DNA of 64,000 bases. Origin: Myxococcota bacterium (GTDB lineage: Bacteria > Myxococcota > XYA12-FULL-58-9 > JABJBS01). The stretch lies in the NCBI GenBank assembly GCA_036339465.1, contig JAYZAY010000061.1, forward strand, positions 16,489 to 80,488, in the 5' to 3' direction. The notes beneath the pieces are model-generated. The model was given only the letters and a program-made list of their open reading frames with translations, ran no database searches and was not told the origin of the DNA. A program made the translations under genes and the position numbers. Position 1 is the first letter of the stretch. Every line of letters begins with the position of its first letter. Positions 1 through 64,000 of this stretch are shown piece by piece.

Positions 1-1
1 A

Positions 2-1042
2 ATAGCGCGCGATACCCAGCTATTCATTCAACAGGAAACAGATACCTGCAAAACCATCGATCCCTGGGGCGGGAGCTATTACGTCGAATGCCTTACTCAC
101 GAATTGGCAGCGGCAGCGATAAAACACATTGATGAAATCGAAAACCTCGGTGGAATGGCGACAGCAATCGGTGAAGGCGTTCCCAAACTGAGGATAGAAG
201 AAGCAGCGGCGCGCACCCAAGCGAGAATAGATTCCGGTCAGCAAACCGTTGTTGGCATCAACTCCTTTATCCCAAAAGAAGAAGAGAACATTGAGGTCTT
301 AAAGGTAGAAAACGCAAAAGTTCTCGAAGCGCAATTGGGCCGGTTGACGAGACTTAAAGAAACTCGAAACAATACCGCAGTCAAGACTCGACTCAACGAA
401 TTAGCGGAAGCAGCCAGTCGACAAATGGGTAACCTTTTAGATATTGCGGTACAAAGTGCTGCCGCTGGAGCGACCGTGGGCGAAATTAGTTTCGCACTCG
501 AAAAGGTATTTGACCGCCATAAAGCCACCATCAAAACCGTCCAAGGCGTTTATCTAGAAACCTTTCAAGACCGAGACAATCACATGGACACCATTCAAGA
601 ACGAGTCAAATCGTTCGAAGCTCAAGAAGGAAGACGGCCCCGAATATTATTGGCTAAAATGGGTCAAGACGGCCATGACAGAGGCCAAAAAGTTATCGCC
701 AGCGCATTTGCAGACATGGGCTTCGACGTCGATATTGGGCCTCTTTTCCAAACCCCAGACGAAACAGCAAAACAAGCTGTCGAAAACGACGTCCACGTCG
801 TGGGGGTGTCATCCCTAGCCGCGGGTCACCTCACACTGGTGCCCGAGCTACGAGCATCACTGCAAAACTTGGGGCGCTCTAATATATTGATCGTGGTAGG
901 AGGTGTCATCCCACCTCAAGACCATGACGCCCTATATGAAGCTGGGGCAGCCGCAATTTTCGGACCAGGAACGGTCATTCCAAAGGCAGCCCTAAAATTG
1001 ATGGACCAACTCACCCAAGAGCTGGGACACGGAGCACCATAG
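2..1042 (+). CDS. scpA: Methylmalonyl-CoA mutase, large/catalytic subunit (5'-truncated by window edge)
   Basis: Frame is open from base 2 (IARDTQLFIQQET...DPWGGSYYVE). C-terminal B12-binding domain with AKMGQDGHDRG (DxHxxG) and VGVSSLAAGH. Directly followed by meaB. Confidence 0.95.
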   Translation: MARDTQLFIQQETDTCKTIDPWGGSYYVECLTHELAAAAIKHIDEIENLGGMATAIGEGVPKLRIEEAAARTQARIDSGQQTVVGINSFIPKEEENIEVLKVENAKVLEAQLGRLTRLKETRNNTAVKTRLNELAEAASRQMGNLLDIAVQSAAAGATVGEISFALEKVFDRHKATIKTVQGVYLETFQDRDNHMDTIQERVKSFEAQEGRRPRILLAKMGQDGHDRGQKVIASAFADMGFDVDIGPLFQTPDETAKQAVENDVHVVGVSSLAAGHLTLVPELRASLQNLGRSNILIVVGGVIPPQDHDALYEAGAAAIFGPGTVIPKAALKLMDQLTQELGHGAP

Positions 1043-1044
1043 AA

Positions 1045-2037
1045 ATGGCTACTCGTCCTAAAATGACCATCGACGATTTCTACAACGGTATCATTCAAGG
1101 TGAAAGAGCAATTCTAGCTCAAGCAATCACTCTTATGGAATCGAAAAAACCGTCCGACCGCCCCTTGGCAGAAGCCTTATTAGCTCGAATACTACCCCAC
1201 ACCGGTAACTCAATTCGAGTTGGCTTAAGTGGGATCCCAGGATCCGGGAAAAGCACACTTATAGAAAGTCTAGGGAATCACATCGTTAGCTCCGGGAAAA
1301 AACTGGCCGTCCTCGCTGTAGATCCATCAAGTACATTATCTGGCGGAAGTATCCTCGGTGACAAAACAAGAATGGAAACATTGAGCACTCAAAACAATGC
1401 CTTTATCCGCCCATCGCCCACCGCCGGCTCGCTCGGTGGTGTCGCCGCACGCACAAGAGAAGCAATGCTCTGCTGTGAAGCTGCCGGATATAATATCGTC
1501 ATAATAGAGACCGTGGGGGTCGGACAGTCAGAAGTTCTGGTCGCTGACATGACCGACATTTTCATCGTGCTCACAGTGGCTGGAACGGGCGATGACCTTC
1601 AAGGTATCAAGCGTGGGCTCATGGAGCTAGCAAATTTGGTATTGGTCAACAAGGCGGACGGCAACAATCAAACGAGAAGTGAACAAACCGCACGCTCTCT
1701 CAAGTCGCTCTTCCATATCATCCGACCAGGAAACGGACTCCCTGTTCCCAAAGTCATCACCTGTAGTGCTCTTCAGAATTCCGGAATTCAAACAATTTGG
1801 ACCGGCATTCAAGGATATATAGACGGCCAAAAAAGCTCGGCTCAATTCGCGAACAGTAGGAAAGAGCAACAGGTTCGTTGGTTTTGGGCCGCCCTTGAAG
1901 ACACCCTCAAAAATCGTCTCCTCCACACTCCCACCTACGCCAATTCACTCAAAGAGTTCGAAAATGGAGTCCGAAACAATACGCTTGCTCCGACGGCAGC
2001 AGCCACCAAACTCATCGACGAACTTTTTAAGCGCTGA
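1045..2037 (+). CDS. meaB: Methylmalonyl-CoA mutase-associated GTPase MeaB/ArgK
   Basis: P-loop GIPGSGKST, AVDPSS, GGSILGDKTRM, ETVGVGQSE and NKAD motifs; 2 bp downstream of the mutase. Confidence 0.95.
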   Translation: MATRPKMTIDDFYNGIIQGERAILAQAITLMESKKPSDRPLAEALLARILPHTGNSIRVGLSGIPGSGKSTLIESLGNHIVSSGKKLAVLAVDPSSTLSGGSILGDKTRMETLSTQNNAFIRPSPTAGSLGGVAARTREAMLCCEAAGYNIVIIETVGVGQSEVLVADMTDIFIVLTVAGTGDDLQGIKRGLMELANLVLVNKADGNNQTRSEQTARSLKSLFHIIRPGNGLPVPKVITCSALQNSGIQTIWTGIQGYIDGQKSSAQFANSRKEQQVRWFWAALEDTLKNRLLHTPTYANSLKEFENGVRNNTLAPTAAATKLIDELFKR

Positions 2038-2038
2038 T

Positions 2039-2785
2039 ATGTCACGGCCACCGAACATCGATCCCAGCTCATTTAAGCTAGAACTCAATATAATTGGGTT
2101 TCTCTCTCGAAGCTCATTCAAGGAAAAATTTGGGACACCGAGGCAGTCCGGCTTAGTGCAAGAAGCAACAGCAACTCTGTCTCTAAATCCTGAATTCGCC
2201 GATCCCAATTTCGTGCGTGGGCTGGATCAGTATAGCCATCTCTGGCTGATTGGCTGCTTCCATCAAAATATTAACCACGGCTGGAAACCGACTGTCAGAC
2301 CGCCACGTTTGGACGGAAACACTAGGATGGGTGTTTTCGCCACGCGTTCCAGTTTTCGACCAAACGGCTTGAGTCTCTCTGTGGTAAAACTAGAAGAGAT
2401 TTGTAAGACTGGAGGTTGCCTGGAGCTTGAAATAAGTGGCATCGACCTCATTGAAGGCACCCCAATTTACGATATCAAGCCCTATATCCCCTATGCAGAC
2501 GCTTATCCTGATGCGTTAGCCCCCTGGCTTCAAGAAAACCCCTTCGAAATCATTGAAATTGACTGGAAACCGACTGCCAAACAATCTCTCCAAACCCTAA
2601 AACCGCGCTCTGCTGAAAGGATTTCCACACTCATTAGGAAAGTTATTGCCCAAGATCCTCGTCCCGCGAGCCAACGGAGTAACCAAACCAAAAAATCCTT
2701 TGGTATTCTTCTCGAAGACCTGAACATCAGCTTTCAAGTGCAAGAACAAAGAGCAACGATTTTATCAATAGAATTAGTACGTTAA
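2039..2785 (+). CDS. trmO: tRNA (N6-threonylcarbamoyladenosine37-N6)-methyltransferase TrmO (TsaA/YaeB)
   Basis: KEKFGTPRQSGL, VRPPRL, GVFATRSSFRPNGL, GTPIYDIKPY and QDPRP motifs. ATG at 2039 chosen because it lies just after the meaB stop. Confidence 0.9.
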   Translation: MSRPPNIDPSSFKLELNIIGFLSRSSFKEKFGTPRQSGLVQEATATLSLNPEFADPNFVRGLDQYSHLWLIGCFHQNINHGWKPTVRPPRLDGNTRMGVFATRSSFRPNGLSLSVVKLEEICKTGGCLELEISGIDLIEGTPIYDIKPYIPYADAYPDALAPWLQENPFEIIEIDWKPTAKQSLQTLKPRSAERISTLIRKVIAQDPRPASQRSNQTKKSFGILLEDLNISFQVQEQRATILSIELVR

Positions 2786-2890
2786 GTATCAATATCCAGG
2801 GGACCGCCAATGCGTCCCTCGATTCATATTTGAGCTTGCGCAAAATGACGGCCTAGAGTAGATCCTAGATATTGAGCAAAAGGCCTTATC

Positions 2891-4384
2891 ATGTGTGGAA
2901 TCGTCGGAATTGCAGGCTACGGCCCTGTTAGTTTGCGTATCTATGACGCCTTGACCGTACTCCAGCACCGGGGACAAGACGCTGCAGGCATTGCCACAGC
3001 TGATGGCAGTCGGCTTATCACTCGCAAGGATAATGGACTGGTTAAGGATGTTTTTCGGTCCCGGCATATGAACGAGCTTTCAGGGACCCTTGGAATTGGG
3101 CACGTAAGGTATCCCACAGCGGGAACTTCGAGCCAAGCAGAGGCACAACCTTTCGAAGTGCGGCTCCCGGCTCCAATCGCCTTAGGCCACAATGGTAATC
3201 TAACAAATACCGCAGAACTAAGAGTAGAACTCCAAGACGAAGGAGTCTCCTTAAACACCAGCTCTGACTCAGAGATATTGTTACATATTTTCGACCGAGC
3301 ATTTCGAGCAAGCGAGCACAAAGACCAACTTGAGTGTATTTTTGATGCAGTGGGCACGGTCCACCAAAAATGCCATGGTGCTTATGCCGTCGTCGCAGTC
3401 ATCCCCAATATCGGGCTGGTAGCCTTTAGGGATCCCAACGGTATCCGCCCAATGATTTATGGAACTCGCAGGACTGACAAGGGCGAAACCGAAGTCATGG
3501 TTTCATCAGAAAGTGTGGCCTTGGACGTTTTGGATTTTGAAATCATACGCGACATCGACGCCAGTGAGGCCTTAATCGTCACCAATAATCTCGAAATAAT
3601 TACGCGCAAACTGAATCCTCAAGCGTGTGTTCACCCATGTCTTTTTGAGCTGGTTTATATGGCTCGCCCTGATTCAGTAATAGACCGGATTTCGGTCTAT
3701 AAATCGCGCCTTCGAATGGGAGACCGACTCGCGCACCAAATCCTACAGGACTGGCCAGAACATGACATCGATGTCGTTATTCCCATTCCCGATACGAGCC
3801 GAAGCTCAGCCATTCAAATGGCACACCATCTAAATGTGAAATATCGCGAAGGATTCATCAAGAATCGCTATATAGGACGAACTTTCATCATGCCTGGTCA
3901 AGAACTTCGAAAAAAGTCTGTCCGAAAAAAACTCAATCCCATTGATTTAGAGTTTCGGGATAAGAATGTGCTTCTTGTCGATGATTCAATTGTTCGGGGA
4001 ACCACCTGTCAGCAAATTATCCAAATGGCCCGTGATGCCGGTGCCAAGAAAGTCTATTTGGCCTCAGCTGCTCCTGCTGTTCGGTATCCGAATGTTTATG
4101 GCATTGATATGCCATCGGCTTCTGAACTGATCGCTCATAATAGGTCAACCGAAGAAATATGCGAGGAGCTCGGTGCAGATAGGCTTTTTTATCAAGACCT
4201 CAAGGATTTAGTCCTCTGTGCGAAAGACGGAAATCCCAAATTAGAACAATTCGAGGATTCGGTATTCTCTGGTAACTATGTCACGGGTGATGTTACAAGA
4301 TCATACTTAAACCGACTGGAGGCAGCCAGAAATGATGTCGCCAAGGCAGCAAAAAACCAACCCTACGAAACTCAACTCGCATAA
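2891..4384 (+). CDS. purF: Amidophosphoribosyltransferase
   Basis: N-terminal MCGIVG nucleophile Cys, LQHRGQDAAGI, GHVRYPTAG and the PRPP motif VLLVDDSIVRGTT. Confidence 0.97.
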   Translation: MCGIVGIAGYGPVSLRIYDALTVLQHRGQDAAGIATADGSRLITRKDNGLVKDVFRSRHMNELSGTLGIGHVRYPTAGTSSQAEAQPFEVRLPAPIALGHNGNLTNTAELRVELQDEGVSLNTSSDSEILLHIFDRAFRASEHKDQLECIFDAVGTVHQKCHGAYAVVAVIPNIGLVAFRDPNGIRPMIYGTRRTDKGETEVMVSSESVALDVLDFEIIRDIDASEALIVTNNLEIITRKLNPQACVHPCLFELVYMARPDSVIDRISVYKSRLRMGDRLAHQILQDWPEHDIDVVIPIPDTSRSSAIQMAHHLNVKYREGFIKNRYIGRTFIMPGQELRKKSVRKKLNPIDLEFRDKNVLLVDDSIVRGTTCQQIIQMARDAGAKKVYLASAAPAVRYPNVYGIDMPSASELIAHNRSTEEICEELGADRLFYQDLKDLVLCAKDGNPKLEQFEDSVFSGNYVTGDVTRSYLNRLEAARNDVAKAAKNQPYETQLA

Positions 4385-4611
4385 ACTCACCGATAAAGTA
4401 CGCCTACTGCCTGATTCAGAGAGGCTCGGTCCTCGAACACTCAACATGATTGGTCCATGACTGGAATGACAACCGGAGGCCCAGACCATGCAAGCCGTAA
4501 ATATAGCCCCGCTCTGTGACACAGAGGCGAGCCAGCAAGCCAACCATAAGCTCATCCCCAGAACCTGGGTACTGGTGTCGCACAGAAAAAATAGCTAAAC
4601 TTAAGCCAGTC

Positions 4612-4824
4612 ATGGTTAGTTTCCCGGTTGTTCAGGTTTTCGAAATAAAAGAGCTCACCGATGGTCGTTTAGGCTTTCATGGGAAGTTGCGATGTGGCTG
4701 TGAAGTTAAACGCAGGGTTGCCCAAGACAGAGCGTTCGAAATAATACCCGGCAAGTTTATGGTCGTGGGAAAATATAAATGTCCTGCCGATTGTTCCGGC
4801 GAAAAAGAGAGAGACGAAGGATGA
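4612..4824 (+). CDS. Small hypothetical Cys-containing protein (70 aa, CxC...CPxxC)
   Basis: Internal ATG of ORF 4516..4824; protein-like composition with four Cys. No clear RBS, and the C-terminus overlaps the gcvP terminator. Confidence 0.4.
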   Translation: MVSFPVVQVFEIKELTDGRLGFHGKLRCGCEVKRRVAQDRAFEIIPGKFMVVGKYKCPADCSGEKERDEG

Positions 4825-4842
4825 GCTCTTCCTTCATCTCTC
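4801..4842 (-). terminator. Rho-independent terminator of gcvP
   Basis: Minus strand reads GAGAGA-T-GAAGGA [8-nt loop] TCCTTC-G-TCTCTC followed by TCTTTTTC, directly at the gcvP stop; 13-bp stem with one U-G pair. Confidence 0.7.
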
Positions 4843-7723
4843 ATTCAACGTAATCAGACAAGGGCGGACAGCTACACACTAAGTTCCGGTCACCATAAAC
4901 ATTGTCAATTCGACCAACGGCTGGCCAAAACTTATGTTCCGTCGCCCATCCCCCCGGATACACAGCTTGTTGTCGAGAATAAGGATGATTCCACTCATCA
5001 ACTGTAAGGCAACGCGCAGTATGGGGTGCATTCTTGAGAACATTGTTCCCCACATCCACTTTTCCATCAACAACATCCTGGATCTCAGTCCGGATCGCCA
5101 AAAGTGCTTCACAGAATCTATCTAGCTCACGTTTTGATTCACTCTCAGTAGGCTCAACCATCATTGTGCCCGCAACAGGCCAGGAAATCGTCGGAGCATG
5201 GAAGCCGTAGTCCATCAATCTTTTCGCGATATCCTCAACTTCAACGCCTGCGGATTTATATTGTCGCAAATCCACAATAAATTCATGAGCAACCAAACCC
5301 TCATTTCCCGTAAACAAAATCTCATAGTCGCCTTCGAGCTTCTTCGCCATGTAGTTAGCGTTTAGAATCGCAACTTGGGAGGCTTTCTTTAGCCCGGTCC
5401 AGCCGAGCATCATGATATATGCCCAAGAAATAGGTAGAATAGCTGGGCTACCCCATGGAGCAGCGGATACCGCTCCCATGGCCTGCTCACCGCCAACTTT
5501 CTGCATGGGGTGACCCGGTAAAAACGGTCTCAGGTGTTGCGCAACGGCAATCGGTCCCATCCCGGGACCGCCTCCTCCATGGGGAATACAGAACGTTTTG
5601 TGTAAATTAAGGTGACAAACGTCTGCGCCATAATCACCTGGGCGACACAATCCAACCTGCGCATTCAAATTGGCACCATCTAGATACACTTGCCCCCCAT
5701 TCGCATGTATCGTTTCACAAATTTCGCGAATATGGGTTTCAAAGACCCCATGGGTCGATGGATATGTTATCATCGCTGCCGCGAGATTTTCAGAATGCTT
5801 CTCTGCCTTAGTCTGAAGATCCACCATGTCAATATTACCATCATCATCACACTTAACGACAACAACCTTCATCCCTGCCATCATCGCACTTGCCGGGTTC
5901 GTCCCATGGGCCGATTCCGGAATGATACAGACGTTGCGATACTCCTCCCCTCGACCACTATGATAAGCTTGAATCACCAGCATTCCCGCATACTCACCTT
6001 GCGAGCCTGCATTGGGCTGTAGCGCAACACCTGGTAATCCCGTGATCGTCGCCAACGATTCCTCAAGCTCTTCAAAAAGAAGATCATAACCTTTCGCTTG
6101 ATCCCGAGGCACACACGGGTGAAGGTTGGCAAATTCGGGCCAGGTAACCCCCAACATTTCCGTGGTCGCGTTCAACTTCATTGTGCACGAACCCAACGGA
6201 ATCATGGAATTTGCCAGCGATAAGTCCTTGCTTTGTAGTCGGTTCAGATACCGTAAAAACTCAGTCTCGGAATGATAATGGCCAAATACTTCCTGAGACA
6301 GGAAACCATCTGTACGACAAATTGACGATGATAATGGTTCCACTGTCGATTCTGGCGGACAACCTTTATCATCCCGACCAGCCATGGTCGAAAATAGATG
6401 GCTCAAACGGGTTAGTTCGCCCTCATCGGTTTTTTCATCCAATGTAATTCCGAAACTCCCCTCATCCAGCCTTCTTAAATTAAACCCGGCCTTTAAAGCA
6501 GCGGATATGACATCCGATACCTTCGTGCCTGCAATAGGCTCCACCGCCAATGTATCAAAGTATTCCACATTGCAAACCTTGAAGCCCAATCCCGCGAGAA
6601 GGCCTCTTAACCGGCCCGTATAAGACCGCACGGTATTCGCAATATTCTTTAACCGATCTGGGCCGTGATATACCGCATACATAGAAGCCATGATCGCCAA
6701 TAGTACCTGAGCAGTACAAATATTGCTGGTGGCTTTCTCTCTTCGAATATGTTGCTCGCGTGTTTGCAATGCCAAGCGCAAGGCTGGTCGACCAAATCGG
6801 TCTAAGGATTCACCCACAATACGTCCGGGTAGATTCCGTTTGAAACTATCTTTTGCAGCCATAAAGGCGGCATGAGGCCCCCCGTACCCAAGTGGGACAC
6901 CAAAACGCTGGGAGTTACCAACAGCGATATCCGCCCCCCATTTTCCTGGGGCTTCAAGGATCGTTAGCGCCAACAGATCTGTCGCAGCAATAACATAGGT
7001 CCCCTTGTCGGACGCGCCCTTGGCCAGGTCACGATAATCAAGAATCTCACCCCTCGTATCGGGATACTGGAGGACAATGGCCGTGTAATCAGCCTCTAGA
7101 TCTAGTTGACCAAGCTCACCAACCGTTAATTCGTACCCCAAAGGTTGGGCCCGGGTTTTCATCACCGCAAGTGTCTGGGGATGCAGCCTATTCGACAGAA
7201 AAAATCGGTGGGTTTTCGCGCTGCGGTTCATCCGAGTGCAAACCATCATGGCTTCGGCGGCTGCGGTGGCCTCATCAAGCATAGAACCATTCGCAATTTC
7301 GAGGCCCGTTAATTCACAAACCATGGTCTGAAAATTAAATAGCGCTTCCAAACGGCCTTGTGCAATCTCCGCTTGATAGGGAGTATACTGGGTGTACCAA
7401 CCTGGATTCTCTAAAATGTTGCGCTGAATAACCGCCGGAGTATTCGTATCATAATACCCCTGTCCCAAGAGGGAACGAACCAGTGTATTCTCTTTTGCGA
7501 TTTTCCCTAATCGCTCAATAACCGTTTGTTCTGTTTCGGGCTCCCGAAGTGAATACCCATCAGCTACCCGAATTGAATCCGGAACCACTGCCGCCGACAA
7601 TTCATCCAAAGTTTCGTAACCAATCGTATCCAACATAGATTGAATATCTTTTTGATTAGGGCCAAGATGCCGTTCTAAGAAAGGAATTCCATCAACAATC
7701 GTAGTACAACCTCGTTCCGCCAT
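4841..7723 (-). CDS. gcvP: Glycine dehydrogenase (decarboxylating), single-chain P protein
   Basis: 960 aa; [44 protein letters not shown] and the PLP-lysine motif [18 protein letters not shown]. Confidence 0.98.
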
Positions 7724-7903
7724 TAGACCGTCCTTTGATACGAGAATATAGACCCTCTGTGGGTACCTGCGTCAGAGAACCTAAAAGCCACTAACATAGG
7801 CCGTGGTCAGAATCAATCGAGCTCGGAAACCGCCACAGGCCCGTCGAGTGCTTGATGTTAATTTGGTTAAGGAGTCTTGGTTCAATCCGGGAGGGAAAAG
7901 AAA

Positions 7904-7933
7904 AAAAGATTCACACTGAAAAGATTCACGCTA
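7904..7933. repeat. Direct repeat AAAAGATTCAC x2 (15-bp period)
   Basis: AAAAGATTCACACTG followed immediately by AAAAGATTCACGCTA in the intergenic region upstream of gcvP. Confidence 0.55.
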
Positions 7934-8081
7934 AGAACAGGAAACTTGCGTGTTAGTTTTTCTCCAAACAAATTCTCTCACATAAAAGAGACCTCGTCGC
8001 TCCTACGGGTTTGGTTACCCGCACTCTCTGCTGGTTATTCGCATCTCTTTTGCCCCATGCTACTCGCGCGGATTACGCCGA

Positions 8082-8115
8082 CCGATACGTGTGGAGAGAG
8101 CTCCACGGGTATTGG
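8082..8115 (+). other. Stable RNA-like hairpin in intergenic region
   Basis: CCGATACGTGTGGAG-agag-CTCCACGGGTATTGG: 14 of 15 positions pair on the + strand, including two G-U pairs. Confidence 0.55.
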
Positions 8116-8547
8116 CTCTGAGTTAATTTCTAGACCTGCCCCGGTGTTCCTAATCAGGACGTTTATTTATCAGTATTTGGAGCACTTCGTCCCAAAAAGG
8201 TCACACGTGTGTTCAGGCCTTGGGGGGCTCGTGGCTGAGCGTCGCTGATGACAACTCAAGCGGACACATTACCTTCGATGGTCAAACCAGTCATGGTAGC
8301 GCCCATGGAACAGAACCAAGCCAGCACATGATGAACACATGGTTGATGGCGCAGGTTTCACGTTGGCCCAGGGGAGAAGCGATAAAAAATTCAGTAAGAT
8401 TAGAGCAATTCCTGAGTTGCTCAAGTTGCTGGATATTCGTCGGGCGTGGTGACTGGATGCCGTGAGATGTCAGCGCGCAATCGAAGAAAAAATGATGGAC
8501 GTGGTTGGGGCTATTTTTCGCAGGTGAAGGGTCACCAACTACAAATC

Positions 8548-10086
8548 TTAAACAATTCGGAAATGTTCACTCAGCGTACAACGTCGAGCACGCGAAAAAT
8601 CACGCGCGGTGGTAAGACCCTCACCGGTTGGACTGGCGATAGTGAAAGAGGTATAGCCTTCTCCTCCAAGCCCCAAACCAGCATAAAAAGGCGCATTCTT
8701 AATAAAAATAGAGGTATTAATCAGTCGAGCCATCATGTGAAGATGGTCTATATTTTTTGACCACATCCCTGCCGTATGACCGTTACCATGCTCACATCGA
8801 ACCGCCATCTCAATAGCCTCTCGTGCACTCGACACTCGAACCAATCCGGTCACAGGCATCAGAAGCTCCGATTGGATAAATGGGTGATTTTCAGGAACCT
8901 CGGCATAGGCAATAAGCGTTCCCTGGGGGGCCCGAATTCCAACTTTTCCGAGAATTTTTTGGATATCCTGCCCAACCCACTCCTTCACCGCGTGGCCCTC
9001 GTGAACCACCAATTTTTCAACCTTCGCTACTTCAAGAGGAGAAAGCTCGTAAGCACCGTTTCGATTTAGACTTTGCTTCAAATCATCGGCAATTGTCGCA
9101 ACTGCGATGATTTCCTTCTCAGCGGTACAAACAATATTGTTGTCCAAGGCAACACCTTTAACAATACCAGCCCCGGCCGCTTCAATATCGGCCGTCTCAT
9201 CAACAACAACGGGAGGATTTCCAGGACCACCAGCAATACACTTTTTCCCAGACACCAAAGCAGCCTTAACAACACCTGGTCCCCCAGTGACCACCAGAAG
9301 GCGAATCCCAGGATGAGTCATAAGTTGCTGTGCTGATTCAATCGTCGGTTCAGCTGTACAACACAGCAGATTGGCCGGACCACCAGCCCGAACAATAGCG
9401 TCATTGATAATCTGAACCGTGTATACACTGACCCGTTTCGCTGAAGGGTGCGCATTGAACACCACCGCATTGCCTGCGGCGATCATTCCAAGCCCATTAC
9501 AAATTATGGTCTCACTAGGATTCGTCGTGGGCGTGATTGCTCCAATAACACCGTAGGGAGCATATTCTTCAAGAGTGAGACCATCGTCACCACTTTTTGC
9601 CCAGGGCTCCAGGATTTCCGGACCGGGGGTCTTATCAATGACCAACCGGTTCTTTATTTGCTTCTGGTCAAACCGTCCCAAACCGGTCTCATCGACCGCC
9701 AGACGAGCTAACTCATCCACATGTTTTCGGCATTCGCGACGAATTTCATCCACAATCCGGTAACGGGCTCCCAAGCCAAGCCCCGAATAGCTCACAAAAG
9801 CCTCTCGAGCCGCAACGACAGCAGAATCTATATCAGAGAAAACTCCCCTACCAAGTTCTCCCCGACCATAATTTTGCCGCCGATTCGCAGAGTCCCCGGA
9901 GCGGGGACCACAACCATGGGGAGGATTTACCTGAGCGGGTGTGACCGACGATACAAGAGAACTTACCTGAGTGGGTGTGGCCGGCGATACAGAACGCCTT
10001 CCTAAGTTTCCAATACCGCCCTGATCGAGTCGTGAAACAACCCGCTCCACAATGGACGCAATCTTATCTTCAGACATGTACGGCAT
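8548..10086 (-). CDS. CoA-acylating aldehyde dehydrogenase (EutE/PduP family) with N-terminal BMC encapsulation peptide
   Basis: PYGVIGAITPTTNPSET, VVTGGPGVV, GGPGNPPVVVDETAD, catalytic DNNIVCTAEKE and FTIASPTGEG motifs. N-terminal amphipathic helix EDKIASIVERVVSRL followed by a low-complexity linker. Last gene of the BMC shell operon. Confidence 0.93.
   Translation of the reverse strand: MPYMSEDKIASIVERVVSRLDQGGIGNLGRRSVSPATPTQVSSLVSSVTPAQVNPPHGCGPRSGDSANRRQNYGRGELGRGVFSDIDSAVVAAREAFVSYSGLGLGARYRIVDEIRRECRKHVDELARLAVDETGLGRFDQKQIKNRLVIDKTPGPEILEPWAKSGDDGLTLEEYAPYGVIGAITPTTNPSETIICNGLGMIAAGNAVVFNAHPSAKRVSVYTVQIINDAIVRAGGPANLLCCTAEPTIESAQQLMTHPGIRLLVVTGGPGVVKAALVSGKKCIAGGPGNPPVVVDETADIEAAGAGIVKGVALDNNIVCTAEKEIIAVATIADDLKQSLNRNGAYELSPLEVAKVEKLVVHEGHAVKEWVGQDIQKILGKVGIRAPQGTLIAYAEVPENHPFIQSELLMPVTGLVRVSSAREAIEMAVRCEHGNGHTAGMWSKNIDHLHMMARLINTSIFIKNAPFYAGLGLGGEGYTSFTIASPTGEGLTTARDFSRARRCTLSEHFRIV
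9927..9991. repeat. Intragenic tandem duplication (29-bp copies, 36-bp period) in the aldehyde dehydrogenase linker
   Basis: ttacctgagcgggtgtgaccgacgataca (9927-9955) vs ttacctgagtgggtgtggccggcgataca (9963-9991), 3 mismatches; encodes VSPATPTQV / VSSVTPAQV. Confidence 0.8.
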
Positions 10087-10144
10087 GCCCTTAGGACTCC
10101 CTTTTAAACAACTCTAATGATCACAAAATCGAAATCAAAAGACA

Positions 10145-10444
10145 TCAACCATCGCCATCTTTACGATATGCTAACGCCCCGTTCTCCTCGACTAAATCAA
10201 CTATCGCCATAACAGTCGCATCCACTGGACGATTCTCTGTCACTTTCGTTTGACGTGCTGAACTTCCAGAGGCATACATAACAACGTCCCCTAGACCAGA
10301 ACCCACCGCATCAACCGCAACCACATACTTTCCAGTACCGGTCCCATTCGGCGACACCGCTTCAGCCAAAAGAAACTTGAGCCCTTCCAACTCCTCTTCC
10401 TTTTGACTCGCCACGACAGTTCCAACGACTCGAGCTAATAGCAA
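10145..10444 (-). CDS. BMC pentamer (vertex) protein, EutN/CcmL family (BMC-P)
   Basis: [15 protein letters not shown]...[14 protein letters not shown]...GSSAR...[11 protein letters not shown], a typical Pfam03319-type pattern. Confidence 0.95.
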
Positions 10445-10447
10445 GGA

Positions 10448-10741
10448 TTACTCTCCCGCGTTTGTATTACGCCCTAAGGGCAAAACACCGTCGATATTTT
10501 CATGGGGACGTGGAATGACATGAATGCTAATGAGCTCTCCAACCCGTTCAGCAGCCCGCCCACCTGCATCCGTTGCCGCTTTTACAGCCGCAACATCGCC
10601 ACGAACAATAGCAGTCACAAAACCACCACCGATCTTCTCATAGCCAACCAGCTCTACCCGAGCTGCCTTTACCATTGCGTCGGAAGCTTCCACCATTCCG
10701 ACAAAACCACGTGTTTCAATCATCCCTAATGCATCAGCCAT
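10448..10741 (-). CDS. BMC hexamer shell protein (BMC-H, EutM/PduA/CcmK family)
   Basis: [24 protein letters not shown]...[10 protein letters not shown]...HVIPRPH; single BMC domain. Confidence 0.97.
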
Positions 10742-10786
10742 CACAAAACCTCTCTATATAGCAGTCTTAATTCGACACAACTCAAA

Positions 10787-11416
10787 CTATCTTTTTGGTA
10801 ACGGTTGCCCAGTGATCGAATTCAATGCGGAATTTGCTGCCTCCGCAGCCGCATCAATCTCCGCTTCAGCCCCCCCCATATACAAGCGACCAAATGCCCC
10901 AAAACTTTGACATTCCAACAACCGAACATTCGCAGCTTTTTCGGCCTCATTCGCAGCCAAAGAGATATAGGCTGCAGGTTCCGATTCAATGATCAATAAC
11001 GACTCACCTGGTGTAATCATCGATCCATATCGAATCTTGTTTACACACTGAGCATGGTCGGGTTCGATCGACCTGATGATCTCGTTTGTCACAATCCTTG
11101 GCTGCAATCGGTCCTGCTCCTTGTACCCTAATGCATCAAGGATAGCCTCACCAGCAGCCAACACCTCACCTTTATCGTGACTGTGAAGCATCACCATCCC
11201 AAATGCTCGCTCCACAACGATAGTAGCGGGGTGAACTTGAGTCCCCTTTAATGCTCGGTCAAGAAGCTTATGGATGGCCATACCTGGCGCAATTTCGATA
11301 TAAAGAGCCGCCTCGTAAGGAACGGGCCAAAATCCACGACACGTCGAACAGACGTGAGCCGTTAGCTGAGGTTGAAGAGAATCAAGGAAAACATATGTTC
11401 TCAGAGATACACCCAT
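10787..11416 (-). CDS. BMC tandem-domain trimer shell protein (BMC-T, permuted double-stacking CsoS1D/CcmP-like type)
   Basis: LRTYVFLDSLQPQL, EIAPGMAI, VVERAFG, AANEAEKAANV and GAFGRLYM motifs, characteristic of permuted tandem BMC proteins. Confidence 0.93.
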   Translation of the reverse strand: MGVSLRTYVFLDSLQPQLTAHVCSTCRGFWPVPYEAALYIEIAPGMAIHKLLDRALKGTQVHPATIVVERAFGMVMLHSHDKGEVLAAGEAILDALGYKEQDRLQPRIVTNEIIRSIEPDHAQCVNKIRYGSMITPGESLLIIESEPAAYISLAANEAEKAANVRLLECQSFGAFGRLYMGGAEAEIDAAAEAANSALNSITGQPLPKR

Positions 11417-11638
11417 TCTTATTTCCTATTACTAATTGTCCGTTACTTGCTGCCCGATTCGCAATAACAGGGACCAGGTGGCCGGCGTATAACGCAGGCC
11501 ATAGCCAACTACAACCCGTTACGGGGTAATATTTAGCGAAAAGCCCCCGGTTGATTACATTCGGAAAACACACCATTGCCTAACAATATTGTGTGTCGTA
11601 CAAGCCTCTTAGACTGAAAGACTGGGGGGGAATTAATA

Positions 11639-12457
11639 ATGCAAAAACTGTGTATCGTTTGGCTATCACTTGTTCTTTCCGTGGCGATGGGCGGCTGTGC
11701 AACAAGCCAAGTCGCGCAAAAAGCACCTGGGGATTCCATTCAAGTCAAGATTGAACCACAAGTTAAGGCCACCTATGAAAAATTGGTATTCTCAATTTCG
11801 TACTATGCCTCCGCTAAGGTCTTGAAACCATCAACCCTAACAACGGTAACCCTCACGTTCAACGAGGGGACAGAGAACGAATTTAGTACGAACTTAGCCG
11901 TCAACAAAATAATCCCCAGTCAGGACACTCTAAAAGGTCTACTCAACGTTGAACGCTTGATTACACCCATTAGTTTCGAGCTACTTGAAAACGACGGCGT
12001 TAGGCGGTTCACCGTTAATGCCGTGTTTAGTTTTGAAACCAATGGACAGACCACTACTTACAGTACCGCCGGTTACGGCGAGTACCTGCAACCTGTTCGA
12101 CCTAGAATCACCGCCACCGCTAGTGCCGCCAGATTCGAAGGTAAATCGTACGAGTTGACAATCACGATTAATTTAGAGAATCCAAATCCCTTTCCCCTAC
12201 AAATGGGCTCGTTGGACTATAAACTCGTTCTTGGAGACGCCGAGCTTCAGACCGGGAAATTATACGAAAACCTGAAGGTTTCGCCAGGCAGCATAGAAAA
12301 GTTTGACCTAAATGAATCAATCAGCGCAGCCAGCCACGCGGAACTCTTAAGAACCTTGTCGGGCCAAAACAGCGTTCCATATCTAGTTCAAGCCATCATT
12401 AACATTGGCTCATCCAGTTATCCCGCGGACATTAACGGAACCATGGATTTCAAATAA
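11639..12457 (+). CDS. Lipoprotein with LEA_2/WHy-like domain
   Basis: Signal peptide ending in a lipobox (AMGG-C); C-terminal half has the LxNPNPFPL..LDYKL LEA_2 signature. Confidence 0.75.
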   Translation: MQKLCIVWLSLVLSVAMGGCATSQVAQKAPGDSIQVKIEPQVKATYEKLVFSISYYASAKVLKPSTLTTVTLTFNEGTENEFSTNLAVNKIIPSQDTLKGLLNVERLITPISFELLENDGVRRFTVNAVFSFETNGQTTTYSTAGYGEYLQPVRPRITATASAARFEGKSYELTITINLENPNPFPLQMGSLDYKLVLGDAELQTGKLYENLKVSPGSIEKFDLNESISAASHAELLRTLSGQNSVPYLVQAIINIGSSSYPADINGTMDFK

Positions 12458-12472
12458 AGCTCCGTGGCGGTA

Positions 12473-12670
12473 TTAAGGTCCGTCAATACTCGCCGGCTCG
12501 AAGAAGTCCGTAGAGCTTGGCATTTTCTTCAAGTCCGGTAACGCAACCTTCCACGCCCTCTGAATCAGCCAACTCAACGACCGATCTAGTCTGCGCGCTT
12601 CCTCTTGTAGTTCACTCAGCATCTCATGTGGAAAATAAAGAGCCTGGCGACAGGATTTTTCACCAGTCAC
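12473..12670 (-). CDS. Small MXAN_4361/MXAN_4362-like protein (TIGR04563-type, ribbon-helix-helix-like)
   Basis: RQALYFPHEMLSELQEEARRLDRSLSWLIQRAWKVA; paralog of the adjacent gene, with a 4-bp start/stop overlap. Confidence 0.85.
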   Translation of the reverse strand: MTGEKSCRQALYFPHEMLSELQEEARRLDRSLSWLIQRAWKVALPDLKKMPSSTDFFEPASIDGP

Positions 12671-12873
12671 CCTACGCTCCTATTTTCACTGCTGGCTTCT
12701 TCAGGCTCCCCAACGTCATTCACCGACGGAAAACGCTTTATCTCAGAACGTGCAACCTTCCATGCTTGCTGCACAATCCAGGATAACGATCTATCCTGTC
12801 GGTTTGCTTCTACCTGGATTTCTTTCAACATTGACTCGGGAAAATACAAGCTTTGCTTCCGCTTATCACTCAT
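12667..12873 (-). CDS. Small MXAN_4361/MXAN_4362-like protein (TIGR04563-type, ribbon-helix-helix-like)
   Basis: MSDKRKQSLYFPESMLKEIQVEANRQDRSLSWIVQQAWKVAR; start placed at ATG 12873. Confidence 0.88.
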   Translation of the reverse strand: MSDKRKQSLYFPESMLKEIQVEANRQDRSLSWIVQQAWKVARSEIKRFPSVNDVGEPEEASSENRSVG

Positions 12874-13184
12874 TTTATGCTGCTCCATCACTCGTAAATA
12901 CAATACATCACCTACAGGGAAGTCTAGAAAACCTGGGAGTTCCCGTCAATCTTTGATGTCGTTACAATTGATTAAGGATCATATTGAGCACGCCAATGAA
13001 ACCGACCAAAAGCACCGCAATCAAGATTCGCCTTACTCGTAGAACACAAAAAATTCGGATTATAGGGGCTCGATTGGGCCCAGTTTCGACGCGAAATTAG
13101 ATATTTAAGAACATTTTTGTTACTCTGACACAATCACATACTCGTCACAATATTCTGGCTGTTCAGATAAACCAACCCATAGGC

Positions 13185-15524
13185 CTAGCCTAGGAGGTCC
13201 GCGAAAGGGTTATTTCGAAAACCTTGTTTCTTCGCAGGGAGCCTGTCTTTCTTCCTGGGTGAGGTAGTTTTTCTCTTTCCTTTACTGGTTCCATCTTTGA
13301 CCCTAGCCCCAGAAGAAACAGGTGCGCTGGAATCGCCCTTCTGAGAGCCATCTTCAGGTTGCAGCCTAGCACTCAATGAAATCCGACACCGTTCGACATC
13401 TACGTCCAATACCCTAACCTCAATTAACTGACCGGTATGGACGACATCAACAGGATTCTTGACAAATCGCTCCGCTAGCTGAGAAATATGAACCAAGCCA
13501 TCTTGATGAACGCCCACATCCACAAAAGCACCAAAGGCGGTAACATTCGTAACTACCCCATTTAAGATCATTCCAACCTTGAGGTCATTAAGCGCACTGA
13601 CCTCTTCCTTGTATTCTACAAACTGGAAATTGTCCCGAGGATCACGTCCTGGTTTTAACAATTCGTCAGTGATATCGTTAAACGTCGCCACCCCCAAATC
13701 ATCCGAGAGATACCCCTTGGGATCCAGATTCTGAATAATATCCTTGTTTCCGATAAAATCTTCTAGGGCCAATCCTTGTCCTTGCGCAAGTGCTTCCACA
13801 AAACAATAACGTTCCGGGTGAACACCTGAATTGTCGAGTGGATTGGTCGCTCCCGGGATTCTTACGAATCCCGCAGCTTGCTCGAAAACCTTATGACCGA
13901 CTCCCGGTACCGCCTTTAATTCCTCTCGACTACTAAACTTTCCAACCTCGTCTCGGTATTCGCAAATCTTCTGAGCAAGTTTGGGTCCAATCCCTGAAAC
14001 GTAGGACAAAAGCGAAGTACTCGCAGTATTAATTGAAACGCCCACATAGTTGACACAACTCTCAACAACTTCACCGAGCTTGCGAGCTAACAATGGCTGG
14101 TAAACATCATGCTGGTATTGTCCTACGCCTATGCTTTTCGGCTCCAGCTTAACCAGTTCGGCCAGAGGATCCTGTACCCGTCGTCCGATTGAAATAGCAC
14201 CACGCAACGTAAGATCAAGGTCGGGAAATTCCATTCTCGCAATCTCTGAGGCTGAATAAATACTCGCCCCAGACTCGCTAACCATCATCATCTTGGGCTG
14301 CTTACCGCGTTCCTTGAAAACTTGTCGAACAAAGGAGAGTACTTCTCGTCCCCCCGTACCATTGCCAATTGCGATAAGATCGATGACATGCCCATCTAAG
14401 AACTCAGAGAATACTGCCTGGGCTTTAGCCTGAGCATCCTGCGTGTGAATATAGAGCGTGAAATTCTCCAGGAAAGTACCTGTCTCCGAGAGCAAAACAC
14501 ACTTACAGCCGGTTCGAATTCCGGGATCAATAGCCAAAACCGGTTTCGCCCCAAGTGGAGGTGCAAGTAGAAGTTCACGTAGATTCTTCGCAAAAATATC
14601 CACAGCCTCCCGGTCTGATCGCATCTTTATCTCGGCCCTAATATCGGTTTCAATACTCGGTAGACATAATCGTAACAAGGAATCTTTGAGCGCAGAAATC
14701 AATATATCGTAAAAAGGCTTGGCTGCATCCCAGACGAGACAGTCTAGCGCCAGGCTAAATAGTCGATCCATGTCAAGTTCGAATGAAAGAGAGAGAATCC
14801 CCTCCTTTTCCCCACGTCGAATAGCCAAATAACGGTGTGAAGGAATCTTCTTCAGTGGCTCGGAATGCGCGTAATACTGTTCGAATTTCGTTCGTTTATT
14901 CAGAATTTCATCGGAACTATTAACCGACGACAGAACGGACTCATTCATAAAAAATTCACGGGCCGATTGCCTTATAAGCGCATTTTCGGAACAGACCTCC
15001 GCAATAATATTCTTAGCTCCCACCACTGCTTCATCGACTGAACCAACTCCCTTACCACAATCAACAAACTCACTCGCAATAACCTCGGCACCACGCGGAT
15101 CACTTTGGTTCATGAAGATGCTGGCTAGAGGCTCCAACCCTTTCTCTCTGGCAATAACAGCTTTTGTACGGCGTTTCGGCTTGTAGGGTAAATATAGATC
15201 CTCTAATTGCGATTTCGTCTGAGCTTGCAGGATGTCGTTCTTCAACTTCTCAGAAAGTTTGCCCTGCTTATCAATAGAAGAAACAATCGCATGCCTTCGC
15301 TCTCGCAGAGCCTCTAGGTATTGGCGTCTTTCAGCTATCTTTCCAACTTCGACTTCTGAAAGATTTCCCGTCCGTTCTTTCCTATAGCGCGCTATGAAAG
15401 GTATCGTTGCCCCTTCCTTAAGCAGAGCAACGACAGATTCCACCTGCTTCATTGAAAGTTTTTCTTCGACGGAAATTCGCTCATTGGTGGAAGCATCTAT
15501 CCTATTTTCAGTCGTATCTATCAT
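13185..15524 (-). CDS. tex: Tex family RNA-binding transcriptional accessory protein (YqgF-like, HhH and S1 domains)
   Basis: EGATIPFIARYRKERTG, LEDLYLPYKPKR, IDPGIRTGCK, SIGVGQYQHDV, and S1 domain NVTAFGAFVDVGVHQDGLVHISQL. Confidence 0.95.
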   Translation of the reverse strand: MIDTTENRIDASTNERISVEEKLSMKQVESVVALLKEGATIPFIARYRKERTGNLSEVEVGKIAERRQYLEALRERRHAIVSSIDKQGKLSEKLKNDILQAQTKSQLEDLYLPYKPKRRTKAVIAREKGLEPLASIFMNQSDPRGAEVIASEFVDCGKGVGSVDEAVVGAKNIIAEVCSENALIRQSAREFFMNESVLSSVNSSDEILNKRTKFEQYYAHSEPLKKIPSHRYLAIRRGEKEGILSLSFELDMDRLFSLALDCLVWDAAKPFYDILISALKDSLLRLCLPSIETDIRAEIKMRSDREAVDIFAKNLRELLLAPPLGAKPVLAIDPGIRTGCKCVLLSETGTFLENFTLYIHTQDAQAKAQAVFSEFLDGHVIDLIAIGNGTGGREVLSFVRQVFKERGKQPKMMMVSESGASIYSASEIARMEFPDLDLTLRGAISIGRRVQDPLAELVKLEPKSIGVGQYQHDVYQPLLARKLGEVVESCVNYVGVSINTASTSLLSYVSGIGPKLAQKICEYRDEVGKFSSREELKAVPGVGHKVFEQAAGFVRIPGATNPLDNSGVHPERYCFVEALAQGQGLALEDFIGNKDIIQNLDPKGYLSDDLGVATFNDITDELLKPGRDPRDNFQFVEYKEEVSALNDLKVGMILNGVVTNVTAFGAFVDVGVHQDGLVHISQLAERFVKNPVDVVHTGQLIEVRVLDVDVERCRISLSARLQPEDGSQKGDSSAPVSSGARVKDGTSKGKRKTTSPRKKDRLPAKKQGFRNNPFADLLG

Positions 15525-15527
15525 CCT

Positions 15528-16907
15528 TTATTCTCCAATTTTCCTGTAAATCGTACGCAGTCCCATCTTCAATAGCGTCGCGGTCAACCGCTTATCACCG
15601 TCAGTTTTACTTAACGTGTAATGAATAACCCTTTGTTCGACATCCTCCATAGGAATCCCAAACGGGATCCACACACCCTCACCTTGAGGCTCGCCACAAT
15701 TGTCACCTTCCGATTGTCGGAGCGAAGGCGGCAAATCCATAAATTCGATAATATTGCCCCTCGCCAACACCACAGCCCTTTCAATAACATTTTCTAATTC
15801 TCTGACGTTCCCGGGCCAGGCGTAATTGTCCAGAGTTTTCATCGCATCGTCTGTATAACCTTCAATACTCTTGTTGTTTTTCGCACAAAACTTAGTCAAA
15901 AAATGTTGTGCAAGAATCGCCACATCTCCCACTCGATCGCATAACGATGGAAGTTCCAATTGAATAACGTTTAGACGGTAATAAAGGTCCTCTCGAAATA
16001 GGCCTACCTTGACCATCTCATCAAGGTTCCTATTGGTGGCAGCCACAATCCTCGCATCAACCGGAATGATCTTGTCCCCCCCCAACCGCTCAATTTCCTG
16101 TTCTTGAAGTGCCCTCAATAGCCGCGCCTGTAACGGCAGGGCCAATTCAGTTATCTCATCCAAGAATAACGTCCCCCTGTTGGCCCGTTCAAAGCGACCT
16201 TCTCTCCGACTTGTCGCTCCAGTAAAAGCCCCTTTCTCGTGCCCAAAAAGCTCACTCTCGAGTAGGGTTTCCGGTAAAGCAGCGCAGTTGATAGCAACGA
16301 AAGGGCCGGCCGCCCTTTCCGATGAATCGTGAATCTGTTGCGCACAAAGTTCTTTGCCGGTTCCACTTTGACCTGTAATCAAAATAGTCGCGTCTGACGG
16401 GGCCGCCTGTTCAATTGTTTCCAAAACGTGTCGGATGGGGTTCGATTGTCCAACAATCCGCGTATGACCAAAAGCCTGTGTCTCTCGCCTAAGCCGCAGA
16501 TTTTCGAGTAACAGTGTACGTCTCTCTAGCGTCCGCAAGACAGACCGAACTACGATGGCCCTTTTAAGAGGCTTTGTAATAAAATCGTAGGCTCCAGCTT
16601 TCATACATTCGACGGCATTGTCGACCGTACCAAAGGCTGTCATAACAATAACTTCAATTGCTGGAGACAACGCCTTGACGGCTCGGATTAACTCGATGCC
16701 ATTCATCTTTGGCATCATAATATCCGTGAGTACGACACCAATAGATTCATCAGCTCTAATTAATTCAATCGCCGTTACTCCAGATGGCGTTGTCGTCACC
16801 CGGAAACCCTCTCGCTGAAAAATTTTCTCTAATGAAACCAGGATCCCTAGTTCATCGTCCACCACTAAAACGTGGGCTTGTTCCGTCATTGTCGTCTGCT
16901 CTTCCAT
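15528..16907 (-). CDS. Sigma54-dependent response regulator (NtrC family: REC, AAA+, Fis HTH)
   Basis: REC domain VLVVDDE...LTDIMMP; Walker A GQSGTGKE; ESELFGHEKGAFTGA; WPGNVRELEN; C-terminal HTH. Confidence 0.95.
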   Translation of the reverse strand: MEEQTTMTEQAHVLVVDDELGILVSLEKIFQREGFRVTTTPSGVTAIELIRADESIGVVLTDIMMPKMNGIELIRAVKALSPAIEVIVMTAFGTVDNAVECMKAGAYDFITKPLKRAIVVRSVLRTLERRTLLLENLRLRRETQAFGHTRIVGQSNPIRHVLETIEQAAPSDATILITGQSGTGKELCAQQIHDSSERAAGPFVAINCAALPETLLESELFGHEKGAFTGATSRREGRFERANRGTLFLDEITELALPLQARLLRALQEQEIERLGGDKIIPVDARIVAATNRNLDEMVKVGLFREDLYYRLNVIQLELPSLCDRVGDVAILAQHFLTKFCAKNNKSIEGYTDDAMKTLDNYAWPGNVRELENVIERAVVLARGNIIEFMDLPPSLRQSEGDNCGEPQGEGVWIPFGIPMEDVEQRVIHYTLSKTDGDKRLTATLLKMGLRTIYRKIGE

Positions 16908-16947
16908 AAACTATAAGAGGCTCAGAATACTAACTGAGACAGGTCAT

Positions 16948-18621
16948 ATGAAGTTTTTAACTCCTAGTGAAGCACCAAGCATCCTCAAAAAACATTTTCT
17001 CGCTCCTACTCTTCCACTCGTAATAGAATTAAATCACGAAGCTCGGCAAGGAGCGGAGCCACAAGTGATGGCTATCGCATCCACAAACGACGTCTTCGTC
17101 CTCGATTTTAGGGCCAATCGAGTACTTCTCAGGAACTTAATTTCACACTCCCGAATATTAGCGGCCTTTCGCGCAAAAGAACTACATAAGGCCCTAGCCC
17201 GTTTTTTGAAGGCGACCCCTGAACGCTGGGCCTGTATTGCACTGAGTCATCAGTTATTGACCGACACAACACCCGCCCCGACTACTTTGGTCACCGTGAC
17301 GAATCATTTTGGACTGCCCATTCCGCCCGACCCCTCTAAAGGATTCGAGGCTCTCGCGGCACAAGCCACTCTGGTTAGCCTGGTCTTATCTGCACAGATC
17401 CCAGCTATAAAAAAGCGATCCCTGACCATGGTATCGAGACTCGAAGCAGCAGCTATACCTAGCATCGCCAATATGGAGTTAGCTGGACTACCATTTAATG
17501 CCAAACAATGGGCTAGCGATATAGGCGTAATGCAAACAGCCCAATCCGATGACCTATCCAGACTTACGGGTCCACACAACTCTACCTTTCTCCGGGAAAT
17601 TCTCCACCAACCGACGTTAAAGCCGCTACTAAACTCAACCTTCCTACAAAAAAAGATTGCAGCCGTTGGGTACCAGGCCCGGACGCTGCGAATCACGGAC
17701 CTACGCGCCTTTCCCTCAGAAACAACTCATCTCCTCGCCGATATTCTAGAGAGAGCAAGACTACTTGCTTCCTACGGTGCTAAACTAATCAAACACACAT
17801 CTCCGGATTCTCGCGTTCGTACTACCTACGAACAAATTGGGGCATCCACCGGACGGGTATCGTCAACCGCTCCCAATCTTCAATCGATTCCGGCACACGT
17901 TGCCCTAAGAAATTGCTTTCACACTACGCCAGAAAGGTCTTTCGTCATCGCTGACTATTCTATGTGCGAACTCAGAATCCTCGCTGAATTATCCTGCGAC
18001 CACAACCTAAGAAATAGTTTCGAGATCGGTTCTGATCTACACGCCACTATCGCCAGTCAACTATGGGGTACCCACGTCACAAAAGACAGCAATCCACACC
18101 TCCGGCAACAGGCCAAAGTTATCAACTTCGGAATAGCCTACGGTATAACCGAACGTGGTCTCGCCCAACGGCTAGGAATCAGCGAACAAAAGGCCTCCGA
18201 ACTTATGTCCAACTACTTCAAGACCTTCCCTGCGGTCCGAGCGTACCTCGAATCAGCTCCGAAGATAGCCCGCCTTAAGGGCTACTGTGAAACTATCACC
18301 GGACGAAAGATGGCACTCGCTAAACTCAGTTATGACAACCCCCATTCGGTCAACCGCTATTGTCGTAACATGCCTATCCAGGGTACCAGCGCCGACATCA
18401 TCAAATCCGCCCTTTATAATACACAAAGCGCACTGAAAACATATCCATCAGCGATCCTCTGCCATTGCGTCCATGATGAGATTATCGTGGAATGCGATCG
18501 AGTCGACACTGATTCCGTATCGGCGTTAGTCAAAAAGGCGATGGAAGCTTCGGGAGAGAAAATTATGAAGGATGTTGAAATGGTCGCTGACGTTAAAGTT
18601 TCGTCAGTGTGGAGTAAATAG
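16948..18621 (+). CDS. Family A DNA polymerase, short (no 5'-3' nuclease; degenerate 3'-5' exonuclease-like domain)
   Basis: TGRVSSTAPNLQSIP; motif A ADYSMCELRILA; motif B RQQAKVINFGIAYG; NMPIQGTSADIIK; motif C VHDEIIVE; only 557 aa. Confidence 0.9.
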   Translation: MKFLTPSEAPSILKKHFLAPTLPLVIELNHEARQGAEPQVMAIASTNDVFVLDFRANRVLLRNLISHSRILAAFRAKELHKALARFLKATPERWACIALSHQLLTDTTPAPTTLVTVTNHFGLPIPPDPSKGFEALAAQATLVSLVLSAQIPAIKKRSLTMVSRLEAAAIPSIANMELAGLPFNAKQWASDIGVMQTAQSDDLSRLTGPHNSTFLREILHQPTLKPLLNSTFLQKKIAAVGYQARTLRITDLRAFPSETTHLLADILERARLLASYGAKLIKHTSPDSRVRTTYEQIGASTGRVSSTAPNLQSIPAHVALRNCFHTTPERSFVIADYSMCELRILAELSCDHNLRNSFEIGSDLHATIASQLWGTHVTKDSNPHLRQQAKVINFGIAYGITERGLAQRLGISEQKASELMSNYFKTFPAVRAYLESAPKIARLKGYCETITGRKMALAKLSYDNPHSVNRYCRNMPIQGTSADIIKSALYNTQSALKTYPSAILCHCVHDEIIVECDRVDTDSVSALVKKAMEASGEKIMKDVEMVADVKVSSVWSK

Positions 18622-18623
18622 CG

Positions 18624-19016
18624 CTACGCATCGCCTTCAGTAAGAACTCTCGTTACGGCAGCACTCTCGACCAACATGATCATGGACAGTGGACTGTGGT
18701 CTCCGCTCCGAAACCCTTTCCGGAGGACCCGCGTGTAACCGCCCGGCCTTTCCGTGAACCGGGGACCAATCTCTGAAAACAATTTCTTCAATACGTCAGA
18801 GTCTTGAATATCACGCCCAGCCATCCGACGGGCGTGGACATCACCCCGCTTAGCCAACGTGATTAACTTTTCCGCGAAGGGCCTCAGCGCTTTTGCCTTT
18901 GCTTCCGTGGTTTCGATGCGCTCATGTTGAAATAGCGCAGTCGCCATATTCCGCAACGTTGCAATCCGATGCGACCGGTTACGACCAATTTTCTTAATTC
19001 CGTTTTGATGCCGCAC
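18624..19016 (-). CDS. rplQ: 50S ribosomal protein L17
   Basis: MRHQ...HRIATLRNMATALFQHERIETTEAKAK...RPGGYTRV. Confidence 0.97.
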   Translation of the reverse strand: MRHQNGIKKIGRNRSHRIATLRNMATALFQHERIETTEAKAKALRPFAEKLITLAKRGDVHARRMAGRDIQDSDVLKKLFSEIGPRFTERPGGYTRVLRKGFRSGDHSPLSMIMLVESAAVTRVLTEGDA

Positions 19017-19035
19017 AATTTACTCCCAGGCCACT

Positions 19036-20037
19036 CTAACGCTGTAGCTCGCGTGGTGGCCACTGTTCGAGCTTCATACCGAGGGCCAAGCCCATCTCGG
19101 ATAACAACTCTTTGATTTCTTTAAGTGACTTCCGGCCAAAGTTCTTAGTCTTAAGCATCTCCGGCTCCGTCTTCTGTACCAAATCACCAATATACTTGAT
19201 ATTGGCGGCTTGCAGACAGTTCTCCGCCCGGACGCTAAGGTCCAACTCATCAACCGATCTCAGCAAGTTCTCATTGAACTGCTCTTCTGCGGGCTTCTCC
19301 TGTGGGAGGTCCAACTCATCCTGTTCCTCAAAGTTGATGAAAACACTAAGCTGTTCCTTGACTATCTTCGCAGCCAGCGCGACCGCATCGTCAGGCGCGA
19401 TCGATCGATTCGTCCAAACTTCCAATACTAACTTATCATAATCGGTACGCTGACCAACGCGAGCATTGGTTACATGATAGCGAACCTTTCTTATCGGCGA
19501 GAAAAGCGAATCTACCGGAATCCAACCGACAGCCATGCTCGGCTGCTTGTTTTTCTCGGCGGGAATGTAACCCCGTCCGCGACGAATCATTACCTCCATC
19601 GCCAAACTTCCACCCGGTGCAACTGTGCAGATATACTGTTCCCCATTCAAAACAGTAACCGATCCGTCGAGAAGCAGATCACTTGCGTATACACGCCGCT
19701 CTTGTTTTTCTTCCGCCTCCACCGCCAGCCGTAAAACGCGAGGCTCGAGAGCTAAAGTATCAAGCAAAACCTCTTTCAGATTTAGAATGATATCCGCAAC
19801 GTCCTCACGAACATCTGGTATGGTGGTAAATTCATGGTGGGCACCATCAATTCGTACGGCGCAAACGGCAGTACCGTGCAGCGAACTGAGAAGCACCCGT
19901 CTCAGGGAGTTACCCAACGTTATACCGAAGCCTCGTTCGAGCGGCTCGGCCGAAAACCGACAATACGAATCAGTCGCATTCTCGCGATCGGTCACCAAGC
20001 CCTGGGGTCTAATTAAATCACGCCAATTTCGATTCAT
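19036..20037 (-). CDS. rpoA: RNA polymerase alpha subunit
   Basis: [22 protein letters not shown]; alpha-[12 protein letters not shown]...[11 protein letters not shown]. Confidence 0.98.
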
Positions 20038-20071
20038 TGTTATCTCCCGCCTTTACACCAAAACAATTTTA

Positions 20072-20452
20072 TCAAACACGTCGTCGTTTAGGAGGCCGAC
20101 AGCCGTTGTGTGGAATCGGTGTAATATCCCTAATAGACGTGACCTTCAACCCGGTCGCCTGAATGGCACGGATTGCTGCTTCACGCCCGCCTCCCGGGCC
20201 CTTTAGCATCACACCCACCGACTTCATCCCATGGTCTTGCGCCTTGTTCGCTGCAACTTGAGCGGCTACCTGAGCAGCAAAAGGGGTCGACTTACGAGAC
20301 CCGCGAAAGCCTTGCGAACCAGAACTGCTCCAAGACACGACGTTACCTTGGGTGTCCGTGATCGTAATCAACGTATTGTTGAAGGTGGCTTGTACGTAGA
20401 CAAGACCATTCGGAATATTTTTCTTAATTTTCTTACCGCGTGGGCCAGCCAT
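20072..20452 (-). CDS. rpsK: 30S ribosomal protein S11
   Basis: [33 protein letters not shown]. Confidence 0.98.
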
Positions 20453-20454
20453 CT

Positions 20455-20814
20455 TTATCTCCGTCCTAGTCTTCTAGGTCCCTTGCGGGTACGTGCATTA
20501 GTTGACGTTCGCTGCCCTCGAACAGGCAACCCCCGCCTGTGTCTAAGACCCCGGTAACAGCCGAGGTCCATCAGCCGGCTGATATTCATTGAGGTCTCAC
20601 GCCGAAGATCCCCCTCAACAAGGTAGCCCCGTTCAATGATCTCCCGAAGTTTTGCGACCTGGCCCTCAGTGAGCTGATCTGTCCGGGTGTTTACGTCTAG
20701 TTTTGCTTTACCAAGGATGTCCCGAGACAAGCTTGGACCTATACCGAAAATATAGGTTAATGCTATCTCGATCCGCTTCTTTCTTGGCAGGTCAACCCCG
20801 CTTATTCGTGCCAT
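20455..20814 (-). CDS. rpsM: 30S ribosomal protein S13
   Basis: [10 protein letters not shown]...[17 protein letters not shown]. Confidence 0.98.
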
Positions 20815-20858
20815 TTTCTACCTCTCATTTCGACTTGATGCTGGCGTTTAAACTTGAC

Positions 20859-20972
20859 TCAACCCTGCCGTTGCTTGTGTCGCGGGTTTTCGCAAATAAC
20901 GCGAATCACGCCACGACGCTTAAACACGAGACACTTTGGGCATATTTTCTTAACAGAGGCTCGTACCTTCAT
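20859..20972 (-). CDS. rpmJ: 50S ribosomal protein L36 (zinc-binding type)
   Basis: Not in the ORF track. Manual translation gives [37 protein letters not shown]. Confidence 0.96.
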
Positions 20973-21046
20973 CGTTTTTCTCACTTCCCGGACTGGCTCA
21001 AGTTGCGGCGCTTTCGCGTCCCGCGCCACCTTAATCTGCGGTGCGC

Positions 21047-21076
21047 CTTATACCATGTCTGAAATATACTAATCAA
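21047..21076 (-). promoter_or_regulatory. Putative sigma70 promoter for rpmJ-rpsM-rpsK-rpoA-rplQ
   Basis: Minus strand TTGATT-N18-TATAAG with an extended -10 TG, followed by GC-rich sequence, in the adk-rpmJ gap. Confidence 0.5.
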
Positions 21077-21125
21077 TACCTATCTAAAGAAAGCTTACGT
21101 TTCGTTTAGGTGGAGCGATCCACCT

Positions 21126-21788
21126 CTATTCCGCATGCGAAGAGCTCTTTACCCCGTCGAAAATACGGCTTGTAACCGTCGACAAATCGCCGACACCATC
21201 AACCTCCACAAAGTTTCCAGCGCCACGGTAGAAATCAATCACCGCCGCCGTCTTATGCTCGTACTCTTCCAGCCGGCGTTGAACAACTTCCGCTTTGTCA
21301 TCGGCTCGTTCTCGCAAAGCCTCACCGGAGACATCGCACAACCCCTCCATTTTTGGCGGATTGTGTATCATATGGTAGGTCCTGCCACTGACCGCGCAGA
21401 ACCTTCGCCCCGTGGCCCTTTCGATCAAGAGCTCATTGGGAACCCGTAGATACAGCGCAGTTGTCAAAGCCAGCGTACGCTTCTCCAGCCACTGTCCCAA
21501 GGAAACTGCCTGGTACATCGTTCTTGGAAAGCCGTCTAAAAGAAAGCCTGCTGCGCAATCGTTCATCGCCAGCCTGCTCGTAACCATCTCAAGGATTAAT
21601 TCATCTGGAACAAGCAAACCTTTATTGGAGAATTCTTGAAATCTCGCGCCCAGTTCAGTTTGGTCATTAATTGCGGCCCTGATAAGATCGCCCGTGGAGA
21701 TCCGAACAATCCCATAATGACTACAGATCCGCTCCGACTGCGTTCCCTTCCCCGATCCGGGCTTACCTAGTATTACGATCCGTGTCAT
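21126..21788 (-). CDS. adk: Adenylate kinase
   Basis: GKPGSGKGTQ, ISTGDLIR, GFLLDGFPRT and a long LID domain. Confidence 0.97.
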   Translation of the reverse strand: MTRIVILGKPGSGKGTQSERICSHYGIVRISTGDLIRAAINDQTELGARFQEFSNKGLLVPDELILEMVTSRLAMNDCAAGFLLDGFPRTMYQAVSLGQWLEKRTLALTTALYLRVPNELLIERATGRRFCAVSGRTYHMIHNPPKMEGLCDVSGEALRERADDKAEVVQRRLEEYEHKTAAVIDFYRGAGNFVEVDGVGDLSTVTSRIFDGVKSSSHAE

Positions 21789-23096
21789 CTATTTACGCCC
21801 CCTAATTCGTTGCCCCCTGGATCCGGCAAATCCATCATAGTTCCGCGTTATCAAGTGAGACTCGATCTGTCGTACTGTGTCGAGAGCGACTCCTACAACG
21901 ATCAACAAACCTGTTCCGCCAAAGAAAAACGGAACTTCAAACTTCGATATAAGTAACGTAGGCAGGACACAGACCGCCGAGAGATACAGAGCGCCACCAA
22001 AAGTTATCCGAGAGAGAACACGGTCTATGTGCTCCGCAGTGCTCTTACCAGGGCGAATACCAGGGATATAGCCGCCATATTTCTTTAGATTGTCTGCAAC
22101 GTCAACAGGATTAAAAGTAACAGCAGTATAGAAATAGCAGAAGAAAACAATCAAAAGCACGTACACAGTATTATAGGACCATGAGTCAAATCGAAAGAAC
22201 TGCCCCAACCACTCGAAGAACGATCCTGGAGCGAAGCTTGCCGCGGTCGCCGGCAGCATCAGAATCGACGATGCGAAAATTGGAGGGATAACGCCGGAAG
22301 TATTAATTTTTAAAGGCAGGTGAGTCGACTGGCCGGTTGCGGTTCCTTTGCCCACAAGACGCTTAGCGTATTGAACCGGGATCCGCCGCTGGGCTTGTTC
22401 ACAAAAAATGATAGCCGCAATAACCGCAACCATCACTGCCAACAACACTAGACACGCGATAGGCTGAAGCGTTCCATTCATAATATAATTAATGGTGTCA
22501 AATAGCCCAGACGGAAATTGAGCTACAATACCCGCAAAGATAATCAGAGATATTCCATTTCCGATACCTCGTTCAGTAATTTGCTCGCCCAACCACATGA
22601 CAAACGTGGTGCCGGCCGTAAGAGTTAAGATCGTTATAAAGTAGAACTGAAAACCACCATCATCAACCACCGAGACACCGCCGGGCAGAGACATCAAATA
22701 GTTTGCTACGCCGAATCCCTGAATGATTGAGAGAACTATGGTACCATAGCGTGTGTATTGATTAATCTTTCGGCGGCCTGCCTCTCCTTCTTTCTTGAGA
22801 CGTTCCAGCGAGGGTATCGCCACCGCCAATAGCTGCATGATAATTGAAGAAGAGATATAAGGCATGATACCGAGAGCAAAGATACTAGCGCGTTCGAAAG
22901 CACCGCCTGAAAACATATTGAACACGCCAAACAAGGTGCCACTGAGCGCCTTAAACGCCTTGTTAAGCTCGATTCGATCCACGCCAGGAATCGCTACGAA
23001 AATACCGACCCTATAGACAGCTAGCATGATAGCTGTAAACGCGATACGCTTTCGCAATTCAGGGATCTTTCCGATATTCCAAAATCCAGAAGCCAC
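21789..23096 (-). CDS. secY: Preprotein translocase subunit SecY
   Basis: [36 protein letters not shown] and IPGIRPG motifs; GTG start after a GGAGGG RBS. Confidence 0.98.
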
Positions 23097-23177
23097 TACA
23101 CCCTCCAATGGAGAAAGTACTACCAGGCAGGTTGATGAATTAAAGTCGGCCTGAGCCCGACTGGCCAGGTAAAATCA

Positions 23178-23624
23178 TCAAACCACAGTCGCTTTGCCAC
23201 CAGCGGCAACAATCTTTGATTGCGCCGCCTGAGAGAAATGAACAGCCTCCACGGTCAACGCGAATGTGATTTCACCTCTCCCTAGTATCCGCAAACCATC
23301 AGCACGTTTCTTAGTGAGCCCTCGCTTGTAGATTTCTTCGAGCGTCACCGTTTCATCAGCCTTGAAGGATTTTGCTAGACTGTCGAGATTGATCGCAAAG
23401 TAATGCTTCGCAAACTTATTTACGAATCCGCGTTTTGGCATACGTCGGTACATTGCCGTTTGCCCACCCTCGAAACCAGGGCCCGGCTTTCCGGTGCCCG
23501 ATCGTGACCGCTGGCCATCCTGACCACGTCCTGCGGTTTTGCCCCAACCGGAACTTTCACCGCGCCCCACTCTTCTGCGTTTCTTGTTGGCACCGCTAGG
23601 TGCTCTTAAGTCGCTTAAATTCAT
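23178..23624 (-). CDS. rplO: 50S ribosomal protein L15
   Basis: RVGRGESSGWGKTAGRG, GFEGGQ. Confidence 0.97.
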   Translation of the reverse strand: MNLSDLRAPSGANKKRRRVGRGESSGWGKTAGRGQDGQRSRSGTGKPGPGFEGGQTAMYRRMPKRGFVNKFAKHYFAINLDSLAKSFKADETVTLEEIYKRGLTKKRADGLRILGRGEITFALTVEAVHFSQAAQSKIVAAGGKATVV

Positions 23625-23637
23625 CGATAACCTCTAA

Positions 23638-23835
23638 TTATTTTACACCGTCAACGGTGACATCAACAAGATGAACAACCTTCTGTATCATACCTCGAAC
23701 ACTGGTATTGTCCCGGTGTCTTACCGTTTTCCCAAAACGCGACAAACCAAGCGCGACTAGGGTACGTTTCTGACACTCCGGCCTACCTATACCGCTCTTT
23801 TTTAGGCTGACTAAGAAATAACGTTCGTCACTCAT
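23638..23835 (-). CDS. rpmD: 50S ribosomal protein L30
   Basis: KSGIGR...TLVALGL...RGMIQKVVHLV; position between rpsE and rplO. Confidence 0.95.
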   Translation of the reverse strand: MSDERYFLVSLKKSGIGRPECQKRTLVALGLSRFGKTVRHRDNTSVRGMIQKVVHLVDVTVDGVK

Positions 23836-23837
23836 GA

Positions 23838-24335
23838 TTAACCTCTCATCTCTTCTTCTGTCTTGCCCCGACGTCTAGCCACTTCGTCCTGCGAACGTAA
23901 CTGTTTTAGCGCATCAATCGTGGCTTTGACGACATTATGAGGATTCGTACTTCCAATGCACTTGGATAAAATATTCTGAACGCCTGCCGATTCCAGTACG
24001 GCGCGCACGGCGCCCCCGGCGATAACCCCTGTACCCTCGGCTGCTGGTCGGAGAAAGACACGACCCGCACCAAAATGCCCGAGAACTTCGTGAGGCACGG
24101 TGCCCTTAACCAAGGGTACCTCGACAAGATTTTTCTTCGCCTGCTCGAAACCTTTGCGAATCGCATCAGGGACTTCATTGGCCTTACCTAAGCCCGCTCC
24201 GACCCTGCCATTCCCGTCCCCAGCAACCACCAAGGCACTAAAGGAGAACCGTCGACCGCCCTTGACCACCTTTGCGACTCTATTTAAACTAACGAGTCGA
24301 TCCACAATTTCAGTTTCATTCTGCTCAAATGCCAT
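23838..24335 (-). CDS. rpsE: 30S ribosomal protein S5
   Basis: [28 protein letters not shown]; start at ATG 24335. Confidence 0.97.
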
Positions 24336-24345
24336 TAGTAGCTCC

Positions 24346-24714
24346 CTAGAACGACAAGCCGCCTTCGCGTGCTCCGTCTGCAATTGCCTTTACGCGACCA
24401 TGGTAACGATATCCACCGCGGTCAAATGCCACTTGTGAAATGTCCAGACTTTTACATTTTTCAGCGAGTTCCTTACCCACCTTAAAGGCTATATCTGTCT
24501 TTTTGCTATCGCCATTCCCCTCAAAACCTTTCGCGATTGAACTCATGGACGCTAAGGTTCTGCCAGTCAGATCATCAATAACTTGCGCATATATATGTTT
24601 AGAACTTCGAAAAACCGCCATGCGCGGACGACCCGAAATGCCCGAGATTTTCTTACGGATACGAATCCGTCTTTTCCTGCGACTACCAAATCGACTCTGA
24701 GATTGGATTGCCAT
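24346..24714 (-). CDS. rplR: 50S ribosomal protein L18
   Basis: [32 protein letters not shown]. Confidence 0.97.
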
Positions 24715-24740
24715 TTGCTCGTCCTCCATACGTAAAGAAG

Positions 24741-25289
24741 TTACTTCTTACCACCTGCTTTACCAACCTTGCGACGAATCTCCTCGCCAGCATACTTGAT
24801 ACCCTTGCCCTTGTAGGGCTCAGAAACCTTATAGGCCCTTAATCGCGCTGCGATGTTACCAACTTGCTGCTTATCAATGCCCTTGATCGTTAACTTGGTC
24901 TGTGATTTATCCACCTGGCATTCAACACCCTCAGGCAGCTCCAAGACAACGGGGTGGCTATAACCAACGGCCATGGTTATTACATTACCCTGAACGTCAG
25001 CGCGGTAGCCTACACCGTTGATTTCTAGGCGTTTTGTAAAGCCGCTCGTAACACCTTCGACCATGTTGGCCACCAGTGCCCTTCCGAGACCCAAAAAACC
25101 CTTGTTTCGGCGTGTAGACTGAATCGGCGCTCGAACCCTAACATCGCCGTCACTCATCTCGAGCGTTACCCCCACGGGCAGCGTCCTCACCAAATCACCC
25201 AAGGGCCCATTCACGGTGACCCTGCCGTCATCAAAACTCACATTGACCTTGTCGGGTACAATAATCGGCCGTCTACCAATACGTGACAT
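24741..25289 (-). CDS. rplF: 50S ribosomal protein L6
   Basis: MSRIGRRPI, GVGYRA, EPYKGKGIKY. Confidence 0.97.
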   Translation of the reverse strand: MSRIGRRPIIVPDKVNVSFDDGRVTVNGPLGDLVRTLPVGVTLEMSDGDVRVRAPIQSTRRNKGFLGLGRALVANMVEGVTSGFTKRLEINGVGYRADVQGNVITMAVGYSHPVVLELPEGVECQVDKSQTKLTIKGIDKQQVGNIAARLRAYKVSEPYKGKGIKYAGEEIRRKVGKAGGKK

Positions 25290-25310
25290 AACTAATTCTC
25301 CAAATTGAAA

Positions 25311-25706
25311 TCACCAAATAGAACATAGCGGCTCTCCGCCCATGGACATACTACGCGCATCGCGGTCGGTTACAACTCCACCAGAAGTCGACACAATCAC
25401 GACGCCCATACCATTCCTTACTTTGGGTATCTCATGGGCTCGAAAATATTTCCGAAGGCCAGGCTTGCTGAGCCGCTCAATACCGGAAATGACGGGCGCA
25501 CCCGTCTGATCGTATTTGAGCGTAAGCTCCAAAATACCGACTGGTTTGGTTGAGTGTAGCGAAAACTCCATTATGAAGCCCTCTTTCTTAAGAATCTCCG
25601 CAATTGAGACTTTCATTTTCGAGGCCGGCATCTGTACGTTGCTCAGATTTGCGCGCGCGGCGTTGCGTATTCTCGTCAGCATATCAGCGATTGGATCCGT
25701 GTGCAT
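25311..25706 (-). CDS. rpsH: 30S ribosomal protein S8
   Basis: DPIADMLTRIRNA, SKPGLRKY, GGE. Confidence 0.97.
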   Translation of the reverse strand: MHTDPIADMLTRIRNAARANLSNVQMPASKMKVSIAEILKKEGFIMEFSLHSTKPVGILELTLKYDQTGAPVISGIERLSKPGLRKYFRAHEIPKVRNGMGVVIVSTSGGVVTDRDARSMSMGGEPLCSIW

Positions 25707-25750
25707 GTTATCCTCCGTGGCTCCTTCGATTAGTAGAAGAACACCCTACG

Positions 25751-26317
25751 TTAATTTCTAAACGGCATTCCCAGCTTATTAAGTAAAGTTTTTGCTTCGG
25801 CATCAGTCTCGGCCGAAGTCGCAATCGCAACATTAAGGCCTGAAACTCGGTCCACATTGTCATAATTGATTTCGGGGAAAATTAACTGTTCTTTCAGACC
25901 CAGGTTATAATTGCCCCGACCATCAAAAGATCTTCCACTAATTCCCTTGAAATCGCGAACACGCGGTAAGGCGATGGACACGAGGCGGTCAAGAAATTCC
26001 CACATTCGAGCGCCCCTCAAGGTGACCATGGCACCGATAGGCATCCCTTCACGCAACTTAAAGCCCGCAATGGATTTTCTCGCCTTGGTGGCAACCGCGC
26101 GTTGTCCTGCAAGAAGCGAAAGTTCTTCAACTGCAGCCTTGACGATGTTGGGATTCCCGACCGCTTCACCTAGCCCCATGTTAATGGAGACTTTATCCAC
26201 CGTCGGTGCCTGCATGACGTTCTTATATTTGTACTCATCCATGAGCAGGAAGATAACTTCCTCGCGGTACTTCTTCAGTAGCCTTGGATGGGTTGTATTG
26301 GCGTGTCCGTTCATCAT
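25751..26317 (-). CDS. rplE: 50S ribosomal protein L5
   Basis: [31 protein letters not shown]. Confidence 0.97.
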
Positions 26318-26344
26318 TTACTCCTTGATATCGGCACTTGACGC

Positions 26345-26671
26345 TTAAGCCCCGAGAACCTCTCCACTACGCTTGGCCACTCTTACTTTGTCCCCGTTTT
26401 CGAGGATTTTAAACCCGACGCGTGTCGGTTTATCGTCTGCTGGATCGACTAGCGCAACATTAGAGATGTGAATTGACGGGATTTTATCTTCGATGCCACC
26501 GTTAGGAAGTCTCGCACTCTGCCCCGCCTTAATATGCCGCTTCTGAACGCCCACGCCTTCGATTTTAATCCGGTCCTTCTCAGCCAACACTTCAAGAACT
26601 GTTCCTCGCTGAGGTGCATATTTGCCGGCAATAACCTGGACTTGATCGCCCTTACGAATCTTTCGAGCCAT
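26345..26671 (-). CDS. rplX: 50S ribosomal protein L24
   Basis: KIRKGDQVQVIAGK, IHISNVAL. Confidence 0.97.
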   Translation of the reverse strand: MARKIRKGDQVQVIAGKYAPQRGTVLEVLAEKDRIKIEGVGVQKRHIKAGQSARLPNGGIEDKIPSIHISNVALVDPADDKPTRVGFKILENGDKVRVAKRSGEVLGA

Positions 26672-27039
26672 TAGAGGACCTCCGGCGCTAGGGAAACTAT
26701 TTTCATGTAATTTCGCCCGCGCAGCTCCCGCGCCACAGGGCCAAAGATACGAGTGCCAACGGGCTCGCCGTTTGTGTTTATTAGAACCGCGGCGTTATCA
26801 TCAAATCGTATGTAGCTCCCATTCGCTCGACGAATTTCCTTGGCTGTCCGCACGATTACCGCTTTCGCGACATCACCCTTTTTAACTTTGCCGTTTGGAA
26901 GTGCCTCACGAACCGCTACGACGATAATATCGCCGATACTGGCGAATCGCCGTTTGGAACCACCGAGTACCTTCACACATGTAAGCTTCTTCGCCCCTGA
27001 GTTGTCTGCAACGTCGAGGGTTGATTGCATCTGGATCAT
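26671..27039 (-). CDS. rplN: 50S ribosomal protein L14
   Basis: [17 protein letters not shown]...[12 protein letters not shown]...SLAPEVL; start at ATG 27039. Confidence 0.98.
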
Positions 27040-27076
27040 TCTTAAATCTCCACTTTTACCTTCGTCGACCTTTATA

Positions 27077-27349
27077 TTAGACAGATGCCTTTTCAATTAT
27101 CTGTCGGACCCGCCAACGCTTATTTTTCGAGAGCGGTCGCGTCTCTTCGATTAGGACAATGTCGCCAATTTTGCACTCATTCATCGCATCATGAGCACTG
27201 TATCGGATTTTTCTTTTAACGAACTTCAGATATTTTCTGTGCCTGAACCGCCGCGTCACTTCGACCACTGCCGTCTTGTCCATTTTGCACTTTAATACCA
27301 CCGCTTTTCGTGTTCTTTTCGCTGGTGTTGCCTCGCTATTTGCTTCCAT
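27077..27349 (-). CDS. rpsQ: 30S ribosomal protein S17
   Basis: [19 protein letters not shown]. Confidence 0.97.
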
Positions 27350-27350
27350 G

Positions 27351-27563
27351 TCAACCTCTATCCTCTTTTAAGATCGTCTTGATCTGTGCAATTTGCCGTC
27401 GAAGGTTCCTGGGCAAGTGACTCTCCGTCAATTGGCCTAGTGCCTTTTTGAACCGGGTCTTATGAAGCAGTTCAACTCTCTCAACCAGCAGGGATTCTAG
27501 TTCACCAACTTTTCTCTTTCGAAGTTCTTCAACTTTGTGAAATTCAATAGCTTCAGCCATCAC
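27351..27563 (-). CDS. rpmC: 50S ribosomal protein L29
   Basis: ELR...GQL...RRQIAQIKT; position between rplP and rpsQ. Confidence 0.93.
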   Translation of the reverse strand: MMAEAIEFHKVEELRKRKVGELESLLVERVELLHKTRFKKALGQLTESHLPRNLRRQIAQIKTILKEDRG

Positions 27564-27583
27564 CAGTACTCCAATATCGCAGC

Positions 27584-28000
27584 CTAGAGCTGCTCTTCTC
27601 TCACAACTAACCGCGTTTTGAAAGGCAACTTATGGGCAGCTAGCCGAAATGCCTCTTCGGCAAGCGAGCGTTCGACACCTTGCATTTCATACATAATGCG
27701 CCCAGGTTTGACCACAGCAACCCAGCCCTCTGGCGAACCTTTACCTTTACCCATTCGAACCTCAGCAGGCTTACTCGTGATGGGCTTGTCGGGGAAAACT
27801 CGAATGTAAATACGACCGCCCCGTTTTACATGACGAGTCATCGCAATCCGTGCCGCTTCCAGCTGCCGCTGGGTAAGCCAGGCAGATTCGAGTGCCATCA
27901 AACCAAAATCGCCGAAAGAAACTTTATCGCCGCTACGAGCGATGCCGTCCTTGCGGCCCTTTTGGCGTTTCCGAAACTTTACTTTTGCTGGCGATAACAT
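27584..28000 (-). CDS. rplP: 50S ribosomal protein L16
   Basis: [23 protein letters not shown]. Confidence 0.98.
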
Positions 28001-28034
28001 TTTTCACCTCATTTTTCGACCGTCATGGCCTAAC

Positions 28035-28679
28035 TCAATTCGAAATTTTTGATTCAGGGAGAATTTCGCCTTTAAAAATCCAGCACTTAACTCCGATGAT
28101 TCCATAGGTAGTCTTGGCTTCAGCTAATCCGTAATCAATGTCGGCCCTGAGCGTGTGCAAGGGCACACGGCCTTCAAGGTACCATTCCTGCCGAGCCATT
28201 TCGGCGCCGCCGAGGCGACCCTTGCACGCAATACGAATGCCCTTCGCACCAAATTTTAGGGAAGTTTGCAGAGCCTTCTTCATCGCCCGTCGAAAAGAGA
28301 CACGCCGCTCTAGCTGCAGCGCGACATTTTCGGCCACTAATTTAGCATCGATTTCCGCCTTACGTACCTCATGGATGTTAACGAAAACTTCGTAGCTAGA
28401 CAGAGACTGGAGCGCCTTTTTGAGACCTTCAATCCCTGAGCCCTTCTTGCCGATCACAATACCTGGACGCGGTGTGAAAATACTCAGTTTAACTTTACCG
28501 GCAGCGCGCTCGATATTAACCTGGCTTATTCCGGCGCCATAAAGCCGTTCTTTGACGGTACGACGTAGTTTCAAGTCTTCGTGCAACCATTGAGCATAGT
28601 GCTTCTCTTCATACCACTTGGAATGCCAATCTCTTACAATTCCGAGCCGAAAACCTACTGGATGTGTCTTTTGACCCAT
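28035..28679 (-). CDS. rpsC: 30S ribosomal protein S3
   Basis: [27 protein letters not shown]. Confidence 0.98.
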
Positions 28680-28695
28680 AACCAAATACCTCTTA

Positions 28696-29085
28696 TTATG
28701 CGCGTTCAGCGAGTTCTAAAGTTATATGACTTGTTCGCTTCCGAACACGAGTAGCGCGACCCATGGCGCGAGGCCGCCATCGACGCCACATTGGACCTTC
28801 ATCGACAGTAGCGAGTTCCACAAAGAGTCTATCAAGATCAAAAGATCCCTTAACCTCTGCATTAGCCACTGCACTCCTCAACAATTTAGCGACAGGCACC
28901 GCCGCGGCTTTGGGACTGAAGTCAAGCACATTCAAGGCCTGCTCAACGTCCTTGCCTCGAATTTGGTCGATAACCAACCGCACCTTTCGCGGCGACATAC
29001 GCAGCCACCTCAACTTCGCATGAGGCCCTCGATTGTCCCGGGCCTCCTTTCGTCGGATGGCCTTTTCCTTTTCTCGTTTAGACAT
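28696..29085 (-). CDS. rplV: 50S ribosomal protein L22
   Basis: [28 protein letters not shown]; basic N-terminal extension. Confidence 0.97.
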
Positions 29086-29098
29086 AACTCAATCCCTC

Positions 29099-29371
29099 CT
29101 ACTTACCTTTCTTCAAACCAGGATGACTATGAAAAGTCCGAGTCGGTGAGAACTCGCCGAGTTTGTGGTCGACCATATTCTCGGTGACATAAACAGGAAT
29201 AAACTTTCGGCCATTATGTACGGCAAAGGTGTGACCGACAAAATCAGGCGTGATAGTAGAGCGCCGAGACCAAGTCTTAATTACCTGTTTCTTCCCCGAT
29301 TCATTCATCCTCTCGACTTTTTCAACAAGATGGTAGTCGAGATACGGTCCTTTTTTGATACTACGTGGCAT
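29099..29371 (-). CDS. rpsS: 30S ribosomal protein S19
   Basis: [26 protein letters not shown]. Confidence 0.98.
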
Positions 29372-29373
29372 TG

Positions 29374-30213
29374 CTATCTCCTCGAGCTCTTCCGAGACAC
29401 GATGTATTTATCGGTTGATTTATTGTTGCGAGTCTTGGCACCTTTGGTTGGCTTGCCCCATGGACTAACGGGATGGCGACCACCAGAGGTCTTACCTTCG
29501 CCTCCGCCGTGCGGGTGGTCCACTGGGTTCATTACCACGCCTCTGTTATGAGGATTCTTACCCATCCACCGGCCTCGGCCTGCCTTACCAACTTTGATAT
29601 TTTCATGCTCGCTGTTACCGACCGAACCAATGGTGGCCCGACAGCCTTCAGGTATTTTCCGGGTTTCACCTGAGGGCAATCTTATAAGCGCATAGCCGGC
29701 CTCAACTGCCATCAGTTGTGCTTCTGTGCCTGCCGAACGTACCATTTGCGCACCCTTGCCTGGTTTTAGTTCGACCGCATGAATTACGGAACCAACGGGG
29801 ACATGTTTGAGTGGCAGCGCATTTCCCGGCTGTATATCCGCAGCGTCCGAGGAGATCACTGTATCCCCGGCCTTCAAGCCTACTGGGGCTAAGATGTAGC
29901 TCTTTTCACCATCTGCATATTGCAGCAAGGCTATTCGCGCAGAGCGATTTGGGTCATATTCAACCCGCGCGACGAGTGCAGGCACATCCAGTTTATTTCT
30001 TCGAAAATCAACCAGGCGGTAACGACGTTTGTGCCCGCCTCCCCGAAATCGAACAGTCGTCCGGCCATGGTTGTTTCGACCACCAGAGCGTTTTTGAGAG
30101 CTGACCAGGGCCTTCAGCGGGCTATTATCGCCCTTGACGGTAATGTCCGCTTGGTCAGAGGCCGTCATGTTTCGCCGACTCATGGTGTACGGCTTATATT
30201 TTAGAATTCCCAT
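29374..30213 (-). CDS. rplB: 50S ribosomal protein L2
   Basis: [34 protein letters not shown]. Confidence 0.98.
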
Positions 30214-30219
30214 TGTTTC

Positions 30220-30507
30220 TTACTCCGTCGCGAAGAAATCGATTGCATCGCCAGCTTGCAGGGTGATAACGGCTTTTTTCCATCCTGGACTTCGGCCCTG
30301 TACGGTGCCCCTACGCTTGGTCTTCCCTGGCATATTTAGGGTTGCTACGCATGTAACGTTAACCCCGTAGAAAGCCTCGATAGCATTCCGAATCTGGAAT
30401 TTATTGGCCTTAGAGGCAACCGCAAAAGTATACTTGTTGTATTGCTCGGCTTGTTCGGTGGCCCGCTCACTCATGATCGGCCGAAGTAGAATTTGATGTG
30501 CTTCCAT
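30220..30507 (-). CDS. rplW: 50S ribosomal protein L23
   Basis: YTFAV...ANKFQIR...WKKAVITL. Confidence 0.96.
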   Translation of the reverse strand: MEAHQILLRPIMSERATEQAEQYNKYTFAVASKANKFQIRNAIEAFYGVNVTCVATLNMPGKTKRRGTVQGRSPGWKKAVITLQAGDAIDFFATE

Positions 30508-30521
30508 CGTTAGCTCCTTCT

Positions 30522-31169
30522 CTATTCTCGACGGGCTGCCGTCGCAGAACTAGTTGCTCGCTCAATAACCGCATCCACAGCAGCTCGCATGAGGATTAGA
30601 GTATCATGATTCAAGATGTCATAGACGTTGAGCCCGCGTGCTTCGATGTAATCCGACTTAGGAAGATTACGCATGGATAATCCGAGTGCCGCTTTATCTT
30701 GCTCAACTCCCACAACAAGGACCTTCCCCTTTTCAAGTTTCCCCAGAAAAGTGGCAACTTCCTTGGTCCGAGGGGCATCTTGTTCGAATTCTTCGAGAAT
30801 CAAGATTTCGGATTCGGATGCTCGCTGAGAAAGGGCACTCCTGAGAGCGGCTTTTCGAGCTGAACGAGGCAGCCTGTATGCATAATCGCGAGGATGGGGA
30901 CCAAAAACGACGCCGCCGCCTACTTGGTTTGGCGAACGGGTAGACCCCTGTCGCGCACGCCCGGTGCCCTTTTGTTTGAAAGGTTTAGCGCCAGAGCCAG
31001 AGACTTCGTCTCTTGTTTTCGTGGAATGCGTTCCGCGCCGTTTGGACGCCCGCTGCGCTTTCACTTGTTCCCAGAGGAGTGACAGTTTAACGTCTACGCC
31101 AAACACATCGTCGGGGACTTCCATGGAATCAACCACGCGGTTTTCTTTGTCAATCACGTTTACTTTCAT
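30522..31169 (-). CDS. rplD: 50S ribosomal protein L4
   Basis: [32 protein letters not shown]. Confidence 0.97.
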
Positions 31170-31204
31170 CGCTTCTTCGCCTGTTCTATCGTTGCCTTAA
31201 ATGA

Positions 31205-31513
31205 TCACGACTTGATTTCTACATCCACACCCGCCGCAAGATCCAGTTTCATCAATGCGTCCAGCGTTTGCTGGGTAGGTTCGATGATGTCGAGAAGCCG
31301 TTTGTGAGTTCGTATTTCGAATTGTTCTCGCGACTTTTTATCGACGTGCGGACCGCGTAGTACCGTGTACCGATGTCGCTTGGTGGGTCGCGGTATCGGT
31401 CCTGCTACCCGCGCGCCGGTCCGCAGGGCCGTCTCTATGATTTCCCGAGCTGAAGTGTCCAGAAGTTTGCTATCGTATGCCTTTAGCCGAATACGAATTT
31501 TACTTTCACTCAT
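31205..31513 (-). CDS. rpsJ: 30S ribosomal protein S10
   Basis: [23 protein letters not shown]. Confidence 0.98.
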
Positions 31514-31589
31514 CAATTAACTCCAAAGTCTCTCTGAGTCCTAACCTTTTCACTGGAATGCGAACATTCCACGAAGGCAACCACCACCC

Positions 31590-33668
31590 CTAATGGGATG
31601 ATTTGGCAACGATTTCATCAGCAACTTGTGCTGGAACCGGTTCATAATGTCCAAACTGCATCGAATAAGATGCGCGTCCTTGCGTCATGCTTCTTAACTC
31701 TGTCGCGTACCCAAACATTTCTGCCAGCGGCACAGTCGCAGTTATTATCTGAGCTCCGTGACGAACTCCTATGTTAGTCACGCGCCCACGTCGTCGGTTC
31801 ACGTCCCCTACAACGTCCCCCATAAATTCCTCAGGCGTAACCACCTCGGTATCCATGATGGGTTCGAGCAGAACGGGGTTTGCCTGTTTTGCACCCGCTT
31901 GTAAACCCATTGACCCAGCTATTTTGAATGCCATTTCGTTTGAATCGACATCGTGGTACGATCCATCCACTAACGTGACCTTCACATCGACCATAGGATA
32001 CCCTGCGACAACCCCACGCTCGAGGGCTTCTTTAACACCCGATTCAACAGCCTTAAAGTACTCTTTTGGCACAGAGCCGCCCACGACTTCATTGGCGAAC
32101 AGAAATCCGACGCCAGGGGCTTGTGGCTCCACTCTAAGATGCACATGACCGTACTGTCCCCGTCCACCGGACTGTCGCACGAATTTACCTTCCGATTTGA
32201 CCTGGTTCTGAATGGTCTCTCTATACGCAACTTGCGGCTTCCCAACGTTGGCCTGGACTTTGAATTCTCGCGACATTCGGTCCACCAATACGTCCAAATG
32301 CAGTTCCCCCATTCCGCTTATGATCGTCTGGCCGGTATCCTCGTCGGTAGCGACCCTGAAACTGGGATCTTCCTGCGCTAATTTTTGCAGCGCAAGCCCC
32401 AGTTTCTCGCTGTCCGATTTCGTCTTCGGCTCAATGGCGATTTGAATCACGGGCTCCGGGAAAGTCATCTTTTCCAACAAGATCCTGGCGTTATCGACAC
32501 TAAGCGTGTCACCGGTCGTACACGTTTTAAGACCGACGGCGGCAGCAATATTGCCCGCGTATACCTCTTTGACTTCCTCGCGTTTGTTCGCGTGCATTTG
32601 GAGGATTCGGCCGATACGTTCCTTTTTTCCCTTCGCTACATTGACAACGCTATCCCCCGATCGCACGACTCCAGAATAGACCCTGAAGAAGGTCAGCTGC
32701 CCAACAAAGGGGTCGGTCATGATCTTAAAGGCTAGGGCACTGAACGGTTCCTCATCGGAGGATCGGCGCTGGACCGACTCACCCGTACCGGGGTCCTCGC
32801 CTTGGACGGGCGGCAAATCCAATGGATTTGGTAGATAATCGACCACAGCGTCCAGCAGCGTCTGCACACCTTTATTCTTGAAGGCACTTCCACACAGGAC
32901 GGGCGTTATCTCTTGAGAAATGGTTCCGGTCCGAAGCGCCGCAATCAGCTGCGACTCGTCGATCCTTCCACCCTCAAGTACTTTTTCCATTAAGTCGTCG
33001 TCGAAATTGGCCGCTGCCTCCAGTAGCTCCTCCCTATACTGCTCCACATCGACGGACAGCTCCTCCGGGATATCCACTATCCTCGGATTTTCACCCATCT
33101 TGTCGTTGTCCCAAATGACGGCTCGCATTTTCACCAGGTCGACGACGCCGTTAAACCGGTCCTCTGCTCCAATGGGAAGCTGAAGACGGAGGGGTTTCGC
33201 TCCAAGGCGATCAATTAGCATTGAGATGCAGTTTTCAAAGTTGGCACCAATACGGTCCATCTTATTAATGAAACAAATTCGGGGGACATTATAGCGATCA
33301 GCTTGCCTCCAAACTGTCTCGCTTTGGGGTTCGACGCCACTAACGGCATCGAAAACAGCAACGGCACCATCCAAGACCCGCAAGGATCGTTCTACTTCGA
33401 TGGTGAAATCAACGTGCCCAGGCGTGTCGATAATATTGATTCGGTTGTCGCGCCAGAAGCAGGTCGTGGCAGCGCTGGTAATTGTAATTCCACGCTCTTG
33501 CTCTTGCTCCATCCAATCCATCGTGGCGGCGCCGTCGTGCACCTCGCCAATCTTGTGGGATACGCCTGTGTAGTAGAGGATTCGTTCCGTAGTCGTGGTC
33601 TTACCGGCATCAATGTGGGCCATGATACCGATGTTGCGCGTATTTTCTAGCCTGACTTGTCTTGTCAC
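31590..33668 (-). CDS. fusA: Elongation factor G
   Basis: [45 protein letters not shown]. Confidence 0.98.
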
Positions 33669-33791
33669 AGCTACGCTCCACGGGCCAAACGGGGTTTGGC
33701 GGTTAGGTCCGGACCATTGCCGGGCGGGTTTTCAAAGAACGGTCAGCGAAGCGCCCCTAGGAGTGCCACGTGATTCTTTTGGTTTTTTTAG

Positions 33792-34265
33792 TTACCACCG
33801 GTAGTGTGCGAAAGCTTTATTGGCTTCGGCCATTTTGTGGGTGTCTTCTCGCTTCTTGACGGCAGTTCCGCGATTTTGAGAGGCATCGAGGATTTCCCCC
33901 GCCAACCGCTCTGGCATGGTTCGTTCCGAACGACTCCTCGAAGAGTTGATAAGCCATCTCATTGCCAAGGCTGCTCGACGTTCGGCCCGAACTTCCACGG
34001 GTACTTGATAGGTGGCACCACCGACGCGCCGACTTTTGACCTCGACCATTGGCTTTACATTGTCGAGAGCCTTCTTGAATATTTTCAACGGCTCCTCGCC
34101 AGTTCCGCGCTCGCCAATGAGGTCGAAGGCGTTGTAGACGATGCCCTCTGCGATGCTCTTTTTTCCACCAGTCATAACGGCGTTGGTGAATTTGGCAACG
34201 ATTCTATCGCTGAACTTTGGGTCGGGAAGGATTTTTCGTTTTGGTATTTCTCGACGTCGAGCCAT
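33792..34265 (-). CDS. rpsG: 30S ribosomal protein S7
   Basis: [27 protein letters not shown]. Confidence 0.98.
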
Positions 34266-34292
34266 GATAATTCTCCTGGGTTTCTTGTCTGC

Positions 34293-34664
34293 TTACTTAG
34301 GCCGCTTGGTTCCATATTTTGAACGACCTTGCTTGCGCCCATCGACACCGACAGTATCGAGAGTCCCGCGGATAACGTGGTAACGAACGCCGGGAAGGTC
34401 CTTGACTCGGCCACCCCTTATCAAGACAACAGAGTGTTCTTGGAGGTTGTGGCCAACACCTGGAATGTAGCTGGTCACTTCGAAGCCATTTGTTAGCCTG
34501 ACTCTAGCCACCTTGCGGAGCGCGCTGTTCGGTTTTTTCGGAGTGGAGGTGTAAACCCGAACACAGACGCCACGCTTTTGCGGACACGCTTGCATGGCGG
34601 GCACTTTATTTTTATCCACCTTTTTCTCTCGTCCCTTTCGGACCAGCTGATTAATCGTAGGCAT
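34293..34664 (-). CDS. rpsL: 30S ribosomal protein S12
   Basis: [30 protein letters not shown]. Confidence 0.99.
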
Positions 34665-34757
34665 GCTAGTTGTTCCTCAAATCTTTCGGCCGATTCATTA
34701 GCGGTCGGCCACGGCCCGGGGCAAATCAAGTCAATTCAACACCTTGAATGGCGGAGC

Positions 34758-34787
34758 CTAATAAGCAGTCAGGTCATTCATTGTCAA
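34758..34787 (-). promoter_or_regulatory. Putative sigma70 promoter of the str/S10 supercluster
   Basis: Minus strand TTGACA-N18-TATTAG followed by a GC-rich discriminator (GCTCCGCC), about 95 bp upstream of rpsL. Confidence 0.55.
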
Positions 34788-34927
34788 GCACTTCATGTTT
34801 TTGGGTTTGATTTTTCGTTTTTAAGCCGATCCTAAGATCCTTGTTTTAGCTCGAGCTACCGCTCAAATAGGGGCAAGGGTAGCGTCTTGGGCAGGTTGGT
34901 TTATAATGGTCAGCATAGGTGTGAGGC

Positions 34928-36079
34928 ATGATTGAACAAAATGGGTTCGAAAGATGCGACAGAAGTCGTCTGCGGCACGGCTGGGCTTGGCTGAGCTCGG
35001 TAGCGATCCATCTGGCTGCGCTTGTGTTGATTACACTGCCCATCGAGGAACCGACACATTCTGACAAAATTAAGACTCATCGGCTGAAGCTCATCGCTAA
35101 GAGGGCCCTGAAAAATCGCCCCAACCAGCCCAAAAAACGCGTTGCACCCATTAGTAGCGAAAAGTTACCATCGGGCGCAATTGTAGACCTTCCCCCCGAT
35201 ACAAAGTCGGCTAGGCCCGAGGCCGCAAGATTTTTTTCGGACACCAATCACATCGTCAAGAAAGAAACCAAGAGTCGATTTATGCAGCAAAACTATAAGA
35301 ACTCGATGCATGAACGGACACGCCGTTCAAAGTCGACGCCAGAGACACGGCCTCTGCTTAACGAGGTCGATTCCCAAGAGAGTTCTGGAGCTAGAGGAAT
35401 ACCCAATGTATTAACACATGAATTCGAACTGCCGGAGCTCAAATACACCGAAAACCTCCGCTTCAAACCGAGTCAGCAACCATCATCCTTTCAGAATCAG
35501 GTATTTAGTGAGAAAACACCTAAGCATGGGAGGGGTAAGAAATTAAGGCTACCCCGAGGAATGTTTGCGGAGTCTCGTAAGTCGGGAAATGCAGTTCCAC
35601 GTAATCGCCAAAAGCAAATCCCGGTGCTGCCCCAGCTGGGGGTTCTCGCCGCCATCGACGGTGCTCCCGCGAATGATGTCGCTGACGAAGCCATTGATGA
35701 GGGAGATGGCACGTTTCTTAACACGGTCCAATTTCGATATGCCTCGTTTTTCAATCGGCTTCACAAGGAAGTCGACAAAAACTGGAAAGCCCACCGGGAG
35801 TACAGGAAGCGCGATCCGCGAGGCAACGTGTACGGCACCAAGACGCGAAAAACAGTCCTTGAAATAACTTTGGACATGGAAGGCGAACTTAGGAACGTTA
35901 GTATTTTCAAAAGCTCCGGACTTAGCTTTTTGGACCAAGAGGCAATGGCTGCATTTAGAAGGGCTCAGCCCTTCCCCAACCCCCCCCTTGGTTTGATCGG
36001 CGACAATGGAGTTATTCAGTTTAAAGTGGGGTTTATACTTTATCTATCGCGGGATATCCCCCTGCAACTACCAATCTAA
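34928..36079 (+). CDS. TonB-family energy transducer (N-terminal TM, long linker, TonB C-terminal domain)
   Basis: TM segment with SxxxH (SSVAIHLA); C-terminal KSSGLSFLDQEAMAAFRRAQPFPNPP. Confidence 0.85.
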   Translation: MIEQNGFERCDRSRLRHGWAWLSSVAIHLAALVLITLPIEEPTHSDKIKTHRLKLIAKRALKNRPNQPKKRVAPISSEKLPSGAIVDLPPDTKSARPEAARFFSDTNHIVKKETKSRFMQQNYKNSMHERTRRSKSTPETRPLLNEVDSQESSGARGIPNVLTHEFELPELKYTENLRFKPSQQPSSFQNQVFSEKTPKHGRGKKLRLPRGMFAESRKSGNAVPRNRQKQIPVLPQLGVLAAIDGAPANDVADEAIDEGDGTFLNTVQFRYASFFNRLHKEVDKNWKAHREYRKRDPRGNVYGTKTRKTVLEITLDMEGELRNVSIFKSSGLSFLDQEAMAAFRRAQPFPNPPLGLIGDNGVIQFKVGFILYLSRDIPLQLPI

Positions 36080-36089
36080 ACCAACTCAC

Positions 36090-36118
36090 TTGACAATCGA
36101 GGAGCAACGAAGTAGCGG
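36090..36118 (+). promoter_or_regulatory. Possible promoter for relocated rplC
   Basis: TTGACA-N17-TAGCGG (weak -10) just after the TonB stop, upstream of a hairpin leader and a GGAG RBS. Confidence 0.35.
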
Positions 36119-36188
36119 CTAGCCCTTAAACTTGGACCTACGGACGGTGAGCTCACCGCCGCGTCCACACTCACCTGGAGTAAATTCT

Positions 36189-36878
36189 ATGAAAGAGCGT
36201 AAATTAGGAATCCTAGGGCGTAAGCTTGGTATGACCCGCTATTTTGATGAGGAGGGTAACTCTCATGGCGTAACAGTTCTCGAATTAGGACCATGTATCG
36301 TCCTCGCTAAAAGAAGTACGGAAAAACGGGAAAATGGGAAAAGCGAGGGCTATAATGCCCTACAAGTCGGTTTTGCTGCCAAGAAAGCGAAGAAAATCAA
36401 CAAACCAGAAGCTGGTCATTTGAAGGCTGCCGGTGGCAATGAAAAAGCTCGGCGTTTTGTTCGCGAACTCCGTGTATCACCTGAAACCTTAGCCAAATTC
36501 GAAATTGGCCAAGAGATAACACTTGCTGACCTTGAATTTAAGGCTGGTGATCTCGTAGATGTTGCAGGGAAAAGCAAAGGTAAAGGCTTTCAGGGGGTTA
36601 TGAGACGTTATAATTTTGCTGGCGCACCCGCCACCCACGGTGCGCACGAATCATTCAGACATGGTGGTTCAATTGGTTGCCGTAAATGGCCTGGTCGCGT
36701 TTTTAAGGGCCGTAAAATGCCTGGCCATATGGGCACACGAAAAGTGACAACCCAGAATATTGAGATTATTGCCGTTCGCCCCGAAGACAATGCCATTGTT
36801 GTAAATGGTGCTGTACCTGGAGCTAAGAACGGTTACGTGACGGTTCGAGCCGCCATTAAGAAGAATCCTATTGCATAG
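36189..36878 (+). CDS. rplC: 50S ribosomal protein L3 (outside the S10 operon)
   Basis: GILGRKLGMT, GYNALQVGF, SKGKGFQGVMRR, GSIG...PGRVFKGRKMPGHMG, GAVPG; ATG 36189 follows GGAG. Confidence 0.97.
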   Translation: MKERKLGILGRKLGMTRYFDEEGNSHGVTVLELGPCIVLAKRSTEKRENGKSEGYNALQVGFAAKKAKKINKPEAGHLKAAGGNEKARRFVRELRVSPETLAKFEIGQEITLADLEFKAGDLVDVAGKSKGKGFQGVMRRYNFAGAPATHGAHESFRHGGSIGCRKWPGRVFKGRKMPGHMGTRKVTTQNIEIIAVRPEDNAIVVNGAVPGAKNGYVTVRAAIKKNPIA

Positions 36879-37089
36879 GCCGGCTCTCAACGGGTTCCTG
36901 GTCACAAAACTCGCGATTCCATAGAAAACGATAGTCACTGCTATCACTCAGAGCAATCACAGGCTCGGGGCGCGGCTTCCTTTAATCTGTTGTCCGATGG
37001 TCACACAGAAAAACGAAGGGTCCAAATTAAGTGCCCTTAACCAGCCAGCAGAAGTATCGTTAGAAATATTGTTGCGTAAGAAAGAAGAT

Positions 37090-38205
37090 TCAGGTCACGA
37101 CAAAAAAGAGGACACCACTAGCCACAACAATAATACCAATAGCTGCCGCTATCATCACCCATTCAGTCTTGCCCTCTGATTGATCTTTCTCAAGTAGAGC
37201 GGGATCGATATTTTTGTAATCAGGAACTTCTTTATCGGAAACGTCAGCATCACGATTCATCTCCTCCCGGATTTCCTTATCCGGAAGGCCACCCACAAAC
37301 TCATCAAATCCTTCAGACACGGACAAATCATCACCAAGGATAGATTCAGAAAATTCATCATCACCATTTTCAATGGCTACCAGTTCTTCTTCAGAGCCAT
37401 CGTCCGAAATGTCCAGACTTGGGTTTTCCTGGGACTCATCACCAAAATCAAAGCCTGGCACATCCTTGAGCGACTCCATCAGAGCTGCATTCGGATCAAT
37501 AAACAAAAGCTTAACCGGGCCTAACGAAACTTCATCACGATCTCGCAACCTTTGCGTGCCTTCAACAGTCTTCGGTCCAACTCTAACTCCATTTCGAGAT
37601 CCCATATCCTCCACAAAAAAACCGCTCCATTCCTTTCTAACGCGAACGTGGCTTCGTGAAATATTGGGATCGTCGAGCACCCAATCAGCCTCGACCGCTC
37701 TTCCGACGACCCATTCACTTCGATTGGCGGCAAGTACATACTTACCGCCTTCCTGAGCTCCTGAAAGCACCCTAAAATAGGCACCACCCTCTTCCTGGCT
37801 CTCACTTAACCTTCCAAGAATTCCCTGAACCGCTTTGGTTGCAATAACCTGAGTCGAATCCCCCAGCTCAGTCGAGAGTATCTGCTCAGATTCAATAGAG
37901 CACGTTAACTTTGCTTTCGTAATCTCGATGACATCACCATCTTTAACTCGCGTTTTTTCTCCTGCCGTAATCTGATTGCCATTGAGCAGCACACCGTGCG
38001 TCGAGTGTAAGTCCTCCAAGAAATAAACGCCTTCGATTTCGGTAATTCTCGCATGTTGACGAGAACATGAAGCCACGCCCAGTTGGAAATCACAGGTATC
38101 ATCGCGGCCAATCAACATCGCTTGCGCTGAAGACTCATATGTCAACGCTTGGCGGCGGCCATCTTCCAAATTGATTAAAGCGGTTAGACGAATCATTGAC
38201 ACCAA
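37090..38205 (-). CDS. Double FHA-domain membrane protein with acidic linker and C-terminal TM helix
   Basis: Two FHA signatures (IGR...SRQHA...DLHSTHG and VGR...SRSH...DMGSRNG), a D/E-rich stretch and a hydrophobic C-terminus. Confidence 0.85.
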   Translation of the reverse strand: MVSMIRLTALINLEDGRRQALTYESSAQAMLIGRDDTCDFQLGVASCSRQHARITEIEGVYFLEDLHSTHGVLLNGNQITAGEKTRVKDGDVIEITKAKLTCSIESEQILSTELGDSTQVIATKAVQGILGRLSESQEEGGAYFRVLSGAQEGGKYVLAANRSEWVVGRAVEADWVLDDPNISRSHVRVRKEWSGFFVEDMGSRNGVRVGPKTVEGTQRLRDRDEVSLGPVKLLFIDPNAALMESLKDVPGFDFGDESQENPSLDISDDGSEEELVAIENGDDEFSESILGDDLSVSEGFDEFVGGLPDKEIREEMNRDADVSDKEVPDYKNIDPALLEKDQSEGKTEWVMIAAAIGIIVVASGVLFFVVT

Positions 38206-38219
38206 GCAACTACACTTTC

Positions 38220-39302
38220 TTATTTAAGTTCAAGACTTGCAATCCGCTCTCTACACCACGCTAGGCTATCCCCCGTCACCAACGGAGTCCCCAATTCGAG
38301 AACAGCTCTGCAGGTTCGAACAACCTCATCACTGCGTAAGCGCTTATCAAAAATTCGGGCCAGCGCGATCATCGCTTTCCCAAATCGTGGATTTAGACGA
38401 ATAGATATCTGATATTCCTCAAGGGCCTGGGAATTAAGACCACGCTCCTGATAAAGACTCCCCATGCGAAAATGAACGTCCGGATCACCTGGATTCTTCT
38501 CCACCATTTTTAGCGCAGTTTTGATGGCTGAATCCTGTAAGCTCATGCACTGATAAGCCCGCGCAATCTTACGGCGAGATTCCAAATGGGCATTATCGAT
38601 GGACAGCGCACTCAAAAAAGCAGAGACCGCCGTATCGCACTCCCCTAGCTCCAAAAGAGTTGCGGCCAGATTGTATTGAGCATTGGCGTCATTCACACAA
38701 ATTTGAACACCCAACTCAAAGTGGGACTTGGCCTCGACCAATTCCTTCATTTCAAGTGCTACCACCCCTAAGCCCTCACGGCATAAACAAGCCTGTGGGT
38801 CGATTTCCACGCACTTCAGATACTCAGCCCTCGCCTGAGAAAAGTTCTTTTGGGAAGTATGGCACCGGGCTAAATTAATCCTCGCACTAACGTATCCGGG
38901 ATCAATTACAATCGCTTGCATAAACTGGTCACACGCCACCGAGTAGTTCGCTCGGTCGAGAAAAATAGCACCAAGATTGTTGTGTGCCTCAGCGAAATCA
39001 CTGTTAAAAGAAATCGCTAGCTTAAAATATTCCAAGGCTCGGTCATATCGGCCCCGAGCATATTCGACGAGGCCTAAATTATTGTAGGGCTCTCCATACT
39101 TGGGAGAATATTCCAACGCCAGCCTGCATCTCGCTTCTGCTTCAGTAAGCTTGTTCTCAGAAAAATACTGGGCACAAAAACTATTATGCTCCTCCGCAAG
39201 CGGATGGACCACCGTGTTAACGCAATAAGAGCAACCAAAAGGCATTCCCAGAAACATAAGGATGAGTCCCAGCCACGTCCATTTTCGGGGATTTCGATTC
39301 AT
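38220..39302 (-). CDS. Cys-rich TPR-repeat lipoprotein (PilF/Tgl-like)
   Basis: Lipobox-like PFG-C; repeated TPR units (PYNNLGLV, AHNNLGAIF, ARINLA, AQYNLA, VHFRMG). Confidence 0.8.
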   Translation of the reverse strand: MNRNPRKWTWLGLILMFLGMPFGCSYCVNTVVHPLAEEHNSFCAQYFSENKLTEAEARCRLALEYSPKYGEPYNNLGLVEYARGRYDRALEYFKLAISFNSDFAEAHNNLGAIFLDRANYSVACDQFMQAIVIDPGYVSARINLARCHTSQKNFSQARAEYLKCVEIDPQACLCREGLGVVALEMKELVEAKSHFELGVQICVNDANAQYNLAATLLELGECDTAVSAFLSALSIDNAHLESRRKIARAYQCMSLQDSAIKTALKMVEKNPGDPDVHFRMGSLYQERGLNSQALEEYQISIRLNPRFGKAMIALARIFDKRLRSDEVVRTCRAVLELGTPLVTGDSLAWCRERIASLELK

Positions 39303-39348
39303 TCTTTTGTTCCCTTCAATTCAATTCTTAAGCAATCAATTCAGTAGG

Positions 39349-39378
39349 TTATTACGAGAGGGATACAAGCTGTGTCAA
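39349..39378 (-). promoter_or_regulatory. Putative sigma70 promoter for the TPR-FHA genes
   Basis: Minus strand TTGACA-N18-TAATAA, about 47 bp upstream of the TPR start. Confidence 0.4.
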
Positions 39379-39567
39379 TCGCGATAATCAGGACAACCAT
39401 CCATCTTAGAAAATTTTTTGCTTCTACTCGCTCGCCTCCCCCAAAGAATCTACAACCCCATCATAACCACTACAGTCCAGAAAGGTACCACAGAGGACGG
39501 AAAATAAGCGAAAAAAGAGCTGTCATTCGGATTTGACTTCGATTTAAGTCTCCCGCATCATCCGCGG

Positions 39568-40278
39568 ATGAATAATACAGACCTTCGATTCTCTATCCAA
39601 TCTCTTATGTTCATCGTACTCACATCCTTTTCAGGCAGTGCCTCTGCGCAATACAAAAACTTTGCGATACAACTCGATACTGCCGGTTCTTATTGGACCA
39701 AAGGCGCCGTTACTGATGATTCGGACGTACTTCTAGCACCCGATAATAGGGGGTTAAGGCTCTCCCACGAATTTCGAATCGGGGTCCAGTCACAATTTAA
39801 ACTAGACGGGGACAAATGGTGGTTCGTAAATCGCTTTGATATTGGTGCCATCCTTGCAGGAACAGGGGACAACAGCACCAACGAGGGGCGTTACGAAGCC
39901 GCAGTCAACGAAACCATCGGAACACTCATCTTCCTGAAAGGGGGAGCCGGTATCAAATATTACTTTCTCACTGACCAAAACAGACCATTCATCACGCTCT
40001 ACGGCGCATATACTCGACTCTTTAACCTCTCAAGCACTGCCGAACAATTGTGTAGCAACAGTGCAACCTGCGGTGAATCAGGCGTAGGTTCTACCAATGC
40101 CCAAAACTTCTTTGTGCACCCGAATCTCGTCTCTGCAGGACTCCAATTGGGGACAGAAATCATCGTCAAACATGATCTTGCGTTGGTTTTATTCCTCGAA
40201 CCCGAATACACAGTGGTTTTCAATGCCGAAGATAGCTTTCGGCTCTCAGCTGGCATCGGCCTAACCTTCTTTATGTAG
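39568..40278 (+). CDS. Exported protein, probable small outer-membrane beta-barrel
   Basis: Signal peptide (ASA-Q), alternating hydrophobic beta-strand patterns (GAGIKYYF, AGLQLGTEI) and a C-terminal aromatic strand (SAGIGLTFFM). Confidence 0.65.
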   Translation: MNNTDLRFSIQSLMFIVLTSFSGSASAQYKNFAIQLDTAGSYWTKGAVTDDSDVLLAPDNRGLRLSHEFRIGVQSQFKLDGDKWWFVNRFDIGAILAGTGDNSTNEGRYEAAVNETIGTLIFLKGGAGIKYYFLTDQNRPFITLYGAYTRLFNLSSTAEQLCSNSATCGESGVGSTNAQNFFVHPNLVSAGLQLGTEIIVKHDLALVLFLEPEYTVVFNAEDSFRLSAGIGLTFFM

Positions 40279-41367
40279 TGCGGTTTCACGGTAAGACGCA
40301 ATCATCGACCTTATCAATCCTTCAAATTCCGCCCCCCCCTCCTCAGGTACTAACTCAAGATCCGCAACCCAAACCTTTTCCGACGGTAAGCGATGGGACA
40401 GTCTTACCCAATCCTTGGCAGTCGTAAGTACATAACTCTCCGGATTTCGAACAGCTTCGACTATTTCTTGAACTTCTTGGTCCGAATAAAAGTGGTGATC
40501 CGAAAACTCGAGTCTACCCTTAATTGTCACCCCCAACCCCTCGAGCATTTCATAAAATCGTTGGGGCCGTGCAATCCCACTCACCAACACGAAAGAGCCA
40601 TCAGGTAATGATGGATACAAAGTGCCACAGTGAGCAAACCCTCGGAATTTTTGCGTCAAAAAGACCAAGAGAGCTTTGCCACTGTATTTTCTACTTTGAT
40701 GTTTCAACCGCACTTTGTCCCCCTCCTCCTTGACTCCCCCCACAACGCAGACGCAATCGGCTCGCTTCAAACTACTCTTGGCTTCCCGAAGGGTTCCCCA
40801 GGGCAAAAAATGACCGTTCCCAAAGGGCCGATCCCCATTTAAAACAACAATATCCAAATCCCGGGCCAATCTCCGATGCGAAAATCCGTCGTCTAGGACC
40901 AACACATTCGCCAATTTTTGCCCCTCAATTTCTCGACTACTCCAAACCCTGTCCCCCGCAATCCCCATGGGAATATCAAAACCATGCGCGAGCATCATGG
41001 CCGGTTCATCTCCCAAGACTTCCCAATGAACTTCTGTATTCACCTTTCGAATGAATGGAACCGACAATGCCCTCTTATATCCCCGAGAAAGTAACGCGGG
41101 CCGCAGGCCCTGCTCAATAATCTGTTGAATTATCCATTCCGCCACTGGAGTCTTCCCCGCTCCACCGGCGGTAAGTCCCCCAACACTGATGGTCAGCAAA
41201 GATGAACGGTAGGCTCGAAAAAAACCAAGATTAAAACAGAGGTGACGAAGACCTGCTCCGAATGCAAAAAGCACCGCCAAAGGAGCAAAGGCCGCCCCCC
41301 CACCTTCCGCAAAACGATTTGTGTTGATCGACATCATCTTTGACATCAAAGTCGTCCTTTTTGGCAC
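40261..41367 (-). CDS. lpxK: Tetraacyldisaccharide 4'-kinase
   Basis: ISVGGLTAGGAGKTP, LSRGY, GDEP, LDDGFSH, LPWGTLRE, FSDHH and TTAKD motifs; exact start uncertain. Confidence 0.92.
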   Translation of the reverse strand: MPKRTTLMSKMMSINTNRFAEGGGAAFAPLAVLFAFGAGLRHLCFNLGFFRAYRSSLLTISVGGLTAGGAGKTPVAEWIIQQIIEQGLRPALLSRGYKRALSVPFIRKVNTEVHWEVLGDEPAMMLAHGFDIPMGIAGDRVWSSREIEGQKLANVLVLDDGFSHRRLARDLDIVVLNGDRPFGNGHFLPWGTLREAKSSLKRADCVCVVGGVKEEGDKVRLKHQSRKYSGKALLVFLTQKFRGFAHCGTLYPSLPDGSFVLVSGIARPQRFYEMLEGLGVTIKGRLEFSDHHFYSDQEVQEIVEAVRNPESYVLTTAKDWVRLSHRLPSEKVWVADLELVPEEGGAEFEGLIRSMIASYRETALHKEG

Positions 41368-41471
41368 TTAGAAACTATCAGGATACCTAAAAACTAGTTG
41401 TACCCACTGTATCGGTCGTGTCACAATTTTCTCCATCCAACCCCTGGCCTAAGACCTTATAGGAGTTTCTT

Positions 41472-44039
41472 GTGAATCGCAGAACCCCAATTCTACTTTC
41501 CACTGGAATTTCTCTAATATTTGTCTTTATTCATATTGTTATTGAAGCCGGCGTATTCCACACGGGGTGGCTCTCTCAGAACAGCCCATTACGACTCTTG
41601 GAAAGGAAAGCCCTCGACTTCAAGTTCGCCAGCCAATCCAAAAAAAATCTCCCCATGCCCCAAGTCGTGGTCGCCGGTATCGACGAAAAATCCATTGATA
41701 AATACGGTTTGTGGCCGTGGAATCGCACGGTTATCGCCGACTTCATCACCCAAACAACCAAGGGAGGGGCAAAAGTCATCGCCTTTGATGTTAATTTTGC
41801 CGATGAAAATAGAGATGCCAATTACCACAGTGTGAAAACCATCCGGCAAAGTTTTGAAGCGTCATCACTTTTACCCGGAGATGATTCGCAAAAATCCATC
41901 GAGAGCTATCTTGAACAGATAAACCAGAGCCAAAGAAGCACCCAAGAGAAAATCCGTGACCTGGAAGTGGCCATAGGAAAACTCAGCTCCTCCCAAAAAG
42001 ACAGACTCAGCAATGTGTTAAGCGCACTGAGAAAGTCTTCTACAAAGGCATCAAACCTTTTAAATCAAACACAGTCTGAATTTTCACGCCTGAAACAAAG
42101 AACCTCCGCCTTCCACGAGTTTTTACAACATGAAAATAAGTCAATATCCCCCGACTATGCCCTGGCCCAAGCCATAGCCCAAAGCCCTGAAACCATATTG
42201 GGTTATCACAATTACTTCGACCTCAGTTATGTCGTTGGCGTTGAAGACGACGAAATCGACGCCAACATCAAACGAATACAAAAATCAGCCGTCGGGAAAA
42301 TATATGACCGCCTCCAAGTTCAATTAGGCGACACCATTGTGGATTCTCTAGAACCCGTAGAAGTAAATATCGAACAACTCAATCTCGGCTCTGAAATCGT
42401 CGCCGTCCAAGCCCCTCTGAAAGTCTTTGCAGAAAAGGCCAACTACTTCGGTTACTTCAACGCTCACCTAGACCCCGATGGTCCCGTGAGACAGATCCCA
42501 TTGTTACTCCGAGAAAAAAGCCGAATTTACCCCGCCCTCAGTCTACTGGCTGCCTCACGATATTTTAATTACGATATCTTTCCGTTAATTGGGCATTTAC
42601 TCCCAAACACCCTGAGCGCCATTGATTTTGGTGGGCCAAAGCCCGTTCCCACCACACCCCAAGGTATCCAACTGATAAACTACTATAAGGCACCAGAGAA
42701 ATATATTCCGACCTTCTCAATCGCCGACTTCATTGACGGCAGTCTAGCAGCACAAAACTACAAGGATAAAGTCATTTACGTCGGCATGACTGCCTTGGGG
42801 CTCTACGATATGAGACCCAACCCATTCTCCCCCAGTACCCCTGGGGTCTATATGCATGCCATGGCCACCCAAAACATGATTGACGGTAAATTCCTAGAAC
42901 GGGTTTACGGTGTGGCAATTTGGGAAGCCATTGGTTTCTTACTCATCGGTATCCTCATGGGCTGGGCACTTCCAAGATTGCCACCATGGACAGGCCTCTT
43001 GGCCACCATGATTGCTATCGTGAGCCTCTACTTACTTGATATGACCTTCATTTTTCCCAGCGGACACTGGATGTTGGTTGTTTTTCCGACGTTACAAATG
43101 CTCGCTGTTTTCCTCGGAATTACCATCTACGGCTACCTAACAGAGGGTAAAGAGAAAAAGTATATTCGCTCCGCTTTTCAGCAATACCTCAGCAAGAACG
43201 TCGTAGACGAAGTCCTTCAAGACAAAAACAAACTTTCTCTCGGTGGTGAAAAACGTGTATGCTCGGTGCTATTCAGCGACATTCGTGGTTTTACCTCAAT
43301 CAGCGAGCAACTTAGCCCCGAACAACTCACCAGTATTCTGAATGCTTACCTCAGCCCGATGACCAAAATCGTATTCCAAAACAATGGGACACTCGACAAA
43401 TACATGGGCGATGCCATCATGGCGATATTTGGCGCCCCCGTCAAATACGAGGACCATCCTGCCAACGCGGCTATTGCCGCCCTCCAAATGCTTCAATCCC
43501 TAGGGGAAATACAAGAAGCTCTAAGAGAAAAAGGACTCAAAGAAGACCTGCGCATCGGTATCGGTATTCATACCGGCGAAATGTCGGTGGGGAATATGGG
43601 ATCGGATGTTCGTTTCGATTATACTGTCATGGGTGACAACGTAAATCTTGCATCACGTCTTGAAGGCATCAACAAACAATATGGAACTGAGGTCATTGTC
43701 AGTGAATCGACCTACCGTGCTGCCGGAGCAGCGGTTTACGGTCGTAGACTCGACAGTGTAAGAGTGAAAGGAAAGCTCGAACCTATCAATATCTATGAAC
43801 TATTGGGCATTGGAGCCCCAAATCCAAACGACGAAAAATTCGTCCTGCAGTTCGAGCAAGGCTGGCAATTCTACCATGCTCAAGAATGGGACCAGGCCCA
43901 GGTTTGCTTTCAAAAAATCTATGATGATTTGCGCCCCGGCGACAAAGCATCCGAACTTTACATCAAACGATGCGAAAACATGAAAGTATCTCCCCCTGGA
44001 AAAGAATGGGACGGGGTCTTTACCATGATGACCAAGTAG
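41472..44039 (+). CDS. CHASE2-domain class III adenylate cyclase
   Basis: IDEKSIDKYGLWPWNR and DPDGPVR (CHASE2); three TM helices; FSDIRGFTSISE, DKYMGDAIM, GIGIHTG and DYTVMGDNVNLASRLE with Lys/Asp ATP-specifying residues; C-terminal WDGVF tail. Confidence 0.93.
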   Translation: MNRRTPILLSTGISLIFVFIHIVIEAGVFHTGWLSQNSPLRLLERKALDFKFASQSKKNLPMPQVVVAGIDEKSIDKYGLWPWNRTVIADFITQTTKGGAKVIAFDVNFADENRDANYHSVKTIRQSFEASSLLPGDDSQKSIESYLEQINQSQRSTQEKIRDLEVAIGKLSSSQKDRLSNVLSALRKSSTKASNLLNQTQSEFSRLKQRTSAFHEFLQHENKSISPDYALAQAIAQSPETILGYHNYFDLSYVVGVEDDEIDANIKRIQKSAVGKIYDRLQVQLGDTIVDSLEPVEVNIEQLNLGSEIVAVQAPLKVFAEKANYFGYFNAHLDPDGPVRQIPLLLREKSRIYPALSLLAASRYFNYDIFPLIGHLLPNTLSAIDFGGPKPVPTTPQGIQLINYYKAPEKYIPTFSIADFIDGSLAAQNYKDKVIYVGMTALGLYDMRPNPFSPSTPGVYMHAMATQNMIDGKFLERVYGVAIWEAIGFLLIGILMGWALPRLPPWTGLLATMIAIVSLYLLDMTFIFPSGHWMLVVFPTLQMLAVFLGITIYGYLTEGKEKKYIRSAFQQYLSKNVVDEVLQDKNKLSLGGEKRVCSVLFSDIRGFTSISEQLSPEQLTSILNAYLSPMTKIVFQNNGTLDKYMGDAIMAIFGAPVKYEDHPANAAIAALQMLQSLGEIQEALREKGLKEDLRIGIGIHTGEMSVGNMGSDVRFDYTVMGDNVNLASRLEGINKQYGTEVIVSESTYRAAGAAVYGRRLDSVRVKGKLEPINIYELLGIGAPNPNDEKFVLQFEQGWQFYHAQEWDQAQVCFQKIYDDLRPGDKASELYIKRCENMKVSPPGKEWDGVFTMMTK

Positions 44040-44058
44040 GGGTAGAGGCTCTGGCAAC

Positions 44059-45336
44059 ATGAAAGAATATGCCGAGCTTTTAACCCATCTTTACAATCGA
44101 CCTCGCGGGAAAAACAAGCTCGGCCTTGAGCTGACAAAACAACTCCTTAAGGGCTTGAATCACCCCGAGAAGAAATTTCCCGCCATACTCGTTGCTGGCA
44201 CCAATGGTAAGGGCTCAACCACAACTTTTCTTAGCCATTGTCTACAGCGAGCAGAGTTAAAAGTGGGTGTCTATACCTCACCCCATCTACTTCGATACAC
44301 AGAGCGTATTCGCATTAACGATAAACACATTGACATCTCTGCTCTCCTTCAAATCTACCAGAAAATACAAATGATTGAGAAAAATTTGGACTCCGAAGCC
44401 AGTTTTTTCGAGGCCACAACTGTCTTAGCTTTTACTTATTTTGCTCAGGAATCCGTCGATATCGCGGTACTTGAAGTAGGGCTTGGGGGGCGACTTGATT
44501 GTACAAATGTTTGTAACCGAATACTCACCCTCCTAACCCCCATCGGCCTAGACCACCAGCACATTCTGGGGGAAAGTCTTGGGGAAATAACCCAAGAGAA
44601 ACTCGGGATCATTAGAAGCAAGATTCCACTGATACCCTCTCAACAATCACCACAAGTTCAAGCCATCATCGAAGATGTCACCCACAGTCAAAATGTACCC
44701 GTCATTTCCAATTGGAAAGAGCTTCAAGAGCTAAGAAATGCACTGTGGACGTCTCCATCACCCCCAACAGACATCCATCTTCCCCCCTACCAAGAGGATA
44801 ATTTGGCAACCGCATTGACTGCATTTCGTTGCCTACAACAAACGACCACGCTTGATCTCGGTTCCGCTAAGTTAGAACCATTGGAACTCATTCGCTCCTG
44901 GAGCTGGCCAGGCCGATACCAATTCATAGACGGCACGCCCCCCATTATCATCGATGGAGCCCACAACCCAGCTGCCCTCAAAGCCCTCCACCAAGCAATT
45001 GACCTAGATCCAATTCTTAAGGACCGCCCAGCCCACTACGTCTTCTCCGCTCTGAGGACCAAAGACTTTCAATCGATGCTCGAAAACATAGGAAAACGCT
45101 CTAGTTCGATGCATTTATGCCCGCTTCCCATGGAACATGGCCTGGAAATAAAAGAACTCAAAAGCTCATTTCCCAACCAGCGAACTTACCCGAACTTTAA
45201 GGCTGCATTTGACAACGCGAAACAGAAGGCAACCCAGAATCATGGATTCGTCGTCATAACTGGATCTCTCTTTCTAGTGGCCGAGACACTCAGCGAATTA
45301 ACCCAAGCCCCCCGAGACCCCTTGGTAGCCAGCTAG
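44059..45336 (+). CDS. folC: Folylpolyglutamate synthase / dihydrofolate synthase
   Basis: VAGTNGKGST, YTSPHL, EVGLGGRLDCTN, WPGR, DGAHNP, TGSLFLV. Confidence 0.95.
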   Translation: MKEYAELLTHLYNRPRGKNKLGLELTKQLLKGLNHPEKKFPAILVAGTNGKGSTTTFLSHCLQRAELKVGVYTSPHLLRYTERIRINDKHIDISALLQIYQKIQMIEKNLDSEASFFEATTVLAFTYFAQESVDIAVLEVGLGGRLDCTNVCNRILTLLTPIGLDHQHILGESLGEITQEKLGIIRSKIPLIPSQQSPQVQAIIEDVTHSQNVPVISNWKELQELRNALWTSPSPPTDIHLPPYQEDNLATALTAFRCLQQTTTLDLGSAKLEPLELIRSWSWPGRYQFIDGTPPIIIDGAHNPAALKALHQAIDLDPILKDRPAHYVFSALRTKDFQSMLENIGKRSSSMHLCPLPMEHGLEIKELKSSFPNQRTYPNFKAAFDNAKQKATQNHGFVVITGSLFLVAETLSELTQAPRDPLVAS

Positions 45337-45450
45337 ACGAGAAATAACCACCAACAAAAGCCATTCTAACCACACCGAAAACACTCTGCAGCAAAAAACT
45401 AGAGGTCTAGCGTAGCCAATGTTAACCTCGAGCAAAGTAATCGGGGTACC

Positions 45451-45864
45451 ATGAAAAACATTATCGTTGTGGCTCTTCTTCTTAGCAGTTCGTTGACTTT
45501 GGCACAAAGCGACTCAAATAGTCTTACACCCAATGAATTTGAACGCATCGAATTTCAACAATATCGAGAAGCTTCTAGGATTAAGATACGCCTAAGCGAC
45601 TTCGCACAGTATAAAGTTCAAGAAATCAAACCGACACAATTAAGAGTTATTCTTCAAGGAACCCAAATCTATAACCGGATCAATGAGCTGCCCCTTGATA
45701 CCCGATACTTCGACAGCCCCGTACGTCTGATCACCATTCTCAACCAAGAACCACCCAATCAAAGTGTAGAAATAGATATATTCCTGAGAAAACCGACCAG
45801 ATACCGTCATTCACAACGAGAACGGTTCGTCTACCTTGATTTTGCTCGGCACTCGCTCGAATAG
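45451..45864 (+). CDS. Secreted hypothetical protein, AMIN-domain-like
   Basis: Signal peptide; beta-rich, with LPLDTRYFDSPV reminiscent of AMIN/secretin N-terminal domains. Confidence 0.55.
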   Translation: MKNIIVVALLLSSSLTLAQSDSNSLTPNEFERIEFQQYREASRIKIRLSDFAQYKVQEIKPTQLRVILQGTQIYNRINELPLDTRYFDSPVRLITILNQEPPNQSVEIDIFLRKPTRYRHSQRERFVYLDFARHSLE

Positions 45865-45927
45865 AATTTGCACTTTTTCTTTCCCACCGATAATTGAACG
45901 CCCTAACTCTCGATACATCGTTGGCTA

Positions 45928-48414
45928 ATGAGTCCCACTCACCAGCACTCTTTGTATCCTCGTTCAATTGAGACAAGTCGCGTGTTTCTAATACTGAAAA
46001 CAATATGGTTTCTAATCCTGTCCGTAGTTCTGAGCTCCCCAACTGCCTACGCCCAAAACCGTCTGAATCAATGCGACCAAATCAACATGAGCGGCGATCA
46101 ATTAAATTGTGACCAAAGCCAATGCCAACTTCAAGGCCATGCAGAAATACAATGCGATAAACTCAATCTACGCGCGGATGAGATTTGGCTCCGGTTCGAT
46201 CAAAAACAACAATTTCAGGATGCACAAGCATTCGGAAACGTTGTTCTAATCGACAAGGACCAGGTCCTAAAATGCCAGCAAATTTATCTGGGCGATGACA
46301 GAATCAAAGCAGAAATACCTTCAGCAAACCTAAAATTTCTAAAACCAGGTGCCCATCCACCCGATGGACCTGCTCGAAGTATTGTCAACGGTGACATCAC
46401 TCGGTTCTCTGATTCAAACTTCCAGCTTCGAGACGCCAATTTCACGTTCTGCGACTGCGAACAATCGCAATCACCCTCCTGGCGATTATCAAGCCCAAAG
46501 GTGGACATTGATCTGAACTCGCGGGCAACTATTTGGTGGCCAGTTTTTGAGATCAATCCTTTCAATTTGGGACTGATCCCCATCACTCCCCCCATGGCTC
46601 CCCTTTCGCTTCCCCTCGCCAAACGGGCTCCAGGCTTACTTGCGCCACTCATCCGTTTTTACCATTTTCCCTACCCAATGCTTGGAATTCCCCTCTTTGT
46701 GCCTCTCGGAAAATCCTACGACATCACCTTAACCCCCGCCATCAGATTTGACTGGGGTTCCCACGACACTTATGCCCCCAAAGATTGGGGAGCGCCAAGC
46801 GTAGAAACCAAAATTCGATTTCATCCCAAAGAATCCATTCAAGGAAACTTCGAAGTTCATTGGACATTCGACAGTGAACGTTTTGCAGCTCACCGGGCAG
46901 TGGAAAACCGCCTTCCAGATATCGACACTCCCGAAGGCTTAGAAAAACTCCATGAAACACGAACCAATAACAGTTCCATAGATGAAAATTGGCAAAACCT
47001 CACAACTGACGAAGCGCAACGGTTATTATGGAGCCAGTATGCGGAGTCGGACAGAGCCTATCAACTTCGACATCGCGTTGCCGTCAAACTCGGTACAGAT
47101 ATCGACTGGAGCGACTCCCTCTACTCTTTGATTCGGCTCAATTGGGTCTCAGACGATCTCTACCCCCGGGATTTCGCGGTTTCACTCTATGAACAAGCGA
47201 CTCATTATATCCCATCACGAGCGGTGCTCTACTTTGACTCTTCTTATTTTACCGCTCAACTGGGAGCAGATTACTACTTGCGATTGGACTCTTCCCTGCA
47301 ACCAGACCCATACAAAACAGAAAGTTCTAATATCTCCGCAGGTGAATGGGGCAGCGATCACCGGACTCCAACCTTTAAACTGGCCCTTAATCCGCTCCAA
47401 ATGGCCAAAAACCTATACGTCTACGGGAGCGCTCTCTTATCGCGTATCGGACCTTATACCGCCGGACCCTACTCCAGCATCTATTCCGGAACCCTGGGCG
47501 CTTTTTGGAGCCACAATCTCGGCATCTTCAATCTAGAACTGGAAAGTTCAGTCGATCTAATGCGACTCGAACATCACGGTGAATCCCTCAGCATCTTGTC
47601 GCCCCGAATCGGAGCCTCCCTTGAAACCATCGCCCGTGGCAAAATATTAGAACTCACGCACGAAATTATTCCATACCTTCGGTACGCCAATATTCCCTGG
47701 CAAAACCAAGTCATCCCCCAAAGCTTTGCCCTCGGTGCCCAAGCAACCCAACATGAATTCCATCAAGTCATCATTGGGCTACAACAAAGACTATTTCAAG
47801 CCAACTCCTTCCAGCAGCTCCTAGATCTCAATCTCTATCAGGGATTTGATGTTCAGACCCAAGAAACACTCTCCACCGTCGGACAGTTGAGCCTCACCCT
47901 AGGGCAGTGGCTTAATTTCCAATCGTCGGTCACCATCGATTGGCGTCGAGAAACAAAAATCCGCGACACACAACTCTCCGCTTCCATCGGTTACTTCAAC
48001 TATTTCAAGTTTTATCTGAAGTATTCGAGGTGGGCCTTAGATACAGAAAGGTTTCAAAGAAGTGCCTATGCACTGATGGGAGCAAACCAGTGGGAATGGG
48101 AGGAGAGATGGAACCACGTCCTTCAAACATCGTTCTCCTCCCGCATCTTCAATTCAATATCCATTAGGTATGGAACTGAAATACTACTTAAACGTCCCTA
48201 TGAGCCAGCCCCCCTTCAGATGCCGATTCGCCCCTACCTAACCAACCACAATGTAAGTTTAAGCTATCAGTCGCCTTGTGATTGTTGGGGGATAGGGCTT
48301 AATGTCATTGTCCGCGACCCCAATTCTCTTCCTGCCAATTTGAAATATAGCTCCGATGAAGTCACCATTTCCCTCAATATCTCGGTTGGAAACATCCAAC
48401 TTTCAAATCGCTAA
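45928..48414 (+). CDS. lptD: LPS-assembly outer-membrane protein LptD-like
   Basis: OstA-like N-terminus, FTFCDC...PSW, PGLLAP, a long beta-barrel and YQSPCDCWGI near the C-terminus; next to folC. Confidence 0.75.
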   Translation: MSPTHQHSLYPRSIETSRVFLILKTIWFLILSVVLSSPTAYAQNRLNQCDQINMSGDQLNCDQSQCQLQGHAEIQCDKLNLRADEIWLRFDQKQQFQDAQAFGNVVLIDKDQVLKCQQIYLGDDRIKAEIPSANLKFLKPGAHPPDGPARSIVNGDITRFSDSNFQLRDANFTFCDCEQSQSPSWRLSSPKVDIDLNSRATIWWPVFEINPFNLGLIPITPPMAPLSLPLAKRAPGLLAPLIRFYHFPYPMLGIPLFVPLGKSYDITLTPAIRFDWGSHDTYAPKDWGAPSVETKIRFHPKESIQGNFEVHWTFDSERFAAHRAVENRLPDIDTPEGLEKLHETRTNNSSIDENWQNLTTDEAQRLLWSQYAESDRAYQLRHRVAVKLGTDIDWSDSLYSLIRLNWVSDDLYPRDFAVSLYEQATHYIPSRAVLYFDSSYFTAQLGADYYLRLDSSLQPDPYKTESSNISAGEWGSDHRTPTFKLALNPLQMAKNLYVYGSALLSRIGPYTAGPYSSIYSGTLGAFWSHNLGIFNLELESSVDLMRLEHHGESLSILSPRIGASLETIARGKILELTHEIIPYLRYANIPWQNQVIPQSFALGAQATQHEFHQVIIGLQQRLFQANSFQQLLDLNLYQGFDVQTQETLSTVGQLSLTLGQWLNFQSSVTIDWRRETKIRDTQLSASIGYFNYFKFYLKYSRWALDTERFQRSAYALMGANQWEWEERWNHVLQTSFSSRIFNSISIRYGTEILLKRPYEPAPLQMPIRPYLTNHNVSLSYQSPCDCWGIGLNVIVRDPNSLPANLKYSSDEVTISLNISVGNIQLSNR

Positions 48415-48563
48415 ACGCGATTAAAATCGACGGACTCAATACTTGCATCTTCTTTCAGATAGAGTCATGAGACACGAAAAATATTTCTCACAACAAAAAT
48501 TACCGACCAGGATTTTGGAAGTGCCCCCTTGCCCCGTGGTAAAATGCTCAAGAAGGACAGGAA

Positions 48564-49943
48564 ATGAGTAACCACAGAGCAAAATTTCACGCAGATCTGG
48601 ATACGCCAGTCAGTGCCTATCTAAAATTGTCCACCTTGGCCCCTTACTCGTTTCTTTACGAAAGTATCGAAGGTCCTAGACAATGGGCGCGCTATTCAAT
48701 CATCGGTGTCGGCGCGGATGAAACTTTCCTTTACGAAAATAACCAACTCGTCACGAAGGTCACGCCGAAAAGACAAAACGGTCCGCAGCCTACAGAACCC
48801 CTCGAACTCATTCGAAAAGCCTACCAAGACGCCGATTTCCAAGAATTTGACGATGCCCCAAGCTTCGTCAATGGCATCTTTGGATTCCTCAGTTACGACG
48901 CAGTTAAGCATTTTGAAACTATTGGGGAACGTGAAAAAACGCCATCGGGCTGGCCAGAAGCTCTATTCATAAAACCGAGTTTAATTGCAGTCTTTGATAA
49001 CCATGCCCATAGCCTGGAACTGTTTGGGTCCACAGCCGAGATAGTGAGCGATGCAAAAAACGCGTTGAAGCGTCCAGCAGTGCCTCCATCGGAACAACGA
49101 ACTTGGCAACCACCGACCATCCTACCCAGCCGCGACAATTTTATGGAACAAATCAAGATAGCAAAAGAATACATTCGTAACGGAGATATTATTCAGGCAG
49201 TGCTCTCCCGAAAGTTTTCGCTCCCACCCTTAGCCGCCCCGTTCAACATCTATCGCGGACTCAGACTCATCAACCCCTCACCTTATATGTTCTTCTTCAA
49301 AACCCCCGACATGAACATCGCGGGAGCATCTCCAGAAGCCATGGTCAGGGTAGCGAATAACAAAATGATTGTCCGCCCCATTGCCGGCACACGGCCGCGA
49401 ACCTACGATGCCGAAAAGAATCAGCGCTTAGCCCGTGAACTACTCGCCGATCCCAAAGAACGCGCCGAGCATGTCATGTTGGTTGACCTCGGCCGTAACG
49501 ACGTGGGCCGAGTTTGCGTTCCAGGAAGTGTGAAAGTCTCCGAAATGATGACCATCGAACACTATTCCCACGTGATGCATATCGTCAGTGAAGTCCAAGG
49601 AACTCTGCCCCCAAAACTTGACGCCTTCGATGCATTAAGGGCATCATTTCCCGCTGGCACCCTGTCTGGAGCCCCGAAAATTCGAGCTATGCAAATAATA
49701 GAAGAGCTCGAACCCACTAGACGAGGTCTCTATGGAGGCGCTGTGGGCTATTTTACCCCCGACGGTCAAGGAGACTTTGGAATCGCCATCCGAACGGTGT
49801 TATCGAGAGAAGACTCTTTGGTAATTCAGGCCGGGGCGGGTATTGTGGCTGATAGCCTGCCGGAACTCGAAACCGACGAAACCGAGCACAAAGCAAAAGC
49901 CGTTCTAAAAGCAATACAATGGGGATCAGAGGTTTCGGACTAA
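48564..49943 (+). CDS. trpE: Anthranilate synthase component I
   Basis: DLDTPVSAYLKL (Trp feedback region), NPSPYMF, PIAGTRPR, KERAEHVMLVDLGRND, FPAGTLSGAPK. Confidence 0.93.
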   Translation: MSNHRAKFHADLDTPVSAYLKLSTLAPYSFLYESIEGPRQWARYSIIGVGADETFLYENNQLVTKVTPKRQNGPQPTEPLELIRKAYQDADFQEFDDAPSFVNGIFGFLSYDAVKHFETIGEREKTPSGWPEALFIKPSLIAVFDNHAHSLELFGSTAEIVSDAKNALKRPAVPPSEQRTWQPPTILPSRDNFMEQIKIAKEYIRNGDIIQAVLSRKFSLPPLAAPFNIYRGLRLINPSPYMFFFKTPDMNIAGASPEAMVRVANNKMIVRPIAGTRPRTYDAEKNQRLARELLADPKERAEHVMLVDLGRNDVGRVCVPGSVKVSEMMTIEHYSHVMHIVSEVQGTLPPKLDAFDALRASFPAGTLSGAPKIRAMQIIEELEPTRRGLYGGAVGYFTPDGQGDFGIAIRTVLSREDSLVIQAGAGIVADSLPELETDETEHKAKAVLKAIQWGSEVSD

Positions 49944-49960
49944 AAAGAAAAGGTGATTGT

Positions 49961-51655
49961 ATGCCAAATGTTTCAAGCGTCTATCGCAATGTAAAAAGCC
50001 TCAGAACTGCCATCAAAGACGTCACACGATTACGACAAATTGTACTCATCTTGGTTAAACATGGTTTTGGGGCCGTGGTAACCAAACTCGGGCTAGGTGA
50101 CATAGTAGGCCTACGCTCTACTCAGATCAAAGCCAATAAAGATGAAGAAAAGCTCACTTTTGCTGTCCGAATAAGATTGTCCATTGAAGAACTCGGCCCA
50201 ACTTTCATCAAACTGGGACAAATCCTCTCCACGCGCCCAGACCTCGTGCCACCAGACATCATCCTAGAACTCCAAAAACTCCAGGATGATGTTCCCCCCA
50301 TGGACAAAGAAGATGTTTTTAACCAAGTTCGGGACGAACTTGGAGAAAACGCCGACGAAATCTACAAATACTTTGCCGACGAGCCGCTCGCCTGCGCATC
50401 CGTGGCTCAAGTCCACCGCGCCATACTCAAAGACGACGTAGAAGTCGTGGTAAAGGTGAAGCGCAGAAACGTCGATGGAACCATTGATAGCGATCTGAAT
50501 ATCCTCCATTTCTTGGCACAACAAAGCGAACAACTCATTCCTGAGCTACGCCTCATCAATCCAGTGGGCATCGTCAAGGAATTCGACCGCGCCATCCGAC
50601 AAGAGCTCGACTTCACCATCGAAAAAGGGAATATCGACCGGTTCACCAAAAATTTCGAAGATTTCGAAGGACTTCGAGCCCCACAAATTTATCCCGAGCT
50701 CTGCACCGTGGGAATTCTCACCATGGAATTCATCCAAGGAGTCAAAGTAACCCAAGCCCCCGAAAAAATGGGCACTGATCCCTATATCGTGGCACCCATC
50801 ATCATGAAAGCCCTTTTCAAGATGATGCTTAAGGACGGTTTACTCCACGGAGATCTCCACCCCGGAAATATTCTAATCACCAAAGACCACGAAATTATTC
50901 TCATCGACTTCGGTTTGTGTGGGAGACTTCTGCCTAAACAACGCGAAGATATTCTAGACCTACTCCTCGCCGTGGCCAAAGAAGACTACGAGCAAGTGGC
51001 AAAAACCATTTTCGATATGGGACTCAAAGTTCCCGGGGTGCATTACGACTTCCACGCATTCGAGCTAGACGTCATCGATGTCATGGAGCGCCATATCATG
51101 GGGAAAACCCTCGAAGCTATCGACGTCCAAGCATACTTCGCCGATCTCGTAGCCGGAGCCATTCGCCACCAAATTCGGATGCCTCCCAGCTATACCATGG
51201 TCTTTAAGGCTCTCATGACCGTGGAAGGGATTGGAAAAACCCTAGCCCCCAAAATTAACTTCTTGGACGAAACCCGACCCTTCGTCCAAGAAATGCTCAT
51301 GGAACGTTACAATCCCAGGCGCCTCCTCAAAGAAAGCTTCGATCTTGTAAGCAATACGACAAAGTTTGTTCGCAACCTGTCAGAACTGGGCCCCAAGGTC
51401 CTCAGGGATCTTGAAAATGGCCAATTATCGATTCAATCTGAAGTAAGGGACCTCGACACAAAAACTTCCCAAATAACCCGAGAGTTAAGATTTCAATCTC
51501 GAGCCATTTTAACCGGCTCACTGCTGATAACGGGCGCCAATATCACCGACATCGAAATAAGTCGCTGGATAGGCGTGCCCATCTTTAGCATCGGTGCCTT
51601 CATTTTAGGCGGCATTCTAGGCATACCACTTTTCTTGAAGCTATTGAGAAATTGA
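49961..51655 (+). CDS. ubiB: ABC1/UbiB/AarF family atypical kinase
   Basis: ELGPTFIKLGQILSTRPDL, PLACASVAQVHRA, VVVKV, HGDLHPGN, IDFG and C-terminal TMs; ATG at 49961. Confidence 0.88.
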   Translation: MPNVSSVYRNVKSLRTAIKDVTRLRQIVLILVKHGFGAVVTKLGLGDIVGLRSTQIKANKDEEKLTFAVRIRLSIEELGPTFIKLGQILSTRPDLVPPDIILELQKLQDDVPPMDKEDVFNQVRDELGENADEIYKYFADEPLACASVAQVHRAILKDDVEVVVKVKRRNVDGTIDSDLNILHFLAQQSEQLIPELRLINPVGIVKEFDRAIRQELDFTIEKGNIDRFTKNFEDFEGLRAPQIYPELCTVGILTMEFIQGVKVTQAPEKMGTDPYIVAPIIMKALFKMMLKDGLLHGDLHPGNILITKDHEIILIDFGLCGRLLPKQREDILDLLLAVAKEDYEQVAKTIFDMGLKVPGVHYDFHAFELDVIDVMERHIMGKTLEAIDVQAYFADLVAGAIRHQIRMPPSYTMVFKALMTVEGIGKTLAPKINFLDETRPFVQEMLMERYNPRRLLKESFDLVSNTTKFVRNLSELGPKVLRDLENGQLSIQSEVRDLDTKTSQITRELRFQSRAILTGSLLITGANITDIEISRWIGVPIFSIGAFILGGILGIPLFLKLLRN

Positions 51656-51661
51656 GAGTTA

Positions 51662-52864
51662 TTGAGTAGCTGGTTCGTTCCCATGATTTCTGAATCAAAT
51701 AGCCTACGCACCTTCAACCTTCTTTACTTCGTCTATTTCGCCTCATTGGGCGCCTTTTACCCCTTCATTTCAATTTTCTTCAAAGCACGGGGTTTTTCAG
51801 CCAGTCAATGTGGGCTACTTCTTGCCGTTCTACCCATCTCTAAAATAATCATCCCCCCCCTACTTGGTTTCCTCGCTGACCAATCCAACACCCGTAAGAC
51901 ACTACTCGCTACCTTTCTCTTACTCAGTGTCCTCACCATGCTGATGCTCTTACCTAGCCTCGACTTCCGCTGGACCTTCATCATCATGACTCTCTTCGCC
52001 TTTTCGAGGGCACCCGTCATTGCTTTCATGGACTCCTTTACCCATGAATATCTCGGAGAACAAAACGAAATTTTCGGTAAAATACGAAGATGGGGCTCCG
52101 TCGGCTTCCTGTTTGCCTCTTCCCTATTTGGCTGGGCTTTCGCTGAGTGGACCGAAGACTCATTGATTGTTGGCGCCTCCGTGCTCTTGTTCGCGTGTTA
52201 TTGGCTAACCCGTTTCAAACTCCCAGATGCACCCTCTCAAACCCATGCCCAAGAAAACTCAACCCACAAGCAGGCCCTTAAGAGATTCCTTATTTCGCCA
52301 ATCACTCCCCCATTGTTGATTGGATTGGCCATTTATTACATGGCGCATTCGATGTTTGACGCCTACTTCAGCTGGCACTTAATCGACCTGGGCTACTCAG
52401 AAACCTGGATCGGTGTTGGCTGGAGTATCGGAGTCTTTGCCGAAGTTCTTATCATGGGGATTTTTCATAAGCTTTTAAGGAAAGTCGCCCCCATGCACCT
52501 CCTTATATTTGCAGCCATCGTGTCTGCCCTTCGATGGTACGCCCTCGCCAATACCCATGATTTGGTGTGGATCCTGCTTTCACAACCCCTCCACGCCATA
52601 ACCTTCGGAATATTCTACTTAAGCTGTACCCATTGGCTCCAGCTCAAAGGAGTGCTGATTCGCTCCACAACCCAAAGCATCGGACTTTCCTGCATCGCCT
52701 TGGGAACCCTAGCGGGCTATCAGGTTGGAGGGCACCTTCTTCAACACCATTCAAGCACCTCGATGTTTCAACTGATGACCACATTGGCTCTCGGTGCCGG
52801 GCTTTTATTCTCGGTGGCCTTAGCTCTTGAGCGCCACCAGGAAAAGTTTGCCAAGACCCAGTAA
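51662..52864 (+). CDS. MFS transporter (MFS_1-like, HcaT/LacY-related)
   Basis: About 12 hydrophobic segments; GFLADQ, FGKIRRWGSVGF, AEV, QPLHAITFG. Confidence 0.88.
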   Translation: MSSWFVPMISESNSLRTFNLLYFVYFASLGAFYPFISIFFKARGFSASQCGLLLAVLPISKIIIPPLLGFLADQSNTRKTLLATFLLLSVLTMLMLLPSLDFRWTFIIMTLFAFSRAPVIAFMDSFTHEYLGEQNEIFGKIRRWGSVGFLFASSLFGWAFAEWTEDSLIVGASVLLFACYWLTRFKLPDAPSQTHAQENSTHKQALKRFLISPITPPLLIGLAIYYMAHSMFDAYFSWHLIDLGYSETWIGVGWSIGVFAEVLIMGIFHKLLRKVAPMHLLIFAAIVSALRWYALANTHDLVWILLSQPLHAITFGIFYLSCTHWLQLKGVLIRSTTQSIGLSCIALGTLAGYQVGGHLLQHHSSTSMFQLMTTLALGAGLLFSVALALERHQEKFAKTQ

Positions 52865-52900
52865 AATCCATATGGGAATCAATAACCTGAGGAAATATCC

Positions 52901-53467
52901 ATGATATTCATGGTCGATAATTACGATTCGTTTACCTACAATATCTTTCAACAACTCTCGGAAATCGGTGCCGAAGTTTTGGTGAAACGCAACGATGAAA
53001 TCACCGTCAAAGAAATCGCAGACCTCAATCCCTCCCATGTGGTCATATCACCGGGACCCGGAAATCCAGATCAAGCCGGCATTTCTATGGAAACCATTCA
53101 ATATTTTGCCGGGCGACTTCCCGTCCTTGGCGTCTGCCTAGGACATCAGTCTCTAGCCCAAGGCTACGGCGCAAAGATCGTGCGAGCGGCTCGACTCATG
53201 CACGGAAAAACATCAGCCATTCATCACCATGGAAACCACGTGTTCACCAAGCTCCCCAATCCTTTTGATGCAACTCGCTATCATTCGCTAATCGTTGAAA
53301 AATCGAGCTTACCCGATGACTTCGAAATCACAGCCTGGACCGACAAAGGCGAAATCATGGGATTACGCCACAAACCCTCGGGGGCAGAAGGGGTGCAATT
53401 CCATCCGGAATCGATTCTCACCACCTGGGGTAAAGACCTACTGGGAAACTTTACAAAATGCTCTTAG
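52901..53467 (+). CDS. trpG: Anthranilate synthase component II (glutamine amidotransferase)
   Basis: DNYDSFTYN, ISPGPG, GVCLGHQ, RYHSL, QFHPES. Confidence 0.95.
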   Translation: MIFMVDNYDSFTYNIFQQLSEIGAEVLVKRNDEITVKEIADLNPSHVVISPGPGNPDQAGISMETIQYFAGRLPVLGVCLGHQSLAQGYGAKIVRAARLMHGKTSAIHHHGNHVFTKLPNPFDATRYHSLIVEKSSLPDDFEITAWTDKGEIMGLRHKPSGAEGVQFHPESILTTWGKDLLGNFTKCS

Positions 53468-54498
53468 AACCCATCGAAAAATTGTTGCGCAACGAAGATC
53501 TCTCAAAAGCTGAAGTCTGCCATGCCGTTGGTGCCATCATGGATGGGGAATGTGCTCCAGAACAAATTGCCGCATTCCTAACCGCACTCAGAATGAAAGG
53601 TGAAAAGGTAGATGAAATCACTGGTGCTGCCGAAGCTATGCGTAGTCGGATGCAACCTGTCCAAATCAATGCCTCCCCTCTTCTCGATACCTGTGGAACA
53701 GGCGGAAGTGGAACCGGATCATTCAACATTTCTACCGCAACGGCATTCGTCCTCGCCAGCTGTGGAATTTCCGTCGCCAAACACGGCAATAAAGCCATCA
53801 GTTCAAAATCCGGAAGTGCCGACGTTCTCGGGGCACTTGGAGCAAATCTTAATTTGCCCCAGGAAGAAGTCGCGAAGATTGTTGAGCAATGTGGAATTGG
53901 TTTTCTTTTCGCTCCCAATCACCATCCCGCTATGAAACATGCCGGTCCCATACGAAAAGCATTGGGGTTCCGCACTCTTTTCAATGTACTAGGACCACTC
54001 ACAAATCCCGCTGGGGCACGCTACCAACTCATGGGCGTCTATGCCCGAAATCTGCTTACGCCCATCGCCCAAGTATTGGGCAACCTTGGTGCCAAAAGCG
54101 CTTGGGTGGTCTACGGAGAAGATGGCGTTGATGAAATCACCCTCTCCGGAAAAACATTTGCAGCTGCTTGGGATGGAGAAAAAGTTAACGAATTTGAGAT
54201 AAACCCCCAGGAATTGGGACTTGAACTCTGTTCACCAGAAGCACTTCGTGGCGCAAGCCCCCAAGAAAATGCCCTAAGGATGAAAGATATTCTTATGGGT
54301 AAAGAGCGCAGCCATCTCACCAAGGCAATCTGCCTCAATGCTGCCGGTGCGCTGGTGGTTTCCGAGAAATGTAAAACACTTAAAACCGCATTCGAAATGG
54401 CCGAAAACGAAATCCAGAGTGGAAAGCCGTGGTCTAAAATGTGTGAATTTATAGAGTTGGCTGAACAATCGAAAACTAAGATCACACCAAAAGAGTAA
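53458..54498 (+). CDS. trpD: Anthranilate phosphoribosyltransferase
   Basis: DTCGTGG, FNIST, KHGNKAISSKSGSADVL, RTLFNVLGPLTNP, DEIT. Confidence 0.96.
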   Translation: MLLEPIEKLLRNEDLSKAEVCHAVGAIMDGECAPEQIAAFLTALRMKGEKVDEITGAAEAMRSRMQPVQINASPLLDTCGTGGSGTGSFNISTATAFVLASCGISVAKHGNKAISSKSGSADVLGALGANLNLPQEEVAKIVEQCGIGFLFAPNHHPAMKHAGPIRKALGFRTLFNVLGPLTNPAGARYQLMGVYARNLLTPIAQVLGNLGAKSAWVVYGEDGVDEITLSGKTFAAAWDGEKVNEFEINPQELGLELCSPEALRGASPQENALRMKDILMGKERSHLTKAICLNAAGALVVSEKCKTLKTAFEMAENEIQSGKPWSKMCEFIELAEQSKTKITPKE

Positions 54499-54655
54499 CC
54501 GTTCGATGCTCGGGCTCGTCGGTTACCTCGCTCTCTCTATCCCTTTGCTCGTCAGGATGAACGGGGAGCTCTAGACGCGGCCTGTTGCCCGCTTCCAACT
54601 CCTTTTTGCGGCGCTCACGTCGCTTAAGTTCCTCGATGATGAACGCATCTAGCAT
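54482..54655 (-). CDS. Small hypothetical protein (57 aa)
   Basis: Strong GGAGGT RBS before ATG 54655; MLDAFIIEELKRRERR...RPRLELPV resembles small proteins I recall from myxobacteria. Confidence 0.7.
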   Translation of the reverse strand: MLDAFIIEELKRRERRKKELEAGNRPRLELPVHPDEQRDRESEVTDEPEHRTVTLLV

Positions 54656-54796
54656 GGCAACCTCCAGGTACTCACTTATAATGTTCCCATTACCCAGTTC
54701 CTCTTTCAACCATATTTTAATGAAGTTACCAATTCATCTCACGGGCTAGCCGCAGTACACGGCAACCGACAAACAACACATAAGTCACTTATATTG

Positions 54797-55231
54797 TTAG
54801 AGTATTGATTCAACTCGAAGGCGAAATTCCTCGAGAGTTCGCGGTAATGCGAGTGTCGTAATCCGATCGTGAATCGACTGGGGCAAGCGTCCCTGGAACT
54901 CAACCTCCAATTCATAGCGAATTTCCGTTTCTTGGTCATTCAAAACACGAAGATGCCAAGCGCCCTGATTCACCAACATATTCTCAGACTTTCGAAGTTT
55001 CCATACCAAACGGTGGGGTAGATCCTCTTCCATCAACAACTGATATTCAAGCCGCATGATCAATTCCAGTTGGAACCTGACCAAAGTTTCCTTATCACTC
55101 AACTTCTCAATAATTTCGACATCGGACATCGAGCTCAAAAACTCCGGATAGCTCTCGTAGTCGGTAATAACAGAGATGACCTTCTCAAGGGGTGCCTTAA
55201 ATATCCTAACCTCTTCTACCTTCAGCATCAT
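54797..55231 (-). CDS. SRPBCC/START-fold protein (polyketide cyclase / Coq10-RatA-like)
   Basis: APLEKVISVITDYESYPEFL and NQGAW motifs. Confidence 0.85.
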   Translation of the reverse strand: MMLKVEEVRIFKAPLEKVISVITDYESYPEFLSSMSDVEIIEKLSDKETLVRFQLELIMRLEYQLLMEEDLPHRLVWKLRKSENMLVNQGAWHLRVLNDQETEIRYELEVEFQGRLPQSIHDRITTLALPRTLEEFRLRVESIL

Positions 55232-55284
55232 TTAAACGTACCACCGAAATTTAATGAATACGAGACCCAATTTTATCCAGGTCC

Positions 55285-56586
55285 CTAGCCTTGCTCCGAA
55301 TAAATTCTCAAAACACAAGGCATATGCCCCTTCATGGTGACGCGCTTCAGAGCGCCCAATGCCAACTTCATGTCACCAAATCGAGCTGGGTGGGTCGTCA
55401 ATACTATTTCTACCCCATCTTGATTCAATTCAGGCTCTTCCTGATTCAAAGTCGCAATACTGATGCCTTCTTTAGCAAGAATCCCCGCTAAAGAAGCGAG
55501 CACCCCGGGTTTTTCACGAACCAATAATCGAATATAAAAGGCAGCTCGCGCTTCATTGCCATCCCCAAAGAACTCGCCTGGAAGCACCTCCGGCAATGTC
55601 ACCACTCCATTTGCACCAGATCTCAGAGCACGCGCCACCTCAATAATATCGGCAACCACAGCACTGCCCGTAGCCGCTGCGCCAGCACCCAGCCCTTGAT
55701 AAACGGTTTGCCCCAAAGAACGACTGCCCACAAAAATCGCATTTTGCGCCCCGGGTATGGTGCTCAACTGATGCCCCACAGCAACAAACTGGGGAGCCAC
55801 CGAACCTTGTATTTCGCCTCCACGACCGCGCAGCGCTTCGGCTACCAGCTTAACCCGATAACCCATCCGCTCAGCATCTTGAAAAACTTCGACGGGCAGG
55901 TTTGTAATCCCTTGAGTCTCGATTCGATTGGGTTTTACAGAAACCCCAAATCCCAATCGCATCAAAATAGCGAGTTTATCCGCCGCATCATTTCCTTCGA
56001 CATCTAAGGTGGGGTCCGCCTCCGCGTAACCCTTCTCCTGTGCTTCCTTTAGAGCAACTTCGTAGGATCGGCCGTGAGCCATGGCTTGCAGCATATAATT
56101 CGTCGTACCATTCAAGATTCCTCGTATCGAGGTTACTTGATCCGAAACCAAAGCATTTCGTAAGGTTCGGACAATGGGGATTCCACCTGCAACGGAAGCT
56201 TCAAATTGTACATCAACGCCGCGATCTCTGGCTAGTTTGAAAATACGATCCGCAGAGGCCGCAATCACCGCTTTATTCGCCGTAACAATGGGCTGCCCTC
56301 CTTTCAACGCCTTCAGAATCAAATCTGTAGCTGGTTTCTTCCCACCCATAACCTCCACTACAATATCAACATCGGAAGCACCCACCACCTGCTCAAAACA
56401 AGTCGTTAACTGAACATGCTTGGGGATGTTACGTTTCCGCGTCGTGTCTCTTACCACAGCCCTAACAATTTCTAGAGGACCTCCAGCCCGCGCCTCAATC
56501 CGGTCTCTATTCTCGTCTATAATCGATACCGCACTCTGGCCAACCGTACCAAGACCCAACAACCCGATTCTAATCGCGTTAGACAT
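55285..56586 (-). CDS. hom: Homoserine dehydrogenase with C-terminal ACT domain
   Basis: GLLGLGTVG, VTANK, FEASVAGGIP, GILNGTTNY, GYAEADPTLDVEG; ACT motif KPGVLA. Confidence 0.96.
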   Translation of the reverse strand: MSNAIRIGLLGLGTVGQSAVSIIDENRDRIEARAGGPLEIVRAVVRDTTRKRNIPKHVQLTTCFEQVVGASDVDIVVEVMGGKKPATDLILKALKGGQPIVTANKAVIAASADRIFKLARDRGVDVQFEASVAGGIPIVRTLRNALVSDQVTSIRGILNGTTNYMLQAMAHGRSYEVALKEAQEKGYAEADPTLDVEGNDAADKLAILMRLGFGVSVKPNRIETQGITNLPVEVFQDAERMGYRVKLVAEALRGRGGEIQGSVAPQFVAVGHQLSTIPGAQNAIFVGSRSLGQTVYQGLGAGAAATGSAVVADIIEVARALRSGANGVVTLPEVLPGEFFGDGNEARAAFYIRLLVREKPGVLASLAGILAKEGISIATLNQEEPELNQDGVEIVLTTHPARFGDMKLALGALKRVTMKGHMPCVLRIYSEQG

Positions 56587-56606
56587 ACCACAATCCTCTT
56601 TCTAAC

Positions 56607-59180
56607 TCAGGCAACATGCACGGGGGTCACACTAAAACTTTGAAGCACCGTAAGCAAGCGACGGATTTCAACGAATTCAGCTCCCTTGAGCTTTGGGTTG
56701 GTTCCCAGAATACCCTGCGCATCTAAACGCGCTTCCTCCAATATTTTGGCATCCCTTGCCAGATTCGCAATGGTTAACATGGGCAAACCAGCCTGTCGCG
56801 TTCCGAGAAAATCTCCTGGACCCCGAATCGCTAGGTCTTCTTCCGCAACCTTAAACCCATCATTGGTTTTTTCCATAATCGCCAAGCGACGAAGTGCGTC
56901 TTCGGTTTGCTTTCCCTTGGTCACCAGATAGCAGTGACTCTGGTGTTTTCCCCTTCCTACTCTTCCGCGAAGCTGATGCAACTGACTCAGACCAAATCGC
57001 TCCGCATGCTCAACCACAATACTCGTCGAATTAGGCACGTCAATACCCACCTCCACCACAGTTGTCGCCACCAATACCTGTATCTCATTTTGGGAAAACC
57101 TACGCATGGCACGATCTTTTTCGTCGGAAGTCATCTTACCGTGTAAAAGTCCCACTTCAAATTCATGAAGCCACCCCCCAGAAAGCTCCTCGGCGGTCGA
57201 AACAGCATCCCGCAAATCAACAACGCCTTCTTTATCCGACTCAGTAACCAAGGGTAAAACCACATAAGCCTGCCGACCGGCCCTAAGACTCTCAGCCACA
57301 TTTTCGTAAACCCTCTTTCGTTCCCGTTCACGAAAAACATTTGTCAAAACGGGTTTACGTCCAGGGGGGAGTTCGTCAATGACCGACGTATCTAAATCAC
57401 CATAAACCGTAAGGGCCAAGGTTCGAGGAATGGGCGTCGCTGTCATCACCATCATATGGGGAATATTTCCAAAATCGTCAGTCCCCATCTTAAGTAATTG
57501 AGCACGTTGCAACACCCCAAATCGATGTTGCTCATCGACAATGGCCAATCCCAATTGCCTGAAAACAACACTTTCTTGAATGAGTGCATGGGTGCCAATC
57601 ACAACTTGAACATTTCCAGACTCAAGCCCCCCTAAAACCTCCCTGCGTTCTACCTGAGACATACTCCCCGTTAACAACGCCACCCTTAGACCAAGCAGCG
57701 GCAAGATCTTTAATGCCTCTTTTGAGTGCTGCTCGGCCAATAACTCCGTCGGAGCCATAAAGGCAACCTGGTAACCGCTCGAAGCCACGCTGGCAGCCGC
57801 CACCAAAGCAACAGCGGTTTTCCCGCTCCCAACGTCACCTTGCACCAGCCGGTGCATCGGCTGCGGCGTTTGAAGATCCTTAAAAATAACATCGAGTACC
57901 GTCGATTGTGCGCCCGTCAATTTGAAAGGAAACATCTTCTTTGCAAGCGGCCCGGGTCGACTCGATTCCGGAGAAATCGTAAGGGCCGAATCCGTCACCG
58001 TCTTTCGTTGCAAAACCATGAGCTGAAGGATGAATAGCTCTTCATAAATGAGGCGTCGGTGCCAAGGCGTCTTAAAATCGAGAAACTCTTCAAACACTGC
58101 CTCCTCACCCGGCTCATGGAGATGCCGCAGTGACTCTGCGATACCGGGCAAGCCACGTGAGGAGCGTATTGCTTCGGGCAAGCTTTCGGGTATCAAATCA
58201 ACAATCTCAAGAGCCGTCTTCATAATTTTTCGAAATCGCGTAGGTTTAATGGTCTCAACATCCAAATAAGCGGGCACCAGTGAAGACTCCTGAGCAAAGG
58301 CTTCTTCTCCCTGCATCGTCGCGTCAAAACTTACTTCCGGATGAACAATCTGACGGCGCCCCTTAAAACGCTTGACCGCCCCACTCACCCTTAAAAAGGT
58401 GCCTTTCTCAAATCGCTCCCGAAATTGGTGGTATGGATAACGAAACCAAACCAGCCAGAGAGTCCCCGTGCCATCCGTTAGTGCCACTGTCAGCCTACTT
58501 CTTCCTCGAAATCGCTGCTCGGCCACGGAATGAACTTCACCTTCAACGGTGGCAGTCACACCCTCACGGATTTCCGCAATACTCGGCACTCGCTCCCGGT
58601 GCTCATATCTTCGAGGCAAGAAACGTAATAGAGCATCTACGGTTTCAATATTGCGCGTCGCTAAATGCTCAGCGGTTTTAGGACCAACCCCGGGTAGATA
58701 TTGGACCGCCGTACTCGGCTCTAAGGAAGTCTTCGGCTTTCGCCCTTGGGACAATGCCCCCCCTCCCGACACTCGGCGTGAAGAAGCAGTATTTGAGAGA
58801 GTCGATAGCGTTTTAATTTTGGGTTCAGCATTGGTTTGAGATGCAATGACGGACGCCGAATGCCCTTCATCCGACCGTAACTTCCCTCGAATCACCTCCA
58901 CCCACTTCAAACAATCCCTTAAACCCGACAACCGTTGTTCGGACGTACCATTTGCATCGGGCACACAAGCCAAGAGGGCCTTCAAATTGGAACCATAGGT
59001 CTCGTGCCCACAGGCATGTTCGATGGCATGGCCAATCTGGCTCTTAAGAGTCGTTTCAAGATTCTTAACCCGGGACAGACTTCTACCGCTTTGTCTTAAG
59101 GCGAATAGAATCGGCTTTTCCACGCGGTCTAAAACAAGACAGAGCTCAGATTGTAGGCTGGAATCGGCTTGGAGAACCAT
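56607..59180 (-). CDS. recG: ATP-dependent DNA helicase RecG (long N-terminal extension)
   Basis: LPGVGPK wedge/OB region, QGDVGSGKT, APTELLAEQH, DEQHRFG, MTATPIPRTL, QLHQLRGRVGRG, RGPGDFLGTRQAG. Confidence 0.96.
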   Translation of the reverse strand: MVLQADSSLQSELCLVLDRVEKPILFALRQSGRSLSRVKNLETTLKSQIGHAIEHACGHETYGSNLKALLACVPDANGTSEQRLSGLRDCLKWVEVIRGKLRSDEGHSASVIASQTNAEPKIKTLSTLSNTASSRRVSGGGALSQGRKPKTSLEPSTAVQYLPGVGPKTAEHLATRNIETVDALLRFLPRRYEHRERVPSIAEIREGVTATVEGEVHSVAEQRFRGRSRLTVALTDGTGTLWLVWFRYPYHQFRERFEKGTFLRVSGAVKRFKGRRQIVHPEVSFDATMQGEEAFAQESSLVPAYLDVETIKPTRFRKIMKTALEIVDLIPESLPEAIRSSRGLPGIAESLRHLHEPGEEAVFEEFLDFKTPWHRRLIYEELFILQLMVLQRKTVTDSALTISPESSRPGPLAKKMFPFKLTGAQSTVLDVIFKDLQTPQPMHRLVQGDVGSGKTAVALVAAASVASSGYQVAFMAPTELLAEQHSKEALKILPLLGLRVALLTGSMSQVERREVLGGLESGNVQVVIGTHALIQESVVFRQLGLAIVDEQHRFGVLQRAQLLKMGTDDFGNIPHMMVMTATPIPRTLALTVYGDLDTSVIDELPPGRKPVLTNVFRERERKRVYENVAESLRAGRQAYVVLPLVTESDKEGVVDLRDAVSTAEELSGGWLHEFEVGLLHGKMTSDEKDRAMRRFSQNEIQVLVATTVVEVGIDVPNSTSIVVEHAERFGLSQLHQLRGRVGRGKHQSHCYLVTKGKQTEDALRRLAIMEKTNDGFKVAEEDLAIRGPGDFLGTRQAGLPMLTIANLARDAKILEEARLDAQGILGTNPKLKGAEFVEIRRLLTVLQSFSVTPVHVA

Positions 59181-59185
59181 CGCCG

Positions 59186-59665
59186 CTATTTAAACTCCAC
59201 TTCGGAAATTTCTACCAGCTTGGGGCCCCCCTTACTCGGGATCCTTACTTCGTCACCTACCTCTTTACTAATCAAGGCCCGGGCCAAAGGAGACACCACA
59301 GATATCCGCCCATTTTCGATATCAATTTCATTCTCACCCACTATCTGGAAGACTCTTTGGTTGCCGGAATCGATTTCTTCGATGGTTACCGTCGCTCCAA
59401 AGACAACCCTCTCACCAGATAAACCCTTAGGGTCAATGACTGTGGCCCGAGAAACCTTGTTTTCAAGATCTCGAATCTTAGCTTCAATCATACCCTGCTT
59501 ATCTTTCGCCGAATGATATTCGAAATTCTCACTCAAATCACCAAGCTCGATAGCCGCCCCAATCTCAGAACTAATCTTGGGCCTTTCAACTCTCTTAAGG
59601 TGACTCAGTTCTTCTTTTAGCTTTTCATACCCCTTTGGGGTCACTGGAAATGTGGTACTCGTCAT
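59186..59665 (-). CDS. greA: Transcription elongation factor GreA
   Basis: GDLSENFEY, ISVVSPLARALI; start at ATG 59665. Confidence 0.95.
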   Translation of the reverse strand: MTSTTFPVTPKGYEKLKEELSHLKRVERPKISSEIGAAIELGDLSENFEYHSAKDKQGMIEAKIRDLENKVSRATVIDPKGLSGERVVFGATVTIEEIDSGNQRVFQIVGENEIDIENGRISVVSPLARALISKEVGDEVRIPSKGGPKLVEISEVEFK

Positions 59666-60029
59666 AGTGCCCGCCTTTTTATTCGAGAGCCAAGTGAAGT
59701 TCAACCAACTCTGCTGCATAGAATAGATATTTCGTACATAAACCCGGTTAACAGTGCCCTTGAGCATCACCGCCGAGGCATTCGCCGTGAATAAATCAAT
59801 AATAAAATCGAGAAATTACAAAACTCCCCATTCAAAAAAACGAACCTAGGGTTTCACCCAAGCCCTGTCGGCAGAAACCGAAAAATGCTTAATACCATGC
59901 GATATCTGCAAATTATCTAAGCGGACGGGTTAGCAACAGTCTGGAACCTTTTTGCCATGAACCATCACCTCACCAATTTCCTAGTGTCTTGCTGGCTTTG
60001 GCATCAAGCTCATTGCGACACCCAAGCCC

Positions 60030-60782
60030 CTAGGAACGAGAAATCTCTGGGTGCTCGTCGTGTAGCGACTCGACTTCGTCGGCGATACGCTTCTCAACCG
60101 CTCTTGCGAATTCCTCCAATTGGGTATCGTCCCACTCTGTACTTGGCTCAGGGTTCATGATTCGGATGGCGACCTTACCGGGTTTTGTGCACCATTGCCC
60201 GTAAGGGTGGAGCCCATACGCTCCGGCAATGGCCACAGGGATGATGGGGGCCTTTGTGGCGACCGCCATCCTAAAAGCCCCGAGTTTAAACCGGCCAACT
60301 TTACCATCACGTGTCCGCTTCCCTTCGGGGGCCATGGTAATCCACAAACCTTCCAGCTTTACGCGTTCCGTAGCTTTTTCCATGGTGCGTCGAGCCCGTT
60401 CAGAACGACCTCGATCAATACTCACAAACCCGAATAGCCAGATGAAGAGGCCGATAAATGGATAAAAAAGGAGTTCTCGTTTTAGTACGTAGGTTACACG
60501 ATCCGGAGCGATTGCAGTCAAGAGAAACATATCCAGTAAAGAGGTGTGGTTGAATACCACGATAGCAGGTCCATCGTCGCTGAAATGCCCCATCCCCTCT
60601 ACTTCCCATTCTATTCTGCAAAGCTTAAGAATAGACCGCCCATAGAAACGTAGCCAGGGACACAAGAAAGGCCGAGCGATGAACCCAAGTGTAACGACGT
60701 TGACCAGTAATGCCCCCAAAATGAGTATGACTATCCATATCCAGATCACCGATATTTGCCATATTGACCACAATCTAAACAT
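60030..60782 (-). CDS. plsC: 1-acyl-sn-glycerol-3-phosphate acyltransferase
   Basis: NHTSLLD (HX4D), FVSIDR, PEGKRT, FKLGAF and IIPV motifs; start at ATG 60782 after GGAG. Confidence 0.9.
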   Translation of the reverse strand: MFRLWSIWQISVIWIWIVILILGALLVNVVTLGFIARPFLCPWLRFYGRSILKLCRIEWEVEGMGHFSDDGPAIVVFNHTSLLDMFLLTAIAPDRVTYVLKRELLFYPFIGLFIWLFGFVSIDRGRSERARRTMEKATERVKLEGLWITMAPEGKRTRDGKVGRFKLGAFRMAVATKAPIIPVAIAGAYGLHPYGQWCTKPGKVAIRIMNPEPSTEWDDTQLEEFARAVEKRIADEVESLHDEHPEISRS

Positions 60783-61505
60783 GGTGACTCCTACACTAAA
60801 ACGACTTACGCTAGCGCGACGTACAATGTATAAATTGAATCGACAATAGCATTTTCGCAATGCACAAAAACCAGAAGAAGAAACCTTCAGAAATACAACA
60901 GAACTTCAACCGGCCATGGCTCTAATTGATGAATCTCTGACTGAGAAATATCACGAAGACTCTACCCTTGGATGGGGTTACAATTGCTCTATCCACACAA
61001 ACCCTTCCATTGAATCTTGGTGATAATGGTCCCATCCCCACACCGGATAAATCCCCAACAAAGTAAGCACAAAAAACCAACCAGCCTAAACCTCAAACCA
61101 ACGGATGAAAAATATTGAACCTACGATTAAGAATAAGAACACAAGTGCCAAAAGAAAAAACGAATCCGGCTGTTGTTGAGGGTGTTTATATCCTCCCCCA
61201 AGTAGAGAGACCTACCCACCCATGGAAATCAAGATGAAACCCATAGGCGCACCAAAACCATGGTGGAATTGCAAATGACATTTCGCGGTAGTGGAAAAAA
61301 TGGGGAAACGCGTCCTCTAAGACCAGCACCCTACAACCATGAAAGCGAAGTCTTTCATGAGGCCATCCATTCGAAACACAATTGGTTTAAGACCACACCG
61401 TTTTTTACTCGATTGGCCGCGCTTGTATCGACCTCACACGACTGATAAATCAATAGCATAGTAGAATAGATGTTGGTCATTTTACCCTTACAGGCGGAAA
61501 AAACA

Positions 61506-62699
61506 GTGAAAATCCACGAGTTTCAAGGAAAACAACTTTTTCGAGAGTTTGGTATCCCTGTTCCTAACGGAAAGGTTGCCAAATCCGGTGAAGAAGCTGA
61601 AGCAATTGCAAAAGAGTTAGGCAGCGCGGTTGTCGTTGTCAAAGCCCAAATTCATGCTGGTGGCCGAGGTAAGGGCGCACTGACGGAAGCCCCAGACATC
61701 AACGGCGTTAAAGTCGTGAAGTCTGCCACTGGTGCCCGGGCCCACACCGAGGCCCTCTTGGGCAACACCTTGGTGACCCACCAAACCGGACCAGAAGGCC
61801 AAAAGGTGAAGCAGGTGCTGGTCGAGGAAGGCAGCGATATCGCCAAGGAACTCTATGCTGCGGTCATCTTGGATCGAGACTCAAGCCAAGTATCCTTCAT
61901 TGTAAGTACGGAAGGCGGCATGGACATTGAAGAAGTCGCCGACAAAACACCAGAAAAAATCATCACTGTGGGAATCGATCCTGCCGAAGGTGTCATGCCC
62001 TACCATACTCGAAAACTAGCGTACGGTCTGGGGCTAGAGGGGAAAACCGCAAAACAAGCGGCTAAAGTATTTACAGGTCTTTACAATACTTTTGTTGGAA
62101 CAGACGCCAGTTTAGTTGAAGTCAATCCATTGGTCGTGACGGGAGACGGGGACATTATAGCCCTAGACTCAAAAATGACCTTCGATGACAATGCGATGTT
62201 TAGACGTCCAAATGTCATGGAAATGCGGGATGCCGACGAGGAGGATCCCCAAGAGCGAGAAGCGGTCGAAGCGGGCCTATCTTATGTCACCCTTGATGGC
62301 AATATCGGCTGTCTGGTGAACGGTGCCGGTTTAGCCATGTCCACCATGGACATCATCAAGCACGTGGGCGGCGAACCGGCCAACTTCCTAGACGTTGGCG
62401 GCGGCGCAACCACCGAACAGGTTACCAAGGCATTCAAAATTATTCTCTCCGACCACAACGTCAAAGCTATTTTGGTGAATATTTTTGGGGGCATCGCGAA
62501 ATGCGACGTCATTGCAAATGGGGTTGTAGCAGCAGCCAAAGATGTCAATCTATCGATTCCATTGGTCGTCCGACTCGAAGGCACCAATGTTGACCTAGGT
62601 AAGAAAATACTCTCGGAAAGTGGCCTCTCCATTACACCGGGAGACGATATGCTGGATGCAGCTCAAAAAGTTGTTATGTCAGTGGGAGGTGCAGTATGA
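61506..62699 (+). CDS. sucC: Succinyl-CoA ligase [ADP-forming] beta subunit
   Basis: (M)[60 protein letters not shown] start. Confidence 0.97.
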
Positions 62700-63577
62700 G
62701 TGTTCTCGTCAACTCAGACACCAAATTATTGATTCAAGGTATCACAGGGTCGGCCGGTTCATTCCACGGCAAACTCATGATGGAATACGGGACCAACCTC
62801 GTAGCCGGTGTCACCCCAGGTCGTGGTGGACAAAAATTCGAAGACAAAGTGTCTGTTTATGACACAGTCTCCGAAGCGGTTAAACAAACCGGCGCCAATG
62901 CCTCTGTTATTTACGTGCCACCTCCGTTTGCCGCCGACGCCATCCTCGAAGCAGTGGACGCAGAAATCCCATTGGTTATCTGTATTACGGAAGGAATTCC
63001 GGTGCTGGACATGGTGCGCGTAAAACGTTCCATGGCCGGCAAGGATGTGCGACTCATCGGACCAAACTGCCCGGGCGTGATCACCCCCGGTCAATGTAAA
63101 ATCGGCATCATGCCCGGACACATCCACAAGCCCGGTCGAGTCGGTGTCGTTTCACGCTCGGGAACCTTGACCTACGAGGCCGTGGGACAACTCACCGCTT
63201 TGGGCATCGGTCAGTCGACCTGTATCGGTATCGGGGGCGACCCCGTAAATGGGACCAACTTCATCGATTGTTTGAAACTCTTCAACGAAGACCCAGACAC
63301 CGATGCAGTGATTATGCTTGGGGAAATTGGCGGAACCGCCGAGGAACAAGCGGCAGCTTGGGTCAAGGAGAATATGACCAAGCCTGTGGCAGCCTTCATC
63401 GCCGGCGCCACAGCACCTCCAGGAAAACGCATGGGCCACGCCGGCGCCATCATTTCCGGTGGTAAGGGCACCGCAAAAGACAAATTTGACGCCCTAGAAG
63501 CCGCGGGCATTACCACCACGGCCAGTCCTGCTGAATTGGCCCTAGCGCTTCAAGAAGCGATGAAGCGAGCCTCCTAA
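62696..63577 (+). CDS. sucD: Succinyl-CoA ligase alpha subunit
   Basis: [34 protein letters not shown] (phospho-His). Confidence 0.98.
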
Positions 63578-63729
63578 GCCCGAGTTACATCGCGATAAAA
63601 TCCAAGTCGGATCTATTGCCCAACCCACCCAAATTCTGTTACGCCCTTCCCGATTTTCCTACCGACGGGTGGTTCTATGTCTGAATGCCCAGTCGTTTAA
63701 CGATTAATAATGCATCCGAGAGGTCAAAA

Positions 63730-64000
63730 ATGACAGAAAGAACGCTATCCATCGTCAAGCCCGACGCAGTTCGGAATGGTAACATCGGTGACGTGATGAA
63801 AACCTTCGAAGAAAACAACCTCAAGGTTGTGGCAGCTCGACTCGAACAACTTACTCTGGAAAAAGCCCGGGAGTTCTACGCAGTCCATAGTGAACGCCCA
63901 TTCTACAACGACCTCGTAAATTTCATGATTAGCGGTCCTATTTTTGTGAGCGTGCTCGAAGGCGAAAACGCAATTCTCAAAAACCGCGAACTCATGGGCG
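63730..64000 (+). CDS. ndk: Nucleoside diphosphate kinase (3'-truncated by window edge)
   Basis: Not in the ORF track. Manual translation gives [14 protein letters not shown]...[22 protein letters not shown]...NRELMG. Confidence 0.95.

Follow-up and report, generated by a model that had tools for sequence, protein, structure and literature searches.

A split Haliangium-type microcompartment in a Myxococcota genome and its likely role in deoxyribose-5-phosphate breakdown

A compact operon that encodes three microcompartment shell proteins and an acylating aldehyde dehydrogenase, with no signature enzyme next to it, raises the question of which aldehyde such a compartment would process and which enzyme would supply it. 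The operon lies in a 64,000-nucleotide stretch of Myxococcota DNA (the whole of which is called the window here), and a preliminary description of this stretch had proposed a stripped-down organelle of unknown function.

The operon in the window

Four minus-strand ORFs occupy positions 8548-11416 in the order BMC-Tdp, BMC-H, BMC-P and aldehyde dehydrogenase, with intergenic spacings of 42, 3 and 58 nt:

10787..11416, minus strand: BMC-Tdp shell trimer, 209 aa, first gene of the operon, PF00936, closest to HO-5816
10448..10744, minus strand: BMC-H shell hexamer, 98 aa from a GTG, PF00936, closest to HO-5815
10145..10444, minus strand: BMC-P vertex pentamer, 99 aa, TTG start, PF03319
8548..10086, minus strand: acylating (CoA-dependent) aldehyde dehydrogenase of the EutE/PduP type, 512 aa, NF011927
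10021..10065, minus strand: amphipathic residues 8-22 of the dehydrogenase, predicted to act as its encapsulation peptide
9127..9129, minus strand: codon of Cys320, the probable catalytic residue of the dehydrogenase, aligned with the modified cysteine of 5jfn

That these are four real genes under their correct names was borne out by the ORFs and the matches to PF00936, PF03319 and NF011927; for the hexamer, translation likely begins at an in-frame ATG at 10741. The likeness to the locus of Haliangium ochraceum (HO) also holds, since HO proteins are the best PDB matches of all three shell proteins: 5v74/6n07 (HO-5816, E 5.8e-73, followed by CcmP and CsoS1D types) for BMC-Tdp, 5djb (HO-5815, E 1.5e-45, the best natural match) for BMC-H, and 5v74_A1 (HO shell pentamer, E 2.3e-35) for BMC-P. 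The dehydrogenase scores 622.5 bits against NF011927 (cut-off 403), with 5jfl (E about 1e-134) and 4c3s (E about 1e-129) as top PDB matches. Its N-terminus aligns with that of 5jfl, and residues 8-22 reach a hydrophobic moment of 0.70 (protein mean 0.27, sd 0.14), so that the encapsulation peptide noted earlier is retained as a prediction from sequence.

The operon is flanked by gcvP and the gene of a LEA_2-domain protein. Pfam searches with 26 ORFs selected from positions 1-25,289 of the window detected neither a lyase or aldolase nor an alcohol dehydrogenase or PTAC in its vicinity, while positions 25,290-64,000 were covered by genome-wide single-family searches only. The gene of a sigma-54 response regulator is located 4 kb from the operon, without any sign of a link to it. 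Neither a promoter nor a terminator signal exceeded shuffled sequences in positions 7700-11700, and Rfam gave no match.

Satellite loci complete the shell

The genome-wide search for further PF00936 and PF03319 genes that had been suggested for this locus changed the picture, as it brought the total to six shell proteins: one BMC-H, one BMC-Tdp, one BMC-Ts and three BMC-P. The BMC-H of the operon, which is of HO type, is the only single-domain BMC-H detected. The pentamer genes are split, one in the operon (contig C61) and two on contig C74 outside the window. The remaining shell gene stands alone:

contig C9, 19814-20407: BMC-Ts, lone satellite, two PF00936 domains, PduT-like

Thus the extra BMC-T of the Haliangium locus, reported as not seen here, is present on another contig, and the shell set of three proteins has to be replaced by one of six.

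On contig C74, two BMC-P genes, a class II aldolase gene (pfam00596) and deoC follow one another on one strand with gaps of less than 30 nt and form an apparent single operon. The guess that the compartment is loaded from satellite loci is in line with this arrangement, in which two candidates for an aldehyde-forming aldolase stand directly behind two shell genes, and the lack of a signature enzyme accordingly applies to the window but is unsupported for the genome as a whole. No common motif was found between the upstream regions of the three shell loci, only a low-copy repeat.

How the genes are distributed varies among relatives. BMC-Ts follows the dehydrogenase gene in four related loci (L113, L116, L119 and L130) and is a separate satellite here; in other lineages all shell, dehydrogenase and aldolase genes are united in one operon. 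A single BMC-Tdp is found here and in 15 of the 16 shell-bearing genomes of the order. Across the phylum, an HO-like BMC-H was found in 101 of the 301 genomes sampled.

These findings bear on the idea that the four genes alone make a complete minimal organelle, with one H, one T, one P and one enzyme, which scavenges cytosolic aldehydes. All of the 30 best related loci repeat the gene order, as expected of a tight conserved unit, and a minimal H+T+P shell has been assembled from HO proteins, albeit with T1, which is of the Ts type (PMC10853475). Against this stand the three further shell genes and two aldolases of the genome, the presence of the lone BMC-Ts in exactly those 16 of 20 order genomes that have BMC-Tdp, and the joint operon of all these genes in other lineages, and we regard such a self-sufficient four-gene organelle as very improbable. 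What had appeared stripped down matches the layout published for the HO type I main locus, which consists of shell proteins and an aldehyde dehydrogenase (PMC8217296).

Two aldolases as candidate cargo

The DeoC protein (contig C74, 33101-34024), the only PF01791 match of the genome, scores 262.9 bits against a deoC equivalog cut-off of 117.3. Its catalytic Asp165, Lys227 and Lys256 are intact. The same three residues are kept in all 27 homologues aligned, and they match those of the SPU6 homologue, for which DERA activity on deoxyribose-5-phosphate is reported (PMC11585597). The protein carries an extension of about 78 residues, made up of a predicted helix (residues 2-23 in the AlphaFold2 model), a stretch with four cysteines and a short duplicate of the final helix-strand of the barrel. 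The helix is modestly amphipathic (hydrophobic moment 0.40 against a mean of 0.23, sd 0.12) and resembles an encapsulation peptide, judged by its sequence.

Because almost every genome of the phylum has a DeoC (283/301), its presence alone is uninformative, and the N-terminus was tested directly. A helix scoring at least 12 bits occurs in 26 of 29 shell-bearing and in 3 of 50 shell-less sampled Myxococcota genomes, counts that come from related genomes and hence from non-independent samples. In genus g38, helix and cysteines are kept in both shell-bearing genomes examined and absent from all four shell-less ones. Several shell-less Myxococcaceae-like genomes have decayed helices (7/50 score at least 8 bits), and one genome (G092) keeps shell and class II aldolase with a DeoC devoid of the extension. 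This test replaces an earlier co-occurrence count (108/115 versus 4/186), dropped as too favourable because 134 DeoC rows lay outside the matches listed and alignment starts had misjudged some N-termini (G257, for example, has the helix).

Gene neighbourhood also connects the two aldolases. deoC stands directly behind the class II aldolase gene in 13 of the 15 order genomes having that aldolase; among 95 HO-type genomes in which both genes could be placed, the distance is at most 1.5 kb in 25 and at most 10 kb in 40, and this closeness is spread over at least five lineages. In the four relatives examined (L102, L103, L118 and L104), the run of BMC-P, BMC-P, aldolase and DeoC continues further, with thymidine phosphorylase in three (in one of them together with purine nucleoside phosphorylase) and a phosphohexomutase-family gene in one. 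A complex prediction for DeoC and the class II aldolase scored 0.00 and was counted neither way.

Our preferred reading, at a probability of about 0.65, is that the operon represents the main part of a split HO type I-like microcompartment, likely an SPU-like deoxyribose-5-phosphate metabolosome. DeoC, as a putative cargo recruited by its helix, would release acetaldehyde from deoxyribose-5-phosphate, and the dehydrogenase would convert acetaldehyde to acetyl-CoA inside the compartment; the net job would be to turn the sugar of degraded DNA into acetyl-CoA.

The supply of deoxyribose-5-phosphate was followed in the assembly, which is 92.8% complete. Thymidine phosphorylase (deoA), DeoB, the DeoC-linked mutase and purine nucleoside phosphorylase were not found in it, and the only PF01048 match is MTAP-like. 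Of 19 relatives in the order, all have thymidine phosphorylase and 18 have the mutase. The absence of both here is likely due to a missing contig, given that the two genes share one contig in the genomes G059 and G069, with true loss being possible. The missing supply genes for external deoxynucleosides would suit a compartment that acts as a detoxifying sink, in which DeoC clears deoxyribose-5-phosphate arising from the cell's own DNA repair and turnover and the dehydrogenase traps the product along with other stray short aldehydes, and so would the lack of a PTAC, linked alcohol dehydrogenase, transporter or regulator for high flux. Their occurrence in nearly all relatives, in some of which they are linked to the satellite, makes such a sink improbable.

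Alternatively, the role of signature enzyme could belong to the class II aldolase. It would cleave a ketose-1-phosphate of the fuculose-, rhamnulose-, ribulose- or 5-deoxyribulose-1-phosphate type into DHAP and a short aldehyde, which the dehydrogenase would take up, and DeoC would be an optional additional cargo. Its metal and acid-base residues Glu77, His96 and His98 are invariant (26/26). It is a more regular neighbour of shell genes than DeoC: two BMC-P genes adjoin it in 71 of the 80 best loci, deoC in 12 of the 80; in 21 loci it shares a full operon with the dehydrogenase, and in none of these does deoC stand beside it. Several relatives (L017, L020, L021, L024 and L034) have helix-like C-terminal tails on this aldolase, and G092 retains it while its DeoC is unextended. 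The aldolase of the present genome, however, has no clear targeting tail and passed no NCBIfam equivalog; clustering of the neighbours of the 80 loci gave no clue to the substrate. A feeder pathway was not found either. Fucose isomerase (PF02952) was found in none of 20 genomes of the order and RhaA (PF06134) in none of five genomes, and GlpK is the sole FGGY kinase of the present genome, which leaves the fucose and rhamnose routes without isomerase or sugar kinase support. One aldolase match, 6btd, prompted the idea of a 5-deoxyribulose-1-phosphate route. This route and the ribulose-1-phosphate route are weakened by the patchy distribution of MtnA, found in 11 of 20 order genomes and in none of the four of family f5, all four of which have shell and aldolase. 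We thus hold the class II aldolase to be an unlikely signature enzyme and probably a second cargo.

Other modules were also looked for. EutB (PF06751), expected for an ethanolamine module, and PTAC were not found in the 92.8%-complete genome, and the ORFs scanned around the three shell loci included neither a diol dehydratase nor a glycyl radical enzyme. The single Fe-ADH lies in an unrelated cluster on contig C51 and has no obvious extension. The only RpiB (146 aa) adjoins a glyA-like gene and leaves no room for a peptide. A further class II aldolase-family gene, on contig C62, looks like MtnB of methionine salvage, as judged from the sequences of its neighbours only.

Relation to known systems and significance

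With HO type I the system shares a main locus of only shell proteins and an N-terminally extended dehydrogenase, a single BMC-H, one BMC-Ts, a BMC-P triplet split into one and two, a class II aldolase on the two-BMC-P satellite, and HO proteins as best PDB matches. According to Sutter et al. (2021; PMC8217296), the pfam00596 aldolase is on the BMC-P satellite in 24 of 30 HO type I loci. The present system differs in having one BMC-Tdp, versus two in the combined HO type I shell set, and in carrying BMC-Ts as a lone satellite instead of behind the dehydrogenase; owing to the single BMC-Tdp we file it as a variant of HO type I. The extended DeoC lies inside the BMC-P satellite, whereas the same paper places DeoC 'in a different genomic location' in some genomes.

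Among SPU systems the nearest is SPU5 (Sutter et al., 2021; Dwyer et al., 2024, PMC11585597). Both have a DeoC/DERA that is extended at its N-terminus by about 70-80 residues and carries an identical catalytic triad, and both have the acylating dehydrogenase, the BMC-P triplet, BMC-Tdp and the class II aldolase. SPU5 likewise has no RpiB, while other SPU loci encode an RpiB-type protein (PF02502) with a peptide. Here, in contrast, the system is split over three loci, the DERA is on a satellite rather than in the main locus, and RpiB, TPI, PTAC and PduS are at none of the three. Complete single-locus SPU operons exist in another family of Myxococcota (L100 and L101). PVM-type systems, which use fucose or rhamnose, also have an acylating dehydrogenase and BMC-P genes together with a pfam00596 aldolase, but neither an isomerase nor a sugar kinase for these sugars was found here, and the aldolase is a remote relative of FucA (E about 1e-18).

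The natural function of the HO shell has been termed enigmatic, and the same survey had already floated the deoxyribose idea for HO-type microcompartments and placed the HO dehydrogenase beside those of SPU5 and SPU7 (Sutter et al., 2021; PMC8217296). The operon in the window is ordinary for the HO type, a modest variant; what this genome adds is a peptide-bearing DeoC physically linked with two shell genes in an apparent operon. Together with a peptide that tracks the shell across the phylum, this linkage develops an idea mentioned in passing in the literature into a two-enzyme hypothesis, open to direct testing in existing HO shell systems.

More tentatively, the HO-type microcompartment might be a two-aldolase organelle that burns nucleic-acid sugars from prey or detritus, in which DeoC, tagged with the peptide and with a module of four cysteines that may bind metal, would yield acetaldehyde from DNA. 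An unstudied class II aldolase subfamily, in which an invariant Phe stands beside the catalytic Glu at the place of a Ser in FucA-type enzymes, would yield a second aldehyde by an undescribed reaction. As both aldolases share one operon with shell genes in the present lineage, the native cargo of a model shell would then be revealed. About one in three of the Myxococcota species sampled has the HO-type microcompartment, and structural and engineering work on microcompartments uses its shell as the main model. If our reading is true, many myxobacterial lineages would possess an organelle for the recycling of DNA sugar, and the much-studied HO shell would gain a role.

The operon in the window and its satellites

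The four open reading frames of the main operon were recovered on the minus strand (window 8548..11416) with intergenic gaps of 42, 3 and 58 nt. Pfam and NCBIfam assigned their products to BMC-Tdp, BMC-H, BMC-P and an EutE/PduP-type acylating aldehyde dehydrogenase, the last scoring above the NF011927 cut-off, which bears out the four-gene microcompartment operon of the preliminary description in families, strand and place. The likeness to the Haliangium ochraceum (HO) locus that it names likewise held: each of the three window shell proteins has its best natural PDB match in HO, namely HO-5816, HO-5815 and the 5v74 pentamer. Cys320 of the dehydrogenase aligns with the modified cysteine of 5jfn, and an amphipathic stretch was computed at its N-terminus.

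The assembly comprises 4.17 Mb at 92.8% completeness, and the window lies on its contig C61. The proposed check for additional shell genes, carried out by whole-genome searches, revealed two further shell loci:

C9:19814-20407, lone gene: tandem BMC-T, PduT-like, single-layer type (whole-genome search and family scan)
C74:31826-34024, all on the same strand, gaps below 30 nt: BMC-P, BMC-P, class II aldolase, DeoC

The claim that the operon has no signature enzyme holds locally, a scan of 26 selected ORFs from window 1-25,289 having turned up no aldehyde-forming enzyme, and falls at genome level, where two candidates, the class II aldolase and DeoC, are encoded on C74. Neither PTAC nor EutB was found by whole-genome search of the 92.8% complete assembly, and the sole Fe-ADH and sole RpiB of the genome lie in unrelated contexts and carry no obvious extensions.

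A TIGR04563-family small protein, above the family cut-off, is encoded about 1 kb upstream of the main operon (window 12473-12670), with no link seen. Downstream of the dehydrogenase, the non-coding stretch 7836-7975 of the window resembles C74:31476-31630 (L009:9477-9631 in the extracted locus; 68.6% identity, 156 nt, E 5e-10), which directly precedes the BMC-P/aldolase/DeoC satellite; the C74 stretch is likely a decayed low-copy repeat, because parts of it recur on five other contigs. In this genome deoC is followed by a gene for an RlmB-like methyltransferase, and in 11 of 80 loci (L207-L221, from the same order) by one whose product is, judging by its sequence, glycerophosphodiester-phosphodiesterase-like.

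Distribution and layout in the phylum

A BMC-H match was obtained in 115 of 301 sampled genomes of the phylum, 101 being of HO type (BMC-H identity of at least 76%) and 14 belonging to family f9, in which both loci examined (L100, L101) are full operons of the sugar-phosphate-utilising (SPU) type. These single-locus operons are complete, with an extended DeoC of ~480 aa, RpiB and a PduS-like protein, together with TPI in L100 and PTAC in L101. PMC12747264, which treats single-locus SPU operons of deep Myxococcota, considers a Myxococcota type as the donor of Asgard archaeal microcompartments, and it is this type that the two f9 operons resemble.

The order Tdp-H-P-dehydrogenase is kept in all of the 30 best loci, and the named relatives of the aldolase come mostly from Myxococcota MAGs. 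Within the order of our genome, Tdp occurs in 16 of 20 genomes (as a single gene in 15 of these 16) and BMC-Ts in the same 16, on another contig. Other lineages have Ts after the dehydrogenase (L113, L116, L119, L130), and in 21 of the best 80 aldolase loci the aldolase and the dehydrogenase belong to a single long operon. Since the same genes are split or joined in one operon across lineages, the window operon represents only part of a larger system that is often split. Shells of three HO proteins (H, T1 and P) do assemble according to the accessible part of PMC10853475; that the four window genes form a self-contained minimal organelle is nevertheless highly improbable.

DeoC and its N-terminal helix

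The sole PF01791 match in the genome, the C74 DeoC scores above the deoC equivalog cut-off; it has Asp165, Lys227 and Lys256, which all 27 aligned homologues share. In the model of its roughly 78 additional N-terminal residues, a helix (2-23) precedes a stretch with cysteines (24-43), predicted at low confidence, and a short helix-strand. This extension (C74:33101-33334, L009:11102-11335) holds four cysteines and a short segment like the barrel's last helix-strand; this part has low model confidence, is conserved across lineages and is absent in G059, G074, G257 and family f17. In two genomes without a BMC-H match, G261 (L133:4360-5328) and G263 (L176), the DeoC helix leads into an Asp-rich tract that contains 10-12 cysteines.

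Alignment starts together with an HMM initially placed the helix in 108 of 115 shell-bearing versus 4 of 186 other genomes, but 134 DeoC rows were unlisted, and a direct test of the N-termini was therefore made. For this, 21 sequences (19 of shell-bearing genomes) yielded a score table that was applied to hand-picked loci; four loci with an unmatched anchor motif were dropped, as was one further training genome, and thresholds were compared post hoc. The helix was scored at 12 bits in 26 of 29 shell-bearing versus 3 of 50 shell-less genomes and at 8 bits in 28 of 29 versus 7 of 50, the shell-less set including known exceptions. As related genomes are not independent, the association is given without a probability. 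Together with gene linkage, it points to DeoC as a probable cargo enzyme, the helix being its putative encapsulation peptide.

Several shell-less genomes of family f16 still carry decayed helices that have no cysteines, as would be expected if the shell was lost first and the helix decayed afterwards. In genus g38, helix and cysteines are kept in two shell-bearing genomes and both are absent in four shell-less ones. There, the P-P-aldolase genes of G223 (L128) follow a zinc-ribbon gene; the same gene lies near deoC in G171 (L129), which has no aldolase or BMC-H match and whose DeoC lacks helix and cysteines. The contrast between G223 and G171 is a natural loss experiment. G092 retains the shell, yet its DeoC has no extension. 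This genome of ~0.6 Mb (87% complete; L105, L106, L136) carries Tdp-H-P-dehydrogenase and the P-P-aldolase satellite, its dehydrogenase (443 aa) likewise being without N-terminal extension; a microcompartment in a genome so reduced is surprising.

A putative deoxyribose-5-phosphate metabolosome

Of the 15 genomes of the order with an aldolase, 13 have DeoC immediately after it; in one more DeoC lies 7 kb on, and another is interrupted by a contig end. Among 95 HO-type genomes in which both genes could be placed, the distance is within 1.5 kb in 25 and within 10 kb in 40 (39 of 94 without the unpublished genome G184, which is included in these counts and contributes one of the 30 best loci). 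Moreover, thymidine phosphorylase continues the DeoC cluster in L102, L103 and L118, in L118 besides purine nucleoside phosphorylase, and the L104 cluster continues into a phosphohexomutase-family gene. Gene set, enzyme families, intact active-site residues, linkage and association are established, and with a probability of roughly two in three the split HO-type compartment works as a deoxyribose-5-phosphate metabolosome, in which DeoC would form acetaldehyde and the dehydrogenase acetyl-CoA.

Thymidine phosphorylase, DeoB, a DeoC-linked mutase and purine nucleoside phosphorylase were undetected in this 92.8% complete assembly, which counts against such a function. The simplest reading is one missing contig, because relatives of the order have thymidine phosphorylase (19 of 19) and the mutase (18 of 19), which share a contig in G059 and G069.

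The signature enzyme might instead be the class II aldolase, which is more consistently tied to shell genes than DeoC (71 versus 12 of the best 80 aldolase loci), and G092 keeps its shell beside an unextended DeoC; however, no feeder pathway for the aldolase was found in the genome and relatives searched, and we regard this alternative as unlikely. Phe75 of the aldolase (C74:32413-33096, L009:10414-11097) is invariant (26/26) where FucA-type enzymes align Ser, directly before the catalytic Glu, hinting that its substrate may differ from theirs. It is very doubtful that the compartment serves as an internal detoxifying sink.

The HO type was defined from 41 loci, with a pfam00596 aldolase on a satellite with two BMC-P in 24 of 30 HO type I loci, and its function 'remains enigmatic' in the accessible text of the catalogue (Sutter et al., 2021, PMC8217296); H. 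ochraceum appears among loci with an incomplete core in the available part of an earlier survey (Axen et al., 2014). An SPU6 DERA was active on deoxyribose-5-phosphate after removal of its 70-residue extension (Dwyer et al., 2024, PMC11585597); the accessible portion of that paper refers to neither HO nor Haliangium nor myxobacteria. No report of native HO cargo, or of DeoC within an HO satellite, was found in the open-access literature, and the catalogue's supplementary locus data may already show the linkage. Our genome departs from the published HO description in its single Tdp, in a Ts that stands alone and in having DeoC within the BMC-P satellite, and is therefore a modest variation on HO type I. 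Under the favoured deoxyribose-5-phosphate reading, the system combines HO type I architecture with the function of an SPU metabolosome; it still offers a concrete means of testing natural HO function.
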